This document shows, piece after piece, positions 1 through 52,368 of a stretch of 52,368 nucleotides of DNA. Every line of letters starts with the position of its first letter. Position 1 is the first letter of the stretch. The stretch comes from a virus (Duplodnaviria > Heunggongvirae > Uroviricota > Caudoviricetes), in the IMG/VR virus record IMGVR_UViG_3300028591_008384, one strand, 5' to 3'. The notes under the pieces were generated by a model. It searched no databases and had not been told where the DNA came from. It saw nothing but the letters and a program-made list of their open reading frames with translations. The translations under genes were made by a program, and so were the position numbers.

Positions 1-402
1 TTATTTCATCCAGCACATTCTGTCAATAACGTCACGCCTCATACCATGCTTTTGTGCAACATAGTACCAGCGGCCACGGGTGGTAGTGCATAGCCGAAAA
101 GGTCCGATACGTTCTTCCGAATAAACAAACTTGAACATGTTGTTTCCAATCGGGTTCACTACGGCCATCTTTCCTTCGGGCACAGTTTCGAAACCGTGCT
201 CACGCAGGTCGCACATCAGTTGGTTTATTGTTTTCGGGTTGTCGGCATATCCGAACAGCAGGGCCACCCCGGCGCTCGTAAAATACTCTATGAGCAAGCA
301 TTTCGTAGGATCGACATGAACCTTGGACATCAGGCGTTCACGGATGCCCATGAGGAACTTGCACACGATTACGGTGTAGATGATTTTGGCAATAGTCTTC
401 AT
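1..402 (-). CDS. hypothetical protein, tandem paralog of 411..818
   Basis: 133 aa ORF; N-terminus MKTIAKIIYTVIVCKFLMGI nearly identical to neighbour. Confidence 0.85.
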   Translation of the reverse strand: MKTIAKIIYTVIVCKFLMGIRERLMSKVHVDPTKCLLIEYFTSAGVALLFGYADNPKTINQLMCDLREHGFETVPEGKMAVVNPIGNNMFKFVYSEERIGPFRLCTTTRGRWYYVAQKHGMRRDVIDRMCWMK

Positions 403-410
403 CGCTTACC

Positions 411-818
411 TCATGCATTGCCGTCACACATGCTGTCGATTACTTCCGCTTTCACGCCGTACTTCTTGGCAATATCGTACCAACGAGTATTGGCGGTACT
501 GTACAGCCTAATCGGGCCAATACGGACGTCAGAGTATATATACCTGAACATTCCGTTCCCGAGAGGATACACCCCGACCATTACCGCATTCCACGGATTA
601 ACCTCAAGCCCATTCTTCTGCATTTCGCGTAGAAGGTTACGCAGTTGTTGCGGTTGTCTTGCATATCCAAACAAGAGTGCTGTCTTGGCATCTTTGAAAT
701 ACTCTAAGAGCAGGCAGTACGAGGTGTCGAGTGACGGCTTACTCAACAATCGCTCATGGATGCCCATGAGGAACTTGCACACGATTATGGTATAGATGAT
801 TTTGGAAATAGTCTTCAT
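411..818 (-). CDS. hypothetical protein, tandem paralog of 1..402
   Basis: 135 aa ORF alignable over full length with 1..402; ATGA overlap with upstream gene. Confidence 0.85.
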   Translation of the reverse strand: MKTISKIIYTIIVCKFLMGIHERLLSKPSLDTSYCLLLEYFKDAKTALLFGYARQPQQLRNLLREMQKNGLEVNPWNAVMVGVYPLGNGMFRYIYSDVRIGPIRLYSTANTRWYDIAKKYGVKAEVIDSMCDGNA

Positions 819-1330
819 CGCTTAATCATGCTCCCCAGGTCCTTGATAAGTTCCATGTCATCGAATATATCCAGGTCACGCCGTCTGTCCTTGAACCACT
901 TGCTGTAATTTATAAGCCGTTCCGGATCGTCGGAGGTCTTCCACCCGTTTCCGGTGTGCGCCTCGAAGGAAACCGAACCGTTTGTAAACAGTATCCGGGC
1001 ATAAAGCTGACCGCCATGGTAGAAATCGACTTCAAGGTCGCTTGTCCTGACTTCTTCCCATAACTGGCAGATATATTCCATCGTCTCGACATTTTTCAGC
1101 AGGGCGTTGAATTCCTTCTCCGCGCCGGGGAACGCCTGTATCTTGGTAAGTTCCGGGTCACCCTTGAAACGGTAGAGCTTGGTGAACACCACGCCGGCGG
1201 GGCCGCAGAACAGTTCACCTAGCGGCACGTCCTTCCACCGGAGTTCAATGCAGGAACTGTCGCTGTCATCAACGGTGTTGCTGGTGTACGCAGCCTTCCA
1301 CTTGTCACAATATGTCTTCTTATAATCCAT
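815..1330 (-). CDS. hypothetical protein
   Basis: 171 aa ORF, operon packing. Confidence 0.8.
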   Translation of the reverse strand: MDYKKTYCDKWKAAYTSNTVDDSDSSCIELRWKDVPLGELFCGPAGVVFTKLYRFKGDPELTKIQAFPGAEKEFNALLKNVETMEYICQLWEEVRTSDLEVDFYHGGQLYARILFTNGSVSFEAHTGNGWKTSDDPERLINYSKWFKDRRRDLDIFDDMELIKDLGSMIKR

Positions 1331-1586
1331 TTGGTGCAGTATCCACTATCTTCTTGATGTTCGGGTGGGATGCCAATGTAAGTAGTTGAGCACCAAGGTC
1401 TTGCAGGACATTGGATGCTTCCTTGGCGAAATACTTTTCGATTGCATCGTCACAGTTGTCATGAACAATTTCACATCTTGCCAGCGATGAAATTACCTCC
1501 TCTATTGCCAGCGGGCACTTAATCGGCATCGTTTCCTTCAACTGTCGAAGCTGCTCGGAGGGTTTCATCGGCTTTTCGTTACTCAT
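1320..1586 (-). CDS. hypothetical protein
   Basis: 88 aa ORF, operon packing. Confidence 0.75.
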   Translation of the reverse strand: MSNEKPMKPSEQLRQLKETMPIKCPLAIEEVISSLARCEIVHDNCDDAIEKYFAKEASNVLQDLGAQLLTLASHPNIKKIVDTAPNGL

Positions 1587-1589
1587 ATA

Positions 1590-1874
1590 TCACCTGTCGT
1601 TGTCGTACCACGCATAATACCGGTTGGTTCCGGGTTCCATTGCAAAAGAGTTATACTTTCCGTAGAGGGATTCCATCAGTTCCCAGTTGTCCCCGGCGAT
1701 AGGGTCTATCGCGTCGATGAAACTATCCCTCGGTACCGGAATGAGCTGTCTGGTCATATCCAGATTCTTGTCCTTCGGCGAAAGGTAGTGCACGGTATCG
1801 TCCACCATGAGGAAGTCATGGTTTGAATGGATGCCGTCATTCATCTGGTAGATTATGTTGGCTAATGTAAGCAT
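1590..1874 (-). CDS. hypothetical protein
   Basis: 94 aa ORF, operon packing. Confidence 0.75.
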   Translation of the reverse strand: MLTLANIIYQMNDGIHSNHDFLMVDDTVHYLSPKDKNLDMTRQLIPVPRDSFIDAIDPIAGDNWELMESLYGKYNSFAMEPGTNRYYAWYDNDR

Positions 1875-1876
1875 AA

Positions 1877-2218
1877 TCAGATCGGGTTAATCTTGTCCAC
1901 CCGGCAGGAGAACGCGATGTTCTCGCCGGTGCAGGTTACAGATGTCTGCGATGTCCAGTTTACCTTGATTTCGGTATCGTTCGGCAGTTCGCCGATTGCC
2001 GACTTCATGAACGCGATGGCGTCCTTCTTCCTGCAGTAGAACTGCTGCCCGTGGACGGTCCTGTAAACCCCGTCCTTGATAAAGGAAGTATCGCTTGAAA
2101 CCATGTAGAAACACTTGCCGTGCTTGACTTCCAGGAGGGCCCTGGATAGCTTGTCCACCTCGTTCTGCAACCGGGCATTGGCGGCAACGAGGCTCTTGTT
2201 CGGGTTATCTCTTGTCAT
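1877..2218 (-). CDS. hypothetical protein (probable leaderless mRNA)
   Basis: 113 aa ORF; ATG 6 nt after -10 TATATT. Confidence 0.8.
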   Translation of the reverse strand: MTRDNPNKSLVAANARLQNEVDKLSRALLEVKHGKCFYMVSSDTSFIKDGVYRTVHGQQFYCRKKDAIAFMKSAIGELPNDTEIKVNWTSQTSVTCTGENIAFSCRVDKINPI

Positions 2219-2224
2219 AACCTG

Positions 2225-2253
2225 AATATAGCAAAAACGTATTACAATGGCAA
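2225..2253 (-). promoter_or_regulatory. sigma70-like early promoter
   Basis: TTGCCA-N17-TATATT with extended TG. Confidence 0.85.
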
Positions 2254-2264
2254 TATGGAAAACT

Positions 2265-2272
2265 TATAAGCT
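2265..2272 (+). promoter_or_regulatory. putative late promoter (variant TATAAGCT)
   Basis: resembles TATAAACT found upstream of the plus-strand genes at 27452 and 38173. Confidence 0.5.
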
Positions 2273-2297
2273 GTAGGTATTCGCGAATAACATTAAA

Positions 2298-3143
2298 ATG
2301 GAGAACTCCATGAACACAGCTAACTATAATCGTTTCATTGGCTTCATGGCCAAGCTGGAAAGCGCGGCCACGACTGACAAGGAACGGGACGTAATCAACT
2401 CTGCACGCGGCATGTTCGCCAAGTGCGCCCAGTTCGAAGGCACCGCGGCTACGATGGATGTCAACATGGCAGCCAAGTCCAGGTCCCCCGAATTCGGCAT
2501 GATGTCACACAATGGCCCAAAGGCCAAGCCGATGACACAGGCTGAAAAGGATGCCTTCAATGCCGATGTGGATGCCCGTAACAAGCAGTGGAAGAAGCAG
2601 CTCGGTAGCATGAAGCGCCGTGTCAAGACTGCCGAAAACACCCTCGAACAGTATGCCGAAATTGCTCCGGGTGAACTGGATGCCTGGGTGGAGAATACTC
2701 TCCGCCCGACCATCGAGGAATACCTTGACACCGAGGAAGGCGGTCTCGTCTGGGCCGACGAAAACAAGAAGACCGTCAAGAAGGAACGCGGTGCCGGCGG
2801 TTTCGTTACTCCGGCCATGAAGCGTGCCAAGTACGAAGACGACAAGAAGGCCTACATCGAACAGCTCAAGGCCAAGAAGGCCAAGGAAGAGGAAGCCAAG
2901 AAGGCCAAGGAAGCCGAAGCCAAGGGCGACGAAGCCAAGGAAGCTCCGAAGGCTGAACAGAAGGCTGAACCCGAAAAGAAGAAGGGCCTCTTCAGCCGCA
3001 TGAAGGCCAAGCTGTTCGGCGAATCCGTCGATACGTCCGACCTCCGTGCCTGCTTCGAAAGCGTGTTCGGCAACTCCGAACATCTTTCCGATGAAGCAAT
3101 CCGCGCCATCTGCTACAACGCAGTTGACCGTAAGTTCCGCTAA
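2298..3143 (+). CDS. K/E/A-rich protein, possible internal virion protein
   Basis: 281 aa ORF, strong codon bias, late-type motif upstream, LES/FEG/FES motifs. Confidence 0.8.
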   Translation: MENSMNTANYNRFIGFMAKLESAATTDKERDVINSARGMFAKCAQFEGTAATMDVNMAAKSRSPEFGMMSHNGPKAKPMTQAEKDAFNADVDARNKQWKKQLGSMKRRVKTAENTLEQYAEIAPGELDAWVENTLRPTIEEYLDTEEGGLVWADENKKTVKKERGAGGFVTPAMKRAKYEDDKKAYIEQLKAKKAKEEEAKKAKEAEAKGDEAKEAPKAEQKAEPEKKKGLFSRMKAKLFGESVDTSDLRACFESVFGNSEHLSDEAIRAICYNAVDRKFR

Positions 3144-3163
3144 TCGGAAAAGTAATTAGCCAG

Positions 3164-3190
3164 AAAGCACCGGCATGAGCCGGTGCTTTT
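3164..3190. terminator. bidirectional intrinsic terminator
   Basis: AAAGCACCGGC-ATGA-GCCGGTGCTTTT between convergent genes. Confidence 0.85.
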
Positions 3191-3197
3191 CGTATTA

Positions 3198-4436
3198 TCA
3201 AATATCCTTCTCCGGTTTCGCCATTCCTTCGATATGCTTGTATGCATACATGCAGACATTGGACAATCGAACATTAGACACATCCAACTTATGGATGACC
3301 TTGGAAGGATGCTGCATTTCGCAGGTATCCGGATCAAACGCCATATCCTTGTCATACGGGTCGCGCCAGGTGATTGCCATCAGGTCGGCATCGAACTTGA
3401 TATCCCTTACCGTCTTGGGGGCGCACTTCTGCAGCTCCTTGGTAATCCGTTCAACGATAAAATCGACATGGGAGCGAGCATGGTGGAACGAATCAGCACA
3501 GTGGCGATAGTTATTTTCAGATAATCTTTCATAGGCGCACATTACTTCCTTTACGCTAAACATCTGTGGATTAAGCGCAATGAGGTTGCTTGCCCAGTCA
3601 GCATCGGTCACAGTGATGTCGATTTTTTCTTCCTTCTTGATCCATGCCACCTCAGCCGAGAACGGCGAATCGTCCCTTCTGAACAATTCAGTACCAATCT
3701 TGACTAAGTCATACTTGTCGTATGAAGTATCGCCGAAGAAGTCAAACGGGGATTTTTTACCATCATTATCATCCGGGGCTTCACCAATTACGATATCTGG
3801 CGCAAGCGGCACAGCTAGACACTTGCTTTCCCAGAACTCATGGTAATGCCCCATTGGAGTGCCGGTATAATGGGCTTCAGTCATGACGAATCTCAGGTGA
3901 TACCGATATTTGTATTCACGACATACGCTCATCAAGAAATGGTCATTCGTATCAAGCCGTTCAACAGTATAGAAGATTGTACTATCACCAAACTTAATCT
4001 TCTTCCCATCCCCGCTCAACTTGATGAACTTACTCCCAGTCCACTCATGGATGATATTGTACACTCGGGTAGCGATGGGGAAAGCAGTGAGGATCAGCTG
4101 CAATTCGCGAATTGCTGTCAAGATTTCAATTCGCTTGGCATAGGATGCGCTGCTCTTGAAACTTGCCAGTATGCTGCGCAGTTTCTTAACACGGTCCGGG
4201 TCATAGGTCGCCGGGGCCTTCATTTTCATCAGCACATCGTCGATGTACTTCTGCACGACCGCCTTTCGCGCATTGTACTGGGCCATTTTGGCCTTATGCA
4301 GTGCCTTCTCAGCCTGGTCACATTCCTTCTGGAGAATAGCAAGGGTTTTCTTCTTGCCATTCAAGTTGAACTCGGCTGCGTCGATATCACCCTGCAACTT
4401 AGCAGCGGCCTTCTCAATGTCTGCGGTAATACTCAT
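3198..4436 (-). CDS. hypothetical protein with N-terminal coiled coil; distant paralog of 30182..31576
   Basis: 412 aa ORF; shared KYIDD/YDPDRV/RIEI/FPI pattern. Confidence 0.85.
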   Translation of the reverse strand: MSITADIEKAAAKLQGDIDAAEFNLNGKKKTLAILQKECDQAEKALHKAKMAQYNARKAVVQKYIDDVLMKMKAPATYDPDRVKKLRSILASFKSSASYAKRIEILTAIRELQLILTAFPIATRVYNIIHEWTGSKFIKLSGDGKKIKFGDSTIFYTVERLDTNDHFLMSVCREYKYRYHLRFVMTEAHYTGTPMGHYHEFWESKCLAVPLAPDIVIGEAPDDNDGKKSPFDFFGDTSYDKYDLVKIGTELFRRDDSPFSAEVAWIKKEEKIDITVTDADWASNLIALNPQMFSVKEVMCAYERLSENNYRHCADSFHHARSHVDFIVERITKELQKCAPKTVRDIKFDADLMAITWRDPYDKDMAFDPDTCEMQHPSKVIHKLDVSNVRLSNVCMYAYKHIEGMAKPEKDI

Positions 4437-4451
4437 TCATTGTCCTCTTGA

Positions 4452-4949
4452 TTATACGGGCTTGTAGTTAAGAACGTCCGTGTCTCCTAGCCAATCGACG
4501 TTTTGAGTAATCTTCATCGCCCTCACATAATCGCGCCGAATCTGTTTGAACTTTCGCTCCAAGGTGGCCATCTCTTCCTTGTAGAAACGTTCAGCAAAGC
4601 GGATTTCCTTCTCGGGGAGCTCATCATACACGGTGACTTCGTAATTGCCGGACCAGTCGATGATATAATTCTTCCACTCATTTATGCCAGGCCACGTACC
4701 AGGGCCGATAATGGACAGCATTCCCCTGGACTTGATTTTCATGGAGGCACGATAGGTGTTTGAGTCATGGTCGATTATACACTTGCCGGGACGGATGTAG
4801 AACACATTGTCACCGCCTGAACAATCGAGTTCCACGATTTTGATGATGCAGCCATTGTTTTCCGAAATTATCTTGGAAAGCAATCTCAACTTCTCGACAC
4901 GCTCGGTCGAGTCGTAGGCTAAATTCATTTTTGCAAGCAGTTTTGACAT
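4452..4949 (-). CDS. hypothetical protein
   Basis: 165 aa ORF, GGAG RBS. Confidence 0.8.
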   Translation of the reverse strand: MSKLLAKMNLAYDSTERVEKLRLLSKIISENNGCIIKIVELDCSGGDNVFYIRPGKCIIDHDSNTYRASMKIKSRGMLSIIGPGTWPGINEWKNYIIDWSGNYEVTVYDELPEKEIRFAERFYKEEMATLERKFKQIRRDYVRAMKITQNVDWLGDTDVLNYKPV

Positions 4950-4957
4950 TCTTACTC

Positions 4958-5944
4958 CTACAATTTGATGTCCGGCTGCCAGGTGAAGATTTCATCACCT
5001 GGCTTCACGAAACGTGTATCCTCGCATGCCACGAGACTTCCCTCACACGGTGCCTTGAACACGGCATCATCCGGGTTGTCGCTATCCGTTACCATGGTGG
5101 CGAACACCTCGCCTTCCTTCATCTTGACATGGTGGGAGAACTTCACCTCGTCGATAAGGCCATATGCACGGGCATAGATGGGCATTGCAAGCATGTGGGG
5201 AGGGAGCACGGGGCCCTTTTCAAACTTGGGCATGAAATCATCGACCATGTTCACCAAGGTCTTGAGGAACGCCGTCTGGTCAATCATGACTGATGCATCC
5301 GTCCTGCTGACCGTCATCCCGCCAAGTTCAACCGTGAACCCGGTCTTGCCGTGGTCGATGGCGTACTTCTTGATGGTACTGGTCTGGGATTCCCATACCA
5401 TGTAGTTAGGCATGTGGATTTCGTTCAGGAACTTGATCGTGGACGCTGTGTACTCGTCGTTGTTGAGGAGCACGATGTTGTCACATGCCGGGGAATTGTG
5501 AACGTCAATAACCACATCGGCAGAGGTGATGGCATTCTCGATAAGGAGACGAAGGTCGAATGGTTCTTCCTTATCCGTTCCGGTAGCATAGTCAAGTGTG
5601 AAGACACGGTTGAAGTCCACCGGCTTGTCCTTCGGAATAGGATCCGGATGCACATCGGTACGGCTTGCCCATTCGCGCCTGTTCTTCAACAGCCCCCACT
5701 TGTTCACACCTAGAATGAAGCGGATGTCGTGCTTGTTGCGGCACTTGGGATCATGTTCCTGCTTCAACTCCCGGTAAATACGGTACGCGGCAAGAACGGC
5801 ATTATGCTCGTTGCCGTGAACGCCAGCAACGATGAGAATCTTGCGCGGATCACCGTCCGTTTTACCATCGGGCGTATCAGTTCTATGCGGGGTCAATGTT
5901 CCGGGAACGGTCACATCCTTGAAAAACGGATTACTTTTCGACAT
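4958..5944 (-). CDS. succinylglutamate desuccinylase/aspartoacylase (M14-like Zn hydrolase) with C-terminal biotinyl/lipoyl-like domain
   Basis: IVAGVHGNE, DFNRVF and VIDVH motifs; KAPCEG..VKPGDEIF tail; start refined to MSKSNPF (GGAGG RBS). Confidence 0.85.
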   Translation of the reverse strand: MSKSNPFFKDVTVPGTLTPHRTDTPDGKTDGDPRKILIVAGVHGNEHNAVLAAYRIYRELKQEHDPKCRNKHDIRFILGVNKWGLLKNRREWASRTDVHPDPIPKDKPVDFNRVFTLDYATGTDKEEPFDLRLLIENAITSADVVIDVHNSPACDNIVLLNNDEYTASTIKFLNEIHMPNYMVWESQTSTIKKYAIDHGKTGFTVELGGMTVSRTDASVMIDQTAFLKTLVNMVDDFMPKFEKGPVLPPHMLAMPIYARAYGLIDEVKFSHHVKMKEGEVFATMVTDSDNPDDAVFKAPCEGSLVACEDTRFVKPGDEIFTWQPDIKL

Positions 5945-6554
5945 TTTCGGCCTCCAATTCGGGGTCAAAGGTGTTCTCGACCATCATGGCGAGGTCCAGT
6001 TCCTCGTTGAACTGTTCAAGCTGGCTCATGGAAGCGTGCTTCAGGTCGAAGCTGACAAATACGGGGATGCTGTCCTCGCTCAGGTTGGCGAGGAGGTTCA
6101 GAAGGCGCTTGCGGCGCCAACGGGGCATATCCGTGATGGGATATTCCTTGGTGCGGTCCAGGAAGGAACCTGGGCAGTAGTCGATTGCCTTGGAAATCTT
6201 CTCTCCCAAGGACTTGCGGAACTCCGTCACCTTGTCCTTGGTGCCAACCAGGGGCGCCTTTCGGATGGTCGGTTCCACGCCTTCGAGGGCGAATTCGGCC
6301 ACGGCATGGTCAACGCTGTTGAAATTGATTTCGTCATGGAGCAGGAACAGCCATTCCGTCACCGTATTGCCTTCGGCATCGGTATAGACGACGGTGCCAC
6401 GGCGCACATTGCGCTCGTTGCCGACCACCTGGTCCATCGGAACTTCCACCCCGCCGATTTCGAAAGTCACCTTGAAGAACTTCGCGGGGAGCTTCTTGTT
6501 GATGTATTCACGGATGTAGTCCGGGAGCCATTGTTTCTTGAAAATGTTAAGCAT
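5931..6554 (-). CDS. hypothetical protein
   Basis: start refined to MLNIFKK (AAGGAGG RBS, promoter at 6583). Confidence 0.8.
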   Translation of the reverse strand: MLNIFKKQWLPDYIREYINKKLPAKFFKVTFEIGGVEVPMDQVVGNERNVRRGTVVYTDAEGNTVTEWLFLLHDEINFNSVDHAVAEFALEGVEPTIRKAPLVGTKDKVTEFRKSLGEKISKAIDYCPGSFLDRTKEYPITDMPRWRRKRLLNLLANLSEDSIPVFVSFDLKHASMSQLEQFNEELDLAMMVENTFDPELEAENVEK

Positions 6555-6582
6555 AAGCGTGTCCTCCTTTGCTTGTACCACA

Positions 6583-6611
6583 AATGTAGCAAATGGGATA
6601 TCCAGTGGCAA
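6583..6611 (-). promoter_or_regulatory. sigma70-like early promoter
   Basis: TTGCCA-N17-TACATT. Confidence 0.85.
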
Positions 6612-6658
6612 CCAATGCCCAAAATGGCCCAAATTTGGGCATTTAAGGGAAAAATAAC

Positions 6659-6686
6659 AAAAAGGACCCATTCCTGGGTCCTTTTT
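6659..6686. terminator. intrinsic terminator
   Basis: AAAAAGGACCCA-TTCC-TGGGTCCTTTTT. Confidence 0.85.
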
Positions 6687-6748
6687 GGCGCGTGAGCTCG
6701 TGACTCTCGCATGCGCCCCACGCTGCTTAGGGCAGCGAATCCTACATC

Positions 6749-7036
6749 TTAACGGGCTGATTCGCAGGATGCTTCACATTCGGCTGTTTCGACACAGTCG
6801 GTAGGTTCATTACGACGTGCCCATGCACCGCTTGCCATGCCATTCCGAGCTTCGTTCAGGCACTTGGAGCCGCGATCGGCATTTTCAGCAGAACCGAAGA
6901 TGGCCTTCACCTTGGCATTGCCACCGAACTTCTTGCGGAGGATGCTGACACCCTTGGAAAGGGCGATAAAGGCGGCTGCGGAACCGATGACGATGGCTGC
7001 AGACTTTACAGTTTCATTAGAGAATGGATTTTTCAT
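6749..7036 (-). CDS. small protein with one hydrophobic segment
   Basis: start MKNPF downstream of promoter 7068; AAIVIGSAAAFIAL segment. Confidence 0.7.
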   Translation of the reverse strand: MKNPFSNETVKSAAIVIGSAAAFIALSKGVSILRKKFGGNAKVKAIFGSAENADRGSKCLNEARNGMASGAWARRNEPTDCVETAECEASCESAR

Positions 7037-7067
7037 TTCTTCCTCGTTGTTGGGTTTGTTTGACAAT

Positions 7068-7096
7068 AATGTAGCAAATCATTTGCTAGTTGGCAA
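7068..7096 (-). promoter_or_regulatory. sigma70-like early promoter overlapping the end of the AAA gene
   Basis: TTGCCA-N17-TACATT. Confidence 0.8.
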
Positions 7097-8300
7097 CAGG
7101 TTTGCCGGAATTTCTACGATTTTCCTGCAGGAGTGTAATAGTGTCCTGGCAACCGGCGCACATGATGTCGGCCCATGTGACCGCATCCTCGCCGGCCTTC
7201 AACTTTGCCGGCTTGATGTGGTTGAAGTACATCTGGGACACGAGTTCCGGGGTGCACGATTTGAGGAACTTGTAGAAGTTCACGGAATAAATCAGGCCCT
7301 TGGTTGTCACCTTCTGCGTGGTCTCGTTGTAGAGGAGGCCGGCATTCTTGGCGACATACTTGGCGACCGCGCTCACCAGCTGAGCTGCCTCTATCGTGTT
7401 CTCATGGCACAGGCGGGCAATCTTCTCGGGAAGTTCAGACCTCCACCTTTCCGTACTCCCTTCCATGATGTCGGTCGCAGTAATAGTGTCATCGAGCATC
7501 TTGGAATCGGTCTTGTGCATCATGCTATAATAGGTCTCGCAGAAGCTCTGGGAATACACCGGGCCCACATATCCGTTGACCAGGAGTTCCAGGAGAATCT
7601 TGCCGTCCTTGCGCTTGAACGGATCGAACTTGTTCAGCTTCTCGCCGTTGTAGAGGGCTTCGGACAGGGTGGACCATCCACTGCGGGTAGCATCCATGTT
7701 GGTGTAGTACCTTCTCTCCCTGCGGACAGCCGGATCCTCGTCCGGGTCCAGGGCCTCCCTGTGGTCGTTGATGTATTTGAGGATAGCCGGATGGCAGTTC
7801 TCCTCCTTGGCGAACAGGAGCCACTCATCTACGGTAGGTGCAAGCTCGATAACGCAGAACCTTCTCATGTGGGAAAGTTCCAGTTCCTTGACCATGTACT
7901 GGTTGGCTGAGGATGGGTTCATGGCCGCGAACACGCGGGAACCCGGTGCAAGCTGGGCGCTACCGATATGCTGGTCCACGGCCAGTTCCATGAGGGCGTT
8001 GATGATGTACTCGTTGCGGTTAATTTCATCGAGCAACAAGTCCGTCACCACACCGGGCTTGTACCATTCCATCGGCTTGTAGACGGTATGGTCGCCCGAG
8101 ACATCGGGAATACCGGTCAGGTTCACCGTCTCGGCGGTGGACATACAGGGACAGTAGGCGAAATACCTTCCCTTCTGTTCGGACTGCTTCTTGACAATAG
8201 TCGTCTTGCCGATACCCGTATCGCCGATAAGCAATATCGGCTTCCAGGTCGGGATGATGTCAATCAGCTCGTAAAATTGTGCAACGGTACAGCGGCGCAT
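7086..8300 (-). CDS. MoxR-like AAA+ ATPase
   Basis: Walker A GDTGIGKT, Walker B LLLDEINR, FAAMNP sensor, RRF arginine finger. Confidence 0.9.
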   Translation of the reverse strand: MRRCTVAQFYELIDIIPTWKPILLIGDTGIGKTTIVKKQSEQKGRYFAYCPCMSTAETVNLTGIPDVSGDHTVYKPMEWYKPGVVTDLLLDEINRNEYIINALMELAVDQHIGSAQLAPGSRVFAAMNPSSANQYMVKELELSHMRRFCVIELAPTVDEWLLFAKEENCHPAILKYINDHREALDPDEDPAVRRERRYYTNMDATRSGWSTLSEALYNGEKLNKFDPFKRKDGKILLELLVNGYVGPVYSQSFCETYYSMMHKTDSKMLDDTITATDIMEGSTERWRSELPEKIARLCHENTIEAAQLVSAVAKYVAKNAGLLYNETTQKVTTKGLIYSVNFYKFLKSCTPELVSQMYFNHIKPAKLKAGEDAVTWADIMCAGCQDTITLLQENRRNSGKPVAN

Positions 8301-8581
8301 TATTTATCGATCCTTTCCTTCAATTCATCGCAGAACTTCAAGGTAGGAACCTTGCGGCCTTCGAGCTGGAACTGTTCACCTGTCCTCGGGTTGCGCACCG
8401 GGCGTTCCTTGCGGCTCTTGACGGCAAAGCGACCGAAACCGCGGATTTCGATGGTGTTCCCCTTTTCAAGGTGATGCGTGATGAAGTCGAGGAAGCACTC
8501 CACGACCTTCTTTGTATCTTTCTGACTGACGCCCGTAGTCACCGAGACATCGGTGACCAGGCTGTGTTTCGTAACGTTCAT
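8300..8581 (-). CDS. hup: HU/IHF family DNA-binding protein
   Basis: IEIRGFGRF and RNPRTGE signature motifs, 93 aa. Confidence 0.95.
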   Translation of the reverse strand: MNVTKHSLVTDVSVTTGVSQKDTKKVVECFLDFITHHLEKGNTIEIRGFGRFAVKSRKERPVRNPRTGEQFQLEGRKVPTLKFCDELKERIDK

Positions 8582-8587
8582 GTGATA

Positions 8588-8596
8588 AATATAGCA
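8588..8596 (-). promoter_or_regulatory. extended -10 promoter, leaderless start for HU
   Basis: TGCTATATT 6 nt before ATG; no clear -35. Confidence 0.6.
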
Positions 8597-8597
8597 A

Positions 8598-8915
8598 TTA
8601 TTTCTGAGTTTTGTTGGGTTCTCTGTACTTTCGGTACAATTTTATGAGCCAGATGCAGCAAAATAGTGCAAATCCGTAGTTCCCGTATAGCGGGTATTGC
8701 CATACCCCGCTAATCAGGTTGCTGTCCAGGACGAACAGCGCACAGCAGATGTTGGCTGCCGTGGAGAGAGCTATCCATCCGAGGGACACCCCGTGGACGG
8801 ATTCAGTTCTCTTGATTTTCAGGATCGCGGGCACGTTGCACACGGCGAACATGAAGGAACCGGCATAGCCAAGGATAACACAGAAGATGTGGAGAATAAG
8901 ACGTTCGGTAGTCAT
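8598..8915 (-). CDS. PQ-loop/SemiSWEET-like 3-TM membrane protein
   Basis: 105 aa, three hydrophobic helices, NVPAILKIKRTESVHGVS matches the PQ-loop pattern with PA for PQ. Confidence 0.65.
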   Translation of the reverse strand: MTTERLILHIFCVILGYAGSFMFAVCNVPAILKIKRTESVHGVSLGWIALSTAANICCALFVLDSNLISGVWQYPLYGNYGFALFCCIWLIKLYRKYREPNKTQK

Positions 8916-8941
8916 TCAGCCTCAGCTTATATGCGGACCGT

Positions 8942-9439
8942 TCATTTCACTTTGATTATGCTTTTTCCCTTGCTGAGATATGCGCAATAGAAATAGATGC
9001 ACCTGGCGATCGATTCGGCACATTGCCGATGGTCGTTTAAGATTCTGCCGATCAAATACACGTATGCCTGTATAGCGCAATTTAACGGATTATTCTCGAA
9101 ATATGCGGGGAATTTTCCCTCATTAAATGCTTTGGTGTCTTCCTCGGATGGCATAAGTTCCGAAATGAACGGATATTCAAGCTCGAAGTTTTGAACATTC
9201 ACCCGGAAAACTACGTGTGGAACACCGTTCGTATCTTTATACGAATACTCAAACGCATAGCCGGTTTGCTTTTCGTCACATCCTACTTTTTGAAGCACAT
9301 CGACGATTGGTTTAACGCTTTCATCGAATGCCTCGCCGTATCGGTCATTCCAATTATCGAACCAGTCCTTATGTCCAGATTTCCGTTCATCTTGAACGGT
9401 TTTCACGGTGTCATAGATCTTGTATTGTTTGGGTTTCAT
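8942..9439 (-). CDS. hypothetical protein
   Basis: 165 aa ORF. Confidence 0.75.
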   Translation of the reverse strand: MKPKQYKIYDTVKTVQDERKSGHKDWFDNWNDRYGEAFDESVKPIVDVLQKVGCDEKQTGYAFEYSYKDTNGVPHVVFRVNVQNFELEYPFISELMPSEEDTKAFNEGKFPAYFENNPLNCAIQAYVYLIGRILNDHRQCAESIARCIYFYCAYLSKGKSIIKVK

Positions 9440-9460
9440 GTTAGGTTCCTATTTTAACGG

Positions 9461-10954
9461 TTAAGCCACATTTCTCAGCAGGTCGTCCATTCCCATGTGC
9501 CACAGGCACCACGCCGGCACCTCGCCGGCCCCGTTTCCCATCTTCACGATACAGATTTTCCCTATGTCGCGGGGACGGGTCCAGTCGAACTCGCAGTCCG
9601 TCAGGTACACGATGCCGTCATAGACCAGGTGTTCCCTTTCCAGGCGGTCAAGCACGCACTGCGGATTTGTCATGCCACCACCGAATACGTCCGTCTCGAA
9701 CGCGGTCTTGGGGTCATGTATGATTTCGGAGCAGATGCCGTCCCAGTAGCACAGGTCGAGCGCGGCATCCCCGATGAAGTTGTTCACCGTCTCGAAGCAC
9801 TTGTTCACCAGGTTCATGCTGAGCATGGAACCGGAAACGTCCACCGCGAACAGTATCTTCGGCTTGTCCTTCTTGCGCACATGGCCGGGCGCGATTGTGC
9901 CGTACCGGCGCAACACCAGGTTAGGCATAGACCAGGTCTGGCGCGTCGATGCGCCGAAGTTGCTCGTCATGAACATCCTGAACACGCTTGCCGCGTTCAC
10001 ATGGACACGGTTGGCCTCCTGGATTGCAAGGGGAACCTTGCCGGATAGGCCACCCTGGCCACTTGCGAACTGGGCCGATGCCACATCGCGGATATTGTCG
10101 GAAGCATCCGAGTCGTTACCCCAGTCCTTCATGTCGGCAGGGGCGCTGTTCGGGTCGAACATCTGCTGGATTGCCTGGTAGGATTCGCTCTTCTCGCCAT
10201 TTCCTTCACCGGAACTGTCGGCCTGTCCTTCACCGGAACCTTCCCCCTCGCTTTCTTCGCCGTCGGAGTCGTCGGATTCCCCGTTGCTGCCACCGCCGCT
10301 CTGGTTCTCCCCGTCTTCCTCATCCTCGCCATCGCCACCGGATTCTCCCTCGTGGTTCGGGCTGCCGTCTTCTTCATCGCCGTCTTCGCTCTCGTCGCTG
10401 TCCCCCTGGCCACCGTTGTCCTGTTCGCCGTCCGGGTTCTCCTCCTCGGTCTCGTTCTTGGATTCCTCCTGGGCCTGCATGAGCAGGTCGAACACCTTTT
10501 CGAGGGTGAGGTCCTTGACAGGATCGAAGCCGGCAGCGTCGAACTTGTCGGCATACGCCCAGATGCTCGGGAACAACTGGCCCACGATGGCGGAGTTGTC
10601 CCCCGCAGTCGTATCGACCACGTTACGGGCGTACTCGTAGACCACCAGGTCACTGGCGAGCCTGAACATGGCCTCCGGCATCTTTACACGGGTATCGCAA
10701 TGGTGCAGGGCTATCCTGAGGCAGTTGGCGTACACTACGGCACCGAGCAGGGACGGTTCCATCGCGTTGACGAACCAGTCACTGTATTCGAGATACGGTT
10801 GCCCGTCGGTGCATCCCACTCGCATCGTCACCGACTTGTCGCTCGTCATGCGCTTTTCGAGCATGATGTAGAACCCGAGCAGGATAGGCGCCCGGTTGGA
10901 CATCAGTGTCGCGGCATGGGACAGCTTGCCCTGTATTTCGGCCTCGTCAAACAT
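9461..10954 (-). CDS. VWA-domain protein with N-terminal DUF2201-like domain (probable MoxR partner)
   Basis: MIDAS DVSGSM, GGGMT, YLTD; long acidic D/E/G/S linker; LHH remnant of metallopeptidase motif. Confidence 0.85.
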   Translation of the reverse strand: MFDEAEIQGKLSHAATLMSNRAPILLGFYIMLEKRMTSDKSVTMRVGCTDGQPYLEYSDWFVNAMEPSLLGAVVYANCLRIALHHCDTRVKMPEAMFRLASDLVVYEYARNVVDTTAGDNSAIVGQLFPSIWAYADKFDAAGFDPVKDLTLEKVFDLLMQAQEESKNETEEENPDGEQDNGGQGDSDESEDGDEEDGSPNHEGESGGDGEDEEDGENQSGGGSNGESDDSDGEESEGEGSGEGQADSSGEGNGEKSESYQAIQQMFDPNSAPADMKDWGNDSDASDNIRDVASAQFASGQGGLSGKVPLAIQEANRVHVNAASVFRMFMTSNFGASTRQTWSMPNLVLRRYGTIAPGHVRKKDKPKILFAVDVSGSMLSMNLVNKCFETVNNFIGDAALDLCYWDGICSEIIHDPKTAFETDVFGGGMTNPQCVLDRLEREHLVYDGIVYLTDCEFDWTRPRDIGKICIVKMGNGAGEVPAWCLWHMGMDDLLRNVA

Positions 10955-11160
10955 TAGTCCTTCTTGAACACGATCCTAATCGGGTTGAAGCACTCGAACA
11001 CATCGCTGAACTCTTCCTTAGCAATCTCCATGAACGGGTCGTCTCCCTTGCCATACTTGACGAGGGTGCTACCGGTTGCAATGAGCAGGAAGCACGGGAG
11101 GGAGAACAGGAAGAATGCCCCCAGGATGATGAACATGATGATTTTGACAATGAGTTTCAT
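10954..11160 (-). CDS. small membrane protein
   Basis: MKLIVK start, GGAGG RBS, long hydrophobic N-terminus. Confidence 0.7.
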   Translation of the reverse strand: MKLIVKIIMFIILGAFFLFSLPCFLLIATGSTLVKYGKGDDPFMEIAKEEFSDVFECFNPIRIVFKKD

Positions 11161-11173
11161 ATTTCCTCCACGC

Positions 11174-11431
11174 CTAGTATTTCCAGGCATCGTTCATTTT
11201 GCCCGCAAAGAATTCATAGGGTTTGCGGATTACTCCGAGCTTTTCCTTCTCGGCCTTGGAGATACGGCGGAACGGGTCCTCCTCCAACTTGGACGACACG
11301 TATTCCACCTCGTAGTTCATGCAGACCTGCTTGGTGAAGTATTCGTTGAAATCGTCACCGGGCATCTGGCAGAAAGTGATGTATTTCTGCGGGTCTCCCG
11401 GCTTACGGTAGATTACTGATATTGTGTGCAT
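11174..11431 (-). CDS. hypothetical protein
   Basis: 85 aa ORF. Confidence 0.7.
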   Translation of the reverse strand: MHTISVIYRKPGDPQKYITFCQMPGDDFNEYFTKQVCMNYEVEYVSSKLEEDPFRRISKAEKEKLGVIRKPYEFFAGKMNDAWKY

Positions 11432-11589
11432 GGTGCATCCTCATCTGCTTCATACCTCCAGCAGACAGAGTTCGGGTTGTCTATTTCGCTGTTAGTTGGG
11501 TCATTGAAGTGACTGCCAAAGGAACAATCATTCCAGAATGCCCTGAGACAGTCGTCGCGGTGCTTGCAGAGCTTATACTGCCTGTCCAT
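11413..11589 (-). CDS. small Cys-rich hypothetical protein
   Basis: MDRQYKLC start with AGGAGG RBS, 58 aa. Confidence 0.6.
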   Translation of the reverse strand: MDRQYKLCKHRDDCLRAFWNDCSFGSHFNDPTNSEIDNPNSVCWRYEADEDAPCTQYQ

Positions 11590-12103
11590 CCTTGGCCTCC
11601 TTTTCCCAGTCGATCCATTCGCCGTCATCGCGCTTGAACTCGTTGTCGTACCATTCATGGCGGAGCTTCACACAATAGTTTCCCGGGCGCTTGCTTTCGC
11701 GGACGGCAGCCTTGATTGCCTGATCGCGGTCGCTGTAATTGATTGACATTTCGTCAAGCATCCCGCCCACGTCATCATACTGGAAGGATACTATATACAC
11801 TTCGTTAGTCCTGCAATGGCTTTTCATCATCTTGCAGTAGTCATCGAAGTGCTTGCGCAAGTCTTCCTGCAATTCCGCATGGAACGTGTCCAACCAATCC
11901 GAATAATCCATGGCAGCATACCGCTGGTCGCCAATTTCTCGATGATAGTGTTTGCAGACACACTGCTTTGCCTGTTCTTCGGTGAAAATGTAGACCCTAG
12001 CGGCATTCGGCTCCACGCCACAACCAGGGTCATACCAGCAGCGCACCTTGCCGTTACCGAGATGATAGCGACTGCCGCATGTAAGACAGCACTTGTTATT
12101 CAT
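11573..12103 (-). CDS. hypothetical protein with N-terminal Cys cluster
   Basis: 176 aa ORF; CCLTC..C..C..C. Confidence 0.75.
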   Translation of the reverse strand: MNNKCCLTCGSRYHLGNGKVRCWYDPGCGVEPNAARVYIFTEEQAKQCVCKHYHREIGDQRYAAMDYSDWLDTFHAELQEDLRKHFDDYCKMMKSHCRTNEVYIVSFQYDDVGGMLDEMSINYSDRDQAIKAAVRESKRPGNYCVKLRHEWYDNEFKRDDGEWIDWEKEAKDGQAV

Positions 12104-12348
12104 TATTGAATTTCCTCAGATACATTGTCTAGCGCCTCCACTGCCTTGCTGTGGCTGCATAAATCGTCCAGGTTGAACGGGCCAAGAAGGGTCACCAGGG
12201 CCATCACGCGGGCCTTCGGGGGCACCAGGTTCAAGTGTTTATTGTAACGGATACAGGCATCCGACCTGCTCTTTGCATGCACTATGATGAACGGAGTGAC
12301 AAATGTCCTGTCGTTATCGTTGAATGTCCCGACAAGGTATTTCAACAT
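12103..12348 (-). CDS. hypothetical protein
   Basis: MLKYLV start, GAGGTGG RBS. Confidence 0.7.
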   Translation of the reverse strand: MLKYLVGTFNDNDRTFVTPFIIVHAKSRSDACIRYNKHLNLVPPKARVMALVTLLGPFNLDDLCSHSKAVEALDNVSEEIQ

Positions 12349-13031
12349 GCTTCCACCTCGATTGCGTTTGTGCATTTCTTGTAGGCGGCCTCCGAATCCT
12401 TGGCCATTACAGTCACTGTTTCCTTTACAAGTCCCTTCCGCAGGCTCTTCTTCCTTGCCTTCATTTCGTCGGCAGAAAGGTAGCGGGTCACCTTGTAGGC
12501 ACGGTCGTCGCGGTCGTCGCGGAACAGTTCGGCCATCCGGTCGAACTCCTCGTCGCTAATTTCCCTGAACTGCATGTTCCTCAAGGTGTTGTAGTCGAGA
12601 ACGTAATGGAACTGACGGTCCAGGATGTCCTGGCATGCCATTTCGATGTACCCGCGGCCATACATCTGGTTTACCGCATGGATATATGTGACATGGAGGA
12701 ACTTCTTGGAGTTCCGGTACACGGGAACTCCCCGGAAATGGTAGGAGTTATCCCGGTATTCACGAGAATACAGGGACATCGGTTCGCAGGTGGAATAGAA
12801 CCCGCAGTCATCGACGACATCCTGGTAAGCGATAATCTCCTTGTCCATCAGGATGAAGTTCTTGCCGATGAACTTCTTGAAGAACCTGCCGACAAACCGG
12901 TCACGATCGGATGACCAGTAGTTATCCTTCTTCTTAATCTGCTCGTATTTCTCGTTTCTAGAGTCATCGTGGTTATCGAAAGTATCGATTACCCGTTTCA
13001 CGGATTCTTTGTCCAGCATGTCATATTTCAT
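12342..13031 (-). CDS. hypothetical protein (probable leaderless mRNA)
   Basis: 229 aa ORF, ATG 6 nt after -10. Confidence 0.8.
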   Translation of the reverse strand: MKYDMLDKESVKRVIDTFDNHDDSRNEKYEQIKKKDNYWSSDRDRFVGRFFKKFIGKNFILMDKEIIAYQDVVDDCGFYSTCEPMSLYSREYRDNSYHFRGVPVYRNSKKFLHVTYIHAVNQMYGRGYIEMACQDILDRQFHYVLDYNTLRNMQFREISDEEFDRMAELFRDDRDDRAYKVTRYLSADEMKARKKSLRKGLVKETVTVMAKDSEAAYKKCTNAIEVEAC

Positions 13032-13037
13032 ACGTTG

Positions 13038-13066
13038 AATATAGCAAAAAAGGCCCCCCGTGGCAA
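13038..13066 (-). promoter_or_regulatory. sigma70-like early promoter fused to a terminator
   Basis: TTGCCA-N17-TATATT; the -35 is the terminator loop. Confidence 0.85.
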
Positions 13067-13075
13067 CGGGGAGCC
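13046..13075 (-). terminator. intrinsic terminator closing the ncRNA island
   Basis: GGCTCCCCG-TTGCCA-CGGGGGGCC-TTTTTT. Confidence 0.85.
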
Positions 13076-13079
13076 TTCC

Positions 13080-13395
13080 TGAACAACGAAGTATCTACCA
13101 GTTAGGAAGCGTCTTAAAAGTTGGCAGCGCTTTTCCACTACTCAGTCACCACGCAAGGTCTAGTTATGCGATTGGACGCCGGCTTTGACGGACTGGTTAC
13201 CGTCACGAAGTCCGGCGGGATCCCTTTCATCCACCTACCCGTTATCCCGGCACGACGGGGTGTTCCTATTGCTAGGCGGTTTCTACTCGCTGCTGCTCTC
13301 TGACGTTGTTAGTGCCGGTGGAACCATAGCGTCCCGGTCCTTCAATGCGCCGTAGGGACCGGATTGGGCGAGTACGCTGCCGAGAAACCTCTCAG
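13080..13395 (-). ncRNA. unassigned ~310 nt pseudoknotted structured RNA
   Basis: GGTTTCT/AGAAACC, TACTCG/CGAGTA and TCCGGTCC/GGACCGGGA stems; crossing pairs CGGCAC/GTGCCG and GGCAGCG/CGCTGCC; no plausible ORF. Confidence 0.6.
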
Positions 13396-13397
13396 GC

Positions 13398-13577
13398 TCA
13401 ATCATCATACCAGTAGTCAGGCTTCTTCAAGAGCTCGGTCATGCGGCGCTCTCGGGCGACCTTCTTGAGGTCGATGCCGGCGCACCTGGCGAAACTCTTT
13501 GCCGCTTTTGCCTGTTTGTTCCAGCGGGCATTCTTTTGCTCCTGGGTTTCCTCGATATACTCTTTCTTCTCTTTCAT
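13398..13577 (-). CDS. small basic protein (59 aa, absent from the ORF track)
   Basis: MKEKKEYIEE...PDYWYDD*, GGAG RBS. Confidence 0.7.
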   Translation of the reverse strand: MKEKKEYIEETQEQKNARWNKQAKAAKSFARCAGIDLKKVARERRMTELLKKPDYWYDD

Positions 13578-13598
13578 GATTTCTCCATTTAATCTTAG

Positions 13599-13674
13599 TA
13601 TCCGCGGCAGGGCTCGAACCTGCGTAAATCACCTCTTTAGGAGAGAGGGGCCATTCCAACTTGACGACACGGAC
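13599..13674 (-). tRNA. tRNA-Arg(CCT)
   Basis: GTCCGTG/CGCGGAT acceptor; CCTCT-CTCCTAA-AGAGG anticodon arm; GCAGG-TTCGAGC-CCTGC T arm. Confidence 0.9.
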
Positions 13675-13692
13675 AAACTACATCAAAATAGA

Positions 13693-13771
13693 AGGTGCAA
13701 CGTGCACAGGAATTCAGCTCTCGGCACGCTCGACGCTCATCACGCTCCTCGGGATTTTAATCCTTGCACCT
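13693..13771 (-). ncRNA. unassigned ~80 nt structured RNA with box C/D-like motifs
   Basis: AGGTGCAA/TTGCACCT closing stem; GTGATGA...CTGA inside. Confidence 0.4.
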
Positions 13772-13779
13772 AAACAGGA

Positions 13780-13902
13780 AGCTCGGTGGCGCATTACCGG
13801 CCTTCCCCGAACGGTACGCCGGCCATTATTCCGCAACTTATGCTACTGCACTGGCCCCAAAGGATCTACCTGCGGGCTTACTTCCATCATCTCCACCGAG
13901 CT
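13780..13902 (-). ncRNA. unassigned ~120 nt structured RNA
   Basis: AGCTCGGTGG/CCACCGAGCT 10-bp closing stem; internal GGCCGG/CCGGT and GCC pairings. Confidence 0.5.
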
Positions 13903-13906
13903 CGTT

Positions 13907-14155
13907 TTAATCAGTTTCCTTCAAATCGCCAATGGCCGACATTACGGCGCCAGCAACACTCTTGATCTCTTGCTGGTTGTGCGTGTACAAAAGGTTCTCG
14001 TACTTGTCCAACTGAGAGTTGATGCTGGCAAGGACATCCTTCAACGTGGCCATCGGCCCGTACACCCTTATCAGGTCGAGGACCATTCCCTTGTGTTCCT
14101 TGGCGGAACAGAAGATTTCAAGGTCATTGTGAAATTCGTGTCTATCAGTAGCCAT
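13907..14155 (-). CDS. hypothetical protein
   Basis: MATDRHEF start, GGAGG RBS, 82 aa. Confidence 0.75.
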   Translation of the reverse strand: MATDRHEFHNDLEIFCSAKEHKGMVLDLIRVYGPMATLKDVLASINSQLDKYENLLYTHNQQEIKSVAGAVMSAIGDLKETD

Positions 14156-14177
14156 TTTTCCTCCATTAAAAGTAATC

Positions 14178-14262
14178 GACGCACGGCTTCCGGATTCCAA
14201 CACCGGGTTTCCTCCCGAATACAGGGAGGCGTCCTATGGAAATTAGACGATACCTATGCGCC
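14178..14262 (-). ncRNA. degenerate tRNA-like element (Glu-type body, 9-nt anticodon loop)
   Basis: TCGTCTAA..AGGAC D arm; CCTCC-CTGTATTCG-GGAGG; T loop TTGGAAT; irregular acceptor. Confidence 0.5.
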
Positions 14263-14325
14263 GTCTGCTTACCGAATGCGCCAGATGTTATCCATGGTTC
14301 ACCAGGCGCCCGTTGGGCAAATTCA

Positions 14326-14401
14326 TGGACGGTCTGGGACTCGAACCCAGGGCCAAGAGGTTATGAGTCTCCCGCTCGCATACCAACCGAGCTCACCGTC
14401 C
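14326..14401 (-). tRNA. tRNA with CAT anticodon (Ile2 or elongator Met)
   Basis: GGACGGT/ACCGTCC acceptor; loop CTCATAA; CTGGG-TTCGAGT-CCCAG; lacks initiator hallmarks. Confidence 0.88.
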
Positions 14402-14420
14402 TGAATAACTGCATTATCAA

Positions 14421-14603
14421 ACTCGTGCTCGGGGACGCCTTGAACTGCCTCCTTCGACCGTTTTACACCGCCAACGACCGAGACTATCGGTGGAAACCTA
14501 TCGTAGACATCCAAGATGCTACCTGTAGGAACGGGCCCATTGTCGTTTCATCATCCTCCCCACGGGAGAACTCCACGTCCGTAAATTTCCCTGGTGCATG
14601 GGT
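14421..14603 (-). ncRNA. 6S RNA-like rod
   Basis: 183 nt; apical hairpin at the midpoint (14503..14522); AACGAC/GTCGTT, CTCC/GGAG and GGACGT/GCGTCC stems flank a central bubble. Confidence 0.6.
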
Positions 14604-14608
14604 ATATT

Positions 14609-14683
14609 AGTGCCTCCGGGAGGATTCTATCCTCCGATGCGAAGCTCTTCAGGCTTACGCTCTACCAATTGAGCTAGAGCCAC
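14609..14683 (-). tRNA. tRNA-Phe(GAA), atypical
   Basis: TAGCTCAATTGGTAGAGC D arm; loop CTGAAGA; non-canonical T loop ATAGAAT; 2 extra nt before the acceptor. Confidence 0.7.
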
Positions 14684-14689
14684 CAAAAT

Positions 14690-15342
14690 TTTGCCCATGC
14701 GTTTGACAGCCGCATTTTGCCTTTGCTAAGGGCAAAACCCGTTGGGCAACGGGTGCCGGTCTCCACTGTCCCTGTTGACCGAGCCGAGGGAAACTACCTT
14801 CACCGGGGTTGTCAATACCCCGCCAGGGTAGACGACATGGCGAACGGCGTATAGCGAGGAACTTCCGCGCCACTTGGCCCTATGATGGGCACCGTCCGCT
14901 GTATTTTTCCGATTTCCCACAGAGGCACGTCCTACGGGGGCAACTTCATGATTAGAAGTCCTAGCTTCATCGGGAAGCTTAACAAACTTGTTCGCCGAGA
15001 TTTTGCGCAAGCCCTCTCGGCGGGAATCACTCTGGGTAATCACTTCCAGTTTGGCATCGGGATGCCGCAGCGCTTTCCAATAGCTGCCGGAACGTCCCTC
15101 GGGACACTACGCCACTGTTCCGATGCGGCATGCCGTGCCCTAACCCGTCAGCACGGTAACGGTGCATTAGTCGCCACCGATTTCCGTGGCTTTCATGCAG
15201 ACCATGGCGTTAACCGCAGCCATGGATACGGGCCCCGCGACACGAGGTGCCACGGGAACATCTCCCTACCTGGCCAGAGGGCTGCATGTGTGGTTCTTTG
15301 TTTCCACCCGCACGGAATACTCTTTCAACCGGTAACCCGGCC
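14690..15342 (-). ncRNA. large (~650 nt) ornate structured RNA, unassigned
   Basis: >12 hairpins and domain closures, e.g. CATGCAG/CTGCATG, CGCCGAGA/TCTCGGCG, CCCGTTG/CAACGGG, TTTTGCC/GGCAAAA; flanked by tRNA-like elements. Confidence 0.6.
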
Positions 15343-15345
15343 AAT

Positions 15346-15427
15346 GTGCTACAGCAGGTTTCGAACCTCGCGTCTCTCGCGTCAGTTGCCCGAGGCGGGT
15401 GTGTTCAACCAACTACACTACGCAGCC
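15346..15427 (-). ncRNA. tRNA-like RNA (Asp-type body) with anticodon replaced by a GCAA hairpin
   Basis: TAGTGTAGTTGGTTGAACAC D arm; TTCGAAA T loop; anticodon loop C-TCGG-GCAA-CTGA-C. Confidence 0.75.
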
Positions 15428-15434
15428 TGTTTTT

Positions 15435-15560
15435 CTTCCATGTGTCCAGTATGTCGCCGTGCACTGCGACAATTAAAGTGTCTGGCTTCCTTGGTGGTGC
15501 CAGCGGCCCACGGGGTCCTTTCGCAGCCCACGCGGGAATACTCGGTTCAACCATTTCAGG
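15435..15560 (-). ncRNA. unassigned structured spacer RNA
   Basis: CTGGC/GCCAG and GTCGC/GCGAC hairpins between tRNA-like elements. Confidence 0.3.
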
Positions 15561-15566
15561 CTATTG

Positions 15567-15663
15567 CGACACATGGAGGATTCGAATCCCCGACTGCCCC
15601 GGCATTTGCTGCCGGTGGCCGTTTTACCTGCCAGGGAGCGACCCCAGCCAAAACTCATGTGCA
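15567..15663 (-). ncRNA. tRNA-like RNA with hairpin-extended anticodon arm and expanded D loop
   Basis: GCACAT/ATGTGT acceptor; TTCGAAT T loop; GGCA-GCAAA-TGCC in place of the anticodon; GGGG-TCGC-TCCC in the D loop. Confidence 0.65.
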
Positions 15664-15782
15664 CTGACCTTTCTTCCTACGTCAAGTAAGTCGCCATTGT
15701 TCCTTTGGCGCCCGTTGTTAAAAATGATACAGTCCTTTCTCACTGTGACCTAGCCTACTCGTTCGACCGCTTTCGCGACTAT

Positions 15783-15865
15783 TCGGATCAACTGGGACTT
15801 TAACCCAGAGCCTCCAACGAGGGTTGCCCCGGTCGGTGTTCTAGTCATTTGGAACTAAAGACCCG
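15783..15865 (-). ncRNA. tRNA-like RNA with anticodon replaced by a GCAA hairpin
   Basis: CGGGTC/GATCCG acceptor; GTTC/GAAC D stem; CCGAC-C-GGG-GCAA-CCC-TC-GTTGG; CTGGG-TTAAAGT-CCCAG. Confidence 0.7.
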
Positions 15866-15897
15866 CGACTTTCGGCTTAGACCTGTTCTATCCAAAA

Positions 15898-15975
15898 AAG
15901 ATTCGATGGTGCCCGGTTTAGAACCGGGAAAATCCCACGAAGTGGGCACCACCTTCACACCACCATCGAATTCTT
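15898..15975 (-). ncRNA. tRNA mimic with extended acceptor stem (YrlA/Y-RNA-like architecture)
   Basis: ~14-bp closing stem; CCCGG-TTCTAAA-CCGGG T arm; shrunken CCCAC-TTC-GTGGG arm. Confidence 0.5.
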
Positions 15976-15977
15976 AG

Positions 15978-16049
15978 TAGCAGGAACCGGACTCGAACCG
16001 GTGTCTAAGGGTTATGGGCCCTTCAAGGAACCAACTCCTCCATCCTGCA
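15978..16049 (-). tRNA. initiator tRNA-fMet(CAT)
   Basis: 1:72 mismatch, A11-U24, three G-C pairs in the anticodon stem (AAGGG-CCCATAA-CCCTT). Confidence 0.9.
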
Positions 16050-16066
16050 ACTAAAAACTCAACAGC

Positions 16067-16073
16067 GTTTATA
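16067..16073 (-). promoter_or_regulatory. putative late promoter inside the RNA island
   Basis: TATAAAC 18 nt upstream of the tRNA-fMet 5' end. Confidence 0.5.
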
Positions 16074-16079
16074 TTCTAG

Positions 16080-16153
16080 CTCCGAAGAACGGAATCGAAC
16101 CGCTAACCGTCACATTACAAATGTGCTGCTCTACCTGGTTGAGCTACTCCGGA
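16080..16153 (-). tRNA. tRNA-Thr(TGT)
   Basis: TCCGGAG/CTTCGGA acceptor; loop TTTGTAA; AGCGG-TTCGATT-CCGTT. Confidence 0.88.
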
Positions 16154-16204
16154 TTATTTAGCTGATAGGTGTTATTAGGCTATATCTTGGACCTAATTCC
16201 ACCT

Positions 16205-16860
16205 TAGACAAAAAGCGCCGGGGTGGCTCATGGACTTAACCAGGGGAGAGCCACCCCTTGCCGCTTGCCGTTCTCGCATTTTTCGCTCCCTGGGGCGCCT
16301 CGGGGAGACAATCAAGTCATCCGAGGTACAATAGTAAGCAAGCGACTGTACCGCTACCGTAGCCTGTCGGGGCCATACCTTACCAGCCTTACTCGAGATA
16401 GCCGGGGACGGCATGTTGGTCTGCGGTAATAAAAGGTTGTCACCGGTGCGGTTAGGCGTGGGCTTTGCGGGCTTTCACCCTCGACCAGACGATGAACCCT
16501 AAGGTATTGTCCAGCCAAAGTGTTGCTAAGGATGTTGGAACGATATATAGTGATCGTGACGCTACCTGTCATAAGTTTCGCGGATAGGATTTGTCCCCTA
16601 TATTGCCCGCGCTGTTTGCCACACCTGTTAATGCCTGGTGGCCACGATGGCGCCGGAGTCCTAAGCACAGGCGCTATTAACACCTGCTCATTTAGACGAC
16701 CGCGTTCAATGGGTGGTAGCATTTTCTTCCAGCCCCTACGTGTCCCGGCCAGCCGGATGCGCATCCTGCACTGGTCTGCGAATTTCGGAAACCGAGGATA
16801 CCTAAGACGGCGCGACCGTCGGGCGGAATGCTACTAGAAACCCTATTCAGTATCCATTTA
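16205..16860 (-). ncRNA. large (~650 nt) ornate structured RNA, unassigned
   Basis: GGATAC/GTATCC, TAGCATT/AATGCTA, TGTTAAT/ATTAACA and GACGG/CCGTC stems; 3' GGGGTGGCTC/GAGCCACCCC then TTTTT. Confidence 0.6.
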
Positions 16861-16865
16861 AATTT

Positions 16866-17046
16866 ATCCGCATGCGTGGTGTTTGGGACTTCCACCCGTG
16901 TCAACGGCCTGTAACCGAACCCTGCATGCGGATCCTCGGGGAGAGCTACTTCCCCGGGGACCGGCTATTAAACACACTGGGCCTATTAGCGGGCCCTTAC
17001 CGCTTTACGCTCGCGTGGCCGGTACGCGGCTTCACGCATGCAACCT
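16866..17046 (-). ncRNA. ~180 nt structured RNA with two competing closing stems
   Basis: 3' CACGCATGCGGAT pairs with either 5' GCATGCGTG or internal ATCCGCATGC. Confidence 0.5.
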
Positions 17047-17089
17047 TCCCCAGAACAGGGTCGGCGTTATGGCATTTCGCCAAGATTTT

Positions 17090-17180
17090 AGTCCTCCGCC
17101 TTCGCGCTATGCCCGGAACACTCGAACCGGTGAATGCGCTCTGCCCCGTGCTGAAAGGCGGTCCTACCGACGGAAGGACT
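17090..17180 (-). ncRNA. tRNA-derived mosaic RNA
   Basis: 11-bp closure AGTCCT(T)CCGTC/GGCGGAGGACT; GGTAGGAC D-like segment; CCGG-TTCGAGTGTT-CCGG T-like arm. Confidence 0.45.
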
Positions 17181-17189
17181 CTAAAAGGA

Positions 17190-17290
17190 TGCGCATGACC
17201 GCAGTCCACCTTTATCTGCCAGTATTTGGCCGTCCCGGACACGGCAGGGCTCAGTAGAATCTGGAATTACCAGCCATACACTCATGCGCA
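17190..17290 (-). ncRNA. ~100 nt cloverleaf-like RNA
   Basis: TGCGCATGA/TCATGCGCA closure; CTGG/CCAG and GCCGT/ACGGC arms. Confidence 0.45.
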
Positions 17291-17296
17291 ATTTCG

Positions 17297-17654
17297 TGGA
17301 GGTGAGGGGAGTCGAACCCCTGTCCTAAACGCCATTCCAGTTCAACCATATCGCCATCAATCTATTCGGGCCCTGACCTGTTGCCCAAGGTGATCTAACC
17401 AGTGAGGGGTCTGGATTAAGGTAAGGTAGGCCATTCAATCCATAACTCCGGCCTAGATTTGAGAGATATGCACTTGGTCCCAGGATTTATTCCTCTCGCT
17501 TGTCCCAGGCAGCAGCATAACTACCGATTAGGCAGCCATGCGGCAGGCGAATGCATTGTCAGCATTTATTGTTTTAGTCCGTTTTTACGAAGCCACAGAC
17601 CAACTTCGGGCGAGGTCTCCATGGTCCGATGCCCAGTCGAAACCAAGCACCCCC
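17297..17654 (-). ncRNA. ssrA: tmRNA
   Basis: 5' GGGGGTGCTTGGTTTCGAC; 3' GGGGTTCGACTCCCCTCACCTCCA; tag ORF (A)ADNAFACRMAA* after ATAAAT. Confidence 0.95.
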
Positions 17655-17659
17655 AAAGA

Positions 17660-17845
17660 GCATGGGGCTAGTTCCCTATCACCCCAAGGAACCGGTCGAA
17701 CGAGTATCCAGGAAACTCAATCGTCCAATCGGCGACATTCGTAGGAACAAGGGGAATCCCGATTCGCTACCCCTCATGGGTCGTCCTCCCGTAAGGGAGC
17801 CAAGCAACCAAAACCCATGGACCACTTAATTGATCGTCCAGACTG
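17660..17845 (-). ncRNA. unassigned ~185 nt structured RNA
   Basis: CATGGGT/ACCCATG, GGGG/CCCC and GAGT/ACTC stems; 3' GGTTCC/GGGAACT plus GGGG/CCCC pseudoknot. Confidence 0.45.
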
Positions 17846-17856
17846 TTCCATTTTCG

Positions 17857-17930
17857 TCGGAGAAACCGGATTCGAACCGATGGCCTCGTGCGCCCAAGGC
17901 ACGCGCTCTACCAGACTGAGCTACACTCCG
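17857..17930 (-). tRNA. tRNA-Pro(TGG)
   Basis: CGGAGTG/TTCTCCG acceptor; CGTGC-CTTGGGC-GCACG; TTCGAAT T loop. Confidence 0.92.
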
Positions 17931-17934
17931 ATGT

Positions 17935-18352
17935 GCCCCTTTGCCTCACGGCGCCTTTGACGGCGAAACTCCCAGAGGGGGCTGACTCTTCCTACTTCTA
18001 CGATCATCCCCTTCCCGACGTTCTACGGTCAGTCCAGGAACAACGCCCCCAGCCGAGGGGCTTAGGTCGTTACGTCGGCGCACAGTTTGCACGCCCAGCA
18101 CATGGGGAGAATACCCGGATTGCATGCAACCCTGTACTCTTTACTATCAAGACCATGCCATGTTTTGGTACGACGAGGAACTACGATGCCGCTGCAGGCG
18201 GCCACTTTTCAAACTTTTCGGCGGTACGGGCAGGTAAAATCATAGGGGAGTAAACCCAGTTAAATACCCGTACCACCGCTGCACAATTAAAACGCTTCCG
18301 AACTGTCAATCTTCTGACCTGGCTCTCGGCCCGGTCGCCGTTCTTCCCGGCT
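17935..18352 (-). ncRNA. 5' structured RNA(s) of the island, ~420 nt, unassigned
   Basis: starts at the promoter TSS; GCCG/CGGC, GGTACGGG/CCCGTACC, GCCGC/GCGGC and GCCCC/GGGGC stems; no credible ORF. Confidence 0.5.
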
Positions 18353-18358
18353 GTACTT

Positions 18359-18387
18359 AATGTAGTAAATTACATCGCGAATGTCAA
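18359..18387 (-). promoter_or_regulatory. promoter of the ncRNA island
   Basis: consensus -35 TTGACA-N17-TACATT. Confidence 0.85.
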
Positions 18388-18403
18388 CCAAAAAGAGCGA
18401 AAT

Positions 18404-19387
18404 TTATTGCAGCTTATAATCTTTTCCAAGCTGCTTTATCAGTTCCATCGCAAATGGAGCATGTTTTTCCACATACCCAAGCAAATCTTCCCATTCGACG
18501 ATGCAAAGTTTGCTCAAACCCTTGGACAGATCCGTCAAGTTTGACCAGAACATGCCATCTGCATATTTGCACTCGTCCCTGAAATTCCAACTCAAGGGCG
18601 CGACACATGGACCGTGCAAGAATACCTCACCATGGCCATACTTATCCAGGGTAACGTCGTCGATACGCATTATCTTACTCCACTCATCATTTTTATCCCA
18701 GAAGACATACTTGCCTTTCAGACAGCCGGCGAGTACACCGAGAACCTGCTTCTCGATACCGTTATAGCTATTGACAATCTCGGAAACGTGCTCGGTGGCA
18801 TCCTTGATGGTATCAGTCAGCAGGGAGGTGAGGTCATCCCTTTTACCACGGAGTTCTTTGGTCACTTCCTGTATCTTCTTGTACACATAAAGGTCATGTC
18901 GTGCATTCACAGCATCCCAGTATTTCCTTATCATGGTGTCCACCATCGGGCCAAGGCGGTCATCCCCTATCACAGACGGCAACTTACCAAGTGCACCAAA
19001 CAGTGCCTTGTATGCTGCGGTATCTTCCGCCTGTTCTTTGAGAGCAACCGCGATTTCATCAAGGTATTTGAGGACGACCTCCACCAGCAGTTCGAACCAT
19101 AGTTGATGTTCAGCTTGCCATGAATCCGTTTCTTCCTTTGCCCGTTTCAATACAATATCAACGTCGGCCTGTCGTCCGCCATGGAGAGCGAGGACATCAT
19201 ATTGCTTACGTTCCGCCCTGGTTTTCTGGCGAAGCAGCGAATACAGGTAGTTAATTGCCGTGCCGTCCCTGCCAATGTAATGATATATGGAACGCTTGAA
19301 CTCGTCAACTGTAAAGTTGGCAAAATTCACTTTGTAGTGTTCCGAATATGCTTCCTTGGCTTCTTTGAGGAATTGCTTTCCGTCCAT
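18404..19387 (-). CDS. hypothetical protein
   Basis: 327 aa ORF. Confidence 0.85.
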   Translation of the reverse strand: MDGKQFLKEAKEAYSEHYKVNFANFTVDEFKRSIYHYIGRDGTAINYLYSLLRQKTRAERKQYDVLALHGGRQADVDIVLKRAKEETDSWQAEHQLWFELLVEVVLKYLDEIAVALKEQAEDTAAYKALFGALGKLPSVIGDDRLGPMVDTMIRKYWDAVNARHDLYVYKKIQEVTKELRGKRDDLTSLLTDTIKDATEHVSEIVNSYNGIEKQVLGVLAGCLKGKYVFWDKNDEWSKIMRIDDVTLDKYGHGEVFLHGPCVAPLSWNFRDECKYADGMFWSNLTDLSKGLSKLCIVEWEDLLGYVEKHAPFAMELIKQLGKDYKLQ

Positions 19388-19397
19388 AAGAACTGTC

Positions 19398-19847
19398 CTA
19401 TATGGTCACACCCCGGCGTTTCATTTCTGCGGTTCGAATCTTTTTCCACGTTTTGAACATATCTTTCGCCCGTTCCGATACGAGAATCTGCAATTCCTTG
19501 TCACCCAGCTTGCCCAATAGGTACTTCGGTACCATTTCGTCCTGCGGAGCAAACGAGGTATAGAGGATGAAGTCTTCGTTCCCGTCAAGGTCAACGCCCC
19601 ACTGAACTCTGTACATGTATCCGAAGCATCCGCTTACATGCGGGTCGCGCATTCCCTTGGGGAAGATGATGTATCCGTCTGGAGGATTCTTTAAGTATTC
19701 GCAATTCCGTGTAATGATGAATCCAGTATAGAACCCCATGTAGTCGAAGCCGTGGTCTTTGAAGTAGTCGAAGATTTCGACTCCTCGGTCCCCGAGTTTT
19801 TGTCGGAGGTGTTCTCTGTTTTCTTCATTTGCGTAGATTCTGGACAT
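19398..19847 (-). CDS. hypothetical protein
   Basis: 149 aa ORF, AAGGAGG RBS. Confidence 0.8.
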   Translation of the reverse strand: MSRIYANEENREHLRQKLGDRGVEIFDYFKDHGFDYMGFYTGFIITRNCEYLKNPPDGYIIFPKGMRDPHVSGCFGYMYRVQWGVDLDGNEDFILYTSFAPQDEMVPKYLLGKLGDKELQILVSERAKDMFKTWKKIRTAEMKRRGVTI

Positions 19848-20167
19848 ATCATTCCTCCTTTACGGTCGTTTTCTTTCGGTGACTTTACCAGCCTGCGACG
19901 GCAGTATGGGCAATGGCTCAACCCGTACACCGGAATACAATAGTTTACCTCAGGCGTGAAGTCTTCATCATAGTACAAATCAGAGTCGGTTGTATATTCG
20001 GCATAAACTGTCTGATAGAGGGTAGTTCCTTCTAGAGTCCATTTCACTTCGGACCTCAATCCAATCGATTGACCATGATGGTCATACACGGTTTCGTACG
20101 GCTGAATTGTTTCGCCTTTGCACAACGGGCAATCAATGTTCTGCTTTGTTTTACGCTTGGTTGCCAT
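19691..20167 (-). CDS. zinc-ribbon protein
   Basis: CPLC...CPYC; tail overlaps the next gene by 157 nt. Confidence 0.7.
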   Translation of the reverse strand: MATKRKTKQNIDCPLCKGETIQPYETVYDHHGQSIGLRSEVKWTLEGTTLYQTVYAEYTTDSDLYYDEDFTPEVNYCIPVYGLSHCPYCRRRLVKSPKENDRKGGMICPESTQMKKTENTSDKNSGTEESKSSTTSKTTASTTWGSILDSSLHGIANT

Positions 20168-20483
20168 GGATATCCCATATGGTAGTCTGTGTACCGGTCT
20201 TCAACTGGTGGAAGTTGGCCATCCATTCTGGGGTCTTGATCCAACGGAGCACGGCTTCCTGCTCGTGCTCTACCATGAACGGATCATTGCGCATCAGTTC
20301 CTGGGTTTCCTCGGACCAAAGTGTGAAGAACCAGTTCCCGAAGCGTTTCAGGCGGGTCTGGATGAAATTGTAGAACTTCACGCGACGGGCGTGGCCGTTC
20401 TTCCTCGCGGTCTTTTCGAGCTTCTTGAACTTATCGCGAAGGCTGATTGTCTTTCTTCCGATGATTACTGCGGGATGTGTCAT
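20151..20483 (-). CDS. hypothetical basic protein
   Basis: MTHPAV start, AGAGGA RBS, promoter 20509. Confidence 0.75.
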   Translation of the reverse strand: MTHPAVIIGRKTISLRDKFKKLEKTARKNGHARRVKFYNFIQTRLKRFGNWFFTLWSEETQELMRNDPFMVEHEQEAVLRWIKTPEWMANFHQLKTGTQTTIWDIHGNQA

Positions 20484-20508
20484 GTTTATCCTCTCTTTTG
20501 ATACTGCA

Positions 20509-20537
20509 AATGTAGCATCTTCGGAAAGGAGTGGCAA
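20509..20537 (-). promoter_or_regulatory. sigma70-like early promoter
   Basis: TTGCCA-N17-TACATT directly after the upstream TAG. Confidence 0.85.
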
Positions 20538-21005
20538 CTACCCGCGCCGCAGGCTGAATTTTGGCTCTATTCGCCGGCCACGGTCATAATCATCGCACGC
20601 GAACTTTGGCTTACAGTCCTCGCGATACAGGTATGCAGCCATGTCGGCAAGGTCGTCCAGGTTCGACTTGGTCCACCCCATGCCGCGGGTCAGATCCAGC
20701 CACACGATATATGCGGTTTCCCTGTCCAGCCGTGAATCCGGGTTCAGTGTTTCCCCGGTCAAGTCGGCATAGAACTGCATGGGCCCGTCACAGGACCGGC
20801 CATACTCAAGATACTTCCGATATGTCAGCTTCGACGTGTCGATGTTATGGAAACCCCGGAACTGGCACTGGTCACTGAACGCAACCTGGACAAAGGTGTC
20901 CATTACCCTCTCCATGTTCCGGTCGAGCCACAACTGTTCTATCGGGTCATCGGAAACCAACTTGAAATTGGGGTCTTCATTAAATAATGGAACTGCCTTG
21001 AACAT
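20538..21005 (-). CDS. hypothetical protein
   Basis: 155 aa ORF. Confidence 0.8.
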   Translation of the reverse strand: MFKAVPLFNEDPNFKLVSDDPIEQLWLDRNMERVMDTFVQVAFSDQCQFRGFHNIDTSKLTYRKYLEYGRSCDGPMQFYADLTGETLNPDSRLDRETAYIVWLDLTRGMGWTKSNLDDLADMAAYLYREDCKPKFACDDYDRGRRIEPKFSLRRG

Positions 21006-21014
21006 ATTGTATCC

Positions 21015-21224
21015 TTACATGAAGTCGAACTCGCTGGGCATGTCCCGGAATTCCTCGTATGCCTTCAGGTTTTTCCTGGTAAGTAGCCAGTATATGGGAT
21101 TGATTACAAGCATCAGCAGCATCGCATAGAATACATACAGGAAAATGCCGATAATGCACAGCGCGATTACGGCTTCAACCAGGAGGACAGGCGCAATGAT
21201 TATCTTAAAGAGAATTTCTTCCAT
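21015..21224 (-). CDS. small membrane protein
   Basis: 69 aa, long hydrophobic stretch. Confidence 0.75.
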   Translation of the reverse strand: MEEILFKIIIAPVLLVEAVIALCIIGIFLYVFYAMLLMLVINPIYWLLTRKNLKAYEEFRDMPSEFDFM

Positions 21225-21227
21225 TTG

Positions 21228-21407
21228 TCACTCCGCATAGATATTGGTGATTGCCAGGTTGCATATTCCAGTGCCGGAATATTTAGTCCTTGCCTTGCGG
21301 ATTGCTTCGTCTACGTCATCCGCATAACAGCTGAAATTTGTCTTGTTGTCCACTCGTCCATTAAATTTCCAATCATTCCATTCAACGAGCATTACATATT
21401 TCTTCAT
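21228..21407 (-). CDS. hypothetical protein (59 aa, absent from the ORF track)
   Basis: MKKYVMLVEW...NIYAE*, GGAGG RBS. Confidence 0.7.
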   Translation of the reverse strand: MKKYVMLVEWNDWKFNGRVDNKTNFSCYADDVDEAIRKARTKYSGTGICNLAITNIYAE

Positions 21408-21437
21408 CTACCGACCTCCTTATGTACCATCAATATG

Positions 21438-21656
21438 TCATTTCTCGAACTTCACTTGGCGCTGACTGATGTCCCCACACTTCTTGCACCGAAGGACATA
21501 CAGGTATGCGATTGGAATATCGCCGTTGTCACCCTGCACGGGGAGTTCGCGGACGGCTTCCCATTCATGCTTGCACCGGCGTTCAATCAGCTTGATAATG
21601 ATGCCGGTGATTCCCCAGGCAACACAGATTAAGAGCACAACAATGAGTTCAGTCAT
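21438..21656 (-). CDS. small membrane-anchored zinc-ribbon protein
   Basis: N-terminal TM, CKHEW...CKKCG. Confidence 0.75.
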   Translation of the reverse strand: MTELIVVLLICVAWGITGIIIKLIERRCKHEWEAVRELPVQGDNGDIPIAYLYVLRCKKCGDISQRQVKFEK

Positions 21657-21662
21657 AGGTAC

Positions 21663-21848
21663 CTACCTTGTTATCTTTTGGTTCATGAAATCAAGCAGCT
21701 CGTTATAACACCTGTCGCACAGGTGGACAATCGAGTCCACGAAGGTCCAGCCTCCGGTATCCCTCCATGCCTTCACTACTTTGCTCTGTCCGACCGGATA
21801 GTCGCCCTTGCACCTGTCGCAATGGTCATATTCTTGTAAATATGGCAT
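21663..21848 (-). CDS. small zinc-finger protein
   Basis: CDRC...LCDRCY; GGAGG RBS. Confidence 0.7.
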   Translation of the reverse strand: MPYLQEYDHCDRCKGDYPVGQSKVVKAWRDTGGWTFVDSIVHLCDRCYNELLDFMNQKITR

Positions 21849-21856
21849 ATTTCCTC

Positions 21857-22057
21857 CTACCACTCACGGACGTGGCCGTTCTCGAAGCGCATTTTGTACA
21901 CTTTCACGTCCCATGTCCCTGTGCCCGTCTTCCAATAGGTGGCCCATACTTCACAGTTCTCCCCGATGTGGAGACCGGGGGAACATTTTGCCACATAATG
22001 GACCGGATGTCCGAACTCGTCCATCTCCGGCTTCATAAGGGGATCAATCTTTTCCAT
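21857..22057 (-). CDS. hypothetical protein
   Basis: 66 aa ORF. Confidence 0.65.
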   Translation of the reverse strand: MEKIDPLMKPEMDEFGHPVHYVAKCSPGLHIGENCEVWATYWKTGTGTWDVKVYKMRFENGHVREW

Positions 22058-22493
22058 TCTTACCTACCAGTTCCCTAGGGTCCTTGATGAGATATCCACG
22101 ACCGTCGAGGTAAGTGGGTATCATGTTGATATACTTGAAGAAGGTTTCCTTGTCGCCGAGGGTACTGTCTTCGAGGACGAACTCGCCGGCATCCGGATTG
22201 AGCTTGTAGCTTCCGTTGATAGACAGGACCTCGGTGTCCATGTGCACCCTTCCGTCCTTCTCCTTGGTCCAGTGCATGAACATGATGGTTGCACGTCCCT
22301 TGGGAGTTTCGACGATGCCGGCCACCACATGGCCGATGCCGTCCCACCCGCACATGCGCCCGACCGTGTACTGGATCGGGGTCTCCGGGGGCATTTCTCT
22401 CCCGAACTTTTCTTTGAGCTTCTTCAATACTGCCGCATAGTCGGCATTGTTCGACTGTTTCAGCAGCTTCGCGTAGTCATTTTCTTCACTCAT
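22044..22493 (-). CDS. hypothetical protein
   Basis: 149 aa ORF. Confidence 0.8.
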   Translation of the reverse strand: MSEENDYAKLLKQSNNADYAAVLKKLKEKFGREMPPETPIQYTVGRMCGWDGIGHVVAGIVETPKGRATIMFMHWTKEKDGRVHMDTEVLSINGSYKLNPDAGEFVLEDSTLGDKETFFKYINMIPTYLDGRGYLIKDPRELVGKNGKD

Positions 22494-22819
22494 GTTCTTT
22501 TACCTCGTTTCGGGCTGTCCAGGCGGTGGCCATATTGACGAATCATATCGTCCACAAGGATTTCCCACTTGCCGAAATCGGCACCCTGCAGCTCGTCCAT
22601 GCGGAACGCGCCACAATCCTCGTCATAGTTGTAGTCACGTTCCATGAGCAGCCGGCACGATGCGTTCGGGAACGTGTGGAACATCTCCTCGAACCGCAGC
22701 ATGTCGGCAAGAATGTAACCCAGGGTGTTCAGGTCGGTTGACGCAAACACCGTGAACCGGGTGCCCTGTTCATCCTGGTACAGGATATCGTAATGTTCTT
22801 CTACCGGTTTCTTGCTCAT
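22490..22819 (-). CDS. hypothetical protein
   Basis: MSKKPVEEH start, ATGA/TGA coupling. Confidence 0.75.
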   Translation of the reverse strand: MSKKPVEEHYDILYQDEQGTRFTVFASTDLNTLGYILADMLRFEEMFHTFPNASCRLLMERDYNYDEDCGAFRMDELQGADFGKWEILVDDMIRQYGHRLDSPKRGKRT

Positions 22820-23160
22820 ATAGCGAACGCCTTCTCGTTGAACTTTGAACGGGCATGCTTGACGGCTTCCTCGTCGTCCGCATCCACGATGAACCCACGG
22901 TAGAACTCTGCTGTCGGGAAGAGGTCCTGTTCGGCCTTCCAGACGAAAAGCAGGGTCTTTCCCTTGTAGCCGTCCACCTGGCATTCAACGCCATCACGGC
23001 CTTCCTTGGATGCAGTCTGCAATTCCTCAAGGTCGTCCTTGGCCACGGCCACGATGTCATAGCCGAAGAAATCCTCCACCTTTCCATGAAGGTAGAGACC
23101 ACCGATGCCATGCCACTTCTGGTCACCGTCTTCAATCTTTTCAACACTAGCAAACAGCAT
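22816..23160 (-). CDS. hypothetical protein
   Basis: 114 aa ORF, TAATG coupling with coaD. Confidence 0.75.
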   Translation of the reverse strand: MLFASVEKIEDGDQKWHGIGGLYLHGKVEDFFGYDIVAVAKDDLEELQTASKEGRDGVECQVDGYKGKTLLFVWKAEQDLFPTAEFYRGFIVDADDEEAVKHARSKFNEKAFAI

Positions 23161-23696
23161 TACTTGCCCTCCTTGCTATCAATGATTAAGTTTGCCACCG
23201 GTTCCGGGACCGGGATTTCATCCGGTGGGAGATACTTGACCATCTCCCGCACAAGGGAGCTCGATACGCTCCGGTATTTCGGTTTCGCAATCAGCGGGAT
23301 GAACTCGAAACGGATCATGTGGCTGAACCACTTGTACTGGTCGGCCAGGTTCAGTTCATCGGTAGCATCGGTTGCATTACGGATGCCGCGGATGATGTTC
23401 ATGCAGTTTTCGAGATATTCGCGGTGGTTGCTCATGTAGTCGAGAACGGTATGTTCCGGCTTCAAGATGTCAACATAGAACTCCGTCCTGGGGCAGCGGC
23501 CCTTGGCGCCCTCGATTGCAAGCGACGCACGGATTGCATCCTGCATTTCCCTCGCGGGAATGAAGCGTTCCCCCTTGCCGGGGTTCTGGGAAATCAGGAT
23601 GACCACCTTGTCAAACAGGTCGCCCGCACGGAGTGCGATATCGAGGTGACCGTTGGTAAAGGGATCGAATGAACCGGGATATACACAAGTTTTCAT
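23160..23696 (-). CDS. coaD: phosphopantetheine adenylyltransferase
   Basis: VYPGSFDPFTNGH, IIRGIR..D..DE, SVSSSLVRE motifs. Confidence 0.9.
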   Translation of the reverse strand: MKTCVYPGSFDPFTNGHLDIALRAGDLFDKVVILISQNPGKGERFIPAREMQDAIRASLAIEGAKGRCPRTEFYVDILKPEHTVLDYMSNHREYLENCMNIIRGIRNATDATDELNLADQYKWFSHMIRFEFIPLIAKPKYRSVSSSLVREMVKYLPPDEIPVPEPVANLIIDSKEGK

Positions 23697-23704
23697 GATT
23701 ACTC

Positions 23705-24172
23705 CTAGTAGCAGACGCCTGGGAAACCGCAAGTTTCTGCCACATTGTTCAAGATTGTTTCACGTTCGGTCTGGGAAAGTGCCGGGAGATTCTTGTAGTC
23801 GTTGGCGATATTGTACTTCGCCTTAGCGAGCCAGTAGAAGTCCCGCATCCGGTAGTCCATGTCGGTAAGCCGGTCATACGCCTCTCCGCGTTCCCAAGCG
23901 TTGAGCATTTCGGAATTGAGACGTTTGTGCCTACGGCATTCCGGTTTCACCTGGTCGTTTTCAAGGGCATGCTTCATCGCGTCCTCGCGGCTGAGGAACA
24001 CGATGTCATCGCCGACCGCTGCGGCAAACCCGTCGGCACGGCTTTCCAGGATATTATAGAACCGGAGGAGGGTCGCGTAGGCCTCCCCGTGGTCATGGCC
24101 CTTGCCGAACGGGACATTTATTGGCTGTCCGGACGGCACAAACTTGCCGAGACAAACTGCTGCGATAATCAT
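23705..24172 (-). CDS. hypothetical protein
   Basis: 155 aa ORF. Confidence 0.75.
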   Translation of the reverse strand: MIIAAVCLGKFVPSGQPINVPFGKGHDHGEAYATLLRFYNILESRADGFAAAVGDDIVFLSREDAMKHALENDQVKPECRRHKRLNSEMLNAWERGEAYDRLTDMDYRMRDFYWLAKAKYNIANDYKNLPALSQTERETILNNVAETCGFPGVCY

Positions 24173-24180
24173 TCAGTCTC

Positions 24181-24411
24181 CTAGTAGAACACCTGGGTCA
24201 ACTGGTCCGCCAGACGGTACAGGTTGTTCAGTTCCTGTTCCGTCATGGCACCGAGTTCGCCCTCGGTAAAGATTTGCTGCAAGCAGAAGAACGGATCGTA
24301 CCACGATTCGCCACAGCCCATGCTGTTGCGGCCCGGAATGGGCTTCGCGTTCTTGCACTGTTCAAGGAGCTGTTCCTTGGTGAAATGTTCACTTTCTGCC
24401 ATGATTACCAA
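24181..24411 (-). CDS. hypothetical protein
   Basis: ~76 aa ORF; start uncertain. Confidence 0.7.
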   Translation of the reverse strand: MVIMAESEHFTKEQLLEQCKNAKPIPGRNSMGCGESWYDPFFCLQQIFTEGELGAMTEQELNNLYRLADQLTQVFY

Positions 24412-25379
24412 CCTTTTACATGTTCGGTGATGCTACCTTCCAAAGCCATTAGTGTCAGACTATCGTCGATTATGCCATCGCACAATACCTTTCCGCCATG
24501 TTCATCCCTATCGGAGAATACTACCTTGTAATTCCCGTCCTCTTGCTTTTCGAAATAGATGGTGTATTCCACATCGCCACGGAAGAAACGCAGATAGAGG
24601 ATATTTTCATCGCCCTGCCGTCCAAACATGACATTCAGGTTTTCCAGGACCTTTTCAATCTTATCTATCGGGTGCTTCCACAAGGGATAGCCCTCGGGGT
24701 CAAGTTGCGTCGCTTCGCTCTTCGGTTCTTCCACTTTCTTCTCGGGTTCAGCTTTCGCCTGTTCGATGGTAAATTCGAGTTTCTTGGCAAACATCTTCTG
24801 CTGTTCGCGAATCTTTTCGATATTGGCGCACGAGCGAGGACATTCTGCATTAGAATCGCAGGCCCGGCATTGTTCCGGGGTAGCCTTTATGCAGTCTTCC
24901 ATCGTTTCGGGTACGGCGGAATCATCCTTACTCGGTTCCTCGTGTTCACTTTCCGTGGTATGTTCCTCGGCAAACTTCTTGGCCTCTTCAGGACTCATAT
25001 CAAGCGGGACTGTCGCGATGTAATTCTTGACATCCTCGCGCAGTTTTTCGGTTTCCTTCTTGTCCGGTGCCTTCTGCACCGTGGTAATTACGGGAATGCC
25101 GTTCTTCAGACACATTTCAATGACGGAATGGGTATCTTCCTCGGGACCGCTGTCAAGACGAGCATCCTCGATGAGATTGGCGAACTCGTCGTCGATACGG
25201 CTACTGAGGAGGCGGTAGAATGCCACACCTTCCTGAAAACCTTCATAGAAGGCGCGTCTGGCCTCCTTGTCGCCCTCGTGTTCCCCCATTGGCTGGAACA
25301 TCTTGGCCATGCGGGAACCCGCGGCACGGATTGCGGCATTTTCAACCTTGATTAAGTCTTTCTTTTCCATGTTATGCAT
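24405..25379 (-). CDS. hypothetical protein with internal Cys motif
   Basis: start refined to MHNMEKK; C..CRAC..CPRSC. Confidence 0.8.
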   Translation of the reverse strand: MHNMEKKDLIKVENAAIRAAGSRMAKMFQPMGEHEGDKEARRAFYEGFQEGVAFYRLLSSRIDDEFANLIEDARLDSGPEEDTHSVIEMCLKNGIPVITTVQKAPDKKETEKLREDVKNYIATVPLDMSPEEAKKFAEEHTTESEHEEPSKDDSAVPETMEDCIKATPEQCRACDSNAECPRSCANIEKIREQQKMFAKKLEFTIEQAKAEPEKKVEEPKSEATQLDPEGYPLWKHPIDKIEKVLENLNVMFGRQGDENILYLRFFRGDVEYTIYFEKQEDGNYKVVFSDRDEHGGKVLCDGIIDDSLTLMALEGSITEHVKGW

Positions 25380-25599
25380 CCTGGTCAGTGCAGCTTCCCA
25401 CCATATGGGTTGCCAGATGGTTGTCGATGATGGCGATTGCGTACTTGATGCCTTCGCGGAAACCTGCCTGTGCACCCGCCTTGAATTCATGTTCTTCGGA
25501 GATATCGTCAAACATCTTGTCAGCCGCAAGAAACTCGGCGGTACCCCTGGCATCCCGGTCAATCTGTTTTTCATTACTGAACATATTTTCAATTTTCAT
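25372..25599 (-). CDS. hypothetical protein resembling the N-terminus of the next gene
   Basis: 75 aa, GGAGG RBS; shared KMF..EHE..GFxEG. Confidence 0.75.
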   Translation of the reverse strand: MKIENMFSNEKQIDRDARGTAEFLAADKMFDDISEEHEFKAGAQAGFREGIKYAIAIIDNHLATHMVGSCTDQDA

Positions 25600-25870
25600 G
25601 TGTTTCCTCCTTCAGCCACAGCCAAAAAGTATTTGATGCCCATGCCTCTATTGTTTCTGGTTCAACTTCCGTAACAATAAAGCCATTGAACGTGCCGGGT
25701 TCATACAGGTCCTCAAAAATTTCTCTTGACGATTTCTCGCTCTTGACAAACCAAACGGTCTCGATTGGATGATGCCAGTCGTATGACCCTTTGATTTTAT
25801 GAAGAAACCTGAGCCACTTCTCGACGTTAGTCTTCTCTTTGAGACCATATGACACTGAATACAATTTCAT
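25589..25870 (-). CDS. hypothetical protein
   Basis: MKLYSVSYGL start; WHHPIETVWFV. Confidence 0.75.
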   Translation of the reverse strand: MKLYSVSYGLKEKTNVEKWLRFLHKIKGSYDWHHPIETVWFVKSEKSSREIFEDLYEPGTFNGFIVTEVEPETIEAWASNTFWLWLKEETHEN

Positions 25871-25872
25871 AA

Positions 25873-26796
25873 TCAAAATGTACCCAACAGGATATGTCCG
25901 AGGCCGAAACCGGCCATCGCGCCGAGGACCATCGAGCCCCACCGGGCTATCTTTTCCCACGGCATCTTGAAGCGGAGCGATGCATAGAATGGGTTTTCAG
26001 GAAGGGTCTTGATAAATTCGTCATACTTCTTCTGCCGTTCAATCTCGGCTTTCCTCGCCTCGCATGCCCGTGTAACCTTATCCTGGACAAGGTTCGACCA
26101 CTCGGCCACCCAGGTATCTTTTCCGGCCTTCAAGTCATGGTTCGCGAAGCACATCAGGTTCCTCACGGCATCGTTGAGGTCGTGATAAACGATGATACGC
26201 GCATTCAACGCTTCCGTCAAGTCGTTCACGATGTCAATTTCTTCAAGTGACGAGTTGAACGCCGTCTTGTCGGCTACCGGGACCGGAAGCGTGATGAAGC
26301 CGTCTCGTGCGCGGCTCATATTGAATATGGCCATGGAAGATGGAATGGGTATCTTGACACCTTCCGGTACTACCCTTACCTTGCGGATATATTTTCTGCA
26401 CGGGGCCAAATAGAGAACATAGACATATGGGAAATTCTGAAACGAATCACCACCCGTCATCATGAAAATGTTTACCAGGTCGGTCGGTTCAGCAAGTTTG
26501 CCCTCGTTCATTTCCCAGTTAAAGGATTGGTTGCTGCCAGCCGGAATGGATGCAACATTGGCACTCTTCCTGTCCATGGCGTATATCATTGCTTCTTCGG
26601 GATAAACGGCAACTGCTTCGGCCACGCCAAGCGACTCGTAAGGATTGCCAAGGTCTCCACGGATCAACTCTCCAAACTTGAAAGTCTGCTCATCAACCAG
26701 ACGCTGATATTTCGCCAGTTCATCCTGACGAACGACCTTTGTGGCAACCGGCATGCATGCCGGTTTGAAATAGATTTTTGGCTTTATTTCACTCAT
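25873..26796 (-). CDS. hypothetical protein with C-terminal TM (probable leaderless mRNA)
   Basis: MSEIKP start 6 nt after -10. Confidence 0.8.
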   Translation of the reverse strand: MSEIKPKIYFKPACMPVATKVVRQDELAKYQRLVDEQTFKFGELIRGDLGNPYESLGVAEAVAVYPEEAMIYAMDRKSANVASIPAGSNQSFNWEMNEGKLAEPTDLVNIFMMTGGDSFQNFPYVYVLYLAPCRKYIRKVRVVPEGVKIPIPSSMAIFNMSRARDGFITLPVPVADKTAFNSSLEEIDIVNDLTEALNARIIVYHDLNDAVRNLMCFANHDLKAGKDTWVAEWSNLVQDKVTRACEARKAEIERQKKYDEFIKTLPENPFYASLRFKMPWEKIARWGSMVLGAMAGFGLGHILLGTF

Positions 26797-26802
26797 ACCC
26801 AA

Positions 26803-26831
26803 AATGTAGTAAAATGTGCAGTGGACGGCAA
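26803..26831 (-). promoter_or_regulatory. sigma70-like early promoter
   Basis: TTGCCG-N17-TACATT directly after TAG. Confidence 0.85.
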
Positions 26832-27389
26832 CTAGGTGACACTTTTCATGTGTAGACGGTTCTTGAACTCTTTAACCTCGATGCGCTTGCGGAGTTCCTT
26901 GCTTACCGCCTTGTACAACCATTCATCATTGTAGTGCTTCACGAAATACCTCATGTTCTTATAGGCACTCTCTCGGCACGATGTGCGATACTGGATTAGA
27001 TGCCCATGACACTCCGGCGTATATAGGCCGAACTTGTCATCATTGGGACATATGACACAGCTGGCAAAGTAGGACCACCCATTTTCAGTCCGCTGGTACA
27101 AGGTGAAACCTATGCCACTACTGAAATGATTTGCCAGTTCCAGGTACACATTATGCCACCAACTGCGCCGGAAAAACGCCGCGGTACCCGCAAGATTGTC
27201 CCTGCGAGGATAGTCCAGCATCTCCTTCATGAGGGTATAGTATTTCTCGCATGCGCCAATCATTTGGCACATGAAGGCATCGTCCAGGGCACCGATACGC
27301 AGTTTCTTGGACAGTTTCGCATCCTTCTCATGAAGATATGCGTTTCGGCTGCTTTCCAGGAGTTTGTTGATTTCTTCGGTTTCGGTCAT
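26832..27389 (-). CDS. hypothetical protein (probable leaderless mRNA)
   Basis: MTETEE start 6 nt after -10. Confidence 0.8.
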   Translation of the reverse strand: MTETEEINKLLESSRNAYLHEKDAKLSKKLRIGALDDAFMCQMIGACEKYYTLMKEMLDYPRRDNLAGTAAFFRRSWWHNVYLELANHFSSGIGFTLYQRTENGWSYFASCVICPNDDKFGLYTPECHGHLIQYRTSCRESAYKNMRYFVKHYNDEWLYKAVSKELRKRIEVKEFKNRLHMKSVT

Positions 27390-27395
27390 GCAACA

Positions 27396-27424
27396 AATGT
27401 AGCAAAGGATGGTCAAAATGGCAA
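27396..27424 (-). promoter_or_regulatory. sigma70-like early promoter
   Basis: TTGCCA-N17-TACATT. Confidence 0.85.
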
Positions 27425-27432
27425 TATAAACT
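27425..27432 (+). promoter_or_regulatory. putative late promoter
   Basis: TATAAACT abutting the early -35, upstream of the endolysin. Confidence 0.65.
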
Positions 27433-27451
27433 ATCGTAAAAGAGGTTTCAC

Positions 27452-27985
27452 ATGAACAGCCCGCTCGTCGTCCACACCAACCTTTCCCCTAACAAGACCA
27501 CCAAGCGCACCCGTGCAATCGACACGATTACGATCCACTGCACGGCCAATCAGGTGACCGCCGAACAGCTTGGACAGATGTTCGAGAAGAAGGAAAGGAA
27601 GGCCTCCTCCAACTACGGGGTGGACAAGGATGGCCGTATCGGCCTCTATGTGAACGAGGAATCAAGGAGCTGGTGCAGCAGCAACGCTGCCAACGACCAC
27701 CGCGCAGTGACCATCGAGGTATCAAGTGATGCCAAGGCGCCCTATGCCGTCTCCGATGCGGCCTATGCGTCCCTCATATACCTGGTGACCGACATCTGCC
27801 GCAGGAACGGCATCAAGAAGCTGCTCTGGAAACATGACAAGACCCTCGTGGGCAAGACCGATGCCGACGGAAACCTGGTGCAGAACATGACACTGCACAA
27901 GTGGTTCGCCAACAAGGCATGCCCAGGGGCCTATCTTGAAGAGCGCATGTTCGACATTGCCGCGAAGGTCAATGCTTTGCTCTAA
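27452..27985 (+). CDS. N-acetylmuramoyl-L-alanine amidase (Amidase_2), probable endolysin
   Basis: ITIHCT, SSNYGVDKDG, AVTIEV, HKWFANKACPG Zn-amidase motifs. Confidence 0.9.
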   Translation: MNSPLVVHTNLSPNKTTKRTRAIDTITIHCTANQVTAEQLGQMFEKKERKASSNYGVDKDGRIGLYVNEESRSWCSSNAANDHRAVTIEVSSDAKAPYAVSDAAYASLIYLVTDICRRNGIKKLLWKHDKTLVGKTDADGNLVQNMTLHKWFANKACPGAYLEERMFDIAAKVNALL

Positions 27986-28379
27986 TCGGCGGCAATGAAA
28001 ACATTGCATTCTTTAACGGAAAATACGCTAGAAGCGGTGTTCTTGCAGCAAATATCTTGATATTTTGAATTTCACCGGAGCGAAACTGTTCCATGAAGGT
28101 TTCGCGCATCATTTCCCGGCTGGAATCAAAAAACTTACAATCTATATAGAAATTTGGGGCGATGTCAGGGTGGTTGCGCTCCAGGTAATCACAAACTCTT
28201 CTGGCAATTATGCCGTTACGGACCACGGCACACCATATATCCGCGTTACCATAACGCATCATTAACGCACATGGCTCGATGTGCGCAGGAACGAACTTTC
28301 CAAAAGACATGGTGAACCGTTCGACAAGTTTCATAATAAACCTGCCGAGCACGGCACCATATATGACATGTCTTACCAT
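27969..28379 (-). CDS. hypothetical protein
   Basis: MVRHV start, GGAG RBS. Confidence 0.65.
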   Translation of the reverse strand: MVRHVIYGAVLGRFIMKLVERFTMSFGKFVPAHIEPCALMMRYGNADIWCAVVRNGIIARRVCDYLERNHPDIAPNFYIDCKFFDSSREMMRETFMEQFRSGEIQNIKIFAARTPLLAYFPLKNAMFSLPPIRAKH

Positions 28380-28381
28380 GG

Positions 28382-28582
28382 CTACTCCGGAAACGGCATT
28401 ACCCGCACTGAAGGCGTAGTGCACTGTTCCGGGTGTTCTTCCATCCACTTGCGGCACGCTTCTTCATCGAACCCGCCATCAAACAGGATGTGAACTCTCC
28501 CCGTGGGAATAGGGAGGCCGTCAGCATCGAATTCATCGCTAAGGATGTCTTCCACTACACAATATGAGTATTGCTCAGCCAT
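28382..28582 (-). CDS. hypothetical protein
   Basis: MAEQYSY start, GGGGG RBS. Confidence 0.7.
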   Translation of the reverse strand: MAEQYSYCVVEDILSDEFDADGLPIPTGRVHILFDGGFDEEACRKWMEEHPEQCTTPSVRVMPFPE

Positions 28583-28590
28583 AGTTCCCC

Positions 28591-29328
28591 CTAGCAGTAG
28601 GTTCCGTAGAAGTACCGGTCCTTGTGGGCTTCCACCCACTTGAACATTTCCAGCAACTCTTTGTCATGCTGGATGCAAATGTTCCCGTCCACATCTTCGC
28701 CTCTCTGCTTCAATAACTCGGTAATGTCCTCGATGCGGCGATTGACCCTTGCGACTTCTTCCTCATGACGCCCCGAAGGCCGCACGATGTTGAGTGCGTC
28801 ATTCTCGTTGCCAATCGCCCAGTCAACCTTCTCGATTTCGTCGATATTGTTCCACCTGAACAGGAACTGGCAAGTACATGCCACCGGGGCGACGATCCGG
28901 TCAGGCCCCCAACTCGCCGATACGCTGAGCTGTTTGCCACAGGACTTGAATTCGAAATGACAATCAATCCAACTATCGAAACCACGCCCGATATCGTCGT
29001 CAATCGCCTTGAGTGCGGCAATGAACTTTTCGGTATCGTAGAGTATCTTGTGCTGGATGCGGTAATTTACGCACAGAACGGCCCCGAGTTCCTTGTCGAA
29101 GGACATGAAATAGTTACCGCCCTCGACACCATTGGGGAGCTCGTAGTACGGAGCATCGACCGACTGGTACGAATGGGTGAACGCGGCCATCAGGTCGGCG
29201 AAGATGGGTGCCTGGGTTTCCGGGTCGTAATAGATATCCCCGTCATAGTCCTCGTCCTCGTCTTCCAGGGACCGGATGTTCAGCTTGTAGAGGAGCTGTA
29301 CGGTTTCGCTCTGTTCATGCGTACTCAT
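28591..29328 (-). CDS. hypothetical protein, paralog of 29524..30180
   Basis: 245 aa; shared LPxGVE, IVAPVAC and W..G.+NDA.NI. Confidence 0.85.
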   Translation of the reverse strand: MSTHEQSETVQLLYKLNIRSLEDEDEDYDGDIYYDPETQAPIFADLMAAFTHSYQSVDAPYYELPNGVEGGNYFMSFDKELGAVLCVNYRIQHKILYDTEKFIAALKAIDDDIGRGFDSWIDCHFEFKSCGKQLSVSASWGPDRIVAPVACTCQFLFRWNNIDEIEKVDWAIGNENDALNIVRPSGRHEEEVARVNRRIEDITELLKQRGEDVDGNICIQHDKELLEMFKWVEAHKDRYFYGTYC

Positions 29329-29331
29329 TGT

Positions 29332-29520
29332 TTACCTCGTGTTGTGTCTATCATGTTCATTACACATTGCAATGAAATCCGGATCCTGTTCCGCTTTTAG
29401 GCAGCCCCTTGCCATCGAATCCAATTTCTGTCCATAATTTGGATCACTATAAGGAACCAAATCTGCAAGCATGCTTTTGTACCATTCAACTTCCGAGACA
29501 CTATGTTCTGGCGTACTCAT
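29332..29520 (-). CDS. hypothetical protein
   Basis: 62 aa, GAGG RBS. Confidence 0.7.
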   Translation of the reverse strand: MSTPEHSVSEVEWYKSMLADLVPYSDPNYGQKLDSMARGCLKAEQDPDFIAMCNEHDRHNTR

Positions 29521-29523
29521 TGA

Positions 29524-30180
29524 CTACCTCGCGATGAAGAAGTGCTTCTTGTTCTTTTCGATGAACTTGAACATTTCTTCCTTTCCAATACCGAAATACT
29601 TGTTTTCCTGGAGCTTCTTTTCATGCGCTGCCTTGTTGAAGCAGATGTTGAATGCATCATTGTCGTAGCCAAGCATCCAGTCGGTATGTTCGATTTCATT
29701 AACCGTTTTCCACTTTACCATGAAATTGTCATAGCAGGCAACCGGGGCCACGATGGCAATGACATCGGACTGGGCCCGAGGAGCGTAACGAGTACGCCCG
29801 ACCTTGAAATCACGCTGTTCAAAGCCTTCGCCCCATCCGTCCGAGAACTGGCCCTCGGCATCGTCGATAATCTTGGTCAAGGTTTCCTTGAAATCCTCGG
29901 TATCGTCAATGATGCCCTGGTCAATGTAGTACCCGACACAAAGGCAGATACCCTTCTTCTTGTCCCATGTGAGGAAATGCTGTGCGGGCTCGACACCCTT
30001 CGGCAAGTCGTCCTCGTTGTGCGGAAAGTTACGTGCGAACCATGTGGGTCCGAACCAAGCAAGCATTTCCGGGAAGATTTTCCGTTCATCCTCGAGGTCA
30101 ATGTGATCGTAGTGCTCGCCTGTACGGACATTCACCTTGTAGTAAATCTGGACGATATCTGCATCGTATGTTTCTTTCAT
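29524..30180 (-). CDS. hypothetical protein, paralog of 28591..29328
   Basis: 218 aa; GQFSDGWGEGFEQR motif. Confidence 0.85.
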   Translation of the reverse strand: MKETYDADIVQIYYKVNVRTGEHYDHIDLEDERKIFPEMLAWFGPTWFARNFPHNEDDLPKGVEPAQHFLTWDKKKGICLCVGYYIDQGIIDDTEDFKETLTKIIDDAEGQFSDGWGEGFEQRDFKVGRTRYAPRAQSDVIAIVAPVACYDNFMVKWKTVNEIEHTDWMLGYDNDAFNICFNKAAHEKKLQENKYFGIGKEEMFKFIEKNKKHFFIAR

Positions 30181-30181
30181 G

Positions 30182-31576
30182 TTACTTTCCCTTTACCTTT
30201 AAGTAAGACTTGACTTGGCTATCACTCAATTGCTGATAATCCTTATCGAAATCGCGTTTCCATTCCGCATAGCCGTTATCACGCTGGCACAACATGATGT
30301 GCTTGCCACCACAATAGACATTGAAATAGGAATATCCATCACGGCCATCCAATATCTTCTCGACCTTGGTTGCCCACGGGTACCTGATGCCGATGGCCTC
30401 TTCGGAGTTCTTGGGAAGATTTGCGATTCGCTTTTCTTCTTCCTCCTTGGCCTTGCGCCTGGCTTCCTCTTTCGCCTTGGCATCCAGGTGCTGGATAATC
30501 GCATCGGCAATCTCGTTTTCATCCAGGGGTCGCTTTGTTCGCGGATCCGGCTCATAACTGTCACGCTCTTCCGAATGACACCAGTTGTGCGCCCCCTTGT
30601 AATGACCCTTGAATATCCCGCTTTCGCAAATCGATGAAAGAATGTTGCTCATGTCCCCAAAATCGCCTTTGGTATATTCCTTTCTTTCAAAGTCACGCCA
30701 TGTGCCTCGTTTCGGCAAATTCGCCTCGGCAATAAGGAATTCCGGAGTAATATCCATAGCAGCAGCCCGAATTTCGTTTACGCTATTGACATCATTGTAC
30801 TCGCTGTCATTGTCGGCGCAAACATCCAAGTTCGAAAAGGACATCGGTCGCACCCCGGTCATCCTAATCCAATACTGGGGCGCAACATCATTAAGAAGGG
30901 TCGGGTAATTAAACTTGAACCAATGAATAGAATGGTCAGCCGTCCACTCGGTACCGTGCCAATGGCTTGTAATTCTCGGGTCACAATTCACCCCGCAGAG
31001 GAATGTATCGCCCAAGTACAGTGCGCCGAACTCGTATCCACCGAACTTTCCACGCCATTCTTCATCCAACCCCTCATAATCCATTGTATTCTTTTCAATA
31101 ACCCAGTTATCTCGAAGGGACCAGTGTTTTGCCGTATTCGGTCGATACTCGATTTTCCAGTCGGGCTTCTTCTTTTCTAATGCGGCTTTGATACGCATAA
31201 GTAACGGAAACTTTACAAAGTACGACTTTAAGCGCCAGAAACGCTTTGCAATCTCGACCCTGTCCTCGATTGTGGAATGTGTCGAACGGATCTGCCTGAG
31301 CTCAATCATGAGCTTGGCGACATCCTCCCGGTCATACTTGGAGAGTTTCAGGTCCACCTTGATTTCATTGTCGATGAACTCCTTGGCAATTTTGAGACGG
31401 TCGGATACCTTGGATTCCTTTGCATTCTTTAACGCGATGGCGGCCATACCATGTTCTGTTTCGGCCTTCGCCATGGACTTCTTGGTTTCCAGTTCCTTAT
31501 TGGCGCAGTCTTTCACCTGCTGTTCATGGTCCGCATTGCACTTGTCAAGCCGTTTCTTCAAATCCTTCACTGACAT
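30182..31576 (-). CDS. hypothetical protein with coiled coil; distant paralog of 3198..4436
   Basis: MSVKDL start, AAGG RBS. Confidence 0.85.
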   Translation of the reverse strand: MSVKDLKKRLDKCNADHEQQVKDCANKELETKKSMAKAETEHGMAAIALKNAKESKVSDRLKIAKEFIDNEIKVDLKLSKYDREDVAKLMIELRQIRSTHSTIEDRVEIAKRFWRLKSYFVKFPLLMRIKAALEKKKPDWKIEYRPNTAKHWSLRDNWVIEKNTMDYEGLDEEWRGKFGGYEFGALYLGDTFLCGVNCDPRITSHWHGTEWTADHSIHWFKFNYPTLLNDVAPQYWIRMTGVRPMSFSNLDVCADNDSEYNDVNSVNEIRAAAMDITPEFLIAEANLPKRGTWRDFERKEYTKGDFGDMSNILSSICESGIFKGHYKGAHNWCHSEERDSYEPDPRTKRPLDENEIADAIIQHLDAKAKEEARRKAKEEEEKRIANLPKNSEEAIGIRYPWATKVEKILDGRDGYSYFNVYCGGKHIMLCQRDNGYAEWKRDFDKDYQQLSDSQVKSYLKVKGK

Positions 31577-31586
31577 GAGTATTTCC

Positions 31587-32072
31587 TTACACGAAATTTG
31601 TCGGGTTGGTTTCTTTGCTCTTCTGGAACAGCGGTGCCAGGAACACCTTGCACGGCTTGCCCAGCTTCTTGCAACGGTCGATGTTGGCCTTGGTGCCCCG
31701 TGACGTGCCATCCCAGAACCCAATGGCAATGTCGCATTCCTCTGTCATGGACACGTCCTTCACCTGCTGGAACTCTTCACCGCGCTTACCGCCACTATCC
31801 TTCCACAACGATACGACGTTGGCAAAATGCGCATGGCGCGGTTCCTTGCCGGAGCAGAATATCCGGACATTGGGATAGTCGATATCCTCCAGGAATGACT
31901 GTGCCAGGTTGTCAGCACCGTAGCAGTCGCCGATGAGGAATTCGGGCTGATAGGTCTTGATGAGTTCATGCAGTGCATCGAGCATTTCTGCTGTCAGCAT
32001 GTCTAGGGTTGAACTGCCGAACACGAACACTTTCATTGGATGTTCCGTACTAAACGTTTTCATCTTTTCCAA
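31587..32072 (-). CDS. SLOG-superfamily (YspA/DUF2493-like) protein
   Basis: VFVFGS, IGDCYGAD, AIGFWDGTSRGT. Confidence 0.8.
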   Translation of the reverse strand: MEKMKTFSTEHPMKVFVFGSSTLDMLTAEMLDALHELIKTYQPEFLIGDCYGADNLAQSFLEDIDYPNVRIFCSGKEPRHAHFANVVSLWKDSGGKRGEEFQQVKDVSMTEECDIAIGFWDGTSRGTKANIDRCKKLGKPCKVFLAPLFQKSKETNPTNFV

Positions 32073-32535
32073 CCATTCCTTTCAGCGATTCAATCCGCTT
32101 GTTGATTTTGTCGATTTCGTCGTTAATCGGCCCGCTCACCTTGGCAATGCGGTCTTCGAGGGCCTTGCGCTGTTCTTCCAGGACCTTTATGGCAGCCTCG
32201 GAGTTCTCTTTGAGAATTTCATCGTCGCTCATTTCGAGATACTTGGCCGGTATCTTAACCGTGCACTTCCTTGAAAACGATCCCCGGAAATCGTACATGT
32301 GATCGCAATATATAGTCTCGTGCCCGGAATTATATCTCCACTGGTGGCTTGATACCTTGGTGGTATCCCGTGCAACCCACTGGATGGCATCATCCGGGGT
32401 CACGTCCAGGGAGTTGCATTGTGCCATGATGTCAAGAACAGACTTGATCTTGGTGGTCAATGCCTTCTTGATGCTAAGGTAGTTGTCGAAAAGTTCGCTG
32501 CCTTGGCGGGTCTGTGTATTATTTTCTTTGCTCAT
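32050..32535 (-). CDS. hypothetical protein (probable leaderless mRNA)
   Basis: 161 aa, ATG 6 nt after -10. Confidence 0.8.
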   Translation of the reverse strand: MSKENNTQTRQGSELFDNYLSIKKALTTKIKSVLDIMAQCNSLDVTPDDAIQWVARDTTKVSSHQWRYNSGHETIYCDHMYDFRGSFSRKCTVKIPAKYLEMSDDEILKENSEAAIKVLEEQRKALEDRIAKVSGPINDEIDKINKRIESLKGMVGKDENV

Positions 32536-32541
32536 GTCACA

Positions 32542-32570
32542 AATGTAGCAAATGACAAACAGAACGGCAA
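32542..32570 (-). promoter_or_regulatory. sigma70-like early promoter
   Basis: TTGCCG-N17-TACATT. Confidence 0.85.
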
Positions 32571-32574
32571 CCGG

Positions 32575-32603
32575 TTGCCAACAGTCACATTCTTTGCTAC
32601 ATT
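32575..32603 (+). promoter_or_regulatory. divergent sigma70-like early promoter
   Basis: TTGCCA-N17-TACATT back-to-back with 32542..32570. Confidence 0.85.
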
Positions 32604-32609
32604 TGGAAT

Positions 32610-32914
32610 ACGCGCAGGGATATCACCTTGCGTTACGGGAAATAACGCTGTTGATGGCAGCAGAATACCCGTACGTGCCCCCATGAGCGCTGCATGGGAA
32701 GGTCGGAGTCTGACCGTATAAGAGACCAAGGTTTCCGCCGCTCTCCTAGAAATGTGGCCGGTAACGCTTTTCGAGTTTCGATAACTACGCCATCGCGATG
32801 GCCCGATGTAAACCCGTGGAACTTGCAACGACCAGGTTATCCCCTGTGGGGAGGCCGAGTGGTGCAGCGTATCCCGCTACGCTTAGCCTCATCAGCAGCG
32901 GGTATTTCTTTTTT
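32610..32914 (+). ncRNA. ~300 nt structured leader or stand-alone RNA
   Basis: own promoter; GCAGGG/CCTTGC, GCGTTA/TAACGC and CCCATG/CATGGG hairpins; AATACCCG/CGGGTATT closure; T-tract. Confidence 0.6.
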
Positions 32915-32928
32915 GGAGGAAACTGGAC

Positions 32929-33321
32929 ATGTACAACTACCTGAGAGGCGGTGAGCAGTACAAGTATGCGACCCACCCGATTATTGTCACAATTCCATTT
33001 GGTGACCCCAACTACGCAGACCACTGTACCGACTATCATTATATTTCCCAGACCAAGATTAACCTGTCGAAGAAGCTGTACGATCTGTTCGGCATCCACA
33101 TCGACTGGCACACCTTTATGCAAAGGGTCAAAGGCCAAACATGCTGGGCCAGTTCGGAAGTACAGTTCTGGCTTCCGGGTGAGAATATCAGCGAATTTGA
33201 TGCCACGCATACACTTGCCTTCCGTCGTCCGTTCAGCAAATATCTGCAGAAACGCCCGAAGATCGAGCTTTTCCGAGACGAGTTAGGCATCTACTGGCTA
33301 AAAATAAATGGCGACCTGTAA
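32929..33321 (+). CDS. hypothetical protein
   Basis: 130 aa, GGAGG RBS. Confidence 0.8.
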   Translation: MYNYLRGGEQYKYATHPIIVTIPFGDPNYADHCTDYHYISQTKINLSKKLYDLFGIHIDWHTFMQRVKGQTCWASSEVQFWLPGENISEFDATHTLAFRRPFSKYLQKRPKIELFRDELGIYWLKINGDL

Positions 33322-33330
33322 GGAGAAATC

Positions 33331-33942
33331 ATGCTCGCATCCATCAACGTAAATCTCAATGTATACATCGAACCCAATGCGGTGACTTGGGACATCATCA
33401 AGAAATACTATTCATGGAAAGACCGCCTCGAACTCGAAAAGTTCATCGAGGAATTCAAGCGGAATGTGGTGAAATCCGTGAATGTCCGCGGTAAGACCCT
33501 CCAGCTCATCGAGTTCCAGATTTGGGACTTCATGAGCATATTCGGCAAATACATGTACCTCGGCAATACAGACGGCCCGTACTTCCATAATAACCAGGTG
33601 TATTTCGACCTGGACGACCTGTGCCCCATCTTCGACAAGGACCAGATTCCGACACTCGCCGAACCGACCAGGTACCAACTGTCCCCCAAGTCCACATTGA
33701 CCATACCGACCAAGTTCGACAATGGCGACACTGTCAGGGTCAAGTTCGAGGACGAGGGTGATGGCATCTTTGCCTACTGGGCCGATCCGGAATTCATCGA
33801 CACCTGCCACCTGTCGGAAGAAATCGTGGACGATGAGCAGGACTACATCATCAAGGAAGGCCGAAACGCAATCGTCCTGTCGAACTCTACCGACAAGCCG
33901 GCCCACTGCAGCATCAGTTTCGCCGCATACAAGAAGGAGTAA
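33331..33942 (+). CDS. hypothetical protein
   Basis: 203 aa, AAGGAG RBS. Confidence 0.85.
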   Translation: MLASINVNLNVYIEPNAVTWDIIKKYYSWKDRLELEKFIEEFKRNVVKSVNVRGKTLQLIEFQIWDFMSIFGKYMYLGNTDGPYFHNNQVYFDLDDLCPIFDKDQIPTLAEPTRYQLSPKSTLTIPTKFDNGDTVRVKFEDEGDGIFAYWADPEFIDTCHLSEEIVDDEQDYIIKEGRNAIVLSNSTDKPAHCSISFAAYKKE

Positions 33943-34701
33943 TTATCCCTTCCAGAAGCAATACAAGCAGCCGTGCGGGCATCTGCCAGGTTTCGTTCCA
34001 AGAATCTGTTTCTTGGCGAGACATTTACAGTCCCCACGCTGCTTTTTGTCTGGAGCCCCATATTCTTGCCGGGTATTAAAGTCAATTCCGAGAAGCGCCA
34101 AGTCCTTGTCACTCGCACACCCACGGCTCTCAAAATTATACGGGAACAGTTTCGGCTCGGCACAGCATTCGAACTGGAACGTATGGTAATATGGGCAGAA
34201 AATCGTATCAATTCGCCTGAATACGGCATCGGGAGCCGTAAAAGTGTCATAGAAAACCTTGTAGCCAGCCGCTGCAAGGCGTTCTTTTACATGGGGATAC
34301 AGGTCCACCACGGACACTCGGCACCTGATATACCTCTGATACTCCTCGACCACAGGCTTCCACAGTTCCAGTACCTTGATGATGTTGTCCTGTGTTTCCT
34401 TGGACCACAGGATAATCGGATCGAGCCGGAGGACATAGTGGCTCAGCGGGAAACCTCGGGACAGCAGCTTCCTAAACTGTGCAAATTCGTGTTCCGGGGT
34501 CTGGACATTTGGTTCGAGGATAGTACCGCCCTGCCCGGTGACGGTATGGTGGAAGATTACGCGGTCCTGGACAAGAAGGAGCTTCTCAATCATCTCGTCG
34601 TTGAGTTCCTTGGAGATGACGATGTTGGCTTCCAGGAGCTTCGTTTCCCAGTCAGGGACGAAGCACGGGTCATAAGTTTCTGTTATGCCTATTTTCCGCA
34701 T
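33943..34701 (-). CDS. DUF1848-like protein (SplB/radical-SAM-related fold, C-terminal Cys cluster)
   Basis: LRLDPII, CCAE, GC, CKC and CPHGCLYCFW motifs. Confidence 0.75.
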   Translation of the reverse strand: MRKIGITETYDPCFVPDWETKLLEANIVISKELNDEMIEKLLLVQDRVIFHHTVTGQGGTILEPNVQTPEHEFAQFRKLLSRGFPLSHYVLRLDPIILWSKETQDNIIKVLELWKPVVEEYQRYIRCRVSVVDLYPHVKERLAAAGYKVFYDTFTAPDAVFRRIDTIFCPYYHTFQFECCAEPKLFPYNFESRGCASDKDLALLGIDFNTRQEYGAPDKKQRGDCKCLAKKQILGTKPGRCPHGCLYCFWKG

Positions 34702-35075
34702 ATATTATCCTCCATTTCCTTGATTACACTACGTACGATATCCTTACCGAAAACCTGGACTTGTCGTTTAGCAATCTCCATAAAATCGTGTGCCGGACAG
34801 TTTTCGATAAGTGTTTCTTTGCATTCACTATATTGTTTCTCTGTCGCATCACCTTCCTCCCGGTGACAAGTAAGGATAATCTTCTCGCCGCTCTCGCTGT
34901 TGATCCAGGTAATCTCGTAAGCCTTGTCGCCTGGTTTAATCTTCCCAAGCATGAACTCGGCGACAGCCCTCAGTGCCTCACCGGTCACCTCGCTCTTGTT
35001 CTTCCATTTGCCCGGTTTCTCGATGGTACCGGCATAGATGCCGGTCAGTCCGCATCCAACATGATACTCAGCCAT
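34689..35075 (-). CDS. hypothetical protein
   Basis: MAEYHVGCG start. Confidence 0.75.
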   Translation of the reverse strand: MAEYHVGCGLTGIYAGTIEKPGKWKNKSEVTGEALRAVAEFMLGKIKPGDKAYEITWINSESGEKIILTCHREEGDATEKQYSECKETLIENCPAHDFMEIAKRQVQVFGKDIVRSVIKEMEDNICGK

Positions 35076-35346
35076 TTTCATCTTCCTTCTTGCGTTCATT
35101 CTCGATTACCCGCTCCAACGCGGCGACCAGTTCATTCACGGTCGTACATTCACTGAACGTGCCGTCCGGGATGAAACAGTCGAAGTCGGTTTCCGCATCG
35201 CATTCCATCAGCATCCCGTCCACGACCTCGAACATGGTACAGTTGGCCAGGCATGCCGAGTTTTCAAGGCACTGACGGGTGACCTGGAAACGATCTTCCA
35301 GCCAGTTAAGCACCCATTCTCTCGGGTTCGTTATAATTTCGTGCAT
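35068..35346 (-). CDS. acidic small protein with acyl-carrier-like C-terminus
   Basis: 92 aa; FDCFIPD...TTVNELV; no canonical DSL serine. Confidence 0.55.
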   Translation of the reverse strand: MHEIITNPREWVLNWLEDRFQVTRQCLENSACLANCTMFEVVDGMLMECDAETDFDCFIPDGTFSECTTVNELVAALERVIENERKKEDENG

Positions 35347-35349
35347 GTT

Positions 35350-35676
35350 CTACCCCTTCATCCATTCGTTTACTTTTTCACTCGGGAAACCCATCCTGAC
35401 CAGGTGGTCATGTAGGATATAGCCGTAGAACGCGGCACTCTTTGGCGGGAAGGAGGCGATTTCCTCCTTGACCCATTCCTCGATGGGCACGATTTCAATG
35501 CAGTCCACATGGAAAACCGCGTGATACCCCTTCTCGGTAAGATACGCGAACATGGGCGCCAAGGATGCCGCCATGCCGGTGTCGGCCTCGTAGAACACCT
35601 TGTCGCGCATGAACTCGCGGACTTCCTGGCGTACTTCCTCGGTAACGCCTTTCCTGAATTTCACCCGTTCCATCAT
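35350..35676 (-). CDS. hypothetical protein
   Basis: MMERVK start, GGAG RBS. Confidence 0.75.
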   Translation of the reverse strand: MMERVKFRKGVTEEVRQEVREFMRDKVFYEADTGMAASLAPMFAYLTEKGYHAVFHVDCIEIVPIEEWVKEEIASFPPKSAAFYGYILHDHLVRMGFPSEKVNEWMKG

Positions 35677-35891
35677 AAGCTCCTGCAAATTAGAACAAAC
35701 AAGACAAAAAAGATAAATACCGTAAAGGCCCCAATCGGAGTATCGGCCCATCCAACTGGACGATGTAATTGGTAGTCCCTCTTGGCAGCGTCCAGTGTGG
35801 GGAACGAGCGTCCGTTGCTGAGCAAATGGTACCATCGTCCATTGCGTTCCCAGTACATTTCCTTGGGTCCTTCGCCGTAATACCTAGCCAT
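35673..35891 (-). CDS. small protein with C-terminal TM
   Basis: 72 aa, GGAGG RBS. Confidence 0.7.
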   Translation of the reverse strand: MARYYGEGPKEMYWERNGRWYHLLSNGRSFPTLDAAKRDYQLHRPVGWADTPIGAFTVFIFFVLFVLICRSL

Positions 35892-35912
35892 TTCGCCTCC
35901 GTGGAATTGGAT

Positions 35913-36866
35913 TTACCTGTCCTTTACTAGACGTACCGAGAAGCCTAACGCCTTGCGGCGGCTTTCCCAGCTAGAATATGGCGTCGCGCTCATATAAATA
36001 CGCCATGCGTTAGATTCACATGTTGCATCAATACTGGATGACCAGAAGTTTGTTGTCGTGCTATCAGCGATGAAGGTTCCATTCCAATATCCAGTAGGCT
36101 TAACATCGAATATGGAACCCCAATACCCCTCCTGCATCAAACTGTTGGTATTGACCACGGTAAGAAGTTCATCCCACTCGTCTCGCGAAGGTAAATGCCA
36201 GCCAGGAAGATTGTCTACAATTCTCTTTACCGCGTCCCATGTGTAGTAGTATTCGCCGTTGTCTTGATTGAAGTAAATGCCTTCGCCGCCATCGTTTATA
36301 TCAAGATTCCTGGTCATCCAGATTTGATTACCGATTTTTACGGAATGCTTTTCAAGATACTTAGGCATATCAACAGCATGCAGTTCAACATCGAGCAACT
36401 CGTTTAACTCGTTTGTACTTGGTCTCGGCCACGGTAAGGGAATCACAATCCCCATGTAGTTCACGGTGGGCTCACGCCATTCAGTATCCCCGAATTTACG
36501 AATGCGAACATCCCGCGTAACAAGTGAATCATCGTCTTCATTCTGATATGAATAAAATGAATGAACATTAGCAGCACCTATATAATGGATTTGACCATTA
36601 CCTTTAGCACACCATTCAGCAAGTTCTTTGTTTGTTGGTTTGGTTCTGGGCTTTGGTTCTTCGGGAATTTCGGCACAGTGCAGCCATCTCGCACTGCCGG
36701 TGCCGACAGCCTGAGTTGTTCCCGCTACCGTACGGATTACCGCATATACGGTCTGGACGAGCGGATCGTTGCACTTAACGTCTTTGTCCCACACGAACAT
36801 CTGCCTCGGAGGGTCAAATACCTGCGGGACAGTGATTTCCTTGAGTTTCATTCCTTTGTAATTCAT
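35913..36866 (-). CDS. protein with C-terminal Fibrobacter succinogenes major paralogous (FISUMP) domain
   Basis: KIGNQIWMTRNL, YYTW, PGWHLPSRDEW, FWSSS, GFSVRLVKD. Confidence 0.88.
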   Translation of the reverse strand: MNYKGMKLKEITVPQVFDPPRQMFVWDKDVKCNDPLVQTVYAVIRTVAGTTQAVGTGSARWLHCAEIPEEPKPRTKPTNKELAEWCAKGNGQIHYIGAANVHSFYSYQNEDDDSLVTRDVRIRKFGDTEWREPTVNYMGIVIPLPWPRPSTNELNELLDVELHAVDMPKYLEKHSVKIGNQIWMTRNLDINDGGEGIYFNQDNGEYYYTWDAVKRIVDNLPGWHLPSRDEWDELLTVVNTNSLMQEGYWGSIFDVKPTGYWNGTFIADSTTTNFWSSSIDATCESNAWRIYMSATPYSSWESRRKALGFSVRLVKDR

Positions 36867-36894
36867 AAAACCTTCCTTCTGTAAGAAAAAATCA

Positions 36895-37263
36895 TCAGAT
36901 TTCCCCTTTTATGTACTTGATTGCAAGATCAACTGCATCTCTCGTGGTGCATGTAAGGGCAACGAGTTCACCAGGCGTATATTTCTTTTGCAAAGCGAGG
37001 AGCGCCTCGTCCTCTTCCTTGCAGAAGGCATCGAGCATTTCCCTGGCCATGTCGTAACGACCCTGCACGTCTTTCAACAGGTCGGAGAGCTTCTGATCGC
37101 CATACTGATTGAGAAGTTCCTGAACGGCGATAATGTCATTGAACTTGGCTTCTACAATTTCCTTGTATGCCGCTCTGTCCTTTCGGTAGGTTTCGCTGAA
37201 CAGTGAGCCCTTGAAGCGGCCTTTTTCTTCGGCATTGTCCTTGTGTTCTTGCGTTTCACTCAT
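36895..37263 (-). CDS. hypothetical protein
   Basis: 122 aa ORF. Confidence 0.8.
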   Translation of the reverse strand: MSETQEHKDNAEEKGRFKGSLFSETYRKDRAAYKEIVEAKFNDIIAVQELLNQYGDQKLSDLLKDVQGRYDMAREMLDAFCKEEDEALLALQKKYTPGELVALTCTTRDAVDLAIKYIKGEI

Positions 37264-37266
37264 GCG

Positions 37267-37668
37267 TTAATCCTCCAAGCTGCTCATGTCAGCCACAGTA
37301 ATCTGCGGGTACATGGAATCCCAGTCAACGATGTCCCTATGAGTCTCAAACCTGATTTCGTTTAAGACCGCTATGCGCCAGTCGCGCAGGGTTCCCGTGT
37401 CCGGGTCAACGGCACAGTTTTCCATCCTGGTAATGTTATTGGTCTTTTTGAGGTCAGCTTTCACGGCCTTCAACGCCAGCGTGGCATATTTGAGTGCGAA
37501 GACGTAATCCTGGAACGTCACCAAATCGTTCTTGGGGAGACCTGTGGCGAATCGTTTCCCCCAGTCCAGACTGACATCGAGGGCCTGCTGGTAATACGAG
37601 GTTTCGACCTCTTCGATAGAATGGAACACGTCACGGATTTCCGACCTGACTTTACTAATGGGTCTCAT
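37267..37668 (-). CDS. hypothetical protein
   Basis: 133 aa ORF. Confidence 0.8.
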   Translation of the reverse strand: MRPISKVRSEIRDVFHSIEEVETSYYQQALDVSLDWGKRFATGLPKNDLVTFQDYVFALKYATLALKAVKADLKKTNNITRMENCAVDPDTGTLRDWRIAVLNEIRFETHRDIVDWDSMYPQITVADMSSLED

Positions 37669-38116
37669 CGGTACCCCCCTTATACGGTTTCTTCTCGGTT
37701 ACGAGCAGCTTGGTCATCTTTGCAGTGGCCAGGTTGGCGGTAGCCTCCGCAATTCCCATCGCGTCCTCGTGATCTACCGCGCATTGAAGTTCGATTTGGG
37801 CCAGTTCGACCGGATCCATGGTCTCGTTTCCCCACCATGGCGGATGTTCCTCTTCCTTCTTGTGCTCCTCCTCTTCCTTCTTGGGCTCCTCCACGCAGGA
37901 TACCGTTACGAGGTACTTCCAGATGGGTTCGTCAATGGGTTCAATGGTAGTCTTCGCATTGCAGTATGTTTCCAGTGCAATGCGGGCATACCTGAGGGCA
38001 GCGTCAATGGTGCTCCACTTCTTGTGGAATGGGAAACGGGCCTGTTTTTCAACGTGCTCGTACATCTCCTTCATGGAGCCGACAGTCAATTCTTGATTAG
38101 CTTGTTGATAACTCAT
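37655..38116 (-). CDS. hypothetical protein (probable leaderless mRNA)
   Basis: MSYQQ start 6 nt after -10. Confidence 0.8.
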   Translation of the reverse strand: MSYQQANQELTVGSMKEMYEHVEKQARFPFHKKWSTIDAALRYARIALETYCNAKTTIEPIDEPIWKYLVTVSCVEEPKKEEEEHKKEEEHPPWWGNETMDPVELAQIELQCAVDHEDAMGIAEATANLATAKMTKLLVTEKKPYKGGTDETH

Positions 38117-38122
38117 GCTCCA

Positions 38123-38151
38123 AATGTAGCAAATGCGATACCAGGTGGCAA
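38123..38151 (-). promoter_or_regulatory. sigma70-like early promoter
   Basis: TTGCCA-N17-TACATT. Confidence 0.85.
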
Positions 38152-38158
38152 CAAGACA

Positions 38159-38166
38159 TATAAACT
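38159..38166 (+). promoter_or_regulatory. putative late promoter
   Basis: TATAAACT 6 nt before ATG 38173. Confidence 0.65.
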
Positions 38167-38172
38167 GTAGGC

Positions 38173-39234
38173 ATGAATTTCCTGGAATCACTACTGCATC
38201 TCGACCTTCCGCGCCCTTTCGTTGAGGCGTGCGCCTCCGGCTATGCCGCCATATTCGAAGCCAAGGAAACCAAGATGGAGAAGGCCATCAAGACGGCATG
38301 CAAGATTGCCGGCGTGAAGGACGAGGGCGACCTGTCCGACGGGAACCACACCTTCAACAGCCTGTACCACCAGCGCTGCATCCTGTTCGCCACGTTGGTA
38401 AACCTGTTCCCGTCGATTTCGTGGAAGACCAAGAAACACGAGGACGGGAAGCCATGCCATGATGGAAAGAACTTCCTGGTGTGCATAGAGACGCCGAAGG
38501 GACCGTATTCCTACCACTACCCGTTGAAGGACTGGGACATGTTCAAGTGCAAGGAAATCGACAAGGCCAAGAAATTCGACGGCCATACGGACAAGGACGT
38601 GGAAAGGCTCCTCTCGCTTCTCCCGGAACAACTCCCAAAGAGTGTACTAGGCGACATATGGAACCGGAGGGACAGCAGCGTCTCGAAGTCCAACTACCAA
38701 AAACCGGCACCCCTGGTCGAAAGCCAGTACAGCACCTACAAGATCTTCCCGAGGAATCAGGTCCGTGCGACCTACAGCGGCCATGCACTGCACCTGTCCG
38801 ACGGCACCGTTGTTGACGGGTTTCCCATTGGAATCCGCGGGAAGGTGGAAGTGATTGTGGACGGTGCGGAGAAGGGAAATTTCGAGTACAAGCCGTTCAG
38901 TTGGCCGACCGATCCGGAAGAACCTGAGCCGATTTATTACCAGTACAAGATTACATCTCATATACCCGAGGACAGCCCGAACAAGCCTGCCAACTATGTG
39001 CATTTCACCAACTGCCCGGACGCCGAGAAGCTGGTCCGGTGGGTTTCCTTTTCGAAGGGTGTGCCTCTTGTGGAATCGGTGAAGTATGTCAAGGGACACA
39101 AGGATTCCAAGGGCGAAGACGCTCCATGGACAATCGTGTCCCATGAGACCGGGAAAATCCTGTCGTCACATAAGAGCAAAAAAGCCGCAGAGGAACATCT
39201 GCGGCAAATGGAATACTACAAGCACAAGGGCTAG
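38173..39234 (+). CDS. modular late protein, possible virion protein
   Basis: 353 aa; FLES..IFEA leader; LSDGNHTF..LY..R..LF domain; two PLVES motifs; C-terminal KILSSHKSKKAAEEHLRQMEYYKH. Confidence 0.85.
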   Translation: MNFLESLLHLDLPRPFVEACASGYAAIFEAKETKMEKAIKTACKIAGVKDEGDLSDGNHTFNSLYHQRCILFATLVNLFPSISWKTKKHEDGKPCHDGKNFLVCIETPKGPYSYHYPLKDWDMFKCKEIDKAKKFDGHTDKDVERLLSLLPEQLPKSVLGDIWNRRDSSVSKSNYQKPAPLVESQYSTYKIFPRNQVRATYSGHALHLSDGTVVDGFPIGIRGKVEVIVDGAEKGNFEYKPFSWPTDPEEPEPIYYQYKITSHIPEDSPNKPANYVHFTNCPDAEKLVRWVSFSKGVPLVESVKYVKGHKDSKGEDAPWTIVSHETGKILSSHKSKKAAEEHLRQMEYYKHKG

Positions 39235-39461
39235 ATCAGGTCCAGCACCTTCCCGATATTCTCCTCGGGAACACCGTTCGCTTCCATGATTTCAAGGATT
39301 TCGGTCTGCCAGTCCGTCAGCAGTCTGCATTCCGACTTTATGGGCCTTGTGCGGGCCACGCAGGATGCCGTAATGTTGCCGATGGCCTTATCCACCTTTT
39401 TATGGATATCCTTCACAGCAAGCATGGCATGGACGGCATCCAATGGAGTCTTGCACTGCAA
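39231..39461 (-). CDS. hypothetical protein
   Basis: 76 aa ORF. Confidence 0.7.
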   Translation of the reverse strand: MQCKTPLDAVHAMLAVKDIHKKVDKAIGNITASCVARTRPIKSECRLLTDWQTEILEIMEANGVPEENIGKVLDLI

Positions 39462-39480
39462 ATCCAGTCAAGTACCTTCA

Positions 39481-39735
39481 TCAGTCATCCTCCTCAGAAT
39501 GCCCGTAACGGGCGATTATCTGGCGCCTTCCGTTCCTGATGACCCATTCCTCGCCTTCTTTCGTCATGGTCAAGTTGAGGGCCATGCAGACACCGGCCAG
39601 CCACCCCTTGTAGTAGCGGAGGTACGGGTTCTCGATCTTGACGCCACAGCAGTCGCCCTTGGCCCGGTCGTTGAACTCCTCCTGGGCATAGTTTTCCAGG
39701 TTGAGCTGGATGCTTTCCTTCATTTCCTCACGCAT
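39481..39735 (-). CDS. hypothetical protein
   Basis: MREEMKES start overlapping the upstream stop. Confidence 0.7.
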   Translation of the reverse strand: MREEMKESIQLNLENYAQEEFNDRAKGDCCGVKIENPYLRYYKGWLAGVCMALNLTMTKEGEEWVIRNGRRQIIARYGHSEEDD

Positions 39736-40459
39736 TCTTGCACCCCTTGTACAGGATATTGTACATTTCACGTTCGACAGCGGCATCTTCCTCAGGGAAC
39801 GGCCAGGTAAGCAGCTCCTTAAACCACTGGACTTCCTGGTACTGGTTGTACATGAAGTCCACGAAGCTGCCACGCTTGGTTTCTGCGCGGAACACCTTCA
39901 TCTTGGCATCGTTTACCCCGATATAGTAAAAGTCCACCGGTTCCGGTCCCGTCATGAGCCAAGGGAACCTCAGGAGCAGGTATGCCCTGATGGTGTCCGT
40001 GTCATCATTGAAATCAGGCTTCTTGGGCACGTTCCTGGGGGTCTTGAACACTGGAGCATCGACAGGTTCGTCCTTCTTCAACTGAGTAATCTTGAAAATT
40101 CCGGTTTTCATGAAGGAATCCGGTTCACAGCGGGTGCACAGTTCCCTGGCCTCGTTGAGACGCTGGTTGAACTGGTCCATAACCTTGGCGAAGTTCCCGG
40201 TGTTGAGCTTGGCGCCCTGTTCCTTCGCGGCATTGCACTGGGCATCGAGTTCGCGGTTGATTGCCGTGATGTATTCACGATAGATATGGATTAGCCATAC
40301 CTGGTTGTTGAACACCTCGACCAGGTGGGCGAAGTGCTTCAGGAGGGCATCCGGGTCATCGGACATGTGGGCCATGCGGTCCATAAGCTGCTTATGGATT
40401 TCCTCGTTGTATTCCTTGCAGCGCATGGCAAGGATTGTTTTGAGTTCGGTATCGTCCAT
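39728..40459 (-). CDS. hypothetical protein
   Basis: 243 aa, GGAGG RBS. Confidence 0.85.
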   Translation of the reverse strand: MDDTELKTILAMRCKEYNEEIHKQLMDRMAHMSDDPDALLKHFAHLVEVFNNQVWLIHIYREYITAINRELDAQCNAAKEQGAKLNTGNFAKVMDQFNQRLNEARELCTRCEPDSFMKTGIFKITQLKKDEPVDAPVFKTPRNVPKKPDFNDDTDTIRAYLLLRFPWLMTGPEPVDFYYIGVNDAKMKVFRAETKRGSFVDFMYNQYQEVQWFKELLTWPFPEEDAAVEREMYNILYKGCKNA

Positions 40460-40759
40460 CTACCTGCCCTCCATGTAGGCCTTCTCGCGCTGGAAGGATT
40501 CTTCAAGTTTCTTTTTCCAGTATTCACCGGAACGAACCCAGAACTCGGCACGCTTCTTGCACTCCTCGTGCGGCTTCCAGTCCACCTTGGACCACGCCTT
40601 GTCCTCGTAAAGCCTGGCTATCTCGATGCGGAGACGGCACAGAGCACGGTATGCCGCGGAATACTCCTTGGCAATAAGTACCATGTCATTATACGGGTTG
40701 CTGATCGGTTCCGAGACGGCCATGTTCAGTTCTTTCTGTTCGTATGCACTTTTAGGCAT
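40460..40759 (-). CDS. hypothetical protein
   Basis: 99 aa ORF. Confidence 0.75.
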   Translation of the reverse strand: MPKSAYEQKELNMAVSEPISNPYNDMVLIAKEYSAAYRALCRLRIEIARLYEDKAWSKVDWKPHEECKKRAEFWVRSGEYWKKKLEESFQREKAYMEGR

Positions 40760-40768
40760 ATATTCCCC

Positions 40769-41200
40769 TTATACGCAGTATGCGGCATACTGCGAATCGT
40801 ATATCCTGAGCAGATCGTCAAAATCCCGTTTCACCACGCCCAGTTCTTGTGCGCGGGCATAGAGGGCCATGAGTGCCGGCTCCGTATCGTCACCGTAGAC
40901 ATAGGTCGGCCTGGAGTTTTCAATCAGCCAAAGCGCCCGTCGCACCATTTCTTTCTCGTCCTTGCAGATAACGAACTTTCCGCATTTGGCGGAAATCGAA
41001 TCCCTGGTATCCGATGTGATATCGTGGATACCGTAGGTGATATATTCGCGCTTGTTGGAGAGGTACACGGTCATGCAGACGAACTTGCCCACATAATGGT
41101 TCGCCGGATCGGGGAACCTTCCGTCCGCGTCAACTACGATATCCAACGCGAGAGCAACAGCCTCGCCGTCGTCCAATAGCTTGTTTAATTGTGTATTCAT
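40769..41200 (-). CDS. degenerate family-B polymerase 3'-5' exonuclease-like domain
   Basis: LALDIV..GRFPDP, EKEMV..I..SRPTYVYG, LYARAQELG; acidic catalytic residues partly lost; leaderless start MNTQL. Confidence 0.6.
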   Translation of the reverse strand: MNTQLNKLLDDGEAVALALDIVVDADGRFPDPANHYVGKFVCMTVYLSNKREYITYGIHDITSDTRDSISAKCGKFVICKDEKEMVRRALWLIENSRPTYVYGDDTEPALMALYARAQELGVVKRDFDDLLRIYDSQYAAYCV

Positions 41201-41206
41201 GCTCAA

Positions 41207-41235
41207 AATGTAGCATTTTTCCGACCGCATGGCAA
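41207..41235 (-). promoter_or_regulatory. sigma70-like early promoter
   Basis: TTGCCA-N17-TACATT. Confidence 0.85.
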
Positions 41236-41255
41236 CAGTAGAGTAGTTTTCGGGC

Positions 41256-41990
41256 ATGGAACCGCAAGTCATCACATCCCTTACAAGCTGGAGGGGGCGC
41301 ATATACAACGAGCTTACCGCCCCGGTCATATTCTCCTACATCACCCAGGAATCCCCGGTACCGTTCAAGGTGGTACTGGTACTATCATCGGACGAATTCC
41401 CCAGGAAGGAAGCCGAATTACCGGAGGGTATATTGAAAATGGCCATGGGATGCGACAACTTCGAAATCCTCTGGACTCGCGAAAATACTGGGCCATACAA
41501 GAAGTATTTTCCTGTGAGGAAAAAGTACCCGGACTTGCCAATAATCACCGTGGACGACGATTCCACCGCCTACCCGCACTTCATGAAGACCCTATGGGAA
41601 CTCCACCGCAAGAACCCGGACCGGGTAATCTACGGGTGCGACGGGAAGCCCTATTCCTGGATAGGAAAGCGTTCTATCGACTGCGTAAGATACGGTGTCG
41701 CCCTCTACCCCCCAGGTTCCACCTATGACCTGGACGAACAGTTCGGCATGAAGTATTTCAAGTTCATGGATGACGAGTTCATGCGGCTCCTGTGCCTACT
41801 GAACAGGACGCACTACGTGTCCATAGATGCCAACTCGGTCCTCATCATAAACGCTTTCGCCCAGGACAAGGCAATCGGGCGTGTCCATGGGCGAGAATTC
41901 AAGGAAATCAGTGAAATGTGGGGCCGTCTGGGACATGAGCACCCGGAGTTGAAGAAAATCTGGGTGGAGAACCGCAAAATCCCTAACTAA
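41256..41990 (+). CDS. GT-A fold glycosyltransferase-like protein
   Basis: SLTSW..RI, GPYKKYFP, IITVDDD, GVALYPPG, MDDEF. Confidence 0.8.
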   Translation: MEPQVITSLTSWRGRIYNELTAPVIFSYITQESPVPFKVVLVLSSDEFPRKEAELPEGILKMAMGCDNFEILWTRENTGPYKKYFPVRKKYPDLPIITVDDDSTAYPHFMKTLWELHRKNPDRVIYGCDGKPYSWIGKRSIDCVRYGVALYPPGSTYDLDEQFGMKYFKFMDDEFMRLLCLLNRTHYVSIDANSVLIINAFAQDKAIGRVHGREFKEISEMWGRLGHEHPELKKIWVENRKIPN

Positions 41991-42420
41991 GTGTCAAATA
42001 CTCGGGTCCAGAATCTGTCATCTCGATGATTTTCCCGATACGGGCATCGAGCATGCTGTTTATCTTACTTATGCGTTCGATTGTTGCATCGGCGCACAGG
42101 ACTACCGTTCCGTCATTCTGAAGTATCGGTTTCGCATAGTAGAACCAGTTCGGCATATCCATTTTTAGCATGGCGGCCTTTATCCGAATGGTACGGACGG
42201 CGCCCCCGAAGTGCAGGAGGTACACATACTTGTGCAAATCTTCCTTTGCGCTCTCGGGAATACGGTCACCGTATTTGCGTACCCATAGGTCCGCATCGGA
42301 AGTCGCGAGCCTACGCCGTTCAGCTACCCAGTCATGAGTAATGTGCCCCTCGCGTACCATTTCGGAGGCATATTTTTCCAGGTCGGCCCGGTATCTGTCA
42401 AATGCTGGATCCTGTGACAT
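41983..42420 (-). CDS. hypothetical protein
   Basis: 145 aa ORF. Confidence 0.8.
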   Translation of the reverse strand: MSQDPAFDRYRADLEKYASEMVREGHITHDWVAERRRLATSDADLWVRKYGDRIPESAKEDLHKYVYLLHFGGAVRTIRIKAAMLKMDMPNWFYYAKPILQNDGTVVLCADATIERISKINSMLDARIGKIIEMTDSGPEYLTLS

Positions 42421-42810
42421 TTAGTTAGTTCCATCCCGGCTGTCTTCGTAGTATAGGTATTCTGCCACGTCCTCTGGCTTCTCACCCCACTTGTAATGCC
42501 GCTCAACGTCAATCCGTTCGATTGCCTCCGGCAAGTATCCCTTCGCTACCAAGGCATCCTGGCACTTCTGTCTGTATTCTTCAAGGGTCAGAAGCGGATC
42601 GCCCTTGACCCACAGTTCATCCGTAAGATGATAGTTGTCCGGCATTTTCCTGATGGAAATATCAGCGGTAGGACCGTTTTTCCGGGACCATGTACGCAGG
42701 TATTCCCCTACCCCGGCCAATGCGATTTCTAGCGCACGGCTTTCATTGGCAGCCGTGGTAGTGACCGGGATGAGGACATCCACGGGTATGTGCAGCTTGT
42801 AAGTAGGCAT
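42421..42810 (-). CDS. hypothetical protein
   Basis: 129 aa ORF. Confidence 0.8.
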   Translation of the reverse strand: MPTYKLHIPVDVLIPVTTTAANESRALEIALAGVGEYLRTWSRKNGPTADISIRKMPDNYHLTDELWVKGDPLLTLEEYRQKCQDALVAKGYLPEAIERIDVERHYKWGEKPEDVAEYLYYEDSRDGTN

Positions 42811-42837
42811 TAGCTAATACCATGCTCCTGTAAGTTT

Positions 42838-44446
42838 TTGAGAAGATATTCAAACAAATATAAATCCCTAAAAATAATTAAAATAAATGTTGGATTTATA
42901 ATTGAATGACCTTAACCTGCATTGAGTTTCCTCTAGCAGGACCCGGTATCTCTGTCCCGAGTTTTTTAGTTTCGTGGCTACTGTCTTCCAGCCCCTGGCC
43001 CCTATGATAGTGTGCTTCCATTGCTCTCGGCATAGGGTTACGTCAGGTGTCGGAAGGTTCCACCCCTTCTCGAACTGTTTGTGTGCGCGTCTTGCAAGCT
43101 CTATCGCTGCTGCACACATGTCAGGCGTAGTCTCGTTGGCATAGTACAGGTTTCCAATGATGGACGAATATTCGGGAATGACTTCCCTGAACTCGATCCC
43201 GTGGGTATCGGCAAGCATGTGAATCTTCGTACGGAGAAGGTTCCGTATCCAGGTGTTGTTCACCAGCTTGTTCAGCTTCCTGCCCTTCTTCATGTCCTTG
43301 GACTTGATAGCCAGCTTCTCCATGGAAATCTTTCCACAATGCCAGTATTTTGCAATCCTGTCAATCTTGTATGCAAGTTCTATAATTTCAAACCGACGCT
43401 TTCGGTTAAACTTCTTTTTCTTCGGGTCGTCCGATTTTAAGCCATCCGGTTCCTTGTTGAAGTCGGTCAGTTCTATCACTTCCTTGTGTATGACTTCAAA
43501 CTTGTCCTTCCGGTCGAACTCTATAACCGATATTCCTATGTAGTTCGGGTTCAGGTCGATGCCCATTATGCGGCGCTTGCGGAGTCCGTCATACTTGTCT
43601 ACGTTGATTCCCGTTTCCTCGTAGGACAGGAATACATTGCGATCGGTTAGGCGGACGGTAAGCGCCAATGCACCCGAATCGGTCAGGACTTGCAGCTTCC
43701 GGAGTTCTTCCATGCGCTTTGTAGGCTTGAACTCTATCGGGATATGCGTGTTCTTGCTCGGCTTGAACGTAAGTTTGCATTCGTTCAGGTCGAAATCAAA
43801 TAACCGGTTGCCGTATTTACAGGCTTCACCAAGCGAATATATTGGCATTATCTTGGAATGCCTGTATTCTTCCTTGGTAATCTGATGCTTCATGTACTTT
43901 TCGTACGTCTTCTTTCCACCGAAATGAATCTTGTGCTCGTCAACATTGGACTTATGTATCGTAGTCCCGTCAACTTCCGCGCTGTGGACCAGCCATGAGT
44001 TGATTTCCGGGAATCGTTCCTGCAGGTAAGGGCGTATATCGTTCCCAGTCATACCTTCCTTGGCGCGGTTGTAGGAAATCCGGACCATCGACGAATATAG
44101 CCTTGGCAGTTCGCCGAGGTCTATGCCGTTCACTATATCCAGTACGATGGTCTTTATCATACAAAAAATCCTACCCGAATGGACGAGATTCAAGTAGGAT
44201 ATATGGCATTGCTGCCAAAAACTCTTTAGCCATTTAAAATCTCGTCCATTTTAATAGCTTTCACATAAAGTTTATAAGTTCGCTGTCAAGCGTTTAACTC
44301 AAATGTGATACTATTTTTGTAAAATTTTTATTACATATTTGGTTTCTTTATCAAGTAGTATTTAATATCCCAATTTCTTGTGTATTTTCTATATTTATGG
44401 CATATTGTGTATGGCCATTGGCATATATTTATGAAGAATGTAGTTA
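42838..44446 (-). mobile_element. TnpB-only IS200/IS605-type insertion
   Basis: AT-rich ends; TTAT immediately 5' and TCAA at the right end; removal restores an ORF ending TAATG-coupled to 42810; subterminal hairpin 42859..42900. Confidence 0.65.
42868..44160 (-). CDS. tnpB: TnpB/Cas12f-like RNA-guided nuclease
   Basis: RuvC-I GIDLN, RuvC-II ISMEKL, EYSSIIG, RuvC-III PDMCAAAIELARR; no Zn finger; start refined to MIKTIV. Confidence 0.88.
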   Translation of the reverse strand: MIKTIVLDIVNGIDLGELPRLYSSMVRISYNRAKEGMTGNDIRPYLQERFPEINSWLVHSAEVDGTTIHKSNVDEHKIHFGGKKTYEKYMKHQITKEEYRHSKIMPIYSLGEACKYGNRLFDFDLNECKLTFKPSKNTHIPIEFKPTKRMEELRKLQVLTDSGALALTVRLTDRNVFLSYEETGINVDKYDGLRKRRIMGIDLNPNYIGISVIEFDRKDKFEVIHKEVIELTDFNKEPDGLKSDDPKKKKFNRKRRFEIIELAYKIDRIAKYWHCGKISMEKLAIKSKDMKKGRKLNKLVNNTWIRNLLRTKIHMLADTHGIEFREVIPEYSSIIGNLYYANETTPDMCAAAIELARRAHKQFEKGWNLPTPDVTLCREQWKHTIIGARGWKTVATKLKNSGQRYRVLLEETQCRLRSFNYKSNIYFNYF

Positions 44447-44690
44447 ATAATCCACAAATCTTCCTGCAGCATGCAACGTAGCGGTTCCTCCCCTTCGATA
44501 AAGAGGATGATCACCTGGGGCACGTCGTACTTGTCGGCGGGCAGTACCGCATGACTAACTTCTCACCCACCATGCAGTCGGTGAACCGCCGGTCGCTGAT
44601 GCGGCTGTGTGTGAACACGATGTCATGGTCGGGAAAGTACCGTTCGCATGCCTCGTAGAAATCCGCCTTTGTGACCACGGGACCGTGCAT
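44447..44690 (-). pseudogene. gene broken by a frameshift and by the IS insertion
   Basis: MHGPVV..CMVGE continues in the -1 frame as VSHAVLPADKYDVPQVIILF..EDLWI up to the IS junction. Confidence 0.5.
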
Positions 44691-45004
44691 TACTGGCGCC
44701 CCAGGTACATGAAAGTGTCGGAGTTTGTGGCCCAGGTGGCAATGTGCTCCTTGCAGGACGGGCACTCGGTGGCCAAGATGAACCTGGCCTTCCGTTCCGG
44801 GTTGTACCATCGGGCACTCCCGCGCATGGGGGTGCATTTGTAGACCCACACCTGGTCGAAACCGGACATGAATGCGGCCTGGCAGTGCAAGCACTTGAAC
44901 TCCACACCGTGGCGGATCTCGTTGAACTTGACATCATCGTCCAGTTCCACGTCATATTCACTGGAAATGTCGAGACTGTTCCGTACATCTTGTTCAGATA
45001 CCAT
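44690..45004 (-). CDS. zinc-ribbon protein
   Basis: CLHC...CPSC, 104 aa. Confidence 0.8.
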   Translation of the reverse strand: MVSEQDVRNSLDISSEYDVELDDDVKFNEIRHGVEFKCLHCQAAFMSGFDQVWVYKCTPMRGSARWYNPERKARFILATECPSCKEHIATWATNSDTFMYLGRQ

Positions 45005-45013
45005 ATTGAACTC

Positions 45014-45643
45014 CTAGATTGGCACTGTCCTGCAAAGGTCACAGTAGTCCTTCTTCCACACGAACCATGCGTGGCACATGGTGGTCGCCCAGCGCTTGCC
45101 GTTCTCGTCCCACTGCTGCCCGTTGTTCCAGGTGGGCATGCGCTTGGAGAAGGGGAAACAGAACGCCGGCGGGTTGTCCAGGAGGAACTGCTTGCGCTTC
45201 TCGCCTTCCCAGAACTGGATTTTCAGGAACATGGCCAGGTAGCCACGGTGTTCGAGGTGTTCCAGGCACTTCTTCACGAAGTCGAGCGCGATGGAATACG
45301 GGGGATTGGTGACGATGAGCTGGTACTTCCGTTCCGGCTTGTACGTCATGAAGTCCTGCACGATGGTCTCAGGGTACCCGCGGTCCACGATGTCTACGAA
45401 TGTATTCACCGATTCCGGACGGTGGAGGGAGAAGTTGAAGTAGTCCAGCGTGGCATTGGCGATGTTTCCGTTGCCAACGCACGGCTCCATGAATGAGAAC
45501 GGGGAGAAATCGGTAAAATCATTGTCGTACATGCGGAGCGCCTTGAAAAGCTGCTCCACCGCTGCAGGGTCGGTCGCGTAGAAGTCGTTATCGACACGAC
45601 CGTTTTCCGGGTTGCCCCCGGCCAGTTTTCCACCTTGCATCAT
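45014..45643 (-). CDS. phage DNA adenine methyltransferase-like protein
   Basis: DFYATDP, EPCVGNGNI (SAM binding), TNPPY catalytic motif, HAWFVWKK. Confidence 0.88.
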   Translation of the reverse strand: MMQGGKLAGGNPENGRVDNDFYATDPAAVEQLFKALRMYDNDFTDFSPFSFMEPCVGNGNIANATLDYFNFSLHRPESVNTFVDIVDRGYPETIVQDFMTYKPERKYQLIVTNPPYSIALDFVKKCLEHLEHRGYLAMFLKIQFWEGEKRKQFLLDNPPAFCFPFSKRMPTWNNGQQWDENGKRWATTMCHAWFVWKKDYCDLCRTVPI

Positions 45644-45651
45644 ATCCTCGC

Positions 45652-46131
45652 TTACTTGTTCAATGTCTTTTCGAGTTCGGTCAGATCGGACAGCATGGCC
45701 CAAAGCGACCTATTTATCCTGTGGAGCTCACCGGCAAGTTTCTTTTCTGATATTACCGTGAGGTGGGACACGTCCTTGATGTCGCACTTCGGGTCTCTCT
45801 TGGTCCTACAGAATAGTATGCCATCCGAACGCAAATCCAATTCGTCAGATACATTAAGACGGTAATTGCCGTCCAGACGATACTCACCCGGCGCAAATTT
45901 CCGTAATCCATTGATTTTGAAGATCCGGTAATGACCGCCGGAAGCCTTGTCATAGGTATGCTCGTCATGGGTTCCCCATCCACCAATCGTCACCCACTTG
46001 CCGACGAACTTGGCTTTGAGGGCATTCATGTCCTCCGCCACCACGGTCGCATTGAGCTTTTCCCGCTTCTTGGTCAAATCTTGGATTTGCTGGTCGATGT
46101 CATCGAGTTTCTGGAGTGCTGTCTTCTTCAT
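45652..46131 (-). CDS. hypothetical protein
   Basis: MKKTAL start, AAGG RBS. Confidence 0.75.
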   Translation of the reverse strand: MKKTALQKLDDIDQQIQDLTKKREKLNATVVAEDMNALKAKFVGKWVTIGGWGTHDEHTYDKASGGHYRIFKINGLRKFAPGEYRLDGNYRLNVSDELDLRSDGILFCRTKRDPKCDIKDVSHLTVISEKKLAGELHRINRSLWAMLSDLTELEKTLNK

Positions 46132-46150
46132 AACTGTACCTTTATTTGCA

Positions 46151-46179
46151 AATGTAGCAAAAATTTCCTGCACCGACAA
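46151..46179 (-). promoter_or_regulatory. sigma70-like early promoter
   Basis: TTGTCG-N17-TACATT. Confidence 0.75.
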
Positions 46180-46184
46180 GAAAT

Positions 46185-46469
46185 TTACACGCATGCGTAG
46201 CATGCACCGAATTTCAACGCCTCCGAAATCTCGAAGGCAATCGTCTGGTACTCGTCATGGGTAATGCAATACTTGTCCAGGACTTCCTGCGTAGGAGTCT
46301 TGATGTCACAGCGCATGTCGCCACAACCGAATTCCTGGGCGTGTTCATGGTCATGGTCGTACTTCTCGACGAAGTCCCTGTAATCAAGCGGTTCCCCGTT
46401 GATATGGCAATCGGGGTTCAGCTCGCACATGTCGCCGTAATGCGGTGCAACCTTGTATTCCAGTAGCAT
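46185..46469 (-). CDS. hypothetical protein
   Basis: MLLEYK start, GAGG RBS; GCGDMRC, CYACV. Confidence 0.8.
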   Translation of the reverse strand: MLLEYKVAPHYGDMCELNPDCHINGEPLDYRDFVEKYDHDHEHAQEFGCGDMRCDIKTPTQEVLDKYCITHDEYQTIAFEISEALKFGACYACV

Positions 46470-46489
46470 ATTGTGTCCTCTTTTCCACA

Positions 46490-46518
46490 AATGTAGCATT
46501 CTGGGACACGTATGGCAA
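46490..46518 (-). promoter_or_regulatory. sigma70-like early promoter
   Basis: TTGCCA-N17-TACATT. Confidence 0.85.
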
Positions 46519-46523
46519 CCTGG

Positions 46524-46985
46524 CTAACCCGGGAACACCTTGTCTAGCACCTTGATGAACAGGTAGTGGGCTCCTGGGCCCCAGGCACAGTTGGCAATGC
46601 CGGTGCAAATAATCCCCCACTTCGCCGGTTCTTTGGCCGTCAATGCACAGTATGTCATTCCCCCTATGATGGGGAGGCCAACCCAGGTGAAGTAGAGGAC
46701 CAGGAGAATGCATGCTACGGCAGCCTCGCCAAGCCCTGCCATAAGCGTGACATAGGATTCCGTCCATGTCTTGTCCTTGAAAAATACTGGCCTCAGTGGC
46801 ACCGGGGACCACAGGACAATCGCGGCAATGACCAGGATGCCGGGAACGAGGCCGACATCCGGCATGTTTGTCGCAAACATGTATGCAAGGAAAATAATTC
46901 CAGGCAGGAGCACGGCAATTCCAATCATGAACTGTTTGGTCCATTTCCAGACTGTACGGATGCATTCCTTATAGATTTCAATCAT
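46524..46985 (-). CDS. multi-pass membrane protein
   Basis: MIEIYKEC start; 4-5 hydrophobic helices. Confidence 0.8.
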   Translation of the reverse strand: MIEIYKECIRTVWKWTKQFMIGIAVLLPGIIFLAYMFATNMPDVGLVPGILVIAAIVLWSPVPLRPVFFKDKTWTESYVTLMAGLGEAAVACILLVLYFTWVGLPIIGGMTYCALTAKEPAKWGIICTGIANCAWGPGAHYLFIKVLDKVFPG

Positions 46986-47238
46986 TTTCTTCTTCTTCCT
47001 CCGTACGCAGGGCCCTACGAGTCGCCTGTCTGCATCTTTTGGACGGGCTCCAGTAGCGCAACCTGTTGTCGATATGGTTATGGCGATGGCCACCTTTCCG
47101 GTTCGGCCTGTAATGTTCATGGAATACTATACGGCTTCTAACGGTACCGTCGCTATCCTTGTATATGACCACCTCTTCATACTTGCCATCATTGTTATAG
47201 ATGAAATTTGTATCTGCGTACCATGAATAGCGTTTCAT
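46978..47238 (-). CDS. hypothetical basic protein
   Basis: MKRYSW start, GAGG RBS. Confidence 0.7.
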   Translation of the reverse strand: MKRYSWYADTNFIYNNDGKYEEVVIYKDSDGTVRSRIVFHEHYRPNRKGGHRHNHIDNRLRYWSPSKRCRQATRRALRTEEEEEND

Positions 47239-47240
47239 GT

Positions 47241-47291
47241 CTACCTCAACTTCCAGACGTATTCCATGCAATCCTCGTAAACTTCGAGCAT
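47241..47291 (-). CDS. 16-aa mini-ORF homologous to the N-terminus of 46524..46985
   Basis: MLEVYEDCMEYVWKLR*, GAGGA RBS, promoter upstream. Confidence 0.55.
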   Translation of the reverse strand: MLEVYEDCMEYVWKLR

Positions 47292-47308
47292 AATATCCTC
47301 TTTTTGGT

Positions 47309-47334
47309 AAATATAGCAAAAAATATGCTATATT
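47309..47334. promoter_or_regulatory. palindromic pair of divergent extended -10 promoters
   Basis: AATATAGCA-N8-TGCTATATT; the plus-strand copy is 6 nt before ATG 47341. Confidence 0.7.
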
Positions 47335-47340
47335 TGGGGC

Positions 47341-47979
47341 ATGACTACCAATGAAAATACTTACCAGACACTTAAAAGCCTTTGCAACAACTCCATCTGT
47401 CAACGCGACAAGGATCCTCGGTGGATTGTCAGCGAGGAATACGCACTTACCAAAAAGGACTTCAAGATTGGTTGGCACACCCCCGGAGTAATGGACGGGG
47501 GAATAGATGTCGATATCAAAGTCGGCTGTGATGGAACGCTGTCCATAAAAACCATCCAGGATGGCATAGTCGAACTGGGAACGCTCGACCATTACTCCAT
47601 GAAACTTGAACGCTTCCGCAACCGGATGATAACGATTATAATTGACGCCAACACAGACAACCCATATAATGACGGAAGCGGAAAAATACAGGTTGTAGCC
47701 ATTGACGACCCCGAATACATCATGTGGCAGGTGCAGTATTTTGACTACATCGCGAACGACGAGTTATTCAAGGTGGTCAGGGCACGTTCCAAGAACGAAG
47801 CCAAGGTCATCGCATGGCACAATTCGTGCTACAAGAACCACAATATCGACCCGGACACATTCAAGGTATGGGAATATGATGGTCCGTATATCATCACCAG
47901 GGACCCGAAACTGTCCGACGATATCATGAAGACCCAGATTTTACTGTGTGAAGAATATGACAAGGAATATGGCGATTGA
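47341..47979 (+). CDS. hypothetical protein (probable leaderless mRNA)
   Basis: 212 aa ORF. Confidence 0.85.
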   Translation: MTTNENTYQTLKSLCNNSICQRDKDPRWIVSEEYALTKKDFKIGWHTPGVMDGGIDVDIKVGCDGTLSIKTIQDGIVELGTLDHYSMKLERFRNRMITIIIDANTDNPYNDGSGKIQVVAIDDPEYIMWQVQYFDYIANDELFKVVRARSKNEAKVIAWHNSCYKNHNIDPDTFKVWEYDGPYIITRDPKLSDDIMKTQILLCEEYDKEYGD

Positions 47980-47993
47980 TTTCGCCATTTTCT

Positions 47994-48440
47994 TTATTTA
48001 AGCACCTTGTCTTCCAGTTTCTTGTATCCCCAGTAGATTACACCGCAGATCAAGGCCAGTATCAGTGTCACGATGAAGCCGGCCCACATGGGTGCCAAGA
48101 GGGGGAACAGGACCAGCATGGGGGCGATGACCTTCCCGTACCTTTCCAGACGGTCATCCCTTGGCGGCTCGTGTTCGAGGTTGAAATCACTACATGTGAT
48201 GTACCCGGCGATGAGTAAGAATATGGCGTTTACGACACCGTATCCCCCTATCACCATGCGTAACGTGGTCATCCTGGACGGGAACAAGATACCATCTACA
48301 CCAAGTAGCAACATGTAGAGTATAAGGAGGGCGTCAAGGAACAGGGCGACCCACATCATTGCCGGGAATTCAGCCAGGCAGTCCGACAGTTCCGAATGTA
48401 CCAATTTAATCAGTTTTGAGACTTTCTTCATTATAGCCAT
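47994..48440 (-). CDS. multi-pass membrane protein
   Basis: MAIMKK start; 3-4 TM. Confidence 0.75.
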   Translation of the reverse strand: MAIMKKVSKLIKLVHSELSDCLAEFPAMMWVALFLDALLILYMLLLGVDGILFPSRMTTLRMVIGGYGVVNAIFLLIAGYITCSDFNLEHEPPRDDRLERYGKVIAPMLVLFPLLAPMWAGFIVTLILALICGVIYWGYKKLEDKVLK

Positions 48441-48730
48441 CTCCAGGTAATCTTGCCTTCGTCCTTCAAGTCGGCAAGGATATTCAGCACGATGATTGGG
48501 ATAAATAAGAATGTTATCCCGTAGGCCATTAGCGCATACGCGACCAAATTCTCGCCAACGAACGCGAATTTCCACGGCTTCTCCTCGACGAGGATCCAGA
48601 TGTAGATGATGGTGGCCAGGATGAACATGACAACCAGTGCATTCACGACAGGCATGACGCCGAAGATGAACCCGGCGAGGACAAACAGGAGGATATACAC
48701 CCCGAAAATTATGAACGGCAGCGGTTTCAT
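48431..48730 (-). CDS. membrane protein
   Basis: 99 aa, 3 TM. Confidence 0.8.
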   Translation of the reverse strand: MKPLPFIIFGVYILLFVLAGFIFGVMPVVNALVVMFILATIIYIWILVEEKPWKFAFVGENLVAYALMAYGITFLFIPIIVLNILADLKDEGKITWRWL

Positions 48731-48999
48731 GGCCTACTCTCCCGGTCCTTCTTGATTTTAGCGAGACGGTAGTCAAGCATGTCCTTCAATTCGCTGATTG
48801 CGAGGGCATCCGCAAGGTCTTCCAGGGCCACGTCGGTTTCAAGCACGGGCGAGGCCGAACTGGGGAACGACCCCTTGACGAGGTAGTCGTTCAGCACGAC
48901 CACGAACCCGCCGTTGGAGTGGTGCATGATGGTGAAGGGGACCTTGCACTTCCGGCCCTTCGCGTCCCTGATGCCGATAGGTTGTTCGAGTTTACACAT
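48727..48999 (-). CDS. hypothetical protein
   Basis: 90 aa ORF. Confidence 0.75.
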   Translation of the reverse strand: MCKLEQPIGIRDAKGRKCKVPFTIMHHSNGGFVVVLNDYLVKGSFPSSASPVLETDVALEDLADALAISELKDMLDYRLAKIKKDRESRP

Positions 49000-49003
49000 T
49001 GTG

Positions 49004-49204
49004 TCATACCTTCTTGTTCATCCAGTCATTAAGCCATTTCGGACAGTATTTCGCCAGTAAGCCAAACACCACACAGTAGAATATGTCTACCGCCAAAATC
49101 CAATCCTTGCCTGCCGTCAGATATACGATAAGCGCGGATAGTATCCACAACAGCATTGACGACCAAGCAACCATGTCCCGTCGAGTTGCAATCAGATTCT
49201 TCAT
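49004..49204 (-). CDS. small membrane protein
   Basis: 66 aa, 2 TM. Confidence 0.7.
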   Translation of the reverse strand: MKNLIATRRDMVAWSSMLLWILSALIVYLTAGKDWILAVDIFYCVVFGLLAKYCPKWLNDWMNKKV

Positions 49205-49206
49205 GA

Positions 49207-49443
49207 TTATTCCTCTTTCAGGTAGAAGTTGGTGAGGTTGTTGAACTTACGCCCGTCAGTGCAGACGAAATTCGATTCGGTGGCACCGTATGGACGATGA
49301 TAGGTGCTGAGAGTGCCAGCACATACCGGGTTGTCATCGCCCACCATGTACAGGACACCGGTGCTCACGCGGGCCTTGAGGAGCCACACGTAGAACACGA
49401 TGATGCAGATGAGGATGATGACACATAGCAATAACTGTTTCAT
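49207..49443 (-). CDS. small membrane-anchored protein
   Basis: 78 aa, N-terminal TM. Confidence 0.75.
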   Translation of the reverse strand: MKQLLLCVIILICIIVFYVWLLKARVSTGVLYMVGDDNPVCAGTLSTYHRPYGATESNFVCTDGRKFNNLTNFYLKEE

Positions 49444-50075
49444 TACTTCCCTTCCTTTTCGAGGAGTTCGATTTCCTTCCAGAAGCCGGAAAGGAACTCA
49501 TTGGCCTTCTTCCAGTTGGCCTCGTTCTCAGCGACGCCCTTTTCATGGTAGGCGACATCTTCGCGGGCGCACTGGATGAGGTCAGCCTTGTACTTCTCGA
49601 ATTCTTCCTGGCTGTCGAGGGCCTTCCTCATGCACTCTTCGGACTCGATGTACCACTTGTAGCCATAGGGTTCGGACTTTGCAATCTGGTCAAGGGCGAA
49701 GTTCTTCACCTTTTCGTACGCCTCGCTGCACTTCCACCCCTCGATTGCCTCCTTGACTGCGTTCAGGCGTGCCATTTCGACCTTTTCCTCCTCGACGGCC
49801 TCCTTGTGCTCGGCAATCTTGGTTGCGAGGTCGCTTTCCAGTTCCTTTCGCCATTCATCGTCGGTCATGGAGAGACGTTGGGCCAGTTTTTCCTTGGCCT
49901 TCACGAGTTCCTTCTCGTGCCAGTCGTCCTTCGGGAGTTCCTTGGGGATGTTGGGACTCAACGGCTCGTCGCGGTATTCAATGAAGATGTTGAACGCACG
50001 CATGCAGAGTTTAAGAAATTCGGAAGCCTTCAGATTTTTATCGATGATGAAGCTGGTGTACCCGGTATGTTGCAT
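49443..50075 (-). CDS. conserved-looking phage hypothetical protein
   Basis: 210 aa; TGYT..I..FL..C.RAF..RDEP pattern. Confidence 0.85.
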   Translation of the reverse strand: MQHTGYTSFIIDKNLKASEFLKLCMRAFNIFIEYRDEPLSPNIPKELPKDDWHEKELVKAKEKLAQRLSMTDDEWRKELESDLATKIAEHKEAVEEEKVEMARLNAVKEAIEGWKCSEAYEKVKNFALDQIAKSEPYGYKWYIESEECMRKALDSQEEFEKYKADLIQCAREDVAYHEKGVAENEANWKKANEFLSGFWKEIELLEKEGK

Positions 50076-50104
50076 TGTTTTCCTCTCGTTTGCTGTTTAA
50101 CCCA

Positions 50105-50133
50105 AATGTAGCATATTGCCCACCACCCGGCAA
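50105..50133 (-). promoter_or_regulatory. sigma70-like early promoter
   Basis: TTGCCG-N17-TACATT. Confidence 0.85.
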
Positions 50134-50138
50134 CAAGG

Positions 50139-51023
50139 TTACTTGGAGAAATCCCGTATCAGGACGGATTCATCCGACCAACCACCAGTCAGCCTTCCAT
50201 CCGCATGTAGCACCAGGTTCCGTATGTACTCGCCTTCCATTTCCAGCCGATGTTCCAGGGCACCATCCACCTCACGGTATTCGACTTTAACACCGGAAAC
50301 GTTACCGTACACACACCTGCACTTGGTCGATTCCTTGCGTCCATTCAGCAGGTTTCTGAACATGTCAGAGAGCGCGGGATCCGGCCTGGAAAAGTAATCC
50401 GACCTGAACAAAATGCATGAAATACCTGCATCAGCGGCAGTCTGTATATATCTGTTTACAAAGTCAGCATCCGCATCCGGATACAGTGTACAGTTCAGCC
50501 GAAATTCCAGGGGCTTGCCACCGAACAATCCGAATATACCGGTTATTTCGTCTATCCCTGGAATGTTTCTGTCACCAAAGACGCGCCGGTTTTCCTCATC
50601 GTCGTAATGATGCCGGCTGACATTCAGATATTTCAGCTTAGAAAGCGTATCGAGCATAACGAAATTCCTGGCCAGGTACCTTCCGTTTGTCGTTAGCGCA
50701 TAATAGTCCAACCCGCTCTGTTCCAATGTGTCGAACAGTCTACCAAGGCGCAATGAATCACCCACTATTAAGGGCTCACCGCCTGTAATCGACACCCGAT
50801 CAACCGCACCCGCATCGACCAGTTCGTCAACGCACTCCTTCAATATCGCTGGATCTAGGTCGCCAAGACCCCTATGCGCCGAGCAGAACGGGCAATGCGC
50901 ATTGCAATTTTTGGTAAATTCGACATAAAGCGTACGTTTCGGGGAAACCGATGAACAGCATGCTCCCGAATACACGCAGTATTCCTTCCCGAAAATAGAT
51001 AATGTCTTCGTTTGCAAATCCAT
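50139..51023 (-). CDS. radical SAM protein
   Basis: CNAHCPFC (CxxxCxxC), SITGGEP, TTNG, LNVSRHH; leaderless start MDLQTK. Confidence 0.9.
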   Translation of the reverse strand: MDLQTKTLSIFGKEYCVYSGACCSSVSPKRTLYVEFTKNCNAHCPFCSAHRGLGDLDPAILKECVDELVDAGAVDRVSITGGEPLIVGDSLRLGRLFDTLEQSGLDYYALTTNGRYLARNFVMLDTLSKLKYLNVSRHHYDDEENRRVFGDRNIPGIDEITGIFGLFGGKPLEFRLNCTLYPDADADFVNRYIQTAADAGISCILFRSDYFSRPDPALSDMFRNLLNGRKESTKCRCVYGNVSGVKVEYREVDGALEHRLEMEGEYIRNLVLHADGRLTGGWSDESVLIRDFSK

Positions 51024-51029
51024 GTCCCA

Positions 51030-51058
51030 AATGTAGCATTCCAGGTGACCCATGGCAA
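51030..51058 (-). promoter_or_regulatory. sigma70-like early promoter
   Basis: TTGCCA-N17-TACATT directly after TAG. Confidence 0.85.
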
Positions 51059-51340
51059 CTACGTGGTCTTCTCCCTGTTTCCTGAGTATATTGTGCCTGC
51101 CACACTACAAAGAGGGGTCCAGTAACCATTATAGTAAGTGGCAACGCCCAGGATTTCGTAATACTCTATACCACGGTTCGCTATACACTTGTGATACAGC
51201 GTTTTGCAAAGGTCATCGTAGTCGATTGCATCAATCTCGGTGGTGAATTCCACCTTGCATGGAGTATAGTTATTTTCAGGGTGCAGCTCCTCGGTCACCC
51301 GATAATGTACCTTGTAATGGGTCAACATGTAACTAGGCAT
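51059..51340 (-). CDS. hypothetical protein
   Basis: 93 aa ORF. Confidence 0.75.
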   Translation of the reverse strand: MPSYMLTHYKVHYRVTEELHPENNYTPCKVEFTTEIDAIDYDDLCKTLYHKCIANRGIEYYEILGVATYYNGYWTPLCSVAGTIYSGNREKTT

Positions 51341-51630
51341 CAGTCTTCACTCCACCACTTTCCGGGCTTGATGCCGGCGAGTTCAATGAGTGCCTTCATT
51401 TCGGCAACAGTGTCCGCCGTCGCTACGATGGAACAAAATCCGCCATCAAAAAACTCCATTCGCGACATGATATCCTCATACTCCGCGTACTGAAGTTTCG
51501 CATCGCCTACCCTCTTTTTCCAGCATTCGCTGTTCAGCACATCCTGGGGAGTGGCACACTTGGTTTCACAGAATTCGGATTCGTCATCAGGGAAGGCGAA
51601 GCCGGGGAAGTATTTGCGTATCGTAATCAT
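51340..51630 (-). CDS. hypothetical protein (probable leaderless mRNA)
   Basis: 96 aa, ATG 6 nt after -10. Confidence 0.8.
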   Translation of the reverse strand: MITIRKYFPGFAFPDDESEFCETKCATPQDVLNSECWKKRVGDAKLQYAEYEDIMSRMEFFDGGFCSIVATADTVAEMKALIELAGIKPGKWWSED

Positions 51631-51636
51631 GCCCGA

Positions 51637-51665
51637 AATGTAGCAAAACTGGCACCGTCCGGCAA
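51637..51665 (-). promoter_or_regulatory. sigma70-like early promoter
   Basis: TTGCCG-N17-TACATT. Confidence 0.85.
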
Positions 51666-51694
51666 CCGGTGAACCGCCCGCTAAGAATTATTGA

Positions 51695-51731
51695 AATATA
51701 GCAAAAAATGCACCGGCACAGGGCCGGTGCA
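51695..51731 (-). terminator. intrinsic terminator whose U-tract runs into an extended -10
   Basis: TGCACCGGC-CCTGT-GCCGGTGCA-TTTTTT-GCTATATT. Confidence 0.8.
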
Positions 51732-51815
51732 CGCCAATTTTCTATTGGGTCAGTCGTCACAATCGACTATGCGCTGTAAAATACAGGTCAATCCATTGTG
51801 CGTGGCAACCATCAA

Positions 51816-52368
51816 TCACTGTTTATCGTATGCAGATGAGTCCATCTGCCGGCAGAACTTGTCTAACGCAGTGACACATGCGGTTTCAATCTTGGCCAAG
51901 CCGTCATTGACAGCCGATGTTATTCTACTTTCGAACATTTCGGTAAACGCTTTCGACCATCCGTTCGGTTGGAACCGGTCTCTTTCCTGTCTCAACGCTT
52001 CCTCGAGCTGCCTAATTCTGTTTGCTTGCCAATCCATATACTTGTCAGCTTCGAGTCTGGAATATACAGAATGTTCCACGGTCGGCTCCTTTGCCTCTAC
52101 AGGTGTATGGTCAATGAATGATACCGGGCGTTCCGGTTGTGCTTCTGTACAGCGGGTAGAAGTATTCTCGGTCATGTTCTTTGTTAGTTCGCATGGCTTC
52201 AAATATAGCAAGCCATCCCTCGTTGGGGCAGCTAGGTCGATGCTCTGGCCCCATTCGCATTCCGGTATTGCATAGTACGGAACGTCTTTAAGAGTCATAT
52301 CAGGGGTAATTGTATATTTTACAATCAACGCCTTCTCCGGGATATACGGAGTACCGTCAGCATTCTTG
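51816..52368 (-). CDS. hypothetical protein, 5' truncated by the window edge
   Basis: frame open to the window end (KNADGTPYIPEKALIVKY...). Confidence 0.75.
   Translation of the reverse strand, partial: KNADGTPYIPEKALIVKYTITPDMTLKDVPYYAIPECEWGQSIDLAAPTRDGLLYLKPCELTKNMTENTSTRCTEAQPERPVSFIDHTPVEAKEPTVEHSVYSRLEADKYMDWQANRIRQLEEALRQERDRFQPNGWSKAFTEMFESRITSAVNDGLAKIETACVTALDKFCRQMDSSAYDKQ

Follow-up and report, generated by a model that had tools for sequence, protein, structure and literature searches.

What can be encoded in a 5.3 kb stretch of a phage genome in which only two small open reading frames (ORFs) look credible? The question is raised by positions 13046-18387, on the minus strand, of a 52,368-nt piece of DNA (the window, meaning the whole stretch analysed) from an uncultivated sheep-rumen jumbo phage. 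This island contains five intact tRNAs, one decayed tRNA-Phe, a full tmRNA, two small ORFs and about 15 modules, and about 4.1 kb (76%) of it belongs to no Rfam family or conserved ORF. An Rfam search at E<=10 found nothing that accounts for this remainder, in agreement with the first-pass annotation, which had placed most of the length outside known RNA families. We consider it quite probable that the region is a phage RNA-gene island forming one transcription unit, an enlarged and remodelled likeness of the tRNA region of phage T4.

Both borders of the island, a 5′ promoter and a 3′ hairpin terminator, are kept in 11 related rumen phage contigs. The sigma-70-type promoter, TTGACA-17-TACATT (18359..18387; this and all features below lie on the minus strand unless stated), retains both hexamers around a divergent 17-nt spacer in the 11 relatives, most of which have an extended -10, TGCTAYATT, and the transcript probably starts near 18352. 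Promoters of the same class (TTGCCA-N17-TGCTACATT) are found at nine other coding-strand sites of the window and at the + strand site 32575, and most relatives carry one phage-class promoter per island. It had been suggested that a late-type motif at 16067 could re-fire the distal half; this was not borne out, as the motif does not recur upstream of genes and the phage's own promoter class is absent from the inside of the 13046-18387 unit. At the other border, the 3′ region (13046..13135) includes an intrinsic terminator, a 9-bp hairpin (13075-13052) followed by T6 (13051-13046), whose stem has undergone compensatory changes in relatives; its loop TTGCCA forms with TGCTATATT the promoter of the next gene, and loop and -10 are invariant in 10 relatives. 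The single bracket of promoter (18359) and terminator (13046) first read from the window is thus present and conserved in all 11 relatives. Terminator-like hairpins with U runs, overlooked in the first-pass annotation, also occur internally, in M5a (15973-15894) and where modules M4 (16257-16210) and M5 end, and might yield two or three separate transcripts in place of one.

RNA genes were called by ARAGORN (five tRNAs and the tmRNA) and by Rfam models. The intact tRNAs are tRNA-Pro (UGG; 17856..17930, 60.5 bits), tRNA-Thr (UGU; 16079..16153, 59.1 bits), an initiator-like tRNA-Met (CAU; 15977..16049, 50.5 bits) in whose sequence a 1:72 mismatch and three G-C pairs beside the anticodon loop can be read, a second tRNA with anticodon CAU (14326..14401, 49 bits) that is probably tRNA-Ile2 and whose position is taken by a UAU-anticodon tRNA gene in relatives L036-L038, and tRNA-Arg (CCU; 13598..13674, 43.6 bits), which adjoins a spacer, U7b (13675..13778), that is 90-95% conserved. 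Six tRNAs had been counted at first; five are intact by ARAGORN, and the sixth is only partial, a decayed tRNA-Phe (GAA; 14608..14680) that ARAGORN reports only at the 80% threshold and Rfam matches in part (14676-14619, 37 bits, model positions 8-63). It aligns with intact tRNA-Phe genes of related phages, but its acceptor stem is broken and its T loop reads AUAGAAU. The one-piece tmRNA (17294..17654; tag ADNAFACRMAA), also noticed at first sight, is called by ARAGORN and scores 105.9 bits in Rfam.

Could proteins account for the rest? Two ORFs, each led by a Shine-Dalgarno sequence, behave as genes. ORF82 (82 aa, 14155-13907), which together with its 5′ UTR (14325-14156) spans 13907..14325 and is preceded by GGAGG, has 88 database homologues, is intact in 10 of 10 relatives and shows substitutions at 3-nt spacing in the RNA contig of one relative. 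ORF59 (13398..13577), a small basic protein of 59 aa preceded by GGAG, is intact in 6-8 relatives, and gene callers give a gene of 55-59 aa in relatives. A Pfam search returned no match for either. Further proteins, made for instance from + strand ORFs of 261 and 168 aa or a minus-strand ORF of 136 aa, might be suspected from the long ORFs on both strands and from a 170-aa reverse-strand ORF reported in L041 by one gene caller, yet such hidden coding is extremely improbable: the other ORFs of at least 60 aa on either strand, including those of 261, 247 and 168 aa on the + strand, are stop-bearing or cut by module loss in most relatives, and in other relatives gene callers report nothing there, the matching gap being gene-free in eight. 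Two further frames, 15473-15664 (−) and 17459-17671 (+), the latter antisense within the tmRNA, are kept open solely by the 94-97% DNA identity at these places. ORF82 and ORF59 alone are thus conserved as genes, matching the initial count of two small credible ORFs. Where relatives' islands carry inserted protein genes, these invariably point the same way as the unit.

In the remaining sequence, presence or absence in relatives delimits some 15 modules, each 80-290 nt long; comparison of module against module found no common sequence. Module breakpoints recur at identical window positions across the 11 relatives, the order of M9 and M10 is swapped in L025, and elsewhere modules are lost, reordered or replaced. 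Sequence comparison shows each module to behave as a separate heritable unit that is present, absent, reordered or swapped for an allele about 75% identical. Modules are often better conserved than adjacent protein genes: against L032, whose protein genes are 77-78% identical, the ML core and M5 reach 92% and M7 95%, and against G001, with one protein gene 66% identical, the ML core reaches 95%, M3 93% and M5 94%, although phages may have exchanged modules recently, which would explain part of this identity without purifying selection.

Covariation was scored on divergent modules, M3, M6, M7, M8 and M11 being at least 95% identical among relatives and M2 and M10 being carried by only one or two. 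The leader begins with ML5 (18216..18352), which has two covarying hairpins with five pairs changed on both sides against at most one in slid controls, and in whose area relaxed ARAGORN makes a weak tRNA-Leu-like call (18360-18281). The ML core (17931..18215), about 285 nt long and ending at tRNA-Pro, is 92-97% identical where protein genes are only 66-78% so; it carries four hairpins with compensatory changes (five pairs changed on both sides, slid controls at most two) and has no Rfam match. Directly 5′ of the tmRNA, MS (17655..17855, about 200 nt) exists as two alleles about 76% identical, and both partners have changed in 12 of 57 pairs, against at most two in slid controls. M1 (17088..17293) likewise covaries and has two divergent alleles, being 97% identical to L041 and 74-75% to L023 and L025; both partners have changed in 11 of its 55 pairs. 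The rare M2 (16856..17087) is found in one of 11 relatives, and its sub-part 17084-16970 has a 92% match elsewhere in the G002 genome, adjoining Element A (described below). M3 (16570..16855, 286 nt) is 92-98% identical among relatives, and a variable 67-nt linker (16569-16503) separates it from M4 (16205..16502), in which nine of 79 pairs are changed on both sides (slid controls at most two) and whose 3′ end consists of a covarying 10-bp hairpin (16257-16220), then GGCGC and T5, the U run being kept. The 1.1 kb from the tmRNA to tRNA-Thr (M1-M4) contains no tRNA-like element.

Downstream of tRNA-Met, several modules carry tRNA-like features. M5a (15894..15973; MFE z-score -2.96) is a terminator-like tRNA minihelix, in which an 11-bp closing stem encloses two hairpins, one UUCG and one T-arm-like, with U6 following, and it is found in 6-8 relatives with the U run retained. 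The universal M5 (15729..15893; 89-98% identity) has a closing stem around a tRNA-derived body (15865-15783), whose anticodon arm terminates in a GCAA-capped hairpin, and a GNRA hairpin. Its T loop is the canonical UUCGAGC in L023 and L032, an acceptor pair changes from C-G to U-A in L032, compensatory changes occur in the closing stem (backed by one relative) and in the GNRA hairpin, and Rfam gives a weak match to the tRNA-like mascRNA (15830-15785). M6 (15475..15728), 96-97% identical in five relatives, includes a body with a canonical T arm (15663-15566) called by ARAGORN at the 80% threshold, and M7 (15260..15474; seven relatives, 93-97%) a body (15427-15346) scoring 24.7 bits as an Rfam tRNA against a 29-bit cut-off. 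As judged from these features, M5, M6 and M7 appear to be tRNA-derived modules that kept the T arm and lost the anticodon loop. The first-pass annotation had counted at least six tRNA-like ghosts; five or six candidates are found, all at weak computational scores (Rfam, relaxed ARAGORN). Beyond them, M8 (14983..15259; MFE z-score -2.73) is present in only two relatives, and M9 (14677..14917) has a core (14845-14687) in five relatives, including minimal 2-kb islands, with three pairs changed on both sides against none in slid controls. M10 (14402..14605) occurs in one relative, L025, directly after M8, and shows no 6S match in Rfam, and M11 (13136..13397) is an optional 262-nt insert from ORF59 to the terminator, 96-100% identical among its carriers (three of 11 operon-bearing relatives); by MFE z-score (+1.23 and +0.35, respectively) neither folds better than shuffled sequence.

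Each of the segments 16860-16205 and 15342-14690 could instead be a single ornate RNA of the size of ROOL or GOLLD, the modules being its domains. Those RNAs are phage-borne, structured and lie beside or around tRNA genes (PMC12286853), ROOL was first discovered in rumen data (PMC5737381), and the 3′ half of M3 (16709-16570) stays linked to M4 in eight relatives. However, neither ROOL, GOLLD nor any other large RNA matches in the window at E<=10, and searches of 11 related loci at the gathering threshold gave none either. Of the eight relatives with the 3′ half of M3, four lack its 5′ half; in L025, M8, M9 and M10 are separate and reordered, and of these three L036-L038 retain the M9 core alone. 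Independently assorting units of 80-290 nt differ from one RNA of 600-800 nt, and we regard this explanation as very unlikely.

Element A (13779..13902) is a 124-nt multi-stem RNA with invariant loops, e.g. GUAGCAUAAGU. Fourteen of its 24 pairs are changed on both sides, 97.9% of cells are paired, none of 500 shuffles reaches its covariation and slid controls reach at most three. It has no Rfam match, its covariance model R1 detects one copy per phage (two in G001), and it is found in eight IMG/VR contigs. The closing stem initially claimed for every segment stands for Element A, by covariation, and for M5, in one relative, but not for the other modules, and an MFE fold of the whole transcript did not recover the tRNA borders. 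Compensatory changes support a folded RNA in the leader, MS, M1, M4 and Element A, and at least six modules are shown to be folded RNAs under selection, their structures being predicted and scored on the same alignments.

These changes bear on a further reading, that the 4 kb consists mostly of remnants of a decaying tRNA array and of scars left by selfish elements (homing endonucleases, TnpB, IscB), functionless in itself and transcribed only through its position between working tRNA genes. The clearly decayed tRNA-Phe and three tRNA bodies without anticodon fit such an origin, as do the identically ordered arrays of at least 30 tRNAs in more distant relatives, the DUF559 endonuclease genes, TnpB gene and HEARO RNA of relatives' islands, the missing fold signal of M10 and M11, and an island content varying from 2 to 5.3 kb. 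Debris would be hard to reconcile with core modules conserved above neighbouring protein genes, with the ML core, M5 and Element A being universal among the 11 relatives, with compensatory changes in six modules, including allele pairs only about 75% identical, and with Element A loops invariant across phages that share no other island part. We therefore hold it to be unlikely, and favour the RNA-gene island.

Rumen metatranscriptome contigs cover the unit more deeply than its flanks (7.5-140 against 4.2-5.0 in run X2), with the tmRNA at the highest RNA depth in all four runs, and bridge tRNAs and non-Rfam modules; because this evidence comes throughout from assembled contigs, depth may include DNA carry-over, and carry-over, ends, strand and co-transcription cannot be proved from it. 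Transcript ends are indicated only by sequencing-adapter junctions at 17296/17297, the tmRNA 3′ end, in runs X12 and X22 of two studies, and at 15260, where one adapter-bounded RNA fragment (15394-15260, one contig) stops at the M7 border. The bridging contigs, together with the single promoter and terminator, the gene-free gaps of relatives and the co-oriented inserts, uphold the original reading of a non-coding unit of many RNA genes.

Among known systems, the T4 tRNA region is closest: its primary transcript of about 1.75 kb yields eight tRNAs, species I and II RNAs and segB mRNA, and it likewise has co-oriented tRNA genes, a single promoter upstream, a transcription stop beyond the last RNA, additional stable RNAs, protein genes inside the precursor, and content that varies between related phages (PMC2330249). 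Its homing-endonuclease genes are paralleled here by DUF559 genes in L025 and L041. The island differs in size (5.3 kb against 1.75 kb), in having only about 7% intact tRNA, about 15 non-tRNA modules against two and a full tmRNA, and in sharing no sequence similarity; its co-transcription and processing are inferred. Units of the tRNA array type are defined by at least 20 tRNA genes at two or more per kb (PMC4758250); L021, L022 and L044 carry arrays of at least 30 tRNAs with the same head order and Element A, whereas the window has 5-6 tRNAs at about one per kb. As in the tRNA mimics mascRNA, the tmRNA tRNA-like domain and bacterial YrlA, acceptor and T-arm features are kept in M5, M6, M7 and M5a, which lack an anticodon loop and all score below family cut-offs; neither YrlA nor 6S matched in the island in Rfam. 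Huge phages also combine tRNAs and tmRNA on one contig, and this phage's relatives are contigs of about 200-470 kb, but the survey of Al-Shayeb et al. (2020; PMC7162821) counts tRNAs and tmRNAs and leaves the non-tRNA modules between them undescribed. A comparative screen of phage intergenic regions in IMG/VR lists about 8,500 candidate structured RNAs (PMC10690425), among which Element A could be included; it holds tRNA-like candidates of 29-151 nt but no operon-scale islands.

In the scenario we propose, RNA polymerase would produce long precursors, attenuated at the three internal hairpin and U-run sites, and host RNase P, RNase Z and endonucleases would release the tRNAs and tmRNA, the stem-closed modules remaining as stable small RNAs, while ORF82 and ORF59 would be translated off the same transcripts, like segB in T4. 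As first suggested, tRNA-processing enzymes might cut out the units and tRNA-like elements might act as punctuation, though M1-M4 hold none of these elements. The island may have derived from the head of an array of 30-plus tRNAs (Pro, Element A, Asn, Thr, Ala, Gln, Met, Phe and so on) by loss or decay of tRNAs and gain or exchange of RNA modules, with the homing-endonuclease and TnpB genes of relatives' islands as possible helpers. Most likely, its role would be the takeover or protection of the translation and RNA-processing apparatus of the host.

The unit at 13046-18387, in which all features lie on the minus strand, is, judged by comparison with described systems, best fitted by the tRNA region of phage T4, where a primary transcript of about 1.75 kb yields eight tRNAs, the species I and II RNAs and the segB mRNA, and where the region varies between related phages (PMC2330249). 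Like the T4 operon, the unit has co-oriented tRNAs, here five, alongside other RNA genes, here a tmRNA and some 15 non-coding modules that are conserved; motifs and their conservation point to a single promoter upstream and a terminator downstream of the last RNA gene, and protein genes are embedded in the same orientation: the window has ORF82 and ORF59, the related loci L025 and L041 have DUF559 genes, and the related contig G001 (IMGVR_UViG_3300037454_000941) has a TnpB gene. Unlike the T4 region, it extends over 5.3 kb, carries about 15 non-tRNA modules and a tmRNA, and has intact tRNA in only about 7% of its length. The DUF559 genes (Vsr-like endonuclease; L025:4723-5532 and L041:7634-8404) lie inside the islands, co-oriented with the RNAs, and can be compared with segB in the T4 tRNA cluster. 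TnpB genes (OrfB_IS605/Cas12f1-like) are found in the relatives' islands or within a few kb of them (L013:10173-11471, the G001 locus; L023:2446-3630; L027:4387-5613), and further ones in or near islands at L028:2926-4050, L029:3009-4319 and L034:15631-18123; that of G001 directly follows the module Element A, at the place of ORF82.

ARAGORN and Rfam concordantly identified tRNA-Pro(UGG), tRNA-Thr(UGU), two CAU tRNAs and tRNA-Arg(CCU), all on the minus strand. The first CAU tRNA shows initiator hallmarks in its sequence, and since the second is replaced in L036-L038 by a tRNA with a UAU anticodon at the same position, that second one is probably tRNA-Ile2. The first-pass annotation had counted six tRNAs; five of these are intact, and the sixth is a partial, decayed tRNA-Phe-like element, matching the Rfam tRNA model with 37 bits over positions 8-63 only (14676-14619); both its acceptor stem and its T loop are broken. 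The slightly longer segment 14680-14608 aligns to the intact tRNA-Phe(GAA) of related phages, having lost the T-loop consensus and part of the acceptor stem. The tmRNA that had been read from the sequence is present as a full one-piece RF00023 match (105.9 bits over model positions 1-374; cut-off 47), with a tag frame for which ARAGORN gives the peptide ADNAFACRMAA; a headless-tmRNA module was not detected. As to the tRNA-like ghosts, traces were recovered in the form of the 37-bit partial match, a second RF00005 match at 15427-15346 (24.7 bits, below the 29-bit cut-off) and further calls made by ARAGORN at the 80% threshold only, and none of them combines a score above 29 bits with a full cloverleaf and a 7-nt anticodon loop, as a canonical tRNA would.

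Four distant relatives (L015, L021, L022 and L044) carry arrays of at least 30 tRNAs, the head of which runs Pro, Element A, Asn, Thr, Ala, Gln, Met, Phe; the genes surviving in the window follow that order. We infer that the island descends from the head of such an array by reduction and remodelling. A tRNA array unit has been defined as at least 20 tRNA genes at a density of at least 2 per kb (PMC4758250), and with five to six tRNAs in 5.3 kb the window falls outside this definition, whereas the distant L021, L022 and L044 fall within it. The array of L021 also contains three full 71-position Rfam tRNA matches spanning 126-139 nt (10233-10361, 10466-10591 and 13169-13307), tRNA-shaped genes with inserts of 55-65 nt.

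The tRNAs, tmRNA, ORF82 and ORF59 together make up about 1.25 kb, and about 4.1 kb (76%) has no match in Rfam even at E ≤ 10, in agreement with the initial impression that most of the length belongs to no recognised RNA family. BLAST alignments to 11 relatives break at recurrent window positions, and these breakpoints define the modules, which are, along the minus strand, ML (18352-17931), MS (17855-17655), M1 (17293-17088), M2 (17087-16856), M3 (16855-16570), M4 (16502-16205), M5a (15973-15894), M5 (15893-15729), M6 (15728-15475), M7 (15474-15260), M8 (15259-14983), M9 (14917-14677), M10 (14605-14402), Element A (13902-13779) and M11 (13397-13136). ML, M5 and Element A occur in 11 of 11 relatives and the other modules in one to eight, and island length ranges from about 2 kb in L036-L038, which have no tmRNA, to the 5.3 kb of the window. 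Module order changes as well: in L025, M10 directly follows M8 and M9 comes later, and in the related contig G002 a sub-part of M2 adjoins Element A at another genomic place. Single modules exist as distinct alleles, M1 being 97% identical to that of L041 and 74-75% to those of L023 and L025, and MS being 100% identical to that of L025 and 75-77% to those of L041 and L032. Self-comparison of the operon revealed no paralogous modules and no sequence common to the modules.

The large phage RNAs ROOL and GOLLD share the genomic habitat of this unit, the phage tRNA island (PMC12286853). Covariance-model searches ruled them out, with no match at E ≤ 10 in 12900-18500 of the window and none at the gathering score in 11 related loci, and the independent assortment of the modules also speaks against them. 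6S RNA, RNase P RNA and YrlA likewise gave no covariance-model match in the window at E ≤ 10, and self-cleaving ribozymes and group I introns were rejected for lack of any Rfam match at the same threshold. HEARO, the IscB omega RNA (RF02033), is absent from the window; in G001 it is inserted between tRNA-Pro and the tmRNA (L013:6725-6953, 121.6 bits), with no adjacent IscB gene.

Comparison across relatives, by which the RNA nature of the segments could be checked, showed modules that are conserved, reordered and in several cases supported by compensatory base pairs. ML core (18215-17931), M3, M5, M5a and M7 keep 92-95% identity where protein genes fall to 77-78% (L032) or 66% (G001). In an alignment of 16 copies of Element A from 15 phage contigs, both partners have changed in 14 of 24 pairs and 97.9% of cells pair; slid controls give at most 3, and none of 500 shuffles reaches the observed covariation. 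Both-sided changes also affect 11 of 55 pairs in M1, 12 in MS, 9 in M4, and 5 each in ML5 (18352-18216) and ML core, with slid controls of at most 2 each for the latter four; the alignments of M1, MS and M4 were inspected by eye. M5 has three compensated pairs and a C-G to U-A change in its proposed acceptor stem; an apparent rise to eight in a larger data set was rejected as an artefact of contig L058, a recombinant with an unrelated 3′ half. Covariation was informative for these elements, M3, M6, M7, M8 and M11 being too conserved for it and M2 and M10 having too few relatives. Single-sequence folding energies do not decide structure, z-scores being mostly modest (-0.2 to -3.0), and M10 (z +1.23) and M11 (z +0.35) fold no better than shuffled sequence. 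A fold of the whole transcript with a 320-nt span limit was dropped as evidence, its domains missing even the tRNA borders. Complementary targets of the invariant Element A loop were not significantly enriched (13 matches against 7.7 expected); the best match, with 2 mismatches, lies inside the tmRNA.

M5, M6 and M7 each appear to contain a body of acceptor stem and T arm in which the anticodon arm is a small capped hairpin with no 7-nt loop, and the T arm is canonical in M6 and in the M5 of relatives, while M5a is a long stem enclosing a T-arm-like hairpin and followed by U6. The computational signal for the M5-M7 bodies is weak, comprising the 24.7-bit Rfam tRNA match, ARAGORN calls at a relaxed threshold and a borderline match to mascRNA. 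The suggestion that tRNA-like elements punctuate the transcript is conceivable for the M5a-M7 block, but cannot explain the 1.1 kb M1-M4 block, since the latter is devoid of such elements.

A protein-coding explanation of the region was borne out for two small frames, as had been proposed. ORF82 (14155-13907), with 88 homologues in the databases, stays intact in 10 of 10 relatives and shows substitutions three bases apart in an RNA contig of a relative; ORF59 (13577-13398) is conserved, and both are preceded by a Shine-Dalgarno sequence. Other ORFs of at least 60 aa on both strands, including plus-strand frames of 261, 247 and 168 aa, are interrupted by stops or cut by module loss in most relatives, two short frames stay intact solely because the DNA there is 94-97% identical, one of the two running antisense inside the tmRNA, and gene callers left the corresponding gap of 2-3.8 kb empty in eight relatives. 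By these comparative patterns, only ORF82 and ORF59 behave as genes. In the distant huge-phage contigs L030, L034 and L042, which have no RNA island, an ORF82 homologue stands in a block with RtcB RNA ligase, PTH2-like and NadR-like genes, and a gene of 59-63 aa lies two genes downstream; ORF82 may be part of a set of genes for RNA repair or translation.

One promoter and one terminator, both recognised as motifs and conserved in relatives, bracket the region as first described. The promoter TTGACA-17-TACATT (18387-18359, minus strand) keeps both hexamers in 11 relatives, most of which show an extended -10 (TGCTAYATT), and its 17-nt spacer diverges freely. The intrinsic terminator, also on the minus strand, is a 9-bp hairpin (13075-13052) followed by T6 (13051-13046), with compensatory changes in the stem among relatives. 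The class of the promoter, TTGCCA-N17-TGCTACATT, has 11 further sites in the window, ten on the minus strand (51058, 46518, 41235, 38151, 27424, 20537, 13066, 7096, 6611 and 2253) and one on the plus strand (32575); within the unit such promoters stand only at its two ends, and in most relatives one stands at the island head and the next at the island terminator. The recurrent form is TTGCCA-N17-(TG)CTACATT, and at six of the sites only 6 nt separate the -10 from a following ATG, a spacing suggestive of leaderless mRNAs for these genes. At 13038-13075 the terminator loop TTGCCA and the downstream TGCTATATT, both invariant in 10 relatives around the covarying stem, form an own-class promoter of the next gene. 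A late-type motif at 16067 had been put forward as a site that re-fires the distal half, a role for which no support emerged: in a motif scan it was neither enriched nor placed upstream of genes, and no internal promoter was found within the unit. Hairpins with U-runs inside the unit, at the M4 end, in M5a and at the M5 end, suggest attenuation as a possible mode of control. In L027 and L029 a second TTGACA-class promoter lies about 1.4 kb into the island, in a module absent from the window, and some relatives' islands may comprise two transcription units.

Four metatranscriptome runs were compared over 10000-21500, the assembled contigs documenting presence in RNA libraries rather than strand, ends or a single transcript. 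The sheep-rumen run X2 contains 80% of the unit's sampled words, with a contig depth of 7.5-140 within the unit and 4.2-5.0 over the genes on either side, and the depth of the tmRNA is the highest in all four runs. Contigs span tRNAs and modules together (e.g., 13735-14972 and 15444-16999), and a bovine run holds a 90-95% relative with differently joined modules at a depth of 85-420. Adapter junctions at 17296/17297 coincide with the tmRNA 3′ end in two studies, and an adapter-bounded fragment (15394-15260) has its 3′ end at the M7/M8 border obtained by comparison. The general reading as a polycistronic RNA cassette is supported by its bounds, conservation and RNA-library contigs, a support that does not yet extend to the details of mechanism.

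BLAST searches with the unit for near and distant matches among 50,697 deposited phage genomes gave only tRNA-sized ones, which indicates that it has no cultured relative. Sequencing-run look-up placed it in gut (rumen) metagenomes of sheep and bovine origin from 12 studies, roughly 20 DNA runs containing 30-50% of it, and through proteins encoded inside and beside it related contigs of about 200-470 kb were reached, namely G001 and G002 in IMG/VR and 11 operon-bearing loci fetched via homologues of the internal 82-aa protein; an exact-pattern scan of JGI metagenomes added 16 further relatives. Given these rumen contigs, the window is assigned to an uncultivated rumen jumbo phage family. The same kind of scan in GTDB genomes found no match to ML core, and Element A only on L044 (JAFXNA010000004.1, 317 kb, labelled "Bacteroidaceae MAG", with a 30-tRNA array). 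Contigs so labelled (L044 and the NCBI records behind P0070 and L032) bear 30-tRNA arrays, Element A or an island and are probably mis-binned jumbo phages, and the Shine-Dalgarno-led ORFs, like the TTGACA type of the promoters, are evidence against a Bacteroidota host. An alternative genetic code was rejected, the flanking genes reading normally under table 11.

The kind of locus is already known, and the island is an extreme instance of it with several well-supported new RNA structures. A bolder and rather improbable reading takes the island as a recombining library of at least 12 undescribed structured-RNA families, with anticodon-less tRNA mimics and Element A among its members, that act in trans as counter-defence or take-over agents. 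Such RNAs would serve as decoys or inhibitors of host tRNA-targeting nucleases, RNA-processing enzymes or ribosome-rescue factors, and would be traded among rumen jumbo phages like anti-defence protein genes.

Phage tRNA clusters are usually annotated as tRNAs with empty gaps between them. In this island the gaps are the main content, and selection has maintained RNA structures in at least six of them; these have no curated family, exceed the phage's proteins in conservation and can be detected in rumen RNA. Element A, M1, MS, M4, ML core and the anticodon-less tRNA bodies are bounded candidates for new RNA classes. The island offers a natural experiment in modular RNA-gene evolution and is, besides, a large relative of species I and II RNA of T4, for which we know of no report that establishes a function. 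If its modules do prove to serve anti-defence or the hijacking of translation, they would add RNA to the known weapons of the arms race between phage and host, in a microbiome of economic importance.

What the first reader, a model, noticed from the sequence alone, without database searches (positions are those of the whole stretch)
14690..15342. Large ornate RNA candidate A (~650 nt)
Seen: a dense run of hairpins and multi-stem domains (CATGCAG/CTGCATG, CCATGGC/GCCATGG, GCCAC/GTGGC, CCGTGC/GCACGG, GCCGCA/TGCGGC, CGCCGAGA/TCTCGGCG, AGCTTC/GAAGCT, CCCGTTG/CAACGGG, TTTTGCC/GGCAAAA) with no credible ORF. Established: ROOL and GOLLD are giant structured RNAs of this size class that occur near tRNA genes in phages, and ROOL was named for rumen data. 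Inference: this is either a member of those classes or a new one.
Basis: partly seen in the sequence, partly recalled or inferred. Interest (0 to 1): 0.72.

Follow-up and report, generated by a model that had tools for sequence, protein, structure and literature searches.

The report
Three shuffled phage RNA cassettes
The supposed 650-base giant RNA is a run of three separately inherited RNA cassettes in a rumen phage's tRNA island; two of them are new, well-folded RNAs of about 250 and 300 bases whose job is unknown, and in sister phages they sit on either side of a Ro60-type RNA quality-control gene.

Summary
The hairpins are real, there is no gene for a protein, and the RNA strand is the minus strand. 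But 14690-15342 is not one large RNA.

About 25 related metagenome contigs show three cassettes that come and go on their own:
- the 3' tail of a tRNA-like unit (15260-15474);
- S2+M2 (14987-15259; M2 core 14983-15231, 249 nt);
- S3+M1 (14685-14986, 302 nt).

M2 occurs alone in some contigs and M1 alone in others. In one phage their order is reversed, with 4.3 kb and protein genes between them. The cassette edges recur to within a few bases and often abut tRNA genes.

M2 and M1 are each folded RNAs supported by covariation:
- M2: 98.6% of pair cells kept and 8 pairs changed on both sides, including a pseudoknot helix.
- M1: 96% of pair cells kept and 7 such pairs, plus a homologue about 68% identical that keeps every helix.

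Rfam gives no match to ROOL, GOLLD, OLE or any intron, even at E up to 10.

In sister phages M1 and M2 flank a TROVE (Ro60-like) gene, next to a tmRNA and tRNAs. This window has no such gene.

Most likely the cassettes are co-transcribed and cut out as stable RNAs, like T4 RNA C and RNA D. Their function is not shown.

The scan had already noted an M2 look-alike in another genome (e1-5456443).

The parts
15260..15345 (-). S1: the 3' trailer of the neighbouring tRNA-like cassette M3 (whole cassette 15260-15474, tRNA-like body 15346-15427). It holds three small hairpins.
   Evidence: The block 15262-15474 stands alone in L019 and 15270-15340 stands alone in L021; each then runs straight into a tRNA. 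L032 and L033 join 15260 directly to 14986.
15232..15259 (-). S2: a 10-bp hairpin (15234-15256) that travels with M2 in window-type phages.
   Evidence: It is lost together with M2 in L032 and L033. In L015, G.U pairs become G-C. L017-type phages have a different sequence here.
14983..15231 (-). M2: a 249-nt structured RNA with about ten helices. A new family.
   Evidence: The alignment is A7 (10 sequences). 98.6% of pair cells are standard pairs, 8 pairs changed on both sides, and 0 of 500 shuffles reach the observed score. Sequences not used to derive the structure keep 7/7 (L034), 7/7 (L035), 14/19 (L041) and 8/11 (L044) of their changed pairs. M2 stands alone between tRNA-Pro and tRNA-Met in L017, L018, L020, L041 and L042.
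15088..15131 (-). Proposed H-type pseudoknot inside M2. Helix P-x pairs 15125-15131 with 15109-15115. Helix P-e pairs 15117-15122 (in the P-x loop) with 15088-15093.
   Evidence: P-e is 100% paired, and 3 of its 6 pairs changed on both sides. P-x is 98.6% paired with 1 such pair. The rival nested fold with a 13-bp closing stem scores lower and fails in L041.
14918..14986 (-). S3: two small hairpins at the 5' end of the M1 cassette.
   Evidence: The cassette edge at 14985/14986 recurs in L032, L033, L036, L037 and L038, each time next to a different upstream partner. The first hairpin also precedes the diverged M1 in L020. S3 is absent before M1 in L013 and L034.
14685..14917 (-). M1 core: a 233-nt structured RNA. 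It has a three-way junction, five further hairpins, and the invariant single-stranded motif AAUCGGAAAAAUACAGCGG. A new family.
   Evidence: The alignment is A5 (9 sequences). 96.2% of pair cells are paired, 7 pairs changed on both sides, and 0 of 500 shuffles reach the observed score. The L020 homologue (nhmmer E 6e-19, about 68% identical) keeps every helix with different stem sequences. The 3' end at 14685 abuts a tRNA(CAT) in L014, L016, L032 and L038.
14619..14684 (-). Ghost tRNA, with no acceptor-stem pairing and an odd T-loop. It marks the 3' edge of M1 and lies just outside the finding. It belongs to a further cassette, 14402-14684.
   Evidence: The Rfam tRNA model matches at 37.2 bits, over model positions 8-63 only. 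The stretch 14402/14403-14684 is absent in L014 and L038.
18359..18387 (-). The only sigma-70-like promoter match upstream of the island on the RNA strand (TTGACA-17-TACATT).
   Evidence: That scan found no promoter-like or terminator-like site on the minus strand inside 14600-15500.

Best explanation
Candidate A is a composite of three cassettes. On the minus (RNA) strand it reads 5' to 3':
- the tail of a tRNA-like cassette (to 15260);
- the S2+M2 cassette (15259 to about 14987);
- the S3+M1 cassette (14986 to 14685).

Shown:
- Each cassette is an independent unit of inheritance. Recombination between related rumen jumbo phages shuffles them, and the edges are sharp, recurrent and often at tRNA genes.
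- M2 (about 250 nt, pseudoknotted) and M1 (about 230-300 nt, with a three-way junction and hairpins) are each under selection for their RNA fold on the minus strand.
- They belong to no Rfam family.

Inferred:
- The island (tRNAs, a tmRNA, tRNA mimics, M1, M2 and others) is transcribed from the promoter near 18387 as a long precursor.
- RNase P cuts at the 5' end of the next tRNA or tRNA-like element. RNase Z or RNase E cuts in the A/U-rich linkers (UUUUAAGUUU, AAAAUUUU, UUUGUUAAG).
- These cuts would release M2 and M1 as separate stable RNAs, as for RNA C and RNA D of the T4 tRNA cluster.

Most speculative:
- They would act in trans as folded RNAs that bind or decoy proteins of the tRNA and RNA quality-control machinery.
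- In sister phages both lie within 1.5 kb of a phage TROVE (Ro60-like) gene and a tmRNA.
For: Independent cassettes:
- M2 occurs without M1 or S1 in L017, L018 and L020 at 88-90% identity while the flanks cannot be aligned. It also occurs this way in L035, L041 and L042.
- S3+M1 occurs without M2 in L032, L033, L036, L037 and L038. The junctions are 14986|15260, 14985|15448 and 14986|16211.
- In L020, M1 lies 4.3 kb upstream of M2, with protein genes between them.
- L013 and L034 carry other segments between M2 and M1.
- The IMG/VR relatives G001 and G002 share the island at about 90% identity but lack both RNAs.

Structure:
- The counts for M2 and M1 are, and the helix-by-helix check of the diverged M1 is.
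- 40 of 456 M2 pair cells are G.U. These would be A.C mismatches on the plus strand, so the RNA strand is minus.

Edges at tRNAs:
- M2 ends about 5 nt before a tRNA-Met in L020 and L035, and starts 70 nt after a tRNA-Pro in L041 and L042.
- M1 ends 0-10 nt before a tRNA(CAT) in four contigs.

Orientation and signals:
- Every RNA gene in every island is on one strand.
- The scan found no internal promoter or terminator.

Ro60 context:
- A TROVE gene lies between M1 and M2 in L020 and L041, and upstream of M2 in L018, L042 and L044.
Against: - Co-transcription, processing and stability are therefore all inferred.
- All homologues come from one narrow group of rumen or gut phage contigs at 65-99% identity. 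The compensatory changes therefore represent few independent events.
- The M2 structure was partly hand-derived from the same sequences it was first scored on.
- Folding z-scores for the single modules are unremarkable.
- The window (52 kb) and the relatives G001 and G002 have no TROVE gene. The Ro60 link therefore does not hold for this phage's own copy, unless a host protein or a distant phage gene serves.
- Neither M1 nor M2 has the long terminal stem that defines Y RNAs.
Confidence: 0.72

Rival explanations
1. One giant ornate RNA of about 650 nt, either a divergent ROOL or GOLLD or a new class of that size.
For: - The context is right: phage, beside tRNAs, rumen-type samples. ROOL and GOLLD are often near tRNA islands (10.1101/2024.12.08.627333; PMC5737381).
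- The whole-region fold gives z -3.47.
Against: - There is no ROOL, GOLLD or OLE match even at E up to 10.
- The parts are inherited separately, in either order, and up to 4.3 kb apart.
Confidence: 0.04
2. M1 and M2 are cis-acting leaders of the tRNA(CAT) gene that usually follows them. They would guide processing, folding or modification of that tRNA and would not be free-standing RNAs.
For: - M2 is followed by a tRNA(CAT) within about 5 nt in L020 and L035, and within 137 nt in L017.
- M1 is followed directly by a tRNA(CAT) in L014, L016, L032 and L038.
Against: - The tRNAs that follow differ in sequence.
- In the window M2 is followed by M1, not a tRNA, and M1 is followed by a ghost tRNA with no acceptor stem.
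- In L041, nearly 500 nt separate M2 from the next tRNA, which is tRNA-Arg.
- A fold of 250-300 nt with a pseudoknot is far more than known tRNA leaders need.
Confidence: 0.1
3. The cassettes are selfish or hitchhiking DNA. Homing endonucleases and recombination at tRNA genes would spread them, and the RNA folds would do nothing for the phage.
For: - Presence and absence are mosaic, with sharp edges.
- Close relatives (G001, G002) do without them.
- In one further contig a gene with faint SegE_GIY-YIG and NUMOD3 hits lies about 400 nt from M1.
- One breakpoint, at 14659, falls inside the shared D-arm sequence of tRNAs.
Against: - Stems covary while loops stay fixed across 65-90% identity. That is purifying selection on the fold, not neutral drift.
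- The position next to the TROVE gene, the tmRNA and tRNA-Pro is kept across phage types.
- Being mobile does not exclude having a function.
Confidence: 0.08
4. The region encodes protein: the 261-aa plus-strand ORF 14882-15667 or the 105-aa minus-strand ORF 14726-15043.
For: Both ORFs exist under table 11. Gene callers made 'proteins' of them in public assemblies.
Against: - Neither has a Pfam or PHROG match.
- In the plus-strand ORF, substitutions are even over the codon positions, and 1-2-nt indels shift the frame in L013, L014 and L015.
- The plus-strand ORF runs antisense through tRNA-like genes.
- Alternative stop-codon readings do not yield a coherent gene.
Confidence: 0.01

Closest known systems
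Bacteriophage T4 RNA C and RNA D, the small stable RNAs of the T4 tRNA gene region (PMC3014915; PMC9697503)
   Same: - They are encoded inside a phage tRNA cluster.
- They are non-coding and have no assigned function.
- The window's phage was read as T4-like in earlier notes of this scan.
   Different: - There is no sequence match: blastn of the island against 50,697 GenBank phage records hit only tRNAs.
- M1 and M2 are roughly twice as long (from my memory of about 120-140 nt for the T4 RNAs).
- The island here holds many more such RNAs.
- Processing of M1 and M2 is inferred, not shown.
ROOL RNA (Rfam; Weinberg et al. 2017, PMC5737381)
   Same: It is found in rumen-type data and in phages or prophages, often near tRNA islands. 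It is a complex fold with pseudoknots and no known function.
   Different: [quoted passage not shown] Here there are three independent cassettes of 215, 273 and 302 nt.
- There is no covariance-model match.
GOLLD RNA (10.1101/2024.12.08.627333)
   Same: It is encoded by phages or prophages near tRNAs. One member lies downstream of a tRNA-Met, and tRNAs sometimes sit inside its linker.
   Different: GOLLD members often exceed 800 nt and share a universally conserved 3' domain (stems P1-P27 in the solved member). There is no model match, and no single unit of that size here.
Bacterial and phage Y RNAs (YrlA), partners of Ro60 (Chen et al. 2014, PMC4201824)
   Same: In sister phages M1 and M2 lie within 1.5 kb of a TROVE (Ro60-like) gene on the same strand, beside tRNA mimics. 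Y RNAs are likewise encoded next to Ro60.
   Different: - Y RNAs are 80-130 nt, with a long terminal stem that holds the Ro60 site. M1 and M2 are 250-300 nt and show no such stem.
- There is no YrlA or Y_RNA model match.
- The window itself has no TROVE gene.

Membership tests
ROOL RNA | Match to the Rfam ROOL covariance model | tested here: not met
   cmscan of the window at gathering scores, of 12800-18600 at E up to 10, and of 14677-15345 alone at E up to 10. It returned only tRNA, tmRNA and sub-threshold noise such as miRNA hairpins at 14-19 bits.
ROOL RNA | [quoted passage not shown] | tested here: not met
   The region splits into cassettes that occur separately in related contigs.
ROOL RNA / GOLLD RNA | Location in phages or prophages, often near tRNA islands | tested here: met
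   It lies inside a 5.4-kb island with five tRNAs called by ARAGORN (Rfam adds the ghost tRNA), weaker tRNA-like elements and a tmRNA, all on the same strand.
GOLLD RNA | Match to the Rfam GOLLD model; more than 800 nt with a conserved 3' domain | tested here: not met
   No match. The largest independent unit here is about 300 nt.
OLE RNA | Match to the Rfam OLE model | tested here: not met
   No match.
Group I / group II introns | Match to the intron covariance models | tested here: not met
   No Rfam intron match at E up to 10.
Group I / group II introns | A host gene restored when the element is absent | tested here: not met
   Where a cassette is absent, other cassettes or a tRNA start abut the gap; no split gene is rejoined.
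Y RNA / YrlA | 80-130 nt, with a long stem formed by the 5' and 3' ends that carries the Ro60 site (PMC4201824); match to an Rfam model | tested here: not met
   No Y_RNA or YrlA match. The covariation-supported folds of M1 and M2 have no terminal closing stem.
Y RNA / YrlA | Encoded next to a Ro60 (TROVE) gene | tested here: inconclusive
   Met in L018, L020, L041, L042 and L044. Not met in the window, G001 or G002, which have no TROVE match.
T4 RNA C / RNA D type (stable RNAs of phage tRNA clusters) | Encoded within the phage tRNA gene cluster and co-oriented with the tRNAs | tested here: met
T4 RNA C / RNA D type (stable RNAs of phage tRNA clusters) | Sequence homology to T4 RNA C or RNA D | tested here: not met
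   blastn (words of 11) of 13000-18500 against the GenBank phage collection hit only tRNA genes.
T4 RNA C / RNA D type (stable RNAs of phage tRNA clusters) | Accumulates as a discrete processed RNA during infection | not testable with these tools

The most novel reading that the evidence does not exclude
M1 and M2 are a new kind of large (250-300 nt), pseudoknotted partner or client RNA of phage Ro60 (TROVE) proteins. Together with the phage tmRNA and the sealed-anticodon tRNA mimics, they would form a mobile phage RNA quality-control or counter-defence module. Phages without their own Ro60, like this one, would use the host's. They may also pair with themselves through the palindromic GUUAAC loop of M2 and the complementary UUGACA and UGUCAA loops of M1.
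Probability: 0.18. Interest if true: 0.75.

Novelty: new variant of a known kind. Interest (0 to 1): 0.5.

Why it matters
- It corrects a tempting misreading. A dense 650-nt run of hairpins beside phage tRNAs need not be a ROOL- or GOLLD-type giant RNA. The cassette distribution in relatives is a quick test for that.
- It adds two covariation-supported structured RNA families that Rfam does not hold. It also shows that jumbo-phage tRNA islands are mosaics of exchangeable RNA cassettes, far richer than the two orphan RNAs of the T4 tRNA cluster.
- The placement on either side of a phage Ro60-like gene in sister phages gives a concrete, testable lead to function for RNAs of a kind that has stayed unexplained since T4 RNA C and D.

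Tried and rejected
Collection searches that found no homologue of M1 or M2:
- Rfam at gathering scores and at E up to 10, on the window, the island, the region alone and eight related loci.
- GenBank phages by blastn, which hit only tRNAs.
- IMG/VR by pseudo-protein patterns and three exact motifs.
- GTDB genomes. The pseudo-protein scan found nothing. The 19-nt M1 motif gave 10 hits (L022-L031), about the number expected by chance, and nhmmer matched only the seed itself.

Other checks:
- Alternative genetic codes (TGA=W, TAG=Q, TAA=Q) give no coherent ORF.
- The T4 late-promoter word TATAAATA is absent from the island.
- nhmmer and covariance model R1 found no further M1 or M2 copies or paralogues in the window, the other spacers, L039, L043, G001 or G002.
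- For M2, the RNAalifold fold with a 13-bp closing stem (columns 6-18 with 144-158) gave 98.9% paired cells and 3 double-sided pairs. The hand model gave 100% and 5 on the same alignment, and the RNAalifold fold's extended helix fails in L041. Six helices are common to both folds.
- A long-range GGGAAA/UUUCCC helix in M1 was dropped because L013 and L020 break it.
- I sent no complex-prediction job, because it handles only protein partners.

Full report
SETTING

The window is a piece of an uncultured jumbo phage; no whole genome is held. Between the minus-strand ORFs ending at 13031 and starting at 18404 lies a 5.4-kb stretch without credible genes. On the minus strand it carries:
- tRNA-Pro, tRNA-Thr, two tRNA(CAT) and tRNA-Arg;
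- a tmRNA (17296-17654);
- weaker tRNA-like matches at 14619-14676 and 15346-15427.

The finding (14690-15342) fills the gap between those two weak matches.

- The hairpins are there. The 669-nt gap folds to -272 kcal/mol on the minus strand (z -3.47, only 20 shuffles) and -255 on the plus strand (z -2.41).
- The parts folded alone are not remarkable. M2 gives z -1.92 on the minus strand and -3.01 on the plus strand. M1 gives -1.60 and -1.93. Stability therefore shows neither function nor strand.
- There is no protein. The 261-aa plus-strand ORF and the 105-aa minus-strand ORF have no Pfam or PHROG match.
- In the plus-strand ORF, substitutions are spread evenly over the codon positions (44/42/44 in L015), and 1-2-nt indels break the frame in three homologues.
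- Rfam gives nothing for ROOL, GOLLD, OLE, introns or Y RNAs, even at E up to 10 on the 669 nt alone.

FINDING RELATIVES

- GenBank phages share only tRNAs with the island.
- Two IMG/VR contigs (G001, G002) share the flanking gene, and G001 also shares much of the island at 85-96% identity. Neither has this region.
- Translating the spurious ORFs and using them as queries proved effective. It pulled 11 metagenome loci. Through public 'proteins' called on the same DNA it pulled seven more.
- Most come from samples whose names point to ruminant-gut studies. That is my reading of the labels, not a tested fact.

THE REGION IS A MOSAIC

blastn and alignments give these arrangements:

| Contigs | Arrangement |
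|---|---|
| L011, L014, L015 | The whole region is present |
| L017, L018, L020 | Only 14983-15231 (M2), at 88-90% identity; flanks cannot be aligned; lies between tRNA-Pro and tRNA-Met |
| L035 | M2 is followed about 5 nt later by a tRNA-Met and then a protein gene |
| L032, L033 | 15260 joined directly to 14986, so S2+M2 is cleanly absent |
| L036, L037 | 15448 joined to 14985 |
| L038 | 16211 joined to 14986; 14685 joined straight to the tRNA-Met that sits at 14401 in the window |
| L016 | 15041-15453 deleted |
| L019, L021 | Only 15262-15474 kept, running straight into a tRNA |
| L013, L034 | Other segments lie between M2 and M1 |
| L020 | A diverged M1 lies 4.3 kb upstream of M2, with protein genes between |

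Edges at about 15260, 14984-14986 and 14685 recur next to different partners. The junctions are A/U-rich. One breakpoint, at 14659, lies in the D-arm sequence that tRNAs share.

Homologues break it without compensation.

The 650 nt are therefore three cassettes: the tail of the tRNA-like unit 15260-15474, S2+M2, and S3+M1.

M2 IS A FOLDED RNA

I derived ten helices from six sequences (A1). All 342 pair cells were standard pairs, and 5 pairs had changed on both sides.

Four sequences found later tested the model:
- L034 and L035 kept 7/7 and 7/7 of their changed pairs.
- The more distant L041 and L044 kept 14/19 and 8/11. Several of the misses come from a one-column MAFFT shift in one helix.

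On ten sequences:
- 98.6% of cells pair;
- 8 pairs changed on both sides;
- 0 of 500 shuffles reach the observed values;
- versions with one strand slid by one to three columns pair at only 28-44%.

The pseudoknot rests on two helices:
- Helix P-e (15117-15122 with 15088-15093) is 100% paired, and three of its six pairs covary.
- It uses the loop of helix P-x (15125-15131 with 15109-15115), which has its own compensatory change. Together they make an H-type pseudoknot.
- RNAalifold's nested alternative scores lower and fails in L041.

The many G.U pairs (40 of 456 cells) would be A.C mismatches on the other strand. This sets the RNA strand as minus.

M1 IS A FOLDED RNA

- On nine sequences, 96.2% of cells pair and 7 pairs changed on both sides, with 0 of 500 shuffles reaching that.
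- The L020 homologue (nhmmer E 6e-19, about 68% identical) keeps each of ten helices at the same place with different stem sequences. Examples are GACGGU/GCCGUU becoming GCGUAG/CUACGC, and ACCCGUU/AACGGGU becoming UCCUCU/AGAGGA.
- The loops (UUGAC, GUCAA, CUUAGCAAA) and the motif AAUCGGAAAAAUACAGCGG stay fixed.
- One hairpin is deleted in a second subtype (L015, L032, L036, L038).

HOW IT MOST LIKELY WORKS

Shown: the cassettes are independent, the folds are selected, the RNAs are co-oriented with tRNAs, and the edges lie at tRNA starts.

Inferred: a single precursor from the promoter-like site at 18387-18359. The scan found no promoter-like or terminator-like site on the RNA strand inside the region. 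RNase P, RNase Z and RNase E would then release the RNAs. T4 makes two orphan RNAs from its tRNA region in this general way (PMC3014915, PMC9697503).

CONTEXT CLUE: A Ro60-LIKE GENE IN SISTER PHAGES

- In L020 a 515-aa ORF between M1 and M2 carries a TROVE domain (40.9 bits against a cut-off of 23) and a weaker VWA match (18.6 bits, below its cut-off of 27).
- A close homologue (P0016, 80% identical) matches solved TROVE proteins at E 2.6e-16.
- Contigs fetched through its homologues repeat the order. L041 has M1, about 1 kb of spacer, tmRNA, TROVE, an ORF, tRNA-Pro, 70 nt, then M2.
- L042, L044 and L018 have TROVE, then tRNA-Pro, then M2.
- Y RNAs are the known partners of Ro60 and are encoded beside it (PMC4201824). 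But they are 80-130 nt with a terminal stem, which M1 and M2 lack.
- The window, G001 and G002 have no TROVE match.

I treat the Ro60 link as a lead with a probability of about 0.2, not a finding.

VERDICT

- The giant-RNA reading is rejected.
- Two new structured RNA families, riding as exchangeable cassettes in phage tRNA islands, are well supported.
- Their function is open.

Noticed in passing
L020:6237-7784 (-); L018:7645-9188 (-); L041:4193-5611 (+): Sister phages encode a TROVE (Ro60-like) protein, with a weaker VWA match, inside the tRNA/tmRNA island. The protein search returned thousands of homologues at E <= 1e-10; the 120 listed are 60-90% identical, and many sit on contigs of about 100 kb.
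   Followed up: partly
window 14402-14684 (-): The ghost tRNA (Phe-like GAA loop, no acceptor pairing, ATAGAAT T-loop) and the 3' spacer after it form their own cassette, which is absent in L014 and L038. The spacer part (14414-14605) sits between M2 and M1 in L013.
   Followed up: partly
window 15209-15214 (M2 hairpin loop): The 10-nt loop of the first M2 hairpin holds the palindrome GUUAAC. In L015 it is GUUGAC, which can still pair with itself through G.U. This could allow loop-loop dimers.
   Followed up: no
window 14810-14815 and 14703-14708 (M1 loops): Two M1 hairpin loops, UUGACA and UGUCAA, are complementary. The 5-nt core UUGAC/GUCAA is invariant in all nine sequences while the stems covary. 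This may be a kissing-loop contact.
   Followed up: partly
Contig listed without DNA: A 309-aa gene with faint SegE_GIY-YIG and NUMOD3 hits lies about 400 nt upstream of M1 in another phage contig. It may be the homing endonuclease that drives the cassette exchange.
   Followed up: no
L020:9280-9350 (-): A tRNA-like element whose anticodon arm is replaced by a CCGG-CGCAAG-CCGG mini-hairpin sits directly upstream of the diverged M1. It is the same kind of element as the three at 15346-15865 in the window.
   Followed up: no
L044:2957-3184 (+) and 3112-3365 (-): Two overlapping M2 copies in opposite orientation lie at the end of a 3.5-kb contig. This is probably an assembly foldback rather than biology.
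   Followed up: no
L001:10270-16333: The IMG/VR relative G001 has about 6 kb inserted between the start of the 327-aa flanking gene and the island, and it lacks window 13896-15728 altogether.
   Followed up: no
window 13661-14404 (+) and 14882-15667 (+): Two long plus-strand ORFs (247 and 261 aa) run antisense through tRNA genes. They are artefacts of G+C-rich structured RNA, yet they appear as 'proteins' in public databases. That made them useful handles for finding homologous DNA.
   Followed up: yes
window 17296-17654; L013; L038; L039; L041: The phage tmRNAs differ in their tags: ADNAFACRMAA in the window type, ANNNAFAYSAAA in L039 and ADTSMTYSVAA in L041.
   Followed up: no

Follow-up and report, generated by a model that had tools for sequence, protein, structure and literature searches.

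A conserved, modular non-coding RNA segment in the tRNA and tmRNA island of a probable giant rumen phage

The tRNA cluster of phage T4 contains two genes, rnaC and rnaD, that do not specify tRNAs and stand on the same strand as them; their stable products, the species 1 and species 2 RNAs, each form one unit of about 120-140 nt, have no known function and are thought to be cut from a common precursor. Long gene-free RNA islands surround the tRNA and tmRNA genes of giant phages, and the non-tRNA RNAs found there are almost wholly uncharacterised. For the structured RNAs ROOL, GOLLD and OLE, multimers are held together by palindromic kissing contacts (PMC12286853), and ROOL itself was named from rumen data (PMC12286853, PMC5737381). 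Here we describe a segment of a phage RNA island that adds an uncatalogued family to this field, with a usable alignment and a covariation-supported fold.

The segment lies in the IMG/VR record IMGVR_UViG_3300028591_008384, a stretch of 52,368 nucleotides assigned to the Caudoviricetes, which we call the window and which is probably part of an uncultured giant rumen phage. Its genes are small, stand mostly on the minus strand and have few family matches; the Pfam and PHROG scans returned a PHROG HNH-endonuclease family, radical SAM, WDGH, DUF1848 and the Fib_succ_major domain, and no RNA-related partner was found by these scans among the neighbouring proteins. The protein with the Fib_succ_major domain (Fibrobacter succinogenes major paralogous domain; 35913-36866, minus strand) is a possible hint at the host or its habitat. 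A gene-poor island occupies about 13.0-18.4 kb of the window, and the segment (16205-16860) is placed there between the tmRNA gene, 440 nt upstream, and the tRNA-Thr gene, about 55 nt downstream (Table 1). Minus-strand promoter-like sites were observed only at the edges of the island, at 18387-18359 (TTGACA-N17-TACATT) and at 13066-13038.

Table 1. Features of the RNA segment and of the surrounding island. Positions refer to the window; the word pairs are given in plus-strand coordinates.
Feature	Position	Strand	Description
tRNA-Pro		-	island RNA gene
tmRNA	17296-17654	-	island RNA gene
tRNA-Thr		-	island RNA gene
tRNA-Met (two)		-	island RNA genes
tRNA-Arg		-	island RNA gene
D1	16706-16857	-	optional 152-nt 5' module, multi-stem
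D1 closing helix	16716-16834	-	invariant, 8 bp, GUAGCAUU/AAUGCUAC
D2	16579-16702	-	three adjacent hairpins A, B, C; palindromic CCGGCGCC
D2 hairpin A	16654-16702	-	
D2 hairpin B	16614-16645	-	
D2 hairpin C	16579-16611	-	
V1	16519-16578	-	variable linker/insert; this version unique to the window lineage
D3	16440-16518	-	about 80 nt, most conserved module; long irregular hairpin P1-P5, GNRA tip, kink-turn-like internal loop
AU-rich linker	16428-16439	-	12 nt, between D3 and D4
D4	16350-16427	-	branched, closed by ACCGC/GCGGU
D5	16260-16346	-	9-bp closing helix GUCGCUUGC/GCAAGCGGC, variable internal hairpin
3' terminator-like hairpin	16220-16257	-	10-11 bp stem
GGCGC	16215-16219	-	invariant, between stem and T run
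T run	16210-16214	-	T5 in the window; AAAAA on the plus strand
Word pair GGATAC/GTATCC	16796 / 16850	+	
Word pair TAGCATT/AATGCTA	16717 / 16827	+	
Word pair GACGG/CCGTC	16806 / 16816	+	
Word pair TGTTAAT/ATTAACA	16626 / 16676	+	
Word pair GCCTG/CAGGC	16633 / 16668	+	
Word pair GGGGTGGCTC/GAGCCACCCC	16220 / 16248	+	3' stem; GGCGC and then TTTTT beyond it on the minus strand

Seven related loci carry the segment, and the edges of homology agree almost exactly with the limits that an earlier sequence-only reading of the window had drawn: similarity to the relatives starts at about 16857 and stops at the T run, at about 16210. In L001, a locus on a 224-kb IMG/VR contig that was reached via a neighbouring protein, the block aligns to 16859-16211 of the window, and the alignment collapses just beyond both ends. 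Pattern scans yielded a relative locus on a 203-kb contig (L089) and the metagenome loci L093-L101, on contigs from 2 kb up to 299 and 399 kb, one of which, L098, matches the window at 99.9% identity; L090, L102 and L103 were discarded as chance matches. A 15-mer scan of IMG/VR gave 86 loci, with real matches on two contigs only, those of L001 (the same contig as L063) and L078; the D2 and D5 patterns pointed to exactly the same two contigs in this database, and the D1 pattern added none. The segment had no match in the GenBank phage collection (blastn), and pattern scans of bacterial genomes produced chance or coding matches and no RNA relative. Two such matches from Rhodospirillales, L107 and L109, hold the 21-nt core word of D3 inside the coding sequence of membrane-protein genes (...RLVEGESLLND...) and were rejected as RNA relatives, being chance coding matches; the bacterial matches with ...RLVEGESL... 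include cation/proton antiporter-like genes of Rhodospirillaceae.

From the CheckV completeness of the 203-224-kb contigs (G001 and G002), which is 52-59%, together with related contigs of up to 399 kb (399 and 300 kb for L099 and L100), the clade probably consists of rumen phages of roughly 400 kb, and the family is so far known from this one clade of rumen giant phages only. A related phage record (G003) shares other modules of the island and lacks both the present element and D3.

The island also contains smaller modules upstream of the segment. Between an upstream hairpin and D1, the window has a 68-nt hairpin module (16866-16933, minus strand) with a 10-bp closing stem, AUCCGCAUGC/GCAUGCGGAU, that occurs in the window lineage only; in relatives without it, ...GTGTTTGA runs directly into D1 or D2. 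The module upstream of the element ends (16970-16996, minus strand; about 18150-18185 in L001) in a GC hairpin followed by AGUGUGUUU(A/G); the window and L001 have different sequences in the stem of this hairpin and the same tail after it. UGUGUUUAAG, which is similar to this tail, was found after D3 in L078. The sequence GTGTGTTT was considered as a punctuation motif and rejected, as it has a single occurrence in the island and shows no enrichment. L001 has 13 closely packed tRNA genes (10979-12057) some 5 kb upstream of the island with its tmRNA, and the corresponding part of the window has no such array.

The interval 16210-16857 on the minus strand is a genuine conserved, folded and non-coding RNA segment. 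Its RNA sense is that of the tRNAs and tmRNA: in comparison with shuffled sequences, the minus strand folds better (z -2.3), while the plus strand folds no better (z -0.7). All six word pairs of the sequence-only reading, five from its nested domains and one from its terminal stem, were recovered at their positions, and the stems are real; their nesting did not hold throughout, because TAGCATT/AATGCTA crosses GGATAC/GTATCC, and these two are either alternatives or a pseudoknot. Neither of them varies among the relatives. GCCTG/CAGGC is lost in L089 and L100, and TGTTAAT/ATTAACA, whose centre is kept in those two loci, has a C-A mismatch in three sequences and competes with a local hairpin (GCAGGYGUU-AAU-...) that is intact in all sequences.

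The covariation among homologues that had been proposed as a check was found, and the conserved structure carries compensatory changes. The consensus fold was computed with RNAalifold from an alignment of eight sequences (A4), in which 97.1% of the predicted pair cells are paired, against 36-41% with slid partners, a percentage that is inflated because the structure was derived from the same sequences. Pairs changed on both sides numbered 15, compared with 0-3 for slid partners and 7.1 +/- 1.8 for shuffles, and none of 500 shuffles scored as high; a misaligned flank in L100 accounts for three of the 15, so that about 12 are real, a modest count that comes from about five independent lineages, some of them recombinant. 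The clearest evidence of pairing is given by the middle pair of GACGG/CCGTC, the D5 closing helix, hairpin B of D2 and the swaps in the 3' hairpin. The Rfam search, also proposed beforehand, matched no family to the segment, either with the window at the gathering score or with stretches of 7 kb and of 781 nt at E<=10, and bacterial RNase P RNA, which word resemblances had suggested, was rejected, with no RNase P model matching at E<=10.

Every covariation-supported helix is local, and the segment divides into five domains, D1 to D5, and a 3' hairpin. D1 is present in the window, L001, L097 and L093-L096 and cleanly absent from L089 and L100; in these two loci ACGCGG, the start of D2, follows directly on the upstream flank (...GTGTTTGAAAA) that they share with the others. 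The middle pair of the GACGG/CCGTC hairpin of D1 (16806-16820) is C-G, G-C or U-A according to lineage. D2 is present in eight of the eight aligned sequences. Its hairpin B keeps GCCAC/GUGGC in all of them, with a double change from C-G to U-A in L100, and the loop of this hairpin has been replaced in L089 and L100, which retain a possible GUUA/UAAC loop-loop pairing between hairpins A and B. The V1 linker is absent from L093, L095 and L096, almost absent from L100, and replaced by a different insert of 100-140 nt in L001, L094, L097 and L089; three of these loci (L001, L094 and L097) also have an 88-nt insert, V2, between D4 and D5, and a replaced D4 tip. The closing pair of D4 is A-U, G-U or U-A, and three pairs of its inner helix have changed on both sides. 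In D5, the closing helix shows a double change from U-A to A-U in three sequences, and the second helix a change from G-C to A-U. Hairpin tips have been replaced among relatives in D2, D4 and D5, and these replacements, like the V1 and V2 inserts, are confined to junctions or tips. Selection acts on the local fold of each module separately, and related phages have acquired, dropped and swapped whole modules.

D3 is the most conserved and the most striking of these modules. Its interior is identical at about 60 of 62 positions (about 97%) between this clade and L078, L091 and L101, lineages whose tmRNAs are only about 73% identical to those of the clade. In the D3 alignment (A5, model R1), 95% of pair cells are paired, against 35-46% with slid partners, and P1 shows compensatory changes; model R1 finds exactly one copy of D3 per phage record. 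The near-invariant interior, together with compensatory changes across many helices, indicates selection on the folded RNA itself. In L078, L091 and L101, D3 heads a different and otherwise unalignable intergenic RNA of about 430 nt. This structured RNA (3057-3485 in L078) is flanked by small ORFs; a QueD-like (PTPS) gene stands upstream of it, and a gene with a PNKP-phosphatase domain is nearby. It ends in a hairpin closed by GGGCGC/GCGCCC, the interior of which is swapped between L078 and L091/L101, and the nearby tmRNA of these contigs carries a different tag.

The internal loop of D3 fits, as a pattern, the kink-turn consensus. In the relatives, the hairpin GGGY-GRAA-GCCY would correspond to the C stem, followed by a 3-nt bulge (GUG), GA opposite GA as tandem sheared G-A pairs, and a GACC/GGUC stem as the NC stem. 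This pattern is present in seven of the eight aligned sequences, and two side-by-side hairpins are an equally compatible fold. The eighth sequence is that of the window, whose copy is degenerate: model R1 gives it 74 bits, compared with 108-119 in the other records, V1 and the 5' strand of P1 were replaced as one piece, and in the kink-turn region UGG has become CAA, with one base lost and the key G of the kink-turn-like G-A pair being an A. The family fold is not the minimum-energy fold of this copy. No gene of the L7Ae family or for Ro60 (TROVE) was found in three related, incomplete phage records.

At the 3' edge, the sequence-only reading had described a 10-bp stem and TTTTT. Both elements are there, with the correction that the stem does not directly adjoin the T run, since GGCGC intervenes. 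Three pairs of the stem have changed on both sides. Every lineage retains the hairpin, GGCGC and a run of T4-T5 and has a different sequence past them, so that they mark the end of a unit. The structure resembles an intrinsic terminator in its GC-rich stem of 10-11 bp, its run of 4-5 U, its conservation and covariation, and its position at the 3' edge of the unit. It differs in its loop of 18-21 nt, in the 5 nt that separate the strong stem from the U run unless a 3-bp extension forms, and in the tRNA gene that follows within 2 nt in relatives; a simple consensus terminator scan did not call it, owing to the loop length and the spacer. On its own, the 3' region has a folding energy of -26 to -33 kcal/mol, and an extension by GCG/CGC (3 bp) would take the stem to the U run. 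This extension competes with the covariation-supported closing helix of D5, which leaves room for a switch between the two predicted pairings.

In L089, 2 nt separate the T run from the start of a tRNA-Asn(GTT) gene (807-880), and the sequence of L093-L096 is the same at this place; the gene has been lost from the window lineage. A tRNA gene at such a distance implies that read-through is frequent in the relatives and that there is no efficient stop at this site. The earlier proposal that the hairpin may attenuate read-through into the tRNA-Thr/fMet half of the island is reasonable and plausible.

The segment looks like a chain of separately folding modules rather than a proven single giant RNA. 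We read it as such a chain within a polycistronic stable-RNA precursor of a giant rumen phage, a reading that we believe about as readily as we doubt. The minus-strand transcript, probably from the 18387-18359 promoter, would contain tRNA-Pro, tmRNA and the segment, followed by tRNA-Thr and tRNA-Met, and its modules (D1, D2, D3, and D4-D5 with the 3' hairpin) would each fold independently. Host RNases may cut this precursor at the tRNA 5' ends and at AU-rich linkers, which would leave one or several stable small RNAs, by analogy with T4 species 1 and 2. D3 would be the functional core, most likely as the binding site for a protein or another RNA; because its copy in the window has lost one strand of the basal stem and the kink-turn-like G, this core would be dispensable or decaying in the window phage. 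The 3' hairpin and its U run would act as a leaky terminator, as a stem protecting the 3' end, or as both, rather than as a full stop. This reading is supported by the non-coding character of the segment, its local covarying structure with no supported long-range helix, the clean insertion or deletion of D1, the restriction of inserts and replacements to junctions and tips, the occurrence of D3 in another RNA, the lack of the element in G003, the tRNAs and tmRNA on the same strand with promoter-like sites at the island edges only, and the read-through expected in L089 and L093-L096. Against it, the clade always has D2, D3, D4, D5 and the hairpin together and in one order; D4, D5 and the hairpin are set apart by linkers of 2-4 nt, which also fits a single RNA; and the T run is the exact limit of homology, as it would be for one gene.

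These last observations are the strength of the main alternative, in which the segment is one large multi-domain ornate RNA, a single molecule of about 520-840 nt from D1 or D2 to the 3' hairpin, with D1, V1 and V2 as dispensable peripheral domains and possibly with self-assembly into an RNA-only particle like ROOL or GOLLD. We consider it possible, though clearly the less probable of the two. The 5' and 3' homology edges are sharp and shared, the D2 and D5 patterns match exactly the same two IMG/VR contigs, and the part from D2 to the tightly packed D4-D5-hairpin region is collinear in all relatives, at identities down to 70-77%; this linkage is, however, weak evidence, because collinearity among them is just as good across the remainder of the island. 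Palindromes in D1 (GGAUGCGCAUCC) and in D2 and D5 (GGCGCC) could form intermolecular kissing contacts, and ROOL and GOLLD likewise occur near phage tRNA islands and have variable regions; the segment, on the other hand, has no Rfam match to ROOL, GOLLD or any other family. No long-range or inter-domain pairing covaries. The sole predicted long-range helix, in which GCGCC of D2 pairs with the GGCGC that follows the 3' hairpin, does not vary in any sequence and is therefore uninformative, and a search for stacked, always-paired, covarying long-range helices returned only 4-bp candidates at noise level, with the low power of few lineages. D3, moreover, works in a different RNA context elsewhere. 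The sequence-only reading had proposed a second, independent giant RNA. The segment is indeed conserved, structured, non-coding and unrelated to the other large candidate of the window, with no similarity to 14690-15342 or to anything else in the window; the notion of a single giant RNA fares less well, given that the helices are local, that D1 is an optional 152-nt module and that D3 is reused in a different RNA.

A structured cis-acting spacer, made of processing or insulating stems and an attenuator, or recombination debris, in either case with no function as an RNA product, appears unlikely. As an attenuator, it would set the ratio of transcripts from the tmRNA side to those from the tRNA-Thr/Met side. 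The 3' hairpin and T run are the best-conserved boundary, inserts and deletions are frequent, the window D3 is degenerate and the element is absent from G003, all of which suits a spacer; compensatory changes in many helices and the near-invariant interior of D3 do not, and 650 nt is far above what an attenuator needs. Slightly more doubtful still is a bolder pair of ideas: either D2-D5, with or without D1, would represent a new class of large phage RNA whose invariant palindromes (two copies of GGCGCC, and GGAUGCGCAUCC) mediate assembly into a ROOL- or GOLLD-like particle made of RNA alone, or the ultra-conserved D3 would act on the phage tRNA/tmRNA precursor, helping to process or protect it as a catalytic or guide module of a new type.

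The segment is not coding. The 136-aa ORF at 16354-16764 (minus strand), although open in the window, varies in start and in length (71-136 aa) among relatives and is missing where D1 is missing, one-base indels shift the frame within highly conserved blocks, the variable sites of each domain fall evenly on all three codon positions, and no ORF of the segment matched Pfam or PHROG. A small protein encoded by this ORF, or by the ...RLVEGES... frame through D3 that is open in several relatives, is thus very improbable, and it is pairing, not coding, that accounts for the correlated changes in the two P1 strands.

The locus illustrates how such islands evolve, through the gain, loss and exchange of self-folding modules, and D3, being nearly invariant across lineages, offers a concrete target for pull-down or structural work. 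It also cautions that a long structured gap is not automatically a single "giant RNA".

Compared with the described systems, the segment resembles ROOL and GOLLD (PMC12286853, PMC5737381) in its hundreds of nucleotides of dense conserved structure, in being phage-encoded beside tRNA genes, in its variable or dispensable regions, and in having no known protein partner or function. The GOLLD and ROOL covariance models gave no match to it at the gathering score or, with the two shorter stretches, at E<=10, and it differs from these RNAs in having no covariation-supported pseudoknot or long-range helix and in sharing D3 with an otherwise unrelated RNA. Judged by description, it is also like the species 1 and 2 RNAs of T4, as it too stands in a phage tRNA cluster on the strand of the tRNAs, whereas it is a 650-nt chain of five domains. 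The segment represents an uncatalogued family, modular in build, of a broad kind that is already known, the uncharacterised structured RNAs of phage tRNA islands.
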